Shown: in pieces, positions 1-14,116 of the stretch
How positions within the stretch are numbered: position 1 is the first letter of the stretch
How the letters are laid out: the number at the start of each line of letters is the position of its first letter
From: Planctomycetota bacterium
GTDB lineage: Bacteria; Planctomycetota; Brocadiia; Brocadiales; Brocadiaceae
Reading direction: 5' to 3'
Length of the DNA: 14,116 bases
NCBI GenBank assembly: GCA_016235875.1
Contig: JACRII010000063.1
Coordinates: forward strand, 1 to 14,116
The notes under the pieces: model-generated
Seen by the model: the letters and a program-made list of their open reading frames with translations, nothing else
Told to the model about the DNA's origin: nothing
Databases searched by the model: none
Program-made: the position numbers and the translations under genes

Positions 1-2
1 AT

Positions 3-2027
3 CTATATCTTTAATGCTACTTGAAAACCTTCATGAATAGCCTCAAGTGCCGTGCGTACTTTGACACAATCGCCGATAAAGTATGTCTCCGGGAATTTTC
101 CCTCCACCTGCTTCTGGAGTTCGTTGTTGGGGCTGTATCCTACGGCAACGATAACAGTATCTGCCTTGATAAAGTGTTCCTGACCGTCTTTTTCATACAC
201 CACCCCCCTATGTATTTGTCCGTTTTCGCTGTGGTTGTTTGTAATTTCTTTTACCTTTAGTTCCGTTATTTCTTTTATCCCTGCATCTTTTAGTTCATTG
301 AGGATAACCCATCGTGTGGAAAAACCAAATCCGCCCCCAACCTTTCTTTTCATTTCCAGCAGGGTGATATTCCTGTTCCCCTTCGAGGTATATTCAACAA
401 TATCTTTGGCGTCGAGCACCTTGTGTTTAAGCAGAAAACAGGCTACCTCCGGTCTCATCGCCCCCTGTTTTGCCAAGTACAGCGCCACCTCACACCCAAC
501 CGTTCCACCGCCAATGATGACAACGTCCCTCCCTGTCGTTACTTTCCCTTCCAACACACTACTGGCGATAGAAACATTTTCTCCGTTTATTCCCCGGAGA
601 TTGAGCATTATTGGACGTCCACCTGTGGCTATGATTACTGCATCAGGGTGTTCTTCCTCTAACGTCTGTAAATCTGCCTCTTTTCCCATTTTTATATTTA
701 CGTTGAGTTTTGAAATTTGTCTTTCCAGATACGATATGATATTTTGTATTTCTTCTCGTCCCGGTGGAATAAAGGCGTATCGTAATTGACCACCCAGTTG
801 ATGACTCTTTTCGTACAGCGTCACATTGTGCCCCCTCAATGCCAGGACACGTGCAGCCTCCATGCCACCTGGTCCGCCGCCCACAACCACAATCTTTTTC
901 GAATTATCCGCTTTGGTTATCTTGTATTCACCTTCATGCCCCACCATCGCATTATAAGTGCAGGCTACTGGTTTAAAATTAAGCAGGGAATCAAAACACC
1001 CCTGATTGCAGGCAATACACGTCCTGATATCATCATACTGCCCGTTTTTAAATTTATTCGGCAGTTCGGGATCAACAATCAAAGGTCTACCGATTGACAC
1101 CAGGTCTGCCTGTTCATTATCTAATATTTCTTCTGCTAATTTAAGATTGTTTATCCTCACCGAAGCAATTACGGGAACTGTTACCTGAGATTTAACCTTT
1201 GCAGAAAGATATGCATAAGCCATCCTTGGAATGGACATCAACATAATGGGGGTCTTGCTTTCGTGCCAGCCGGGAGAGACGTTAAAGGCGTCAGCGCCCG
1301 CCTGTTCCAACATTTTAGCAATTTCAATACTTTCATTTATCTTGAGCCCTTCCTCTACGAGATCATCACCTGACATTCTAAAGATGATGGGATAATCCTT
1401 CCCAACAGTTTGTTTTATAGCGAGAACCATTTCCCTTGCAAAACGAGTTCTATTTTCAAGACTTCCACCGTATTCATCGTCGCGCTTGTTCGTTGTCTTA
1501 GAGAGGAACTGATTGATAAGATATCCCATCCCGCCATGAAGCTCGACGGCATCAAAACCTGCTTTCTTCGCCCTTAATGTGGCGCTGACATAATTATCGA
1601 TAACCGTTTTGATCTCTGGAATTGTCAGGGCACGGGGTTCTTGTTTAATGCTTCTATATGTCACTGCAGAGGGTGCGACTGGTTGCATTTTTGTAAAAAA
1701 AGACGAAGCGCTTCTGCCGGCATGAAGGAGTTGAGCAGCCACACGAACGTCATACTGATGGATGGCATCGGTTAATCTTTTTAATCCGGGGATAAATTCA
1801 TCTTTATCCAGCCCAATGATGCTCTTCCAGACCTTACCATTCATCTCAGGATAACAGCCACCAACAACAATAAGACCTACTCCCCCCCTTGCACGCTCAA
1901 TATAAAAGTTGATAATCTGGTCGTTAATGGTGCCATCCGAAGTAAACCCCAGGTCCATGGCAGACATGATTATCCTGTTTTTCAACGTCATCTGGCCGAT
2001 ATTCTTTTTTTCAAATAGTTTGCTCAT
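3..2027 (-). CDS. FadH-like NAD(P)H-dependent 2,4-dienoyl-CoA / enoate reductase family flavoprotein (OYE-type FMN barrel + 4Fe-4S + FAD/NAD(P) domain)
   Basis: Complete 674-aa ORF with its stop codon at 3-5. It has an Old-Yellow-Enzyme-type signature (AVELHGGMGYLINQFLS...NKRDDEYGGSLENRTRF). It has the Cys cluster CIACNQGC-x11-C (C-x2-C-x3-C-x11-C). Two Rossmann glycine motifs follow (KIVVVGGGPGGMEAA and DVVIIGGGTVGCEVA). Length class and domain order match E. coli FadH. Confidence 0.85.
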   Translation of the reverse strand: MSKLFEKKNIGQMTLKNRIIMSAMDLGFTSDGTINDQIINFYIERARGGVGLIVVGGCYPEMNGKVWKSIIGLDKDEFIPGLKRLTDAIHQYDVRVAAQLLHAGRSASSFFTKMQPVAPSAVTYRSIKQEPRALTIPEIKTVIDNYVSATLRAKKAGFDAVELHGGMGYLINQFLSKTTNKRDDEYGGSLENRTRFAREMVLAIKQTVGKDYPIIFRMSGDDLVEEGLKINESIEIAKMLEQAGADAFNVSPGWHESKTPIMLMSIPRMAYAYLSAKVKSQVTVPVIASVRINNLKLAEEILDNEQADLVSIGRPLIVDPELPNKFKNGQYDDIRTCIACNQGCFDSLLNFKPVACTYNAMVGHEGEYKITKADNSKKIVVVGGGPGGMEAARVLALRGHNVTLYEKSHQLGGQLRYAFIPPGREEIQNIISYLERQISKLNVNIKMGKEADLQTLEEEHPDAVIIATGGRPIMLNLRGINGENVSIASSVLEGKVTTGRDVVIIGGGTVGCEVALYLAKQGAMRPEVACFLLKHKVLDAKDIVEYTSKGNRNITLLEMKRKVGGGFGFSTRWVILNELKDAGIKEITELKVKEITNNHSENGQIHRGVVYEKDGQEHFIKADTVIVAVGYSPNNELQKQVEGKFPETYFIGDCVKVRTALEAIHEGFQVALKI

Positions 2028-2043
2028 AGTTTGCCAGGTAATT

Positions 2044-2088
2044 TTTGATTTGATAGTTGATTATGCAAGGTTGATGTGGGGTTGACGA
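2044..2088 (-). promoter_or_regulatory. Cluster of five TTGAT/TTGAC direct repeats just upstream of the FadH-like start codon (possible operator or regulator-binding array)
   Basis: On the plus strand, TTGAT occurs at 2045, 2050, 2057 and 2071, and TTGAC at 2082. All five lie within 42 bp, 18-60 nt upstream of the ATG at 2027. This is far denser than expected for a 5-mer. No binding protein can be assigned. Confidence 0.3.
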
Positions 2089-2156
2089 ATTAAAAGCCAA
2101 GGGGCAAAGGTATAATTCATGCTACGTGGCTTTCAATTGTTTATATTCAAAGAAAC

Positions 2157-2486
2157 TTATTTCCTTAACGCAAAAGATAGGATTGCCCATATTGCAGTAA
2201 TTGTAAAAGTAGAAAAACCCAGGATTAATCCGATCATCCAGTAGATAAGCTCCTTTTTATCTTTTTCCGTCTTTATGAGTAATTCGGTTTTATCACGCTC
2301 TGTCTTTGTTAGTATATCAGTCTTGTCACGCTCTGTCTTCGTGAGTATATCAGTCTTGTCACGTTCAGTCTTTTCATATATCTGGTCGAGCCTTGAGGCA
2401 ATGTAAGTAATCTTTTCTTTGAGGACGTCTTCGTAAAGGGCCTCAAGTCTTGTAATTCTATGTTCTAATTCTTCAATCTCAGGCAT
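2157..2486 (-). CDS. Small coiled-coil protein with 11-aa tandem repeats and a C-terminal transmembrane anchor (function unknown)
   Basis: 109-aa ORF. The N-terminal segment is heptad-like (EIEELEHRITRLEALYEDVLKE). Repeats follow: TERDKTDILTK x2, TERDKTELLIK and TEKDKKELIYW. A hydrophobic tail (WMIGLILGFSTFTITAIWAILSFAL) ends in RK. Confidence 0.7.
   Translation of the reverse strand: MPEIEELEHRITRLEALYEDVLKEKITYIASRLDQIYEKTERDKTDILTKTERDKTDILTKTERDKTELLIKTEKDKKELIYWMIGLILGFSTFTITAIWAILSFALRK
2245..2376 (-). repeat. 33-bp in-frame tandem repeat (4 units, the two central-right units near-identical) inside the 109-aa CDS
   Basis: The units occupy 2245-2277, 2278-2310, 2311-2343 and 2344-2376. 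Units 2311-2343 (agtatatcagtcttgtcacgctctgtcttcgtg) and 2344-2376 (agtatatcagtcttgtcacgttcagtcttttca) share 26 of 33 bases, including the first 21. The outer units are more diverged. Confidence 0.85.
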
Positions 2487-2553
2487 GTTGGGATTATAAG
2501 ACTCAAATCAATGTTTGTCAAGTTTATCCTGGAAACAAACCCATTTCATAGTT

Positions 2554-3135
2554 TCAGCAAGAGTAAATAGAGTAAAAAGCGATTATGCTTGATAAGAGAG
2601 GTAAATTTGGCTCAAATAAAATCTTTTGTTTAATCCGTTGGCAAATTATGCAAAGGCAAATACATCTCATGCCACTCAAAGCCGCCAAGTGTTGATGTTG
2701 ACTTTCCACCGTAGAAAAACCGTATTTTTGATAGTAAGGAACTAAGTTAGATTTACAAATCAAGAGGATCTTCTGCTTTTTTAATGCCTTCGATACCTCA
2801 ATAAATCTTGACATGAGTTTTTTAGAAACTCCATTCCCTTGATATTCAGGCAATACAGCTAAAGAGAAGATGACGATATTTTTCCCGTTTTTCTCATGAC
2901 CCACCATGTCTTTAAATGCCTCGTCCGTTATATCATCCCTGTTTGTTGACCCGCTGTTAATCATACCAACGATCTGACCCTTCAATTCAGCAACCAGAAA
3001 TCCGTCTGGATCCAGTTCAATGCGTTTTTGAATTTTTTCTCTTGTTGCTGCATCAGTAGTATAACAGATAGACTCAATGGTATAACAGGCATCCACATCG
3101 TGCTCATTGACATGCCTAATTATTACATTGGTCAT
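2554..3135 (-). CDS. GNAT-family (arylalkylamine N-acetyltransferase-like) acetyltransferase with a frameshifted 3' end; the intact reading would end at 2630
   Basis: GNAT core is present: FLVAELKGQIVGMIN, IFSLAVLPEYQGNGVSKKLMSRF, LLICKSNLVPYYQKYGF. After YGF the annotated frame gives a Cys-rich, low-plausibility tail. The neighbouring frame reads FYGGKSTSTLGGFEWHEMYLPLHNLPTD-stop, a typical GNAT C-terminus. The switch sits at the homopolymer 2715-2719. Confidence 0.85.
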   Translation of the reverse strand: MTNVIIRHVNEHDVDACYTIESICYTTDAATREKIQKRIELDPDGFLVAELKGQIVGMINSGSTNRDDITDEAFKDMVGHEKNGKNIVIFSLAVLPEYQGNGVSKKLMSRFIEVSKALKKQKILLICKSNLVPYYQKYGFSTVESQHQHLAALSGMRCICLCIICQRIKQKILFEPNLPLLSSIIAFYSIYSC

Positions 3136-3240
3136 GAGATAATTTTTTGTGTCGATAATTTAATCGTATAGGAATTTTCATTTTGTTTAAGCGGTTTTCG
3201 TGTCCATAACTAATATGGTAAATAGTCTATGGAAGACCTC

Positions 3241-3282
3241 CCCTTCATCCCCTCCTTGCGAAGGAGGGGAAAGAGGGGTGGT
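3241..3282. repeat. GC-rich palindromic hairpin element (REP-like), copy 1
   Basis: cccctcctt-gcg-aaggagggg forms a perfect 9-bp stem with a 3-nt loop (3249-3269). It is preceded by cccttcat and followed by aaagaggggtgg. It lies 30 nt downstream of the FapA stop. It shares the ccccttcaYcccc lead-in with the element at 9925-9990. Confidence 0.6.
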
Positions 3283-3298
3283 TATAAGTTCTGAACAT

Positions 3299-4699
3299 TC
3301 ATTTTTTTATTTTTATCTCATCTCCTGTCAAATAGAATGTTGCCTTTTTACATTCCTCAAGAATGGTCATGGTTGATTCGCCGATTTTAATCTCTACTCC
3401 CGGATGAACAACTTTATGGACTAATACCTTAGCATCCTTATTAACCGATACTATTTCTTCGCTCGCGAGGTCATTTAATTTTTTTACTAACTCTTCCCTT
3501 CGGGAAAGGAGGCGATCAAATGTAGTTGTGTACTGTGGTGGAAGTTCTCCCTTTGCCTTCTGAATTGCATGGAGTGTATTAAGTTCCTTATCAACCGTTT
3601 TCAAGAGAGCTTTTAAACCACTTGTCTCTTTTCTTTTGATCATTTGACTTTGTTGTGCAGCGTAGTTAGTACCGACTTCTACGTCTGTGTGAACCTCATT
3701 ATTACTTCCCAAAGATTCGACTTCAATCATTGCTCCAGCAGTTGTTATTCCACCCTCGATAGATATCTTATCCCCACTTACTTTCACGGCATTTTTAGCA
3801 TAGATTGTACAACCCACTGCCTCTCGTAATATTATTACATTAGTTGCCACAATTGTCTGATTCCTGGCAAAGCCGATGGTTGCATCTCCTTCTGCTTCAA
3901 TTTTCCCTTTACCCGAACCAATAAAACCGCCCTTTATCAAAACGTTGCCCTTTGACTTTATTATAGAATCTTCTACCGTACCCCAAACCTCCACATCTCC
4001 TATAGCATCTAAAATAAACCCGCTTCTTACGTTTCCCTTGACGACAACCGTCCCTTTGCTTGTGATATTCCCTGTACTAAAATCAACGTCTTTTTCAACG
4101 GTACAACAAGATTTTACAGATACGGCGCCATTGGTGTATCTTACGTTTCCGTCAATAGAGGAAACCAACAATTTGGAATCCTTCTCAGATACCCTGGTAT
4201 TTTCACCCATCGGGAGTACGCATGGTTTCCCATGAACAGGGATCAACGTTTTTCCAAATACGTTTTTCCCGGGCTTCCCGAGAGTAGGGTCTATTAATTT
4301 TACCAGGGGTCGATTCTTTTCAACGTTCTCAATAATACTCACCTCGTGAAAATCAACCTTGCCATGAGCGCCCTCCTGAGGCTTGATTTTTTTATCAACG
4401 TCAAACAGAAACTCAAGCCTGCCGTTTTCACCAAAAACCGTTTGGTCTCCTTCCGCTATAAGTACATCTTCAACAGCGCTGTCTTTTAATCTGGCTTTAT
4501 CCAGGGTAGCCCCGATAACCTCTTCCTTTATTCCATAGGAAATTTTTTTCGACTGCAGGATTTGCAGCACGTCATTCACGTTGATATCAACACCCCCTTG
4601 CGTAAAGGGTTTTACCGTTAAATAGACCTTCATAAGGTCGTCAGAGACCTTGACTAAAAGGAAGTTGGTTTTGTCATTCGTTTCCGACATATTTTTCAC
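3299..4699 (-). CDS. FapA / DUF342 family protein
   Basis: 466-aa ORF. The N-terminus (LLVKVSDDLMKVYLTVKP...VLQILQSKKISYGIKEEVI) is typical of the FapA N-domain. The centre has repetitive beta-helix-like G-x-V/I segments. A coiled-coil segment follows, then the C-terminal VVHPGVEIKIGES motif. The track start is GTG at 4699. ATG at 4690, preceded by GGTGA, is the more likely start. Confidence 0.8.
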   Translation of the reverse strand: MKNMSETNDKTNFLLVKVSDDLMKVYLTVKPFTQGGVDINVNDVLQILQSKKISYGIKEEVIGATLDKARLKDSAVEDVLIAEGDQTVFGENGRLEFLFDVDKKIKPQEGAHGKVDFHEVSIIENVEKNRPLVKLIDPTLGKPGKNVFGKTLIPVHGKPCVLPMGENTRVSEKDSKLLVSSIDGNVRYTNGAVSVKSCCTVEKDVDFSTGNITSKGTVVVKGNVRSGFILDAIGDVEVWGTVEDSIIKSKGNVLIKGGFIGSGKGKIEAEGDATIGFARNQTIVATNVIILREAVGCTIYAKNAVKVSGDKISIEGGITTAGAMIEVESLGSNNEVHTDVEVGTNYAAQQSQMIKRKETSGLKALLKTVDKELNTLHAIQKAKGELPPQYTTTFDRLLSRREELVKKLNDLASEEIVSVNKDAKVLVHKVVHPGVEIKIGESTMTILEECKKATFYLTGDEIKIKK

Positions 4700-4765
4700 C
4701 GTTTATTTAACGTTGTTGAACTAATGCTAAACAAAAAGACAAGTTTTCGGCATTATTTAAAATAT

Positions 4766-4781
4766 ATCAAATTCTGTGCCA
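4766..4781 (-). promoter_or_regulatory. Candidate sigma54-type (-24/-12) promoter upstream of the FapA gene
   Basis: The minus strand reads TGGCACAGAATTTGAT, against the consensus TGGCACG-N4-TTGCW. The -24 GG and the spacing are exact. The -12 element is TTGA instead of TTGC. It lies about 75 nt upstream of the ATG at 4690. Confidence 0.3.
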
Positions 4782-4850
4782 AAAGAGCAGCAAGAAGATT
4801 TACCGCGTAGTCGTTGATGAAGTAGAGACACAGGCAAAAAGGCGGTACGT

Positions 4851-4954
4851 AACCACAGATTTCTCTGATTACACAGACGATTAGGTTTTCTTCGTTTCTT
4901 GAGTTTTTCGTGTTTCTTGCGTTAACGATATAAACCCAAGAAACCTAACGAACC
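4851..4954. repeat. Short-repeat debris (AACCACAGATT / CACRGAT family plus an imperfect inverted repeat)
   Basis: aaccacagatt at 4851 recurs at 8286 (aaccacggatt) and 8363. The sequence ttaggttttcttcg...cgttaggtttcttggg (reverse complement) forms an imperfect inverted repeat. No ORF is present. Confidence 0.45.
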
Positions 4955-4970
4955 TTTAATAATATTAATC

Positions 4971-5130
4971 GGGGCTGTCCAAAATTTATTACCATGCGAA
5001 GGTGGAACGACTAAAGCAATCTCCTGATTTTAAAGGGTTTCAAAATGGATTGCTTCCCCTTTGCGATTCTCAGGGCTTCGGCTCACAACACTTGCGATGA
5101 CAGTTGAAAATTAAACTATTTGGACAGACC
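4971..5130. mobile_element. MITE-like non-coding element bounded by 9-bp terminal inverted repeats
   Basis: ctgtccaaa (4975-4983) is the exact reverse complement of tttggacag (5119-5127). The arms enclose about 135 bp with no ORF. The flanks are ggggctgtcc and ggacagaccc. No transposase is present. Whether this is a repeat family in the genome cannot be tested from one window. Confidence 0.4.
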
Positions 5131-5287
5131 CAGGTAAATCAAGCAATTGTTGCAGGACGTCTTCTTTACCGTTGCTTATGAAAGCGAGAAATTCTTTTTG
5201 GTCAAGTTTAGCAATTTGTACAACGTTACGCCTCAGTTTCATTTTGCCGCCCTGCAAAAACGTAAACTGCAGGCGCTGGTTGGGCAT
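5111..5287 (-). CDS. 58-aa ORF (MPNQRLQFTFLQGGKMKLRRNVVQIAKLDQKEFLAFISNGKEDVLQQLLDLPGSVQIV), possibly a gene remnant
   Basis: Found by hand translation; it falls below the size cutoff of the ORF track. The ATG at 5287 is 11 nt after the stop of the upstream gene, with no clear SD. The last codons and the stop are supplied by the right arm of the MITE-like element. Confidence 0.25.
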   Translation of the reverse strand: MPNQRLQFTFLQGGKMKLRRNVVQIAKLDQKEFLAFISNGKEDVLQQLLDLPGSVQIV

Positions 5288-5298
5288 TTCTGTTTTGT

Positions 5299-6033
5299 TT
5301 AGCTCACAGCTTTTCCGATCAAGCAGTCCACGCCGCCGACAATGACCGGTCCATATAGCGTTCCTGTGATGACTGGCTCATGAGAACCAATGATGACAGC
5401 CATGAAGGCATTGAAGTCCTTTGTATTTGCGCGGATATTGTCTGTCGTCGTCTTGCGTGTGTGAAACTCATGCACCACGAACACCGCAAGAGCAGAACCG
5501 TCTCGCCAGGCTTGGATTGCAGTGCCGCAAATTGCCGTAAGGAGTTGGTATCTGACGTTATCCCATCGGTTGTTCCCTGCGGGAACGAGGGAAAGCAGTT
5601 GAGTGATTCTTTCTGGCACTCTGGTTGATTCACCAGATTCTCTGCGTTTGTTGGCTAACAGTCTGTACTCCGCGACAGTTTCGTTCCCGAAAGGTTCGTC
5701 TGCCTTTGCTTCGATACAGATTGTGATTTGTTCCTGATTAGTCCGGCCGAGTAGCCAAAGGTCATGGTTACGTCCTTCGCCTCTTTCAGGAAGTGAAGTC
5801 ACGTATTCGGGAATCCCGCGCAAGAGATGTAGATCTGTGAGCCTCCTTGAAGAATGCAGTAGTTGTATCAGTTCCTCTGGCGGTGATATCTCGGATTGAC
5901 GGAACCAAGCCTTCGCCAGTTCCATTGCGCTTCTTTCGGGTTCCCACTGGTAATCCTTTTTCGGTCGGGTCCACATTTCCCAGTTTGTGATGGGTGTGCC
6001 GTCTGGCCGCGATAGAGTCAGTGGTGTTGTCAT
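5299..6033 (-). CDS. PD-(D/E)xK nuclease-fold protein, uncharacterised family (resembles my recollection of the DUF6946-type N-terminus)
   Basis: 244-aa ORF with a strong SD (AAGGAG 7 nt before the ATG at 6033). The motif series is E76 (IPEYV), D91 (RNHDLWLL) and E108-A-K110 (ITICIEAKADEPFG). That is D-x16-ExK on predicted beta strands. The N-terminus is Trp-rich (W-x2-W-x8-W...RSAMELAKAW). GC is about 50%, against about 42% for the window. Confidence 0.55.
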   Translation of the reverse strand: MTTPLTLSRPDGTPITNWEMWTRPKKDYQWEPERSAMELAKAWFRQSEISPPEELIQLLHSSRRLTDLHLLRGIPEYVTSLPERGEGRNHDLWLLGRTNQEQITICIEAKADEPFGNETVAEYRLLANKRRESGESTRVPERITQLLSLVPAGNNRWDNVRYQLLTAICGTAIQAWRDGSALAVFVVHEFHTRKTTTDNIRANTKDFNAFMAVIIGSHEPVITGTLYGPVIVGGVDCLIGKAVS

Positions 6034-6134
6034 ATTTGTTCTCCTTGCCCAACGCCTGAGCTAAGGGGCGCGAGGTAACCATGTCAGACTGATAAAGAAA
6101 ACCGGCTAATCCCGCGTCCCTCTTGAGCGATTTG

Positions 6135-6965
6135 TTAGGCTTTCTTAAAATATGGAAAGACTGATGACATATGTATTGTTGTTTCATTTATGACCTGGGC
6201 TGCATAACAGTCTTCCCATCCATCTGCATCAAATATCTCGTTGAATTTATAATTGTGATATTCGGCTATCCAACGGTACTTTTCAAGTATTCTTATGTTC
6301 TTAAGATTCTTGTTCACGTTTTCGATAATTGATTCTTTATGGTCATGTAAGAATTCTATCTGTTCCATTCCGTCCTCATAAAGCATATTCAAATAATCGA
6401 CAAAGAAATAGCCATCGGGAGATTCCATTATGAAATTTAGATTATTCTTTTTCTCAAAGGGATTTTGTTCATTAATAATTTGCTCAACAAGAGTGCTGTC
6501 AACAATAATTCGTGGATACATTGCAACTTGCTCTAATTCATATGCTTTTATTAATCCCTGACTAAATACCATTCTTTCATTTTCAAAGTGACAACCATGT
6601 GACAAAGCCCCTCTCAAAAACATTTTCCTTAATGAAAAGTAGAGTTGTATAAAGGCTAACTCATACAAAATATAAAAGATGTTCTCTTTAGAATATTCGC
6701 ATGATACGCAAATACAATCAGAAAATAGTTTAGTTGAGAATGTCTTGCCATAATTATCATTAAGCACATTCAAAACATGCTTCAGGTGACCATCAATATA
6801 ATTTATTGTTTGTAACGCTCCTTCTCTACCCTGCATTACCAAATCTTTAAAACCAAGGATGTCTATGAAAGCGACGAGTTTATCTGGATAATTTGATTCA
6901 TTATATGAATTTACCATATACTGCCCGCTCACTAATGTATTATTGAAATACTTTAAGTCTAACAT
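6135..6965 (-). CDS. Minimal class III nucleotidyl cyclase-like (palm-domain) protein with a C-terminal helical extension; function unknown
   Basis: 276-aa ORF. VAFIDILGFKDLV matches the F-x-D-x-x-GF first metal-Asp strand (D35). KLFSDCICVS supplies the second Asp 48 residues later (D83). LRGALSHG...GLIKAYELE is in the position of the RIGIHTG...VN-AARLE segment. GC is about 32% (hand count over 13 lines). Confidence 0.5.
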   Translation of the reverse strand: MLDLKYFNNTLVSGQYMVNSYNESNYPDKLVAFIDILGFKDLVMQGREGALQTINYIDGHLKHVLNVLNDNYGKTFSTKLFSDCICVSCEYSKENIFYILYELAFIQLYFSLRKMFLRGALSHGCHFENERMVFSQGLIKAYELEQVAMYPRIIVDSTLVEQIINEQNPFEKKNNLNFIMESPDGYFFVDYLNMLYEDGMEQIEFLHDHKESIIENVNKNLKNIRILEKYRWIAEYHNYKFNEIFDADGWEDCYAAQVINETTIHMSSVFPYFKKA

Positions 6966-7041
6966 TTACTTTTATCTTTATTCTATAATTACCAATAAGT
7001 TATTTATGATATTTCAGATAAAACACTCAATAAGCATTACA

Positions 7042-8277
7042 TTATTTGCTGAACTTATTTATCACCAAACATGAATTATTTCCATCATAATCCATGGTAT
7101 TTATCAACACATTCTGGATTTCTTTTTTGAGGGGCTTTTCTATGATTAAATTCAGATTTATTTCTGGGTCCTTGTTGCTGTGATTGATGATGTGGGGTAT
7201 GAAACCTGTATTGATGGACATGACCGTAGAAATGAACTGTGCTGCGCCTGAAGCGCCGTAAGACTCCCCCACATTCGATTTGATTGCAGAGACTGGAATT
7301 TGACTGCATCCTGTGCCAAAATAAGATTGGATTGCCTTCGCCTCGACTTTATCCTGCATCTTGCATCCGTTTGCATTTGCACTGATGAGACCAACATCTT
7401 CTTTCTTAACTCCTGCACCTGTCAGGGCATCATGCATGGCTTTTTCGACACGTCGCACTCTTATGTCTTCCGGGTGTTTCTTGCCTCCTACAAATGTGCT
7501 TCCAAAGCCTCTTATTTCGGCATAAATGTGAGCACCCCGGTCTAATGCGTGTTGGAGTTCTTCAAGAATAATTACGTAACTGCCTTCTGACATGACAAAT
7601 CCGTTTCTTGTTTTATCAAAGGGCAGGCTTTCCTCTTTTACACCGTCTAGGCCGGACAGAAGGCCACGTAAATAAAATATCAGAAATAAATCAATGGAAA
7701 TCTGCTCTACCCCCCCTGCCAAGATTATCTTTGCCATACCTCTTTGAATCATTTTATAGGCATCCCCAAGGGCATCGGTACTTGACGTGAAACCAGCAGA
7801 AATAGTGCGCGCAAGTCCCTTGATTTTAAAGATGACCGATACGTAGTTAATTGACGAATTCAAGGCAACGTCGTAACTGAGCATGGGTGATAGTTCGGAT
7901 GGATTATTCCGGATAATTTCATAGAAATAGTCTGTCGTCTCAGAAAAATTGCCCAGAGACGAGCCTATGATAATCCCCATCTGATTCGACAACGACCCGT
8001 CCTGCGGCAGTTTTGCATCGTCCAACGCCATCTTAGAGGCAGACCCCAAAAACCGTGTGCCTTTGTTTAAATATTTTAAACCTTTGCTGCCGAGGTACAC
8101 TTCGGGTTTAAGGTCTCTGACCTCACCGCCCAGTTTGCATTTGTAAGGAGAGAGGTCGAGAGAAATCATGGGTGCGATGCCTGACTTTCCCTCAATGAGA
8201 TTATTCCAGAACGCCTCTTTGCCGCAGCCAAGAGGGGAGACAACTCCTATACCGGTAATAACGACTCTCTTTTTCAT
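7042..8277 (-). CDS. Ketosynthase-fold protein lacking the Cys-His-His triad (chain-length-factor / KS-beta-like partner)
   Basis: 411-aa ORF, alignable along its length to the KS at 8443-9654 (MKKRVVITGIGVVSPLG...). The active-site Cys position reads ISAGFTSS (Phe163, codon 7789-7791). The HGTGT position reads ANANGC. The GH-x-x-GA position reads GESYGASGA. Confidence 0.85.
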   Translation of the reverse strand: MKKRVVITGIGVVSPLGCGKEAFWNNLIEGKSGIAPMISLDLSPYKCKLGGEVRDLKPEVYLGSKGLKYLNKGTRFLGSASKMALDDAKLPQDGSLSNQMGIIIGSSLGNFSETTDYFYEIIRNNPSELSPMLSYDVALNSSINYVSVIFKIKGLARTISAGFTSSTDALGDAYKMIQRGMAKIILAGGVEQISIDLFLIFYLRGLLSGLDGVKEESLPFDKTRNGFVMSEGSYVIILEELQHALDRGAHIYAEIRGFGSTFVGGKKHPEDIRVRRVEKAMHDALTGAGVKKEDVGLISANANGCKMQDKVEAKAIQSYFGTGCSQIPVSAIKSNVGESYGASGAAQFISTVMSINTGFIPHIINHSNKDPEINLNLIIEKPLKKEIQNVLINTMDYDGNNSCLVINKFSK

Positions 8278-8280
8278 ATA

Positions 8281-8442
8281 CTTTTAACCACGGATTAACA
8301 CGGATGTACACAGATATAAAACATTATAACTCACCGCAAAGACGCAAAGTGCGCGAAGAATTAACCACAGATTACTACACACAAACACGGCTAAAGACGT
8401 AAATGATGGGTTCACTTCGCCCTTCGCACACTCAGGACAGGC
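8281..8442. repeat. Intergenic short-repeat debris (CACRGAT heptamers, AACCACRGATT x2, GC-rich tail)
   Basis: aaccacggatt is at 8286 and aaccacagatt at 8363. CACRGAT occurs at 8289, 8299, 8309 and 8366. The sequences ctcaccgcaaagacgcaaagtgcgcgaag and gggttcacttcgcccttcgcacactcaggacaggc resemble dispersed junk repeats seen in many uncultured-bacterium genomes. No ORF is present. Confidence 0.5.
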
Positions 8443-9654
8443 TTAACCCATCCTACTGAATATCGTGGTGGCGTTATTGCCGCCAAATGCGAATGAATTA
8501 TTGAGCACATGGCTTATTTTTAATTCTCGCGCCTTATTCGGTATATAATCAAGGTCACATTCCGGGTCGGGCGTTTCGTAATTGATTGTTGGAGGCGCTA
8601 TTCCATGCCTCAGTACCAGACAGCAGATGACCGATTCTACGGCGCTTGCTGCGCCCATAAGGTGACCAATCATGGATTTTGTGGAACTGCAAGGAATTTT
8701 ATAGGCACGTTCACCAAAGACGCGTTTTATGGCGGTGGTTTCTGTTTTGTCATTATGGGGAGTTCCTGTACCATGTGCGTTGATGTAACCAATGTCTGCT
8801 TGAGAAAGGGTTGCCATTTTTAATGCATCACTCATGCATTTTACAGCACCATCTCCTTCGGGATGTGGCGCAGTCATGTGGAATCCATCGCAACTCAGCC
8901 CGTAACCCGCCATTTCAGCAATAATCTGTGCCCCTCGTTTTTTCGCAAATTCATAGCGTTCCATGATCAATATTCCAGCCCCCTCGCCAATCATGAGGCC
9001 CTGGCGGTTTTTATCAAAGGGCTGGCAGCGTTCAGGCGCTAAGGCCTTGAGGTTGTGAAAGTGGGTAAATTCCGTTTGGGGAATCATGTCGCCACCCCCT
9101 ACCATCATCACGTCCACCTTGTTTTCCATAAGAAGCTCACACGCCCAGGCAATGGCGTGATTGCCAGACGAGCAGGCATTCAGCGAGATCATGGTTGGAC
9201 CTTCAAAATCAAAATATTGAGCCAGGATGTTTGTGATAGAATTGGGAGGATAAACGGCTGCAACGATTTTATCAAAACCGTTATCTTTTCTAGAAGTATC
9301 TAACCTCAGAAGCCTTTCAAAAGGCGTCAATTCGGCTGCTAATGTTCCCATGGCGATACCGAATCGCTCTTTATCGAAATTATTATCATTTAGTAAACCG
9401 CTTTCTTGCAGCGCCTCTCTAGCTGCATAGTAAACATATTTATGGATGGTGTTTTCCTTGATCTGGTTTTCCAATTCAAAATCCCACTGGAAATTCTTTA
9501 CCTCGCAGGAACGATGCACCTTGTATTTTGAGGTATCGAATGACTTCATCTCATTGGTGCCGTTCCTGCCCTGGATGAACGATTCCCAGCTTTGTTTGAC
9601 ACCGATTCCAACGGGTGTGACCAATCCCAATCCTGTAATTACGACCTTTGACAT
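8443..9654 (-). CDS. Beta-ketoacyl-ACP synthase, FabF/KAS II family, catalytically intact
   Basis: 403-aa ORF. Cys161 lies in ISLNACSSGN (codon 9172-9174 verified). His294 lies in INAHGTGTPHND. His331 lies in STKSMIGHLMGAASA. The C-terminus is the typical NSFAFGGNNATTIF. Confidence 0.9.
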   Translation of the reverse strand: MSKVVITGLGLVTPVGIGVKQSWESFIQGRNGTNEMKSFDTSKYKVHRSCEVKNFQWDFELENQIKENTIHKYVYYAAREALQESGLLNDNNFDKERFGIAMGTLAAELTPFERLLRLDTSRKDNGFDKIVAAVYPPNSITNILAQYFDFEGPTMISLNACSSGNHAIAWACELLMENKVDVMMVGGGDMIPQTEFTHFHNLKALAPERCQPFDKNRQGLMIGEGAGILIMERYEFAKKRGAQIIAEMAGYGLSCDGFHMTAPHPEGDGAVKCMSDALKMATLSQADIGYINAHGTGTPHNDKTETTAIKRVFGERAYKIPCSSTKSMIGHLMGAASAVESVICCLVLRHGIAPPTINYETPDPECDLDYIPNKARELKISHVLNNSFAFGGNNATTIFSRMG

Positions 9655-9677
9655 AGTGTTCGTTTTTTAAGTTATTA

Positions 9678-9766
9678 GTAGGGTGGATTAAGGCGTTGGT
9701 TTTTGCGCCGAATCCACCAAACTATTTCCAGGAAAGGTGGATTCGCACTTGCTTAATCCACCCTAC
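9678..9766. repeat. Nested inverted-repeat element carrying four GGTGGATT cores in + - + - order
   Basis: The outer arms gtagggtggattaag (9678-9692) and cttaatccaccctac (9752-9766) are perfect 15-bp complements. The inner arms cgaatccacc (9709-9718) and ggtggattcg (9736-9745) are perfect 10-bp complements around a 17-nt loop. Confidence 0.8.
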
Positions 9767-9814
9767 GCAAAACCGCATGAACAAAATGAAAATTCCTGAG
9801 CATTAAAACAAGAG

Positions 9815-9853
9815 AGGTCAACTATTCACCTTTCAATGCGAATAAGTTGACCT
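9815..9853. repeat. 9-bp inverted repeat (aggtcaact ... agttgacct) with a 21-nt loop
   Basis: 9815-9823 is the exact reverse complement of 9845-9853. It lies in the spacer between the radical SAM gene and the KS gene. Confidence 0.5.
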
Positions 9854-9924
9854 ACGATGATCAAACCACAAACGTTGAATTAGGCCTTTGGTGACTTATA
9901 CATACACATTTTCGCAACAGATGT

Positions 9925-9990
9925 CCACCCCCTTCACCCCCGCCAGCGGGGGACAGATGGTTGTCCCTCTCAGTGAGGGGGATTAAGAGG
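9925..9990. repeat. GC-rich hairpin element (REP-like), copy 2, with two short hairpins
   Basis: cccccg-ccag-cggggg spans 9937-9952 and ccctc-tcagt-gaggg spans 9965-9979. The lead-in ccacccccttcaccccc resembles the lead-in of the 3241-3282 element. It starts about 35 nt downstream of the radical SAM stop. Confidence 0.55.
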
Positions 9991-10024
9991 GAGGCGCGTT
10001 TGTTTGAAATTCCTAAACATTAAA

Positions 10025-11503
10025 TTATGATGATACCTCAACCGGCTTCAATTCAATCTTTTTTCCGGATGTTTCCATTTGACTGTGTCGTTTTAATGCC
10101 TCATCGTAAACCCCTGATGCTTGCAGTTCTTTTAAATTTTGAATCAAGTGTTGATAGACACTCTGCCAGTCCAGGTTTACTCTGAATGCAAACATGGCGG
10201 CATTCATGTTATCTTTATGTACTTCTTTTGCATTCTGGAATCTTTGCCGTAATACTTCTGTAGAGTAAATTTTGTCGTATAAATATTGGAAGCCATCAAT
10301 AAGTTCCTGGAGAGACATGTTTTTAAGGACGTAGGTTAGGTGATGAGACGTGTAATACTTCCAATCTTCAGGGAAGTCTGTCCTGAAAAGTCTTCCATCT
10401 CCGTTCAGTCTGTGATACAGCGGTGTATTGATGAATGGACATAGGATACCGCAGGTCATAATATCAACGTGCGAATCCAGGACGAAATCAGCAACCTGTT
10501 TAAAGGTTTCAGGGGTATCGGCATCGTTCCCAAAGACCATCGTCCCCCAAACAGCGAGACCGTGTTTACGTATATTGGCAATGGCCTCAAAATAATTCTC
10601 AATCGAGATGCGCAGGTTTACATTTTTATTCATCGTTTTCAGGGCTTCTTCATTGATGGATTCGATCCCAATTAATACCCCGACACACCCGCTCTTCTTC
10701 ATATATTCAAGGGTTTCGTCGTCCTGATAGATATTGAGAGATGTAAAACCGAACCAGTTTTGGTAAATTCCTCTTTCAACCATTCCCTTAAAAAGGTCTC
10801 GGACACGCTCATTGGATTTTTTGCTATGCCCATAAAAATTTTCATCCGTTAATATCAAACCGCGATATTGACCTTTGATGGATTCAAACTCATCAAGGAC
10901 ATCTTCAATCGGCCTTTCACGATATTTCCTGCCCTGGAACTGAGGCACTGAGCAGAACTCACAGCTAAATGGGCAACCCGCGGTTGTTATAATACCTGAA
11001 TACCGGTATTTATATTTATCCTTTAAATATTTCCTATCAGGACGCAATCCCTGATATAACTCCATCGGTGTCAGGACACCATCGTATCTTTTTTGGAGAC
11101 AGCCATTTTCAAAATCGCTAATAATCTTTTCCCATGTGGTTACGGCTTCTCTGGTCACGACACAATCCACGTATTTTGCCGCCTCTTCAGGATAACTGGT
11201 GACATGAATGCCGCCCATAATCACAGGTATACCCCGTTTTTTACAGGCAATTGCTATTTGATATGCACGATGTGCCTGATAACTCACCGATGTAATGCCA
11301 ACAAGGTCGGCTTCACCAAAGGTAATATTTCCTGTATCGTCAATCGCAAGCCCCTGGGTTTCATCTATAATATCAACCTGCCAGTGTTTTGGCGTTAATA
11401 CCTTTAGATATCCGAGATTTACAGGCATTTGATTTAATACAGAGACGTTTTCCTCGCCAACATTTCCAATCGGATGCGGGTTAATTAGTACGAGCTTTTT
11501 CAT
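10025..11503 (-). CDS. B12-binding domain-containing (class B) radical SAM enzyme
   Basis: 492-aa ORF. The N-terminus is a cobalamin-binding-type Rossmann segment (DLVGITSVSYQAHRAYQIAIACKKRGIPVIMGGIHVTSYPEEA). The CxxxCxxC motif is AGCPFSCEFCSV (Cys177/181/184, codons 10952-10975 verified). A long C-terminal extension is typical of this class. Confidence 0.9.
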   Translation of the reverse strand: MKKLVLINPHPIGNVGEENVSVLNQMPVNLGYLKVLTPKHWQVDIIDETQGLAIDDTGNITFGEADLVGITSVSYQAHRAYQIAIACKKRGIPVIMGGIHVTSYPEEAAKYVDCVVTREAVTTWEKIISDFENGCLQKRYDGVLTPMELYQGLRPDRKYLKDKYKYRYSGIITTAGCPFSCEFCSVPQFQGRKYRERPIEDVLDEFESIKGQYRGLILTDENFYGHSKKSNERVRDLFKGMVERGIYQNWFGFTSLNIYQDDETLEYMKKSGCVGVLIGIESINEEALKTMNKNVNLRISIENYFEAIANIRKHGLAVWGTMVFGNDADTPETFKQVADFVLDSHVDIMTCGILCPFINTPLYHRLNGDGRLFRTDFPEDWKYYTSHHLTYVLKNMSLQELIDGFQYLYDKIYSTEVLRQRFQNAKEVHKDNMNAAMFAFRVNLDWQSVYQHLIQNLKELQASGVYDEALKRHSQMETSGKKIELKPVEVSS

Positions 11504-11886
11504 GAATGTTCCTCATATTTTGGTACCAAAAGTACCTGTGCAATGGCATAATCCTGGCAATGTGATAATGATACTGCGATATCGCTAATATGTTTCCTGT
11601 CTGCCAATTCTTTTACACTTCCATAAAGATTCACGTAGGGCCTGCCATTTTCGTCGTTTAACAGTTCGATATCCGTCCATTTCATTTTACCAACCCAACC
11701 AGTTCCCAAGGCCTTGAACATGGCCTCTTTTGTAGCAAAGCGAGCTGCAAAATGCTGATATTTGTTTTTCTTTGGTTTACAATATTCAACCTCTTTTTCC
11801 GTGTAAATTTTTTTAAGAAAACCCTCATTGGCAGAAAACAATCTCTCAATGCGTTTTATTTCAATAATATCAATTCCAACATACAT
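11500..11886 (-). CDS. acpS: Holo-[acyl-carrier-protein] synthase (AcpS-type 4'-phosphopantetheinyl transferase)
   Basis: 128-aa ORF with GIDIIEIKRI, FAARFATKEAMFKALGTG and AVSLSHCQDYAIAQVLL, at the length typical of AcpS. Its TGA overlaps the radical SAM ATG in the sequence ATGA (11500-11503). Confidence 0.9.
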   Translation of the reverse strand: MYVGIDIIEIKRIERLFSANEGFLKKIYTEKEVEYCKPKKNKYQHFAARFATKEAMFKALGTGWVGKMKWTDIELLNDENGRPYVNLYGSVKELADRKHISDIAVSLSHCQDYAIAQVLLVPKYEEHS

Positions 11887-11958
11887 AAATATTTTGTTTT
11901 ACCTTCATGATCGTATTAAATACTTATAATGCAAGTATCTGTCATCACGACAGTTGGC

Positions 11959-11987
11959 ATTTTACAGATTTACAAAATTAATGTCAA
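11959..11987 (-). promoter_or_regulatory. Near-consensus sigma70-type promoter for the acpS-radical SAM(-KS) transcription unit
   Basis: The minus strand reads TTGACA (11987-11982), a 17-nt spacer, then TAAAAT (11964-11959). The -10 element lies about 72 nt upstream of the acpS ATG. This is the first intergenic gap over 300 bp upstream of the cassette. Confidence 0.5.
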
Positions 11988-12208
11988 TGACATTTTCCTG
12001 TGGAACAAAGCAAAATAAGTTGAATTGAATAATTGTATGTGGGCTGCTTATTTCAAATATACAGAAGATACTTACTCTGTGATTTGATCACATGGAGTGT
12101 AGAAAAAATTGAGTATCCGTGATTAAAAGTATTTTTTATGAGAGGGGGAGGAGGGTGCTCCACCTCAAGAAGAGATGAAACACCCAGCTCTGTGTTGGAA
12201 ATTTTACT

Positions 12209-12457
12209 TCAAAGTTTTTTATTCTTTTGGCTGTATTTTCTACCAATGTCTGCTGCTATATCATACCCTGATTTTTTAAAACATGACAGACATTCAATAT
12301 AATTATCGTTTTCCCGCAAACTGGGTAAAACCCCAGTTTCAAATGTACGTATCCCTAGTTCAGGAGATTGTTCTACAATTTGGAAGCTACTTGAGAATAT
12401 TCTAAATTTTTTAATATCACCACAGTTTGGACATGCCAAGAATATGTTTCCGTTCAT
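12209..12457 (-). CDS. Small 4-Cys zinc-ribbon protein, function unknown
   Basis: 82-aa ORF with CPNC (Cys9/12) and CLSC (Cys56/59). The C-terminus is basic. It is the last gene of the co-directional HD-GYP gene string. Confidence 0.55.
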   Translation of the reverse strand: MNGNIFLACPNCGDIKKFRIFSSSFQIVEQSPELGIRTFETGVLPSLRENDNYIECLSCFKKSGYDIAADIGRKYSQKNKKL

Positions 12458-12518
12458 AATATTGGGTCATTACTCCATAGTAATTTTGTTACCTTTTGGT
12501 AAATTTGTTAGTATTTTA

Positions 12519-12887
12519 TCACTGGATAAGGGTTTGTTCTGTTTCGAATTCGAATACGGTTTTAAATTCGTTAAAGAAGTAAGCCTCGCCGTAGCCGGAC
12601 ACATTCGAACCAGATAACGGAGTCCATGCAACGTAAATGGATTTTCCCATATTCAATTGTTCTGTAACTGCTTCATATTGGTGAACTGGGGCATAGAAAT
12701 GTATCTTCTCTTCCGAAAAGATTGCATCAGGTCTGCAAAAGTTTTCCTCCGCAAAATAGGCTGATGCGACATGATTTTCCCCAGAATACAGATCGATTAC
12801 TTTAGTTGCTTCTATTATTAAATCATGTTTATCGCTTGGACATTCTCGTAGGATATAGGTATCAATTCTGTGTGTTATAAATTCCAT
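12519..12887 (-). CDS. Hypothetical protein (122 aa), no recognisable motif
   Basis: Clean ORF beginning 23 nt after the preceding gene. Its composition matches its neighbours. I recognise no motif. Confidence 0.55.
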   Translation of the reverse strand: MEFITHRIDTYILRECPSDKHDLIIEATKVIDLYSGENHVASAYFAEENFCRPDAIFSEEKIHFYAPVHQYEAVTEQLNMGKSIYVAWTPLSGSNVSGYGEAYFFNEFKTVFEFETEQTLIQ

Positions 12888-12910
12888 CAGTAACTTTCAC
12901 CTTTTCATAA

Positions 12911-13234
12911 TTATAATAAATTTAACCCTACTTTTTTTAATTCCTGACGACGCTCCAGAATGCTAAAATATATAGATGGCCAGGATCTCTTTGCATAGAT
13001 AATAGGTATTCCTTTATTGCCGGCAATTTTTTTTATCTTGTACGCCAGATTATGATTTACGAAATCATAAAGGAGAATAATAAAGTCGGCATTATCAGGC
13101 ATTTTTCCGCGAATTTTCTGTCCACTCCTGCCGTTTAAGTGCTGAATTTTCGAGATACCAATTCTGTCAAGTTCCTTTGGAATGCACCCAAGATGATCCG
13201 CCCCAACAATTATTACTGACATTTTATAATTCAT
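12911..13234 (-). CDS. DUF2325-like small protein
   Basis: 107-aa ORF. MSVIIVGADHLGCIPKEL...ADFIILLYDFVNHNLAYKIKKIAGNKGIPIIYAKRSWPS matches the pattern I recall for DUF2325: VLIVGG..lG, then D-F-V-S-H, then a basic helix, then 'P.v...rS.S'. The true start may be the ATG at 13222. Confidence 0.7.
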   Translation of the reverse strand: MNYKMSVIIVGADHLGCIPKELDRIGISKIQHLNGRSGQKIRGKMPDNADFIILLYDFVNHNLAYKIKKIAGNKGIPIIYAKRSWPSIYFSILERRQELKKVGLNLL

Positions 13235-13243
13235 TTAATTAAT

Positions 13244-14116
13244 TTAAACACCTATTAAAACGTCCTCGAATATCTTTAGATTAGCAGTACACAATCTATC
13301 GTCAAATTTAAATCCTTTTTCATTGAAAACAACCAAACAAGCGTACACTACATTAAAATCGTAAAGAATGCCCCTGTTTCGTGAAATTTCATCCAATACC
13401 TTGTCCAAACCAAGCGCTGGTCTATACGGGTGAGGAGACTGCATCGCATCAATAACGTCAGCCACGCCTAGAATTTTTGCTTCCAGGAGAATATCCTTTC
13501 CTGATAAACCTGAAGGATACCCGGAACCGTCAATCCTCTCATGGTGTTGGAGTACGATTTGAGCAACAGGAAGTGGAAATTCTATTTCATTTAATATATC
13601 ATAACCAAGACATGGATGAGTCTTAATCATATTAAATTCATCCTCTGAAAGCTGGTCTAATTTATTTAGAATCTCAGCAGGTATTGAAATTTTGCCAATA
13701 TCGTGAAGAGTAGCGGCTATACTGACTCCTTCAATCCTGTCTTTTGGCAGGCCCATCTCCTCAGCTATGCAGCGAGCAAGTTTAGCCACTCGTTTCTGAT
13801 GTCCTATTGAATAAGAATCTTTCGATTCGATGGCTACTGATAACGTCTGTACGATTCCTCTCATAGATTTTTGTAACTTCTTAACACTTTGTTTAAACTC
13901 TTCTTCCAGTCGTATGCGATTGTTAATTTCCTCCATCAATTCTTCGTTTACCCCCACTAACTTAGCCGTATGTTCAACCACACGTTTTTCTAAAGATTTG
14001 TTAAGCAGCCTCAGTCCTTCTTCAATTTGTTTGCGAGCGGTAATGTCCCTCGCTATCCCCGTAATACCAACTACATGTCCCTTCTCATTTCTCAATGGAA
14101 AATTTTTGTATTCACA
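13244..14116 (-). CDS. PAS-domain / HD-GYP domain protein (putative c-di-GMP phosphodiesterase), N-terminus outside the window
   Basis: The reading frame stays open to the window edge (CEYKNFPLRNEKGHVVGITGIARDITARKQ, the end of a PAS domain). The track's 'M' at 14095 is a TTG. After a coiled-coil linker come HD-GYP signatures: ATLHDIGKISIP and HHERIDGSGYPSGL. Confidence 0.9.
   Translation of the reverse strand, partial: CEYKNFPLRNEKGHVVGITGIARDITARKQIEEGLRLLNKSLEKRVVEHTAKLVGVNEELMEEINNRIRLEEEFKQSVKKLQKSMRGIVQTLSVAIESKDSYSIGHQKRVAKLARCIAEEMGLPKDRIEGVSIAATLHDIGKISIPAEILNKLDQLSEDEFNMIKTHPCLGYDILNEIEFPLPVAQIVLQHHERIDGSGYPSGLSGKDILLEAKILGVADVIDAMQSPHPYRPALGLDKVLDEISRNRGILYDFNVVYACLVVFNEKGFKFDDRLCTANLKIFEDVLIGV

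What the first reader, a model, noticed from the sequence alone, without database searches (positions are those of the whole stretch)
5111..7041. Accessory mosaic between the lipid cassette and FapA: candidate two-gene cyclase plus nuclease conflict module
A putative signal-generating palm enzyme is followed 101 nt downstream, on the same strand, by a putative nuclease effector. This generator-plus-effector logic matches cyclic-nucleotide defence systems, but I do not recognise this domain pairing as a described system. The effector shows no obvious cNMP-binding, SAVED or CARF domain. Against a co-evolved operon, the two genes differ by about 18 GC points (252/780 versus 333/660, hand-counted). 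The switch falls exactly at the stop of the cyclase-like gene (6135), so they may be independent insertions into the same hotspot. Either reading makes this about 1.9 kb a horizontally acquired patch, flanked on the left by MITE-like debris.
Basis: inference. Interest (0 to 1): 0.75.

Follow-up and report, generated by a model that had tools for sequence, protein, structure and literature searches.

The report
Two unrelated cassettes in defence hotspot
The cyclase-like gene and the nuclease-like gene are real and horizontally acquired, but they are two unrelated single-gene insertions side by side in a fast-changing defence-gene hotspot, not a signalling-plus-effector system.

Summary
Two intact minus-strand genes lie 101 nt apart, with 32% versus 51% GC in a 41% GC window.

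- **Gene A (6135-6917, 260 aa):** it has no Pfam, NCBIfam or PADLOC match. Its confident AlphaFold model matches class III adenylyl/guanylyl cyclases, and both metal-binding aspartates are conserved.
- **Gene B (5299-6033):** this is DUF6946, a published putative PD-(D/E)xK endonuclease.
- **The pair is not a module.** None of about 129 gene A loci carries DUF6946, and none of 12 other DUF6946 contexts carries gene A.
- **One related strain separates them.** It has the DUF6946 cassette (97% nt identity) directly after the same KAS gene, without gene A.
- **No signal receptor.** Gene B shows no recognisable sensor domain.
- **The site is a defence hotspot.** In 54 related loci the KAS-to-FapA interval ranges from 0 to 7 kb. 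It holds Avs3, a type II restriction-modification system, Shedu, PD-T4-6, Mrr, NACHT, PIN and IS200 genes.

What remains of interest is gene A's family: about 4,000-16,000 clusters at 50% identity, usually stand-alone, found in prophage-like viral contigs, plasmids and type I restriction-modification loci, and uncharacterised.

The parts
6135..6917 (-). Gene A: 260-aa stand-alone protein, 32% GC. It has an N-terminal class III cyclase-homology (palm) fold (about residues 26-190 of the 276-aa ORF numbering) and a family-specific C-terminal helical domain.
   Evidence: - No Pfam, PADLOC or NCBIfam hit; matches phrog_23933 at 1e-34.
- AF2 pLDDT 92. Foldseek PDB hits are class III AC/GC and a uridylate cyclase, TM to target 0.5-0.7.
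- Conservation: D35 50/50, D83 49/50, R118 49/50, G119 50/50, K229 and W232 50/50.
- Start at M17.
6918..7041 (-). Conserved backbone between the KAS stop codon and the start of the variable region. The spurious ATG at 6965 lies inside it. The hotspot boundary is at about 6958, and position 7018/7019 is a recurrent insertion point.
   Evidence: blastn against 54 related loci is colinear to 6952-6964 in many of them. Small insertions at 7018/7019 occur in L161, L162, L163, L184, L190 and L194.
6034..6134 (-). 101-nt spacer, 52.5% GC, containing a GC-rich hairpin with no T-run.
   Evidence: GC content. Fold energy -36.8 kcal/mol, z = -2.2. No terminator-like or convincing promoter-like site was found here.
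5299..6033 (-). Gene B: 244-aa DUF6946 protein, 51% GC, a putative PD-(D/E)xK endonuclease.
   Evidence: - Pfam PF22187 at 5.6e-35, clan CL0236, EndoMS-like (PMC10584680).
- Invariant E38, D91, E108, K110 and Q163.
- AF2 pLDDT 95, a single compact domain with alpha-beta-beta-beta-alpha-beta order.
5243..6055 (-). DNA extent of the mobile DUF6946 unit: the gene plus about 22 nt upstream and about 56 nt downstream.
   Evidence: 88-91% nt identity to L082-L086, which sit in unrelated contexts. 96.9% identity over 5135-6055 to L162.
5128..5225 (-). Frame-disrupted 5' remnant of an AbiEii-like nucleotidyltransferase gene.
   Evidence: - 22 copies in 18 related loci, all in the same orientation.
- Intact 175-aa versions begin MTKKEFLNFISNGKEDVLQQLLDLL... 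and match Pfam AbiEii at 4e-5.
- The window copy has stop codons.
4971..5131 (.). 161-bp segment bounded by 13-nt inverted repeats (12/13 complementary). It is absent from the closest relative, L153.
   Evidence: Inverted repeat I15. L153 joins 5128-5225 directly to about 4948. Only one other partial copy was found, in L151, so MITE status is unproven.
4700..4962 (-). Conserved FapA upstream region, the other boundary of the hotspot.
   Evidence: Colinear with related loci up to window 4905-4962.
7042..8277 (-). Flanking core gene: beta-ketoacyl synthase (KAS2), last gene of the ACPS / radical-SAM / KAS / KAS cassette.
   Evidence: Pfam ketoacyl-synt. 71-94% aa identity in 54 related loci.
3299..4699 (-). 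Flanking core gene: FapA (DUF342).
   Evidence: Pfam FapA and FapA_N. Present downstream of the variable interval in related loci.

Best explanation
Window 4963-6958 is the current content of a hypervariable accessory-gene hotspot. It is bounded by core genes: KAS2 on one side and FapA (or the OYE reductase) on the other. In this lineage the hotspot is repeatedly refilled with anti-phage genes.

**What the interval holds here**
- Two independently acquired, unrelated, stand-alone single-gene cassettes.
- Wreckage of an earlier occupant, an AbiEii-like toxin gene remnant.

**Gene A (shown)**
- It has the class III nucleotidyl-cyclase fold.
- Both metal-binding aspartates (D35, D83) and the phosphate-contacting Arg-Gly (R118-G119) are conserved.
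- The canonical transition-state Asn/Arg pair is replaced (I/V139, E143).

**Gene A (inferred)**
- It works as a head-to-tail dimer that turns over NTPs by two-metal catalysis.
- It is regulated by its family-specific C-terminal helical domain (invariant K229, W232).
- It acts without a dedicated neighbouring effector. Either NTP conversion itself is the effect, or the product acts on unlinked targets.

**Gene B (shown)**
- It is DUF6946, with an intact E...D...ExK nuclease motif.

**Gene B (inferred)**
- It is a Mg-dependent DNA endonuclease acting alone.
- No methyltransferase or signal-binding domain accompanies it. A modification-dependent (type IV-like) or structure-specific (EndoMS-like) specificity is therefore most likely.

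**The pairing**
Their adjacency is a by-product of the hotspot. DUF6946 most likely occupied the site first, the state seen in L162, and gene A then landed between KAS2 and DUF6946. The order of events is inferred.
For: **No co-occurrence**
- 0 of 80 genome loci with gene A homologues carry DUF6946 within 6 kb.
- 0 of 44 viral-contig loci do.
- None do in the three closest metagenomic contexts, at 55-67% identity, or in two Bacillus plasmids where the gene is monocistronic.
- 0 of 12 other DUF6946 contexts carry a gene A homologue.

**Separability at the same site**
- L162 has KAS2 followed directly by the DUF6946 cassette, with no gene A. It is 96.9% nt identical over 5135-6055, against only 85.8% for KAS2.
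- Gene A is absent from all 54 related loci.

**Different origins**
- GC is 32% versus 51% against a 41% host background.
- The 813-bp DUF6946 unit is 88-91% nt identical in unrelated genomes.

**Hotspot behaviour**
- The interval is 0-7.2 kb long, and 144 ORFs fall into 110 clusters.
- Its content includes Avs3 (5.5e-212), a type II restriction-modification system, SduA, PD-T4-6, Mrr_cat, NACHT, PIN, DUF4238 and IS200.

**Folds and motifs:**

**No sensor domain in gene B:**

**Gene A relatives in defence or mobile settings**
- Type I restriction-modification plus PDC-M30.
- HNH neighbours.
- 85 plasmids.
- phrog_23933.
Against: - The two genes are co-oriented, 101 nt apart, with no recognisable terminator or promoter between them. 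Co-transcription in this genome cannot be excluded.
- A nucleotide-binding pocket in DUF6946 that is not a recognisable domain cannot be ruled out from sequence.
- The defence role of either gene rests on guilt by association. Only a minority of gene A's immediate neighbours in 80 genomes hit PADLOC models.
- Only 12 DUF6946 contexts were sampled.
Confidence: 0.82

Rival explanations
1. This is a genuine two-gene signalling system, as in the reader's headline. The cyclase-like enzyme makes a nucleotide messenger on infection, and that messenger activates the DUF6946 nuclease. This would be a Pycsar-, CBASS- or type III CRISPR-like logic with a new domain pair.
For: - The genes share a strand and have a short spacer with no terminator-like site.
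- Gene A has a cyclase fold with intact metal ligands.
- Gene B has an intact nuclease motif.
- The locus is a defence hotspot.
Against: - There is no co-occurrence in about 129 gene A loci or 12 other DUF6946 loci.
- L162 has DUF6946 at this very site without gene A.
- The GC difference is 19 points.
- The DUF6946 unit moves alone as an 813-bp block.
- DUF6946 is a single compact domain with no cNMP-binding, SAVED or CARF region.
- Neither protein hits any PADLOC model.
Confidence: 0.04
2. The genes are independent cassettes, but gene A is not a host defence gene. It would instead be a mobile-element gene of prophages and plasmids with another role, such as counter-defence (decoy or messenger-mimicking nucleotide synthesis), superinfection control or regulatory signalling. 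On this reading it merely rides into hotspots with mobile DNA.
For: - The family matches a phage orthologous group.
- It occurs on 44 IMG/VR contigs and 85 plasmids.
- In 19 of 80 genome loci a ParA-like ATPase lies immediately upstream.
- Integrases neighbour it in 6 loci.
- Only a minority of its neighbours are known defence genes.
Against: - Its closest relatives sit inside type I restriction-modification / PDC-M30 loci and next to HNH nucleases.
- In the window it sits in a slot that holds Avs3, restriction-modification, Shedu and similar genes in sister strains.
- No match was found in 50,697 sequenced phage genomes by tblastn.
Confidence: 0.2
3. One or both genes are decaying, non-functional passengers in a junkyard region.
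For: The interval contains clear wreckage: the AbiEii-like remnant at 5128-5225 with stop codons. Turnover in the hotspot is fast.
Against: - Both ORFs are full length relative to their families.
- Both retain every invariant catalytic residue.
- An identical gene A protein is on record under a second NCBI name, a Planctomycetes MAG protein.
Confidence: 0.05

Closest known systems
Pycsar (PycC pyrimidine cyclase plus a cNMP-activated effector)
   Same: Gene A shares the class III cyclase fold, and a uridylate cyclase (8jsz) is among its Foldseek hits. It sits in a defence-island setting.
   Different: - No PADLOC Pycsar model is hit.
- There is no adjacent effector with a cNMP-binding domain; the neighbour is DUF6946 only.
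- The family has no conserved partner across 124 loci.
- The canonical Asn/Arg transition-state pair is absent.
Class III adenylyl/guanylyl cyclases (for example Rv1625c, Ma1120, soluble guanylate cyclase)
   Same: - The fold matches, with TM to target 0.5-0.7.
- The 'VAFIDILGF' and 'K-x-F-S-D' motifs align with 'VLFADIVGF' and 'K-V-S-G-D' of Rv1625c.
- The Arg-Gly strand motif is present.
- Tandem-duplicated family members have one degenerate half, as in pseudo-heterodimeric cyclases.
   Different: - Sequence similarity is below significance: E = 1.5-2.5 for the profile against PDB, and only one of 50 members touches Pfam Guanylate_cyc, at 0.01.
- It has an extra, conserved C-terminal helical domain.
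- The Asn/Arg pair is not conserved.
- It has no sensory or membrane domains.
Minimal CRISPR polymerase (mCpol, Panoptes) and Cas10 / GGDEF palm enzymes
   Same: These also have a palm domain with two acidic metal ligands. Some are small enzymes that make nucleotide signals in defence. This comparison rests on my own knowledge plus the abstract of PMC12657230 seen.
   Different: Foldseek places gene A with class III cyclases. GGDEF hits are weak and no Cas10 or mCpol appears in the top 50. No 2TM or CARF partner is present.
EndoMS/NucS and type II / type IV restriction endonucleases (PD-(D/E)xK, Pfam clan CL0236)
   Different: - There is no sequence-level match to any solved nuclease.
- My Foldseek search found only a weak BamHI hit, TM 0.23.
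- No cognate methyltransferase is present in the window.
- The substrate is unknown.
Core-gene-flanked defence hotspots, as described for E. coli (PMC10121019) and, from my own knowledge, Pseudomonas aeruginosa
   Same: Conserved flanking core genes bracket highly variable content that is enriched in known defence systems across sister strains.
   Different: - This is a Planctomycetes MAG lineage.
- The flanks are a lipid-synthesis KAS gene and FapA.
- No integrase or tRNA lies at the site within the window.
- Cassettes appear to be exchanged through flanking homology and gene-remnant repeats.

Membership tests
Pycsar | Cyclase belongs to the PycC sequence family | tested here: not met
   There is no PADLOC hit for gene A or for any of 50 family members at E <= 0.01. 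Similarity is at fold level only.
Pycsar | Adjacent effector carries a cyclic-nucleotide-binding domain fused to a TIR, TM or other killing domain | tested here: not met
   The downstream protein matches only DUF6946 over residues 25-240 and models as one compact domain.
Pycsar | Cyclase and effector are conserved as an operon across genomes | tested here: not met
   0 of 124 gene A loci carry DUF6946 and 0 of 12 other DUF6946 contexts carry gene A.
Pycsar | Produces cCMP or cUMP on infection | not testable with these tools
   This needs enzymology.
CBASS | CD-NTase (Pol-beta fold) signal synthase | tested here: not met
   Gene A has a class III cyclase palm fold. There is no CD-NTase hit in Pfam or PADLOC.
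CBASS / type III CRISPR nuclease effectors (Cap4, NucC, Can1, Card1) | Nuclease fused to or gated by a SAVED, CARF or oligonucleotide-binding module | tested here: not met
   Only DUF6946 was detected, and the model is a single domain.
Class III nucleotidyl cyclase (cyclase homology domain) | beta-alpha-alpha-beta-beta-alpha-beta palm fold | tested here: met
   AF2 pLDDT is 92. The top 50 Foldseek PDB hits are almost all class III cyclases or cyclase-like proteins, with probability 1.00.
Class III nucleotidyl cyclase (cyclase homology domain) | Two metal-binding aspartates, on strand 1 and at the beta2-beta3 hairpin | tested here: met
   D35 is conserved 50/50 and D83 49/50. They align to the equivalent motifs of Rv1625c.
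Class III nucleotidyl cyclase (cyclase homology domain) | Transition-state Asn and Arg in the 'G-D-T-V-N-x-A-S-R' helix | tested here: not met
   By motif alignment the equivalent positions are I/V139 and E143. The correspondence rests on my reading of the motif, not on a structural superposition.
Class III nucleotidyl cyclase (cyclase homology domain) | Significant match to Pfam Guanylate_cyc (PF00211) | tested here: not met
   Gene A has no hit. One of 50 relatives hits at E = 0.01.
DUF6946 (PF22187; PD-(D/E)xK clan CL0236) | Match to the family model above Pfam's gathering score | tested here: met
   121.1 bits against a cut-off of 27, E = 5.6e-35.
DUF6946 (PF22187; PD-(D/E)xK clan CL0236) | Conserved E / D / ExK catalytic residues | tested here: met
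   E38, D91, E108 and K110 are invariant in 41 sequences. The published active-site superposition on EndoMS is in PMC10584680.
DUF6946 (PF22187; PD-(D/E)xK clan CL0236) | Restriction-endonuclease fold recovered by structure comparison | tested here: inconclusive
Type II restriction-modification system | Cognate DNA methyltransferase adjacent to the endonuclease | tested here: not met
   There is no methyltransferase in the window near 5299-6033, and none is consistently adjacent in the other contexts.
Integron gene cassette | attC site and GTTRRRY core at cassette boundaries, with an integron integrase | tested here: not met
   The repeated 95-100-bp element is a gene remnant, not an attC site. 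Sequences after the conserved '...AATGTT' junction do not fit RRRY consistently.
Defence island / hotspot | Same core-gene-bounded site holds different known defence systems in related genomes | tested here: met
   54 related loci were compared. Their content includes Avs3, a type II restriction-modification system, SduA, PD-T4-6, Mrr_cat, NACHT and PIN.

The most novel reading that the evidence does not exclude
Gene A represents a very large, undescribed family of stand-alone class III-cyclase-fold enzymes. There are about 4,000 clusters at E <= 1e-30 and about 16,000 at E <= 1e-3 among representatives at 50% identity. They are carried by prophage-like viral contigs, plasmids and defence islands. 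On this reading the family is a self-contained immune (or counter-immune) module: a nucleotide-converting enzyme whose own C-terminal helical domain senses infection and which needs no dedicated effector gene. A sub-branch is paired with a ParA-like ATPase.
Probability: 0.3. Interest if true: 0.65.

Novelty: new member of a known kind. Interest (0 to 1): 0.3.

Why it matters
The proposed new cyclase-plus-nuclease defence system would have been a notable discovery, and the data show it is a chance juxtaposition. That result guards against calling systems from adjacency alone inside hotspots.

Three points remain useful:
1. A well-defined defence hotspot, bounded by core genes, in a Planctomycetes MAG lineage.
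2. Evidence that DUF6946, known only as a "putative restriction endonuclease" from a structure-mining paper, moves as a single-gene unit of about 0.8 kb. It lands among defence genes, which supports an immune role.
3. A very large cyclase-fold family with no Pfam, NCBIfam or PADLOC model. It is a reasonable candidate for experimental testing as a single-gene phage-defence or counter-defence enzyme.

Tried and rejected
- **Integron cassette array.** Rejected. The recurring 95-100-bp element is the 5' end of an AbiEii-like gene, and the junctions lack a consistent GTTRRRY core.
- **MITE for 5128-5225.** Rejected for the same reason. MITE status of 4971-5131 remains open, with only one other partial copy found.
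- **Rfam scan of 4600-7100.** Nothing at E <= 1.
- **Promoter and terminator scan.** Uninformative, with counts at shuffle level.
- **Sequence searches against PDB.** Both proteins and both profiles were tried. Only marginal adenylate-cyclase hits appeared for gene A, and none for gene B.
- **Foldseek for gene B.** Nothing significant.
- **tblastn of gene A against sequenced phages.** No match.
- **A conserved partner for DUF6946.** The downstream neighbours in L195, L196 and L197 are unrelated to one another.
- **Fused effector domains in longer gene A relatives.** No Pfam domain was found in nine of them.
- **Literature searches.** Searches for a described stand-alone cyclase-fold defence family found nothing matching.
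Full report
**Source and layout**

The window matches contig DBJWYS010000012.1 of assembly GCA_052360725.1. A protein identical to the 260-aa form of gene A is named by NCBI as from a Planctomycetes MAG. All genes in the region lie on the minus strand. In transcription order they are:
- ACPS, a B12/radical-SAM enzyme, KAS1 and KAS2 (7042-8277)
- gene A
- gene B
- FapA (3299-4699), a GNAT acetyltransferase and an OYE-type reductase

**Observation**

The ORFs 6135-6965 and 5299-6033 exist and are separated by exactly 101 nt. GC content is as follows:

| Segment | GC |
|---|---|
| Gene A | 251/783 = 32.1% |
| Gene B | 375/735 = 51.0% |
| 101-nt spacer | 52.5% |
| Whole window | 40.9% |

One correction concerns the start of gene A:
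- DNA conserved downstream of KAS2 in sister strains runs to about 6958 and contains the ATG at 6965.
- Every homologue begins at the residue aligned with M17.
- The database copy is 260 aa.

Gene A is therefore 6135-6917.

**Gene A**

It has no hit in Pfam, PADLOC or NCBIfam, and the same holds for 50 relatives. It does match phrog_23933, of unknown function, at 1e-34.

The AlphaFold model built with a 50-sequence alignment is confident (pLDDT 92, pTM 0.87). The 50 best Foldseek matches in the PDB are almost all class III adenylyl or guanylyl cyclases or cyclase-like proteins, plus a Pycsar-type uridylate cyclase. Probability is 1.00 and TM normalised to the target is 0.5-0.7. The viral structure library gives giant-virus cyclase domains and weak GGDEF hits.

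Conserved residues fit the fold:
- D35 in 'VAFIDILGF' is conserved 50/50.
- D83 in 'K-x-F-S-D' is conserved 49/50.
- R118-G119 are conserved 49/50 and 50/50.
- A marginal profile alignment to Rv1625c puts D35 and the K79...D83 hairpin on the cyclase's own 'FADIVGF' and 'KVSGD' motifs.

By motif alignment, which is my own reading and not a superposition, the canonical transition-state Asn and Arg are replaced by I/V139 and E143. The C-terminal 80-90 residues form a helical domain with invariant K229 and W232, which is specific to this family.

The family is very large. Among representatives at 50% identity, 15,853 clusters match at E <= 1e-3 and 3,989 at E <= 1e-30. Nearly all members are 240-290 aa and stand-alone. 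A few are tandem duplications in which one half has lost the acidic ligands, for example P0241 with 'FYN' in place of 'FSD'. That is what a head-to-tail dimer with a single active site would allow.

**Gene B**

It matches Pfam DUF6946 at E = 5.6e-35 over residues 25-240. That family was created from AlphaFold-database mining. It is described as a putative new restriction-endonuclease family with an EndoMS-like active site, and was placed in the nuclease clan CL0236 (PMC10584680).

In my 41-sequence alignment E38, D91, E108, K110 and Q163 are invariant. The confident model (pLDDT 95) has these residues on a helix-strand-strand-strand-helix-strand core.

**Are the two genes a system?**

No, on four lines of evidence.

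1. *Gene A loci lack DUF6946.* I built HMMs from both alignments and searched six-frame ORFs around every homologue I could fetch.
   - None of 80 genome loci with a gene A relative has DUF6946 within 6 kb. These were the best 80 of at least 415 found in one genome per species.
   - None of 44 viral-contig loci does.
   - The closest relatives with usable contigs do not either. P0011 (67% identity) sits next to an HNH_5 gene. P0004 (61%) sits next to DUF6236 and a DUF4160/DUF2442 pair. P0017 (55%) follows hsdR-hsdM-hsdS and the PADLOC candidate system PDC-M30.
   - In Bacillus cereus-group plasmids the gene is monocistronic and opposed to its neighbours.
2. *DUF6946 loci lack gene A.* Twelve other DUF6946 contexts, including relatives 75-94% identical, have no gene A homologue. 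Their neighbours are unrelated to one another.
3. *The DUF6946 unit moves alone.* Window 5243-6054 is 88-91% nt identical to contigs with entirely different flanks. The similarity stops about 22 nt upstream and about 56 nt downstream of the gene.
4. *A related strain separates them at the same site.* A scan with KAS2 returned 54 related loci at 71-94% aa identity.
   - Gene A is in none of them.
   - DUF6946 is in one, L162, directly after KAS2. It is 96.9% nt identical over 5135-6055, while KAS2 itself is only 85.8% identical.
   - The cassette has therefore been exchanged more recently than the strains diverged, and it exists at this very site without gene A.

**What the site is**

Across the related loci the distance from KAS2 to FapA, or to the OYE gene where FapA is missing, ranges from 0 to 7.2 kb. 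The 144 ORFs in the interval fall into 110 sequence clusters. Thirty-four representative ORFs include:
- Avs3 (5.5e-212)
- a type II methyltransferase plus an MvaI/BcnI endonuclease
- Shedu SduA
- the PD-T4-6 kinase
- Mrr_cat, NACHT with an inactive REase domain, PIN, DUF4238 and an IS200 transposase

Even the closest relative by FapA (L153, 94% nt identity) carries different genes. This is a defence hotspot bounded by core genes.

**The left-flank "debris"**

The 95-100-bp element at 5128-5225 recurs 22 times in 18 related loci, always in the same orientation. It is the start of a small gene beginning MTKKEFL.FISNGKEDVLQQLLDLL... Intact 175-aa copies match the AbiEii toxin family. In the window it is broken by stop codons.

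Next to it, 4971-5131 is bounded by 13-nt inverted repeats and is missing from L153. Only one other partial copy was found, so a MITE is possible but not shown.

**Mechanism**

*Shown*
- The folds and the catalytic motifs of both proteins.
- Their independence from each other.
- The hotspot.

*Inferred for gene A*
- It is a dimeric two-metal NTP-converting enzyme controlled by its own helical domain.
- Because the family has no conserved effector neighbour, it acts either through the conversion itself or on unlinked targets.
- A defence role is suggested by the slot it occupies and by relatives inside type I restriction-modification loci.
- Its presence on prophage-like viral contigs and plasmids, together with a ParA-like partner in 19 of 80 loci, leaves a mobile-element or counter-defence role open.

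*Inferred for gene B*
- It is a solitary Mg-dependent endonuclease.
- With no methyltransferase partner, modification-dependent or structure-specific cleavage is the most likely way it spares the host.

**Transcription**

There is no terminator-like site in the spacer. It contains only a GC-rich hairpin without a T-run, and no convincing promoter. Read-through from gene A into gene B cannot be excluded. That would make them co-expressed neighbours, not a system.

**Verdict**

The domain calls and the horizontal origin are supported. The headline "cyclase plus nuclease module" is not supported.

Interest in the finding as posed is low. The uncharacterised cyclase-fold family is the part worth following up.

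Noticed in passing
window 4963-6958, and loci L141-L194 between KAS2 and FapA/OYE: The interval is a defence hotspot bounded by core genes. Sister strains carry Avs3, a type II restriction-modification system (MvaI/BcnI), Shedu, PD-T4-6, Mrr, NACHT, PIN, DUF4238, IS200 and pentapeptide-repeat genes. 144 ORFs fall into 110 clusters.
   Followed up: yes
window 5128-5225; L149:7287-7814, L145:15650-16177, L163:8136-8669: A 95-100-bp repeat found once or twice per related locus is the 5' end of an AbiEii-like nucleotidyltransferase gene. It is intact in some strains and reduced to a stub in the window and many others. Same-orientation copies flank cassettes of 0.5-2.4 kb and could drive cassette exchange by recombination.
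   Followed up: partly
window 7018/7019; L161:2210-2495, L162:1377-1542, L184:742-835, L190:290-384: A small element of 95-290 bp is inserted at the same point 23 nt after the KAS2 stop codon in several sister strains but not in the window. It runs 'TTGATAAGAGGGAG...TCCGTATAATAGTATAA...CATGAAATCTG'.
   Followed up: no
L147:1364-1939, L151:1712-2414, L193:133-710 (window equivalent 7044-7126): In three sister loci an insertion of about 0.4-0.6 kb directly after KAS2 is followed by a second copy of the last ~83 bp of KAS2. In two of them it encodes an 80-aa ORF. This resembles the target duplication or 3'-end replacement made by site-specific integrating elements.
   Followed up: no
L015-L019, L027, L030, L033, L037, L038, L040, L048, L054, L055, L060 and others, about 4900-5990: In 19 of 80 genome loci, a distant sub-branch of the gene A family (about 30% identity) has a ~350-aa ParA/MinD-type ATPase (Pfam AAA_31, CbiA) immediately upstream on the same strand. 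This may be a conserved two-gene unit.
   Followed up: partly
proteins P0241, P0252, P0356: These are tandem-duplicated gene A homologues of 475-531 aa. In P0241 the first half has lost the metal-binding motif ('FYN' in place of 'FSD', 'INF' in place of 'LGF') while the second half keeps it. This recalls pseudo-heterodimeric class III cyclases.
   Followed up: partly
window 2157-2486 (-): A 109-aa ORF with no Pfam match has three to four tandem copies of a ~10-residue unit (TERDKTDILTK) followed by a C-terminal hydrophobic helix.
   Followed up: no
window 7042-11886 (-): The 'lipid cassette' comprises a phosphopantetheinyl transferase (ACPS), a B12-binding radical-SAM enzyme with DUF4070, and two KAS genes. 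It is conserved at 71-97% aa identity across the 54 related metagenomic loci.
   Followed up: no
L137:4029-5938: The gene A homologue P0017 lies directly after a PADLOC candidate system PDC-M30 (a GMT-wHTH protein plus DUF5131, 3e-117) and a complete type I restriction-modification operon.
   Followed up: partly
L200:1-5561 and L199:8029-9899: Close DUF6946 relatives sit beside an N6 methyltransferase, a HATPase_c_3 protein and an HNH gene in L200. In L199 they sit near a resolvase and a C5 DNA methyltransferase. No consistent partner emerges.
   Followed up: partly

Follow-up and report, generated by a model that had tools for sequence, protein, structure and literature searches.

We found that four genes on the minus strand of an anammox contig, encoding an AcpS, a radical SAM enzyme (rSAM) of the B12 type, a FabF-like ketosynthase (KS) that is intact and a catalytically dead KS, correspond to kuste2802-2805 of Kuenenia stuttgartiensis, which was proposed in 2009 as a ladderane candidate (Rattray et al. 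2009, PMC2649909) and makes up operons 3+4 in Javidpour et al. 2016 (PMC4790861). The window, i.e., the whole stretch of 14,116 nucleotides analysed here, thus holds another copy of that cluster, so that the cassette itself, a known ladderane candidate since 2009, is not new. On balance, we lean towards reading this Brocadiaceae counterpart of kuste2802-2805 as the second rSAM/KS/dead-KS module of a specialised, anammox-specific type II fatty-acid system and a candidate builder of ladderanes.

Table 1 Features of the window discussed in the text.
Feature	Position	Strand	Remarks
FadH-type 2,4-dienoyl-CoA reductase-like Fe-S flavoenzyme, 674 aa	3..2027	-	Oxidored_FMN + Pyr_redox_2
Catalytically dead KS paralogue, 411 aa, putative CLF-like partner	7042..8277	-	Cys to Phe, His to Asn, His to Glu, Lys kept; counterpart of kuste2805
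Active FabF-like KS, 403 aa	8443..9654	-	Cys161, His294, Lys326, His331 intact; counterpart of kuste2804
Class B (B12-binding-domain) rSAM, 492 aa	10025..11503	-	PF04055, PF02310, DUF4070; counterpart of Kuste2803
AcpS-type holo-ACP synthase (4'-phosphopantetheinyl transferase), 128 aa	11500..11886	-	PF01648 + TIGR00516; counterpart of kuste2802
Sigma-70-like promoter match, TTGACA-17-TAAAAT	11959..11987	-	11/12 consensus matches; 73 nt upstream of the AcpS start codon

The four open reading frames (11886..7042) run in one direction, in the order AcpS, B12-type rSAM, intact KS and dead KS, with exactly the limits that an earlier note on this DNA had given. The AcpS stop overlaps the rSAM start (4 nt), the gaps between rSAM and KS and between KS and dead KS measure 370 bp and 165 bp, and GC content is ~0.40-0.45. 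The same four-gene order was repeated in all Brocadiaceae loci with sufficient upstream flank, one locus (L020) excepted; dN/dS ranged from 0.03 to 0.08 across all four genes, and the cassette genes are well above chance expectation. The window holds no ACP gene. TTGACA-17-TAAAAT was the best promoter-like site in a pattern scan of positions 6900-12600, and the single near-consensus promoter suggested previously is a consensus pattern match only; the scanned region contained 21 promoter-like sites against 15.6 ± 3.9 expected from shuffling, and the total is therefore not significant.

The dead KS was 100% identical to a protein labelled 'Planctomycetes bacterium' at NCBI (contig DBJWYS010000012.1). 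The nearest named relatives were two Brocadiaceae, Ca. Wunengus and Ca. Wujingus, with Brocadia, Jettenia and Scalindua also among the closest, and all 29 related genome loci were labelled Brocadiales, Planctomycetota or Planctomycetia, with none from other phyla. Judged from these relatives, the contig is of anammox origin (Brocadiaceae, Brocadiales), as had been guessed.

The order AcpS, B12-rSAM, FabF and non-canonical KS is that of the published kuste2802-2805 gene lists (PMC2649909, PMC4790861). Moreover, the dead KS carries the Kuste2805 signature Phe163/Asn298/Asn300/Cys302/Lys328/Glu333 (E. coli FabB numbering, Table 2 of PMC2649909), read through an alignment to B. subtilis FabF in which the corresponding columns are F/N/N/C/K/E. 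Gln342 is also present, by counting, and, judged only by eye, position 392 holds Tyr in place of Phe. Since gene order and active-site signature both agree, the ladderane-type interpretation of the earlier note is supported, for a cluster that was already known. The putative orthology to the Kuenenia genes is based on published residue tables and gene order; the two clusters also share an anammox host and the B12-domain architecture of the rSAM. The window differs from kuste2802-2805 in its host, a Ca. Wunengus/Wujingus-like groundwater Brocadiaceae, in the mobile palindromic repeats within its intergenic gaps, and in a lineage-specific insertion of ~5 kb downstream of the dead KS. When kuste2802-2805 were expressed in E. 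coli, the protein was insoluble and no new fatty acids appeared (PMC4790861).

Beyond these four genes, the conserved cluster probably has a further member. The FadH-like protein of the window, which aligned over its full length with E. coli FadH (1ps9, E 1.8e-114), has counterparts encoded directly after the dead KS in four other loci: L019 (overlapping), L023 (48 bp), L027 (54 bp) and L041. Comparison with these loci suggests that the window gene is the downstream member of the same cluster, separated from the dead KS by the ~5 kb of inserted genes. In other loci the FadH-like gene is followed by genes for an enoyl-CoA hydratase (ECH), a short-chain reductase (SDR) and a muconolactone-isomerase-like (MIase-like) protein; in the literature searched, we found no discussion of these four conserved neighbours.

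The assignment of the rSAM to class B held up. It matched PF04055 (E 1.7e-20), DUF4070 and, marginally, the B12-binding profile PF02310 (32.6 bits against a cut-off of 32.1), and its CX3CX2C motif (C177-x3-C181-x2-C184) was unchanged throughout 39 homologues. In the AF2 model (pLDDT 92), whose top fold matches were the B12-type rSAMs MgmA, AprD4, TsrM, CysS, TokK and OxsB, the enzyme has a class B fold, and cobalamin use is predicted. With CysS (9n1b) and TokK (7kdy), which act on pantetheine-linked substrates, and with the non-methylating OxsB (5ul4), BchE and HpnJ it shares an N-terminal Rossmann-like B12 domain, a CX3CX2C barrel and a helical C-terminal domain, although it is only 14-20% identical to any of the solved class B enzymes. 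Pantetheinylated substrates are present in crystal structures of two of these neighbours, CysS and TokK, and the activity described for AprD4, a close fold match with the same domain layout, is that of a diol dehydratase instead of a methylase. None of the curated NCBIfam cut-offs was reached, BchE, HpnJ, PhpK and TIGR04072 all scoring far below theirs. As a candidate for TIGR04072 (rSAM_ladder_B12, lipid biosynthesis B12/rSAM protein) the enzyme was rejected (81.4 bits against a cut-off of 360); by this profile score, it is of a family other than the rSAM that NCBI named after ladderane-type clusters. Phylogenetically, it falls into one ('type A') of three paralogous subfamilies, and it is 54% identical to the rSAM of Cluster I (kuste3603-3608).

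At the KS catalytic columns Cys161/His294/Lys326/His331, all kept in the active KS, alignment showed Phe/Asn/Lys/Glu in the dead KS, as expected for the intact and inactive paralogues described earlier. The Cys-His-His triad was invariant in 26/26 orthologues of the KS; Phe and Glu were retained in 30/30 orthologues of the dead KS, whose dN/dS of 0.05-0.08 indicates strong purifying selection. A role as a type II polyketide synthase (PKS) CLF with Gln in place of Cys (KSQ-type decarboxylase) was considered for the dead KS and rejected, Phe occupying this position in all 30. The best solved matches of the two proteins were the two subunits of one complex: amxFabF2 for the KS (PDB 9s5h_B, E 2e-123, 415 bits, against 307 bits for the best FabF) and amxFabFmut for the dead KS (9s5h_C, E 1.5e-88, 300 bits, against 249 bits for B. 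subtilis FabF). This paralogous anammox pair, kuste3605/3606 of Cluster I, is a KS/CLF-like heterodimer, active only in that form and preferring C6-C8 (bioRxiv 10.64898/2026.05.19.726425). By analogy, the KS and dead KS of the window, whose genes adjoin or overlap in many loci, would form a KS/CLF-like heterodimer, which favours the KS-CLF reading of the earlier note. Both pairs (9s5h and 9s5i for the solved one) place an active FabF-like KS beside a paralogue devoid of the triad, and their subunits are closest one-to-one; type II PKS KS-alpha/CLF pairs (actinorhodin, 1tqy; ishigamide Iga11/Iga12, 6kxd) likewise combine a condensing subunit with an inactive homologue that sets the tunnel. The window and Cluster I pairs are nevertheless paralogues, not orthologues (46% identity for the KS, measured against B. 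sinica amxFabF2, and 39% for the dead KS); the catalytic Cys is replaced by Phe in the window and by Val or Thr in Cluster I, and the window cluster has an AcpS and lacks the ACP, FabZ and phytoene-dehydrogenase-like (PDH) genes. In alignments, the tunnel and gate residues A110, A164, F203, M337 and F394 of amxFabF2 are conserved in the window KS, and the tunnel residues F135/T138/V139 of amxFabFmut become S/V/A in the window dead KS. Since smaller Ser and Ala thus occupy the constriction positions Phe135 and Val139, the chains accepted by the window pair may be longer or bulkier, and possibly carry rings, compared with those of the C6-C8-preferring Cluster I pair.

The rSAM/KS/dead-KS trio parallels that of Cluster I with one-to-one paralogy. 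As each gene of kuste2803-2805 has its parallel in the Cluster I trio, anammox bacteria are likely to possess two heterodimers of the KS/CLF type, which differ in their tunnels. Homologous modules also occurred on GC-rich contigs (0.50-0.70) lying outside the Brocadiales and Hypogeohydatales branches of the protein trees, and a Blastocatellia-labelled MAG carried a homologous KS/dead-KS/rSAM-A trio; the rSAM-KS-dead KS linkage is kept both in anammox loci and in these distant GC-rich lineages, where it occurs without an AcpS at that position. On some GC-rich contigs, a single array combined genes of the Cluster I type with three rSAM paralogues and the window-type trio, in the order ACP, FabZ, KS, dead KS, PDH, rSAM-C, rSAM-B, rSAM-A, KS, dead KS, ECH, SDR (L033, L036, L037 and L040; PDH is absent in L040, ACP was not seen in L036 and L037, where the stretches begin inside the array, and no SDR was seen in L033, where the stretch stops after ECH). 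Each half of the array was closest to its corresponding anammox cluster, and one array genome additionally had FabH, a second ACP and AcpS. At least one Brocadiaceae genome has the third rSAM paralogue as a solitary gene. The fusion of both trios and the third rSAM in one array argues for action in one pathway. We put forward, tentatively, that the cassette and Cluster I could be halves of one ancestral self-contained pathway surviving as a ~12-16-gene array in bacteria that appear to fall outside the known anammox families.

If the cassette does contribute to ladderanes, AcpS would act on apo-ACPs, among them the anammox-specific amxACP, whose gene lies elsewhere, and turn them into holo-ACPs. 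The active and dead KS would act as an obligate heterodimer, as amxFabF2/amxFabFmut do, the former performing malonyl-ACP decarboxylation and Claisen condensation and the latter shaping the acyl tunnel. The class B rSAM would abstract a hydrogen atom from the carrier-bound chain, leading to C-C ring closure or cobalamin-mediated methyl transfer, and the reductive steps would fall to the downstream FadH-like reductase, acting alongside the ECH, SDR and MIase-like proteins of other genomes.

The strongest competing explanation, which we regard as unlikely but worth weighing, is that the module makes a specialised lipid other than a ladderane, e.g., one with acyl chains that are methyl-branched at mid-chain or modified in another way, with the B12-rSAM as a methylase of unactivated carbon and the KS/dead-KS pair supplying or elongating the chain. 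Most characterised class B neighbours of the rSAM are indeed methylases (MgmA, TsrM, CysS, TokK), and KS/dead-KS/rSAM-A modules, some with rSAM-C, are found in the Blastocatellia-labelled MAG and on GC-rich contigs outside Brocadiales and Hypogeohydatales. Such a product would also be in keeping with the 10-methylhexadecanoic acid of anammox bacteria and with the methyl-branched iso-diabolic acid lipids that Acidobacteria produce. However, a methylase alone would need no dedicated KS/CLF-like pair, and the fused arrays hold complete sets of Cluster I orthologues (amxACP-like ACP, amxFabZ-like dehydratase, PDH) that are ladderane-producer-specific in the literature; moreover, higher GC has been reported for newly described anammox orders.

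It is improbable that the cassette is a housekeeping locus, with AcpS as the general holo-ACP synthase, both KSs as extra FabF/FabB-type elongation enzymes and the rSAM as a mere neighbour. The AcpS part of this idea has some merit. The protein matched PF01648 (E 6e-20, 71.7 against a cut-off of 25), passed the acpS model TIGR00516 (96.5 against 59.8), was kept at this position in 25/29 loci and had a dN/dS of 0.05-0.07; since kuste2802 is the sole acpS of K. stuttgartiensis, listed with no paralogues in Table 1 of Rattray et al. (PMC2649909), the description of this enzyme as 'dedicated' in the earlier note is doubtful. [quoted passage not shown] In Kuenenia, a canonical FabF is encoded elsewhere (kustd1386, PMC2649909). 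The strong conservation of a partner KS devoid of the catalytic triad, and the linkage of rSAM, KS and dead KS across distant lineages with no AcpS at that position, further argue against a housekeeping role.

We give very little credence to the idea that the KS/CLF pair belongs to a pigment cluster of the aryl-polyene or type II polyketide kind, even though a KS with an inactive KS is the core of such systems and dead-KS relatives sharing the K-x3-G-E motif occur very widely at ≤45% identity, because the dead KS has Phe where type II PKS CLFs have Gln and scores 155-174 bits against the latter (155 for the actinorhodin CLF), far behind amxFabFmut and FabF, because the window lacks an ACP, cyclase, aromatase, starter-unit ligase and the aryl-polyene accessory genes looked for (ApeI/ApeP-type dehydratases, reductase, acyl/glycosyl-transferase, export), and because taxon and synteny fit the anammox cluster. 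The ancestors of the dead KS appear to have been FabF-like proteins and not PKS CLFs.

Ladderane biosynthesis has been an open question since 2002; to our knowledge, anammox bacteria have no genetic system and the pathway has not been reconstituted in vitro. These comparative results may serve those working on it, and the arrays point to compact gene sets suited to joint expression. If the array hosts are truly not anammox bacteria, then either ladderane-like strained lipids would exist outside anammox or the 'ladderane cluster' would make another product, and either way the single-operon versions would offer fresh material for pathway reconstitution; should these hosts make no ladderanes, the product of the homologous modules may be something else.

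ORF calling placed all sizeable ORFs of the window on the minus strand and confirmed the four-gene cassette put forward in the earlier note: an AcpS, a B12-type radical SAM enzyme (rSAM), a FabF-like ketosynthase (KS) and a catalytically dead KS were all present with their domains at 11886..7042, with a 4-nt overlap between the AcpS and rSAM genes. The window forms the end of contig DBJWYS010000012.1 (GCA_052360725.1), and an NCBI entry from a 'Planctomycetes bacterium' MAG matches its dead KS at 100% identity. Among named organisms, Ca. Wujingus californicus (89%) and Ca. Wunengus sp. YC64 (90%) have the closest relatives of the rSAM and dead KS; Brocadia, Jettenia, Loosdrechtia and Scalindua come next. 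Wunengus and Wujingus are genera of Brocadiaceae that were introduced as anammox bacteria of groundwater (bioRxiv 10.1101/2023.04.27.538623), which bears out the anammox origin with which the gene set had been thought compatible.

The same gene types make up the Kuenenia stuttgartiensis cluster kuste2802-2805, in which kuste2802 is acpS, Kuste2803 an rSAM that has a B12 domain, and Kuste2805 a non-canonical KS carrying Phe163, Asn298, Asn300, Cys302, Lys328 and Glu333 (Rattray et al. 2009, PMC2649909), the same residues as in the window dead KS. Javidpour et al. (2016, PMC4790861) gave kuste2804 as FabF and termed kuste2802-2805 'a complete cluster'; in E. coli these genes yielded mostly insoluble protein and no new fatty acids. 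Kuste2803 has been named a potential cyclobutane-forming catalyst in a review of cobalamin-dependent rSAM enzymes (PMC9204698). Orthology with the Kuenenia genes rests on gene order, residue signature and taxon. The shared gene types and dead-KS residues thus support the ladderane-candidate reading and, since cluster and ladderane proposal both appear in the 2009 and 2016 papers, cassette and reading were already known: this is a known ladderane-candidate cluster, still uncharacterised.

Features of the window and of related loci (ECH, enoyl-CoA hydratase; SDR, short-chain reductase; MIase-like, muconolactone-isomerase-like; PDH, phytoene-dehydrogenase-like; rSAM-A, -B, -C, rSAM subfamilies)
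Sequence	Feature	Position	Strand	Remarks
Window	HD-GYP-type (HD_5) protein, DUF2325, 82-aa CxxC...CxxC protein	12209-14095		upstream of AcpS
Window	AcpS, 128 aa	11886..11500	-	PF01648 6e-20; TIGR00516 96.5 bits vs cut-off 59.8
Window	B12-domain rSAM, 492 aa	11503..10025	-	PF04055, PF02310 (marginal, 32.6 vs 32.1), DUF4070
Window	palindromic REP/MITE-like element	9671-9773		part of rSAM-KS gap; arms GTAGGGTGGATTAAG, 59 nt apart
Window	FabF-like KS, 403 aa	9654..8443	-	ketoacyl-synt N and C domains
Window	related hairpin	8405-8456		KS-dead KS gap, after KS stop codon
Window	dead KS, 411 aa	8277..7042	-	ketoacyl-synt N and C domains
Window	276-aa protein (p276)	6135-6965	-	without Pfam or PADLOC match
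Window	DUF6946 protein	5299-6033	-	
Window	GNAT acetyltransferase	2554-3135	-	only residues 1-140 align with relatives at other loci
Window	repeat protein, 109 aa	2157-2486	-	33-bp tandem repeat, 3.2 copies, peptide TERDKTDILTK; hydrophobic C-terminus
Window	FadH-like 2,4-dienoyl-CoA reductase	3..2027	-	full-length homologue of E. coli FadH (1ps9), E 1.8e-114
L019 (Jettenia ecosi)	FadH-like reductase, ECH, SDR and MIase-like genes, 3' of the dead KS	11227-15317		
L015	same order	14854-19485		
L041	same order	14136-17318		without ECH
L033	SCP2, ACP, FabZ-like, KS, dead KS, PDH, rSAM-C, rSAM-B, rSAM-A, KS, dead KS, ECH	1670-14797		
L036	L033-like array from FabZ or later onward	1-14276		plus SDR and fourth rSAM
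L037	L033-like array from FabZ or later onward			plus SDR and fourth rSAM
L040	array without PDH	3954-18974		with SDR; extra MIase-like gene, second ACP, FabH-like KS, AcpS, fifth KS
L034	shorter array variant	5422-13164		
L038 (GCA_035652355.1, MAG labelled Blastocatellia)	KS, dead KS (1-nt overlap), rSAM-A, rSAM-C	8799-15133		

Two earlier claims fared less well. The AcpS had been called dedicated; kuste2802 is the sole acpS listed for Kuenenia in the table of Rattray et al., so the enzyme probably also serves the housekeeping ACP. Since an AcpS recurs within the L040 array, it may plausibly be tied to the cluster in function as well. As for the near-consensus promoter, the match itself stands (TTGACA-17-TAAAAT, 73 nt 5' of AcpS, the region's best sigma-70-like match and a consensus pattern only), but the number of such matches in the region did not exceed the shuffled expectation. 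The window contained no ACP gene, and the 370-bp rSAM-KS gap held no minus-strand ORF of at least 30 aa that might hide one, but instead the apparently mobile palindromic repeat. Scans of the window revealed no Rfam RNA elements, the palindromic element included, and no tRNA.

At the columns where the first KS has Cys161/His294/Lys326/His331, the dead KS has Phe/Asn/Lys/Glu in the family alignment, with identical substitutions in a HMMER alignment to B. subtilis FabF. Phe and Glu were found in 30/30 orthologues and dN/dS was 0.05-0.08 against four of them, like that of the active genes; the dead KS is not decaying. A second Kuenenia cluster, Cluster I (kuste3603-3608), includes an ACP (amxACP) and the pair amxFabF2/amxFabFmut (kuste3605/3606), a KS/chain-length-factor (CLF)-like heterodimer, amxFabFhet, which is active only if co-expressed and for which crystal structures exist (Barends laboratory, bioRxiv 10.64898/2026.05.19.726425). 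These structures (PDB 9s5h, 9s5i) were the best solved matches for both window proteins, subunit by subunit: the KS matched amxFabF2 with E 2e-123 (1e-90 for the best FabF), and the dead KS matched amxFabFmut with E 1.5e-88 (7e-73 for B. subtilis FabF, 2e-44 for the actinorhodin CLF). Identities to the Brocadia sinica Cluster I (L030) were 46% for KS, 39% for dead KS and 54% for rSAM. The earlier note had set the pair apart from housekeeping fatty-acid synthesis, and in neighbour-joining trees the window KS indeed fell beside amxFabF2, apart from canonical FabF representatives, while window-type and Cluster I-type dead KS formed separate clades. Given the matches to the solved subunits, the trees and the retention of the dead KS, the best-supported reading of the pair is a heterodimer, in line with the KS-CLF arrangement first suggested.

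Compared with amxFabFhet, the KS-side tunnel and gate residues are kept in the window KS, whereas the CLF-side constriction of amxFabFmut (Phe135, Thr138, Val139) is Ser, Val, Ala in the window dead KS. Since a Phe135Gly/Val139Gly double mutant had an essentially equal reaction rate with all probe lengths (bioRxiv 10.64898/2026.05.19.726425), we infer from these aligned residues that the tunnel of the window pair would be less restrictive and would turn away long chains less strongly than that of the Cluster I pair. An electrostatic asymmetry at the subunit interface has been reported for amxFabFhet; net charges calculated for two segments, helix-loop-helix 110-140 and helix 196-206, did not reproduce it, even in the published pair.

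The CX3CX2C cysteines of the rSAM are invariant among homologues, and an AlphaFold2 model built with 39 homologues was confident (pLDDT 92, pTM 0.90). Its closest structures, MgmA, AprD4, TsrM, CysS, TokK and OxsB, are all class B; crystals of CysS and TokK contained pantetheinylated substrates, so that an acyl chain bound to a carrier is a plausible substrate here. The enzyme reached no cut-off of the curated NCBIfam models, and membership of TIGR04072 'rSAM_ladder_B12' was rejected (81 bits vs cut-off 360). The homologue tree resolved three subfamilies, namely type A (window, Scalindua, Hypogeohydataceae and other Brocadiales), type C (Cluster I) and a third, type B. A type B enzyme stands alone in a Brocadiaceae MAG (L039, 10001-11443), adjoining futalosine/menaquinone genes; in the GC-rich arrays described below, type B lies between types C and A.

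The four-gene order was present in all related loci with enough 5' sequence except L020, a Brocadiaceae MAG in which the dead KS (9134-10369) lacks AcpS, rSAM and KS in the 9 kb upstream and is preceded by a 1223-aa ORF; either a rearrangement or an assembly error may be the cause. Intergenic gaps vary widely between loci. Four related loci (L001, L003, L012, L025) have exact copies of the arms of the palindromic element, but at different positions; the element thus appears mobile, and the great variation of the gaps may be due to it. Downstream, the FadH-like gene is a conserved neighbour, directly 3' of the dead KS in L019, L023, L027 and L041, and is followed in several loci by an ECH, to which some loci add an SDR and a MIase-like protein; the window contig ends within this stretch. 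Discussion of these four genes with kuste2802-2805 was not found in the searchable literature.

In the window, dead KS and FadH-like gene are ~5 kb apart, separated by p276 (which belongs to no family), DUF6946, a FapA-like protein, the GNAT and the repeat protein, the last without family match. The genes for p276 and DUF6946 are absent from all 29 related loci, PADLOC defence models matched neither these nor the small upstream ORFs, local GC reaches 0.48 within 4700-7041, and 4700-5298 is without an ORF of at least 60 aa. The segment 4700-7041 has the look of an insertion specific to this lineage, placed between the dead KS and the conserved genes further downstream. In the GNAT, the last ~50 residues are rich in Cys and resemble an extension by read-through or frameshift. 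On the other side, the HD-GYP/DUF2325/82-aa trio lies repeatedly 5' of AcpS in many Brocadiaceae loci and could be a regulatory neighbour of the cluster; the HD-GYP protein has PAS domains in addition on the full contig, and the 82-aa ORF has no Pfam match.

Through matches of intermediate identity we reached contigs in which Cluster I-type and window-type modules are contiguous. These arrays carry three paralogous B12-rSAMs and a window-type KS/dead KS, then an ECH, with an SDR in L036, L037 and L040; no ACP was seen in L036 or L037. Their left half is nearest to Cluster I (L033 against B. sinica: ACP 49%, FabZ 53%, KS 67%, dead KS 56%, PDH 50%, rSAM 63%) and their right half to the window genes (rSAM 58%, KS 58%, dead KS 45%). 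This fusion in one array argues that both modules act in one pathway, for which it provides good comparative evidence. The L038 locus has no ACP, FabZ or PDH within 10 kb, and its nearby genes are of kinds that we take to be typical of Acidobacteriota.

The main rival reading is that the cassette makes some other modified lipid. The array loci have a GC of 0.55-0.70, vs 0.37-0.46 in 29 Brocadiales loci, and their proteins branch outside the Brocadiaceae/Scalindua/Hypogeohydataceae clade; higher GC has been reported in newly described anammox orders, and GC content alone leaves room for such orders as array hosts. An aryl-polyene or type II PKS cluster was rejected in view of residues, scores and gene content. 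Another modified lipid would gain weight if the fused arrays turn out to be in non-anammox bacteria; most likely, the cassette serves as a second condensing module of the KS/CLF type that has a class B rSAM of its own and works on amxACP-bound intermediates.

Follow-up and report, generated by a model that had tools for sequence, protein, structure and literature searches.

A conserved ketosynthase paralogue with a replaced catalytic triad in anammox bacteria: a candidate chain-length-factor-like partner of the adjacent ketosynthase

[quoted passage not shown] The replacement residues are kept by the orthologues of KS2 in other anammox bacteria, and the two proteins are paralogous, subunit for subunit, to a ketosynthase heterodimer whose structure has been solved. 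By analogy with that complex, we consider it likely that KS2 is a non-catalytic subunit resembling a chain-length factor (CLF), which would form an obligate heterodimer with KS1, the two together being a paralogous duplicate of the pair encoded by the ladderane Cluster I of anammox bacteria.

The catalytic triad of KS2 and its conservation

The two genes and the three codons concerned are as follows.

7042..8277, minus strand: KS2, a 411-aa protein of the FabF fold with the dead triad F163/N301/E338 (open reading frame; Pfam PF00109 and PF02801)
8443..9654, minus strand: KS1, a 403-aa FabF-like ketosynthase with the intact triad C161/H294/H331, the presumed catalytic partner
7789..7791, minus strand: TTC codon of Phe163, which replaces the catalytic Cys
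7375..7377, minus strand: AAT codon of Asn301, which replaces the first catalytic His
7264..7266, minus strand: GAG codon of Glu338, which replaces the second catalytic His

BLASTP aligned KS1 and KS2 over their full length with an identity of 29% (E 4e-53), and both Pfam ketosynthase domains were found in KS1 as well as in KS2. In this alignment C161 of KS1 faces F163 of KS2 (NACSSG and SAGFTSS, respectively), H294 faces N301 (NAHGTG and SANANG) and H331 faces E338 (IGHLMG and VGESYG). The register of the triad was the same when KS2 was aligned with Bacillus subtilis FabF or with chain C of the PDB entry 9s5h. The codons and the numbering were verified, and the claim of the first-pass annotation of this DNA, that all three catalytic residues of KS2 are lost, is therefore confirmed. 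The same annotation stated that the register from the Cys position to the downstream GG is identical in the two proteins; this is correct, the distance being 25 residues in each (C161 to G186 and F163 to G188). The scores of KS2 lie below the cut-offs of the FabF models of NCBIfam (315.5 bits against 493.75, and 314.8 against 387).

A structure of KS2 was predicted with AF2. The input of 14 close orthologues gave a pLDDT of 35 and was dropped, and the model built on 52 diverse sequences instead reached a pLDDT of 94.7. Nearly every residue of this model could be superposed on B. subtilis FabF (TM 0.95, rmsd 1.9 Å, 415 alignment columns), and B. subtilis FabF was also its top PDB match in Foldseek, in a PDB set that runs to 2026-04-08 and does not contain 9S5H. 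The only Cys of KS2 near the pocket is Cys305, which lies in the loop equivalent to HGTGT. This position varies among Cys, Ser and Gly in the orthologues and is therefore not a conserved catalytic residue, and we rejected Cys305 as a relocated nucleophile.

A scan for KS2 with one genome per species gave 38 anammox loci and one unrelated match of 34% identity. The named homologues with identities of 76-92% all belong to Candidatus Brocadia, Jettenia or unclassified Brocadiaceae/Planctomycetota. The window comes from an anammox bacterium of the Brocadiaceae whose nearest relative in the scan is Ca. Wunengus, with an identity of 90%. Brocadia, Jettenia, Loosdrechtia and Kuenenia come next, and the identity falls to 60% in the Scalinduaceae. 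The first-pass annotation had proposed to check whether the orthologues conserve the F/N/E substitutions, and to a very large extent they do: in the 39 KS2 sequences (those of the 38 anammox loci and that of the window) F163 and E338 are invariant, and position 301 holds Asn in 37 sequences, the other two (loci L016 and L018) having His. K333 and Q347 of KS2 are likewise invariant in 39 of 39, and the Cys-His-His triad is kept by all of 32 KS1 orthologues.

These data also bear on the possibility that KS2 is a pseudogene, a copy of KS1 undergoing decay, a reading suggested by the loss of three catalytic residues and by the identity of just 29% to KS1. However, the 411-codon frame is intact in 38 of the 38 anammox loci, the replacement residues themselves are kept among orthologues whose overall identity is as low as 60%, and the pairwise dN/dS values against eight relatives are 0.04-0.08 for KS2 (0.03-0.06 for KS1), which indicates strong purifying selection; the AF2 model, too, is a confident one. 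The pseudogene reading is refuted by the intact frames, the residue conservation and the dN/dS values, and we regard its probability as negligible. Judged from these sequence comparisons, the substitutions in KS2 are under selection and do not reflect decay.

The gene cluster, its anammox orthologues and the spacer between KS1 and KS2

The other features of the cluster in the window are listed below.

11959..11987, minus strand: sigma-70-like promoter match TTGACA-17-TAAAAT (11/12) upstream of acpS, a consensus match only
11500..11886, minus strand: holo-ACP synthase AcpS, orthologue of Kuste2802 (Pfam PF01648, NCBIfam)
10025..11503, minus strand: B12-binding radical SAM enzyme, orthologue of Kuste2803 (Pfam PF02310, PF04055 and DUF4070; synteny)
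8278..8442, minus strand: spacer between KS1 and KS2, 165 bp, with weak internal repeats
3..2027, minus strand: FadH/OYE/BaiCD-type Fe-S flavoenzyme of the enoate/dienoyl reductase family (NCBIfam)

The order acpS, B12 radical SAM gene, KS1, KS2 is kept across the Brocadiaceae and the Scalinduaceae at every locus for which upstream DNA is available. In the window the stop codon of acpS overlaps the start codon of the radical SAM gene (ATGA), and, apart from the site upstream of acpS, a consensus scan of the cluster gave no strong promoter-like match on the coding strand. The gene of the FadH-like reductase lies directly downstream of KS2 in the Scalinduaceae, in Jettenia and at other loci; in the window it has been shifted 5 kb from KS2 by unrelated genes. 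This gene probably belongs to the cluster as its fifth member, now displaced, and this is among the points that may be new. An ACP gene was not found in the cluster: the interval 9655-10024 contains no coding-strand ORF of at least 30 aa, and an 82-aa ORF at 12209-12457 shows neither an ACP signature nor a family match.

This cluster has been described in Kuenenia stuttgartiensis, where kuste2802 is acpS, kuste2803 the B12 radical SAM gene, kuste2804 fabF and kuste2805 a 'non-canonical fabB' (PMC2649909; PMC4790861). For Kuste2805, Table 2 of Rattray et al. 2009 gives Phe163, Asn298, Asn300, Cys302, Lys328, Glu333, Gln342 and Phe392 (PMC2649909). The residues of the window KS2 (F163, N301, N303, C305, K333, E338, Q347 and Y397) match this pattern at seven of the eight positions, the eighth being Phe392 in Kuste2805 and Tyr397 in KS2. 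Kuste2805 (CAJ73556) was compared through these tabulated residues and the gene order, and the syntenic locus of Kuenenia hertensis (L027), whose KS2 is 72% identical, served as the sequence proxy. The window differs from the Kuste2805 locus in the species, in the 165-bp spacer between KS1 and KS2 and in the distance of 5 kb to the FadH-like gene. By residue pattern and synteny, KS2 is the orthologue of Kuste2805 and KS1 that of Kuste2804.

The substitutions in the triad were thus published for Kuste2805 in 2009, 17 years before the preprint on the paralogous pair discussed below. As a sequence observation KS2 repeats that publication, and a claim of novelty is not supported. In order to place the residues in a wider family, we considered the 74 domains without a Cys-His-His triad among the nearest 50%-identity representatives. 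At the Cys position, Phe occurred more often than any other residue (21 of 74; the others include Ile, Gly, Cys, Tyr, Met and Glu), with Gln in three domains; at the second His position, Glu was the most frequent (49 of 74). The exact F/N/E combination was present in five, one of them from a Blastocatellia (Acidobacteriota) MAG. The suggestion that Phe, Asn and Glu represent a different, new solution is therefore not supported, given the publication of 2009 and the frequencies of Phe and Glu in these domains.

The first-pass annotation described KS1 and KS2 as separated by 165 bp of repeat debris and as lacking the translational coupling of typical KS/CLF pairs. The length of the spacer is exact. 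The term repeat debris is weakly supported: inside the spacer there are two repeat pairs of 11 nt, one direct and the other inverted, and an 18-nt inverted match lies at 12115-12132, 3.8 kb away. BLASTN matched the spacer to the orthologous spacers of related loci only and to no multi-copy element, so that its interpretation as a dispersed repeat or MITE was rejected. By consensus matching, the coding strand of 8278-8442 contains no promoter-like or terminator-like site. Short dispersed inverted elements were also seen in the spacer between the radical SAM gene and KS1.

The lack of coupling, for its part, is not general. The stop codon of KS1 and the start codon of KS2 overlap by 4 bp in a Scalinduaceae locus (L033) and in a Brocadia locus (L038), and the two genes abut in three further anammox loci (L016, L018 and L031). 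All other loci have gaps, the shortest of 13 bp and the longest of 4453 bp; the gap of L017 has taken up genes for a NotI-like endonuclease, a D12 methyltransferase and an AIPR protein. From the overlaps and abutments in other genomes we concluded that the 165-bp spacer of the window is a lineage-specific expansion, of which there are many among these loci. Tight coupling, which is found in both families, is probably ancestral; since the gaps amount to 165 bp to 4.4 kb in several genomes, coupled translation is not essential.

A solved paralogous heterodimer and the proposed role of KS2

The best PDB match of KS2 was 9s5h_C (E 1.5e-88) and that of KS1 was 9s5h_B (E 2.3e-123, 415 bits). The entries 9S5H and 9S5I are the amxFabF2:amxFabFmut heterodimer of Brocadia fulgida (Granatino et al. 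2026, bioRxiv 10.64898/2026.05.19.726425), in which amxFabFmut is KustE3606/Broful02170. According to this preprint, the two proteins co-purify as a KS/CLF-like heterodimer, as supported by crosslinking and crystal structures; malonyl-ACP decarboxylation, acetoacetyl-ACP formation and probe crosslinking were obtained only with both subunits; and the ACP touches both of them. F135 and V139 of amxFabFmut line the acyl tunnel and tune the chain-length preference, F135, T138 and V139 narrow the tunnel at about the level of substrate carbon C8, and the pair prefers C6-C8 (10.64898/2026.05.19.726425). The preprint deals with this Cluster I pair only, and the kuste2804/2805 pair is absent from it.

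In a neighbour-joining tree the KS2 orthologues and amxFabFmut formed one clade and the KS1 orthologues and amxFabF2 another, each with a bootstrap value of 100/100; the identities are 39% between KS2 and amxFabFmut and 47% between KS1 and amxFabF2. It follows that the KS/dead-KS pair was duplicated as a unit before the Scalinduaceae and the Brocadiaceae separated, and that KS2, as placed by this tree, is a paralogue and not the orthologue of amxFabFmut. Both pairs occur in K. stuttgartiensis (PMC2649909). They also occur in one array on a metagenomic contig of 56% GC (SRR13254584_18761, locus L042). This array starts with genes for a FabZ-like protein, an amxFabF2-like protein (64% identity), an amxFabFmut-like protein (57%, with E/G/E at the triad) and a phytoene-desaturase-like protein, and continues with three B12 radical SAM genes, a KS1-like gene (58%), a KS2-like gene (45%, with F/A/E) and an enoyl-CoA hydratase gene. 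Such an array connects both pairs with one and the same pathway, and it may be a new point.

A further indication came from searching 1.8 billion representatives exhaustively and without a profile: about 30 of the top 150 matches were fusions of about 800 aa with a Cys-His-His ketosynthase at the N-terminus and a dead ketosynthase at the C-terminus. The order of the two domains is the same as that of the KS1 and KS2 genes, which provides a Rosetta-stone argument for interaction.

The earlier proposal that KS2 is a non-catalytic structural or chain-gating partner of the 403-aa ketosynthase thus gains support from the common clade with amxFabFmut, the solved paralogous pair and the purifying selection, and the details of such a role may be outlined by analogy. 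Heterodimer formation, the part played in the tunnel and the pathway are what we infer from the solved complex. KS2 would carry out neither condensation nor decarboxylation, and KS1 would need it in order to fold into the active form. The helix-loop-helix of KS2 (about residues 110-140) would close and line the acyl tunnel leading from Cys161 of KS1, and KS2 would also supply part of the docking surface for the ACP. Phe163 would fill the dead nucleophile site, and Glu338 together with the retained Lys333 would probably stabilise the dead pocket. The two genes would be co-transcribed with acpS and the B12 radical SAM gene, and ancestrally with the gene of the FadH-like reductase, and the cluster would make a lipid specific to anammox bacteria, most probably a ladderane. 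One proxy score (KS1 0, KS2 -4, both B. fulgida subunits -3) failed on the positive control, the B. fulgida pair, and was dropped as uninformative.

Two other roles of KS2 were considered. The first is a different chemistry, in which the Glu338/Lys333/Asn301 pocket would perform a non-Claisen step, such as the recruitment of a pre-made (ladderane) moiety or its coupling onto the ACP. The invariance of E338, K333 and Q347 in all 39 sequences, with Glu also in 49 of the 74 related domains, could reflect a residual chemical function; Rattray et al. proposed that the non-canonical FabF/FabB paralogues bring in products from outside FASII (PMC2649909), and the dead subunit of the solved paralogue keeps a tunnel of its own, which holds PEG (10.64898/2026.05.19.726425). 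Against this, KS2 has no nucleophile, with Cys305 being variable, and the first His position accepts either Asn or His; moreover, amxFabFmut alone was inactive and did not crosslink with acyl-ACP probes, and the authors of the preprint explicitly rejected the coupling proposal (10.64898/2026.05.19.726425). We therefore regard a different chemistry as improbable.

The second is that KS2 acts without KS1: it might form a homodimer, pair with a different ketosynthase (for example amxFabF2 or the housekeeping FabF), sequester ACP or have a regulatory function. It is true that amxFabFmut of S. brodae crystallises as a homodimer and that long insertions uncouple KS1 and KS2 in some genomes; however, the dimerisation motif is disordered in that homodimer (10.64898/2026.05.19.726425). 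KS2 follows KS1 at every locus with upstream sequence, with overlap or abutment at five, and the subunit-for-subunit paralogy and the natural fusions of an active and a dead ketosynthase favour the cognate neighbour. An action of KS2 apart from KS1 thus seems to us slightly less probable still, and the heterodimer of KS1 and KS2 remains the preferred reading.

If KS2 takes the place of amxFabFmut in such a heterodimer, its tunnel-lining residues can be compared directly with those of the paralogue.

[quoted passage not shown]

S134, V137 and A138 of KS2 align without gaps with F135, T138 and V139 of amxFabFmut, and they are invariant in 39 of 39 KS2 sequences; other dead partners commonly show 'FTV' at these positions. 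From the replacement of the constricting Phe/Thr/Val by Ser/Val/Ala, a longer or bulkier acyl chain than that of the Cluster I pair is predicted. Inference from these residues alone would give the KS1:KS2 heterodimer a wider or longer tunnel and a substrate other than C6-C8, and the difference from the paralogue may be a new point.

Ladderane synthesis is a process of which no pathway step has been reconstituted, in bacteria that are genetically intractable (10.64898/2026.05.19.726425). The synthesised genes kuste2802 to kuste2805 were expressed in Escherichia coli by Javidpour et al. in 2016, which gave insoluble protein and no new lipid; in that work kuste2804 and kuste2805 were carried on different operons (PMC4790861). 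The best reading of our data, on the analogy with the solved pair, is that KS1 and KS2 form a second, uncharacterised KS/CLF-like pair relevant to the ladderane problem. If the genes of the kuste2804/2805 type indeed encode a second heterodimer with a different tunnel, they are a concrete and expressible target, and co-expression of both subunits might cure the insolubility observed in 2016. A further idea, which we put forward tentatively and consider rather unlikely, is that the two orthogonal KS/dead-KS heterodimers of anammox bacteria share the synthesis of ladderanes: the Cluster I pair would make the short linear part of C6-C8, and KS1/KS2, with the wider tunnel, would accept or extend a bulky, cyclised or polyunsaturated intermediate made with the B12 radical SAM enzyme and the FadH-like reductase. 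If this were true, the array on the metagenomic contig would mark a complete or ancestral cluster of the ladderane type, possibly from outside the known anammox genera.

Comparison with known inactive ketosynthase partners

Like amxFabFmut, KS2 has the full FabF fold and a dead triad with Asn and Glu at the His positions, keeps the Lys and the Gln, and is encoded next to a partner with an intact triad. The two differ at the Cys position, which is Val in amxFabFmut (Thr in Scalindua) and Phe in KS2, and in a residue of the gate region, which is Arg in amxFabFmut and Tyr in KS2. Their gene contexts differ as well: the amxFabFmut cluster contains amxACP, amxFabZ, a phytoene-desaturase-like gene and a different radical SAM gene, whereas KS2 is accompanied by acpS and the B12 radical SAM gene, and none of amxACP, amxFabZ and the phytoene-desaturase-like gene is present in the cluster of the window.

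The classical CLF of type II polyketide synthases, such as the act CLF, carries Gln at the position of the catalytic Cys of the ketosynthase. In this respect the act CLF (PDB 1TQY chain B) differs from KS2 with its Phe163, and KS2 is nearer to B. subtilis FabF (E 7e-73) than to the act CLF (1tqy_B, E 2e-44). Both are inactive ketosynthase homologues whose genes adjoin that of an active ketosynthase. The classical CLF pairs with this ketosynthase as a heterodimer and shapes the acyl tunnel, which KS2 may do by analogy; the context of KS2 is a FAS-like lipid cluster, and that of the classical CLF a cluster for an aromatic polyketide.

ApeC (the aryl-polyene CLF) and Iga12 (the CLF of the highly reducing type II PKS for ishigamide) have no catalytic role themselves and work with FabF-like ketosynthases, in systems that are reducing and resemble fatty acid synthesis. 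ApeC is half-sized (PMC8358021), and KS2, a full-length protein of 411 aa with both PF00109 and PF02801, does not fit that description. Among the 60 best PDB sequence matches of KS2, Iga12 is absent and its partner Iga11 (6kxd_A) is present. The related dead-KS domains suggest that many FAS-like clusters contain CLF-like partners whose pockets have Phe/x/Glu.

Catalytic position 301 and the genes upstream

In two Brocadiaceae orthologues of KS2, the ketosynthase with a replaced catalytic triad (F163/N301/E338), residue 301, the first catalytic His position, is His and not Asn (L016 and L018; pattern F/H/E); therefore, position 301 tolerates Asn and His alike. The B12 radical-SAM gene and a small ORF of the same region are as follows.

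10025-11503 (-), B12 radical-SAM enzyme (rSAM)
12209-12457 (-), ORF of 82 aa with two CxxC pairs (CPNC ... CLSC)

The radical-SAM enzyme scored 81 bits against NCBIfam TIGR04072 ('rSAM_ladder_B12'), the cut-off of which is 360, and thus belongs to another B12 rSAM family than this one, which is curated for lipid/ladderane clusters. The 82-aa ORF is kept just 5' of acpS in many anammox loci, with 56-87% identity; no family for it was found in Pfam or NCBIfam.

Spacers flanking KS1

The spacer between KS1, the neighbouring ketosynthase with an intact triad, and KS2 differs in length from locus to locus (-4 to 4453 bp) and is a recurrent insertion site. In one Brocadiaceae MAG, a 4.4-kb defence island (L017:3548-8000) sits between the two genes, comprising a NotI-like restriction endonuclease, a D12 N6-adenine methyltransferase and an AIPR protein. 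The rSAM-KS1 spacer of the window (370 bp) contains a 22-nt inverted repeat pair with GGTGGATTAAG-type arms, and a 29-nt segment of which an inverted copy lies 6.6 kb off (window 9671-9797 / 3170-3198). Pieces of this spacer were found again in L029 and L005, at places that are not orthologous to it, which suggests a small dispersed element.

The FadH-like gene and the intervening block

A FadH/OYE/BaiCD-type Fe-S flavoenzyme of 674 aa is encoded at window 3-2027 (-), and this gene is likely an ancestral fifth member of the KS1/KS2 cluster. It lies immediately 3' of KS2 in Scalinduaceae (L031-L035 and L040), Jettenia (L019), L036 and L024; in the window the two are separated by about 5 kb and inserted genes. 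The block between them, 2157-6965 (-), consists of apparently unrelated genes, subsets of which vary between related genomes.

Genes of block 2157-6965 (-)
ORF, 276 aa, no family match
DUF6946 protein, in a local GC-rich stretch (~48% vs ~35% in flanks)
FapA
GNAT-like ORF, 193 aa
ORF, 109 aa, with TERDKTD repeats

An array with two ketosynthase pairs

Both ketosynthase pairs, KS1/KS2 and the intact/dead heterodimer amxFabF2/amxFabFmut of ladderane Cluster I, were observed in a single array on a contig of 56% GC, L042:1-12202 (Logan SRR13254584 contig 18761; also L041).

Gene order of the L042 array, with identities and triad positions
1, FabZ/ApeI-like
2, amxFabF2-like, 64% identity
3, amxFabFmut-like, 57%, E/G/E
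4, amine-oxidase/phytoene-desaturase-like
5-7, B12 radical-SAM (three genes)
8, KS1-like, 58%
9, KS2-like, 45%, F/A/E
10, enoyl-CoA hydratase
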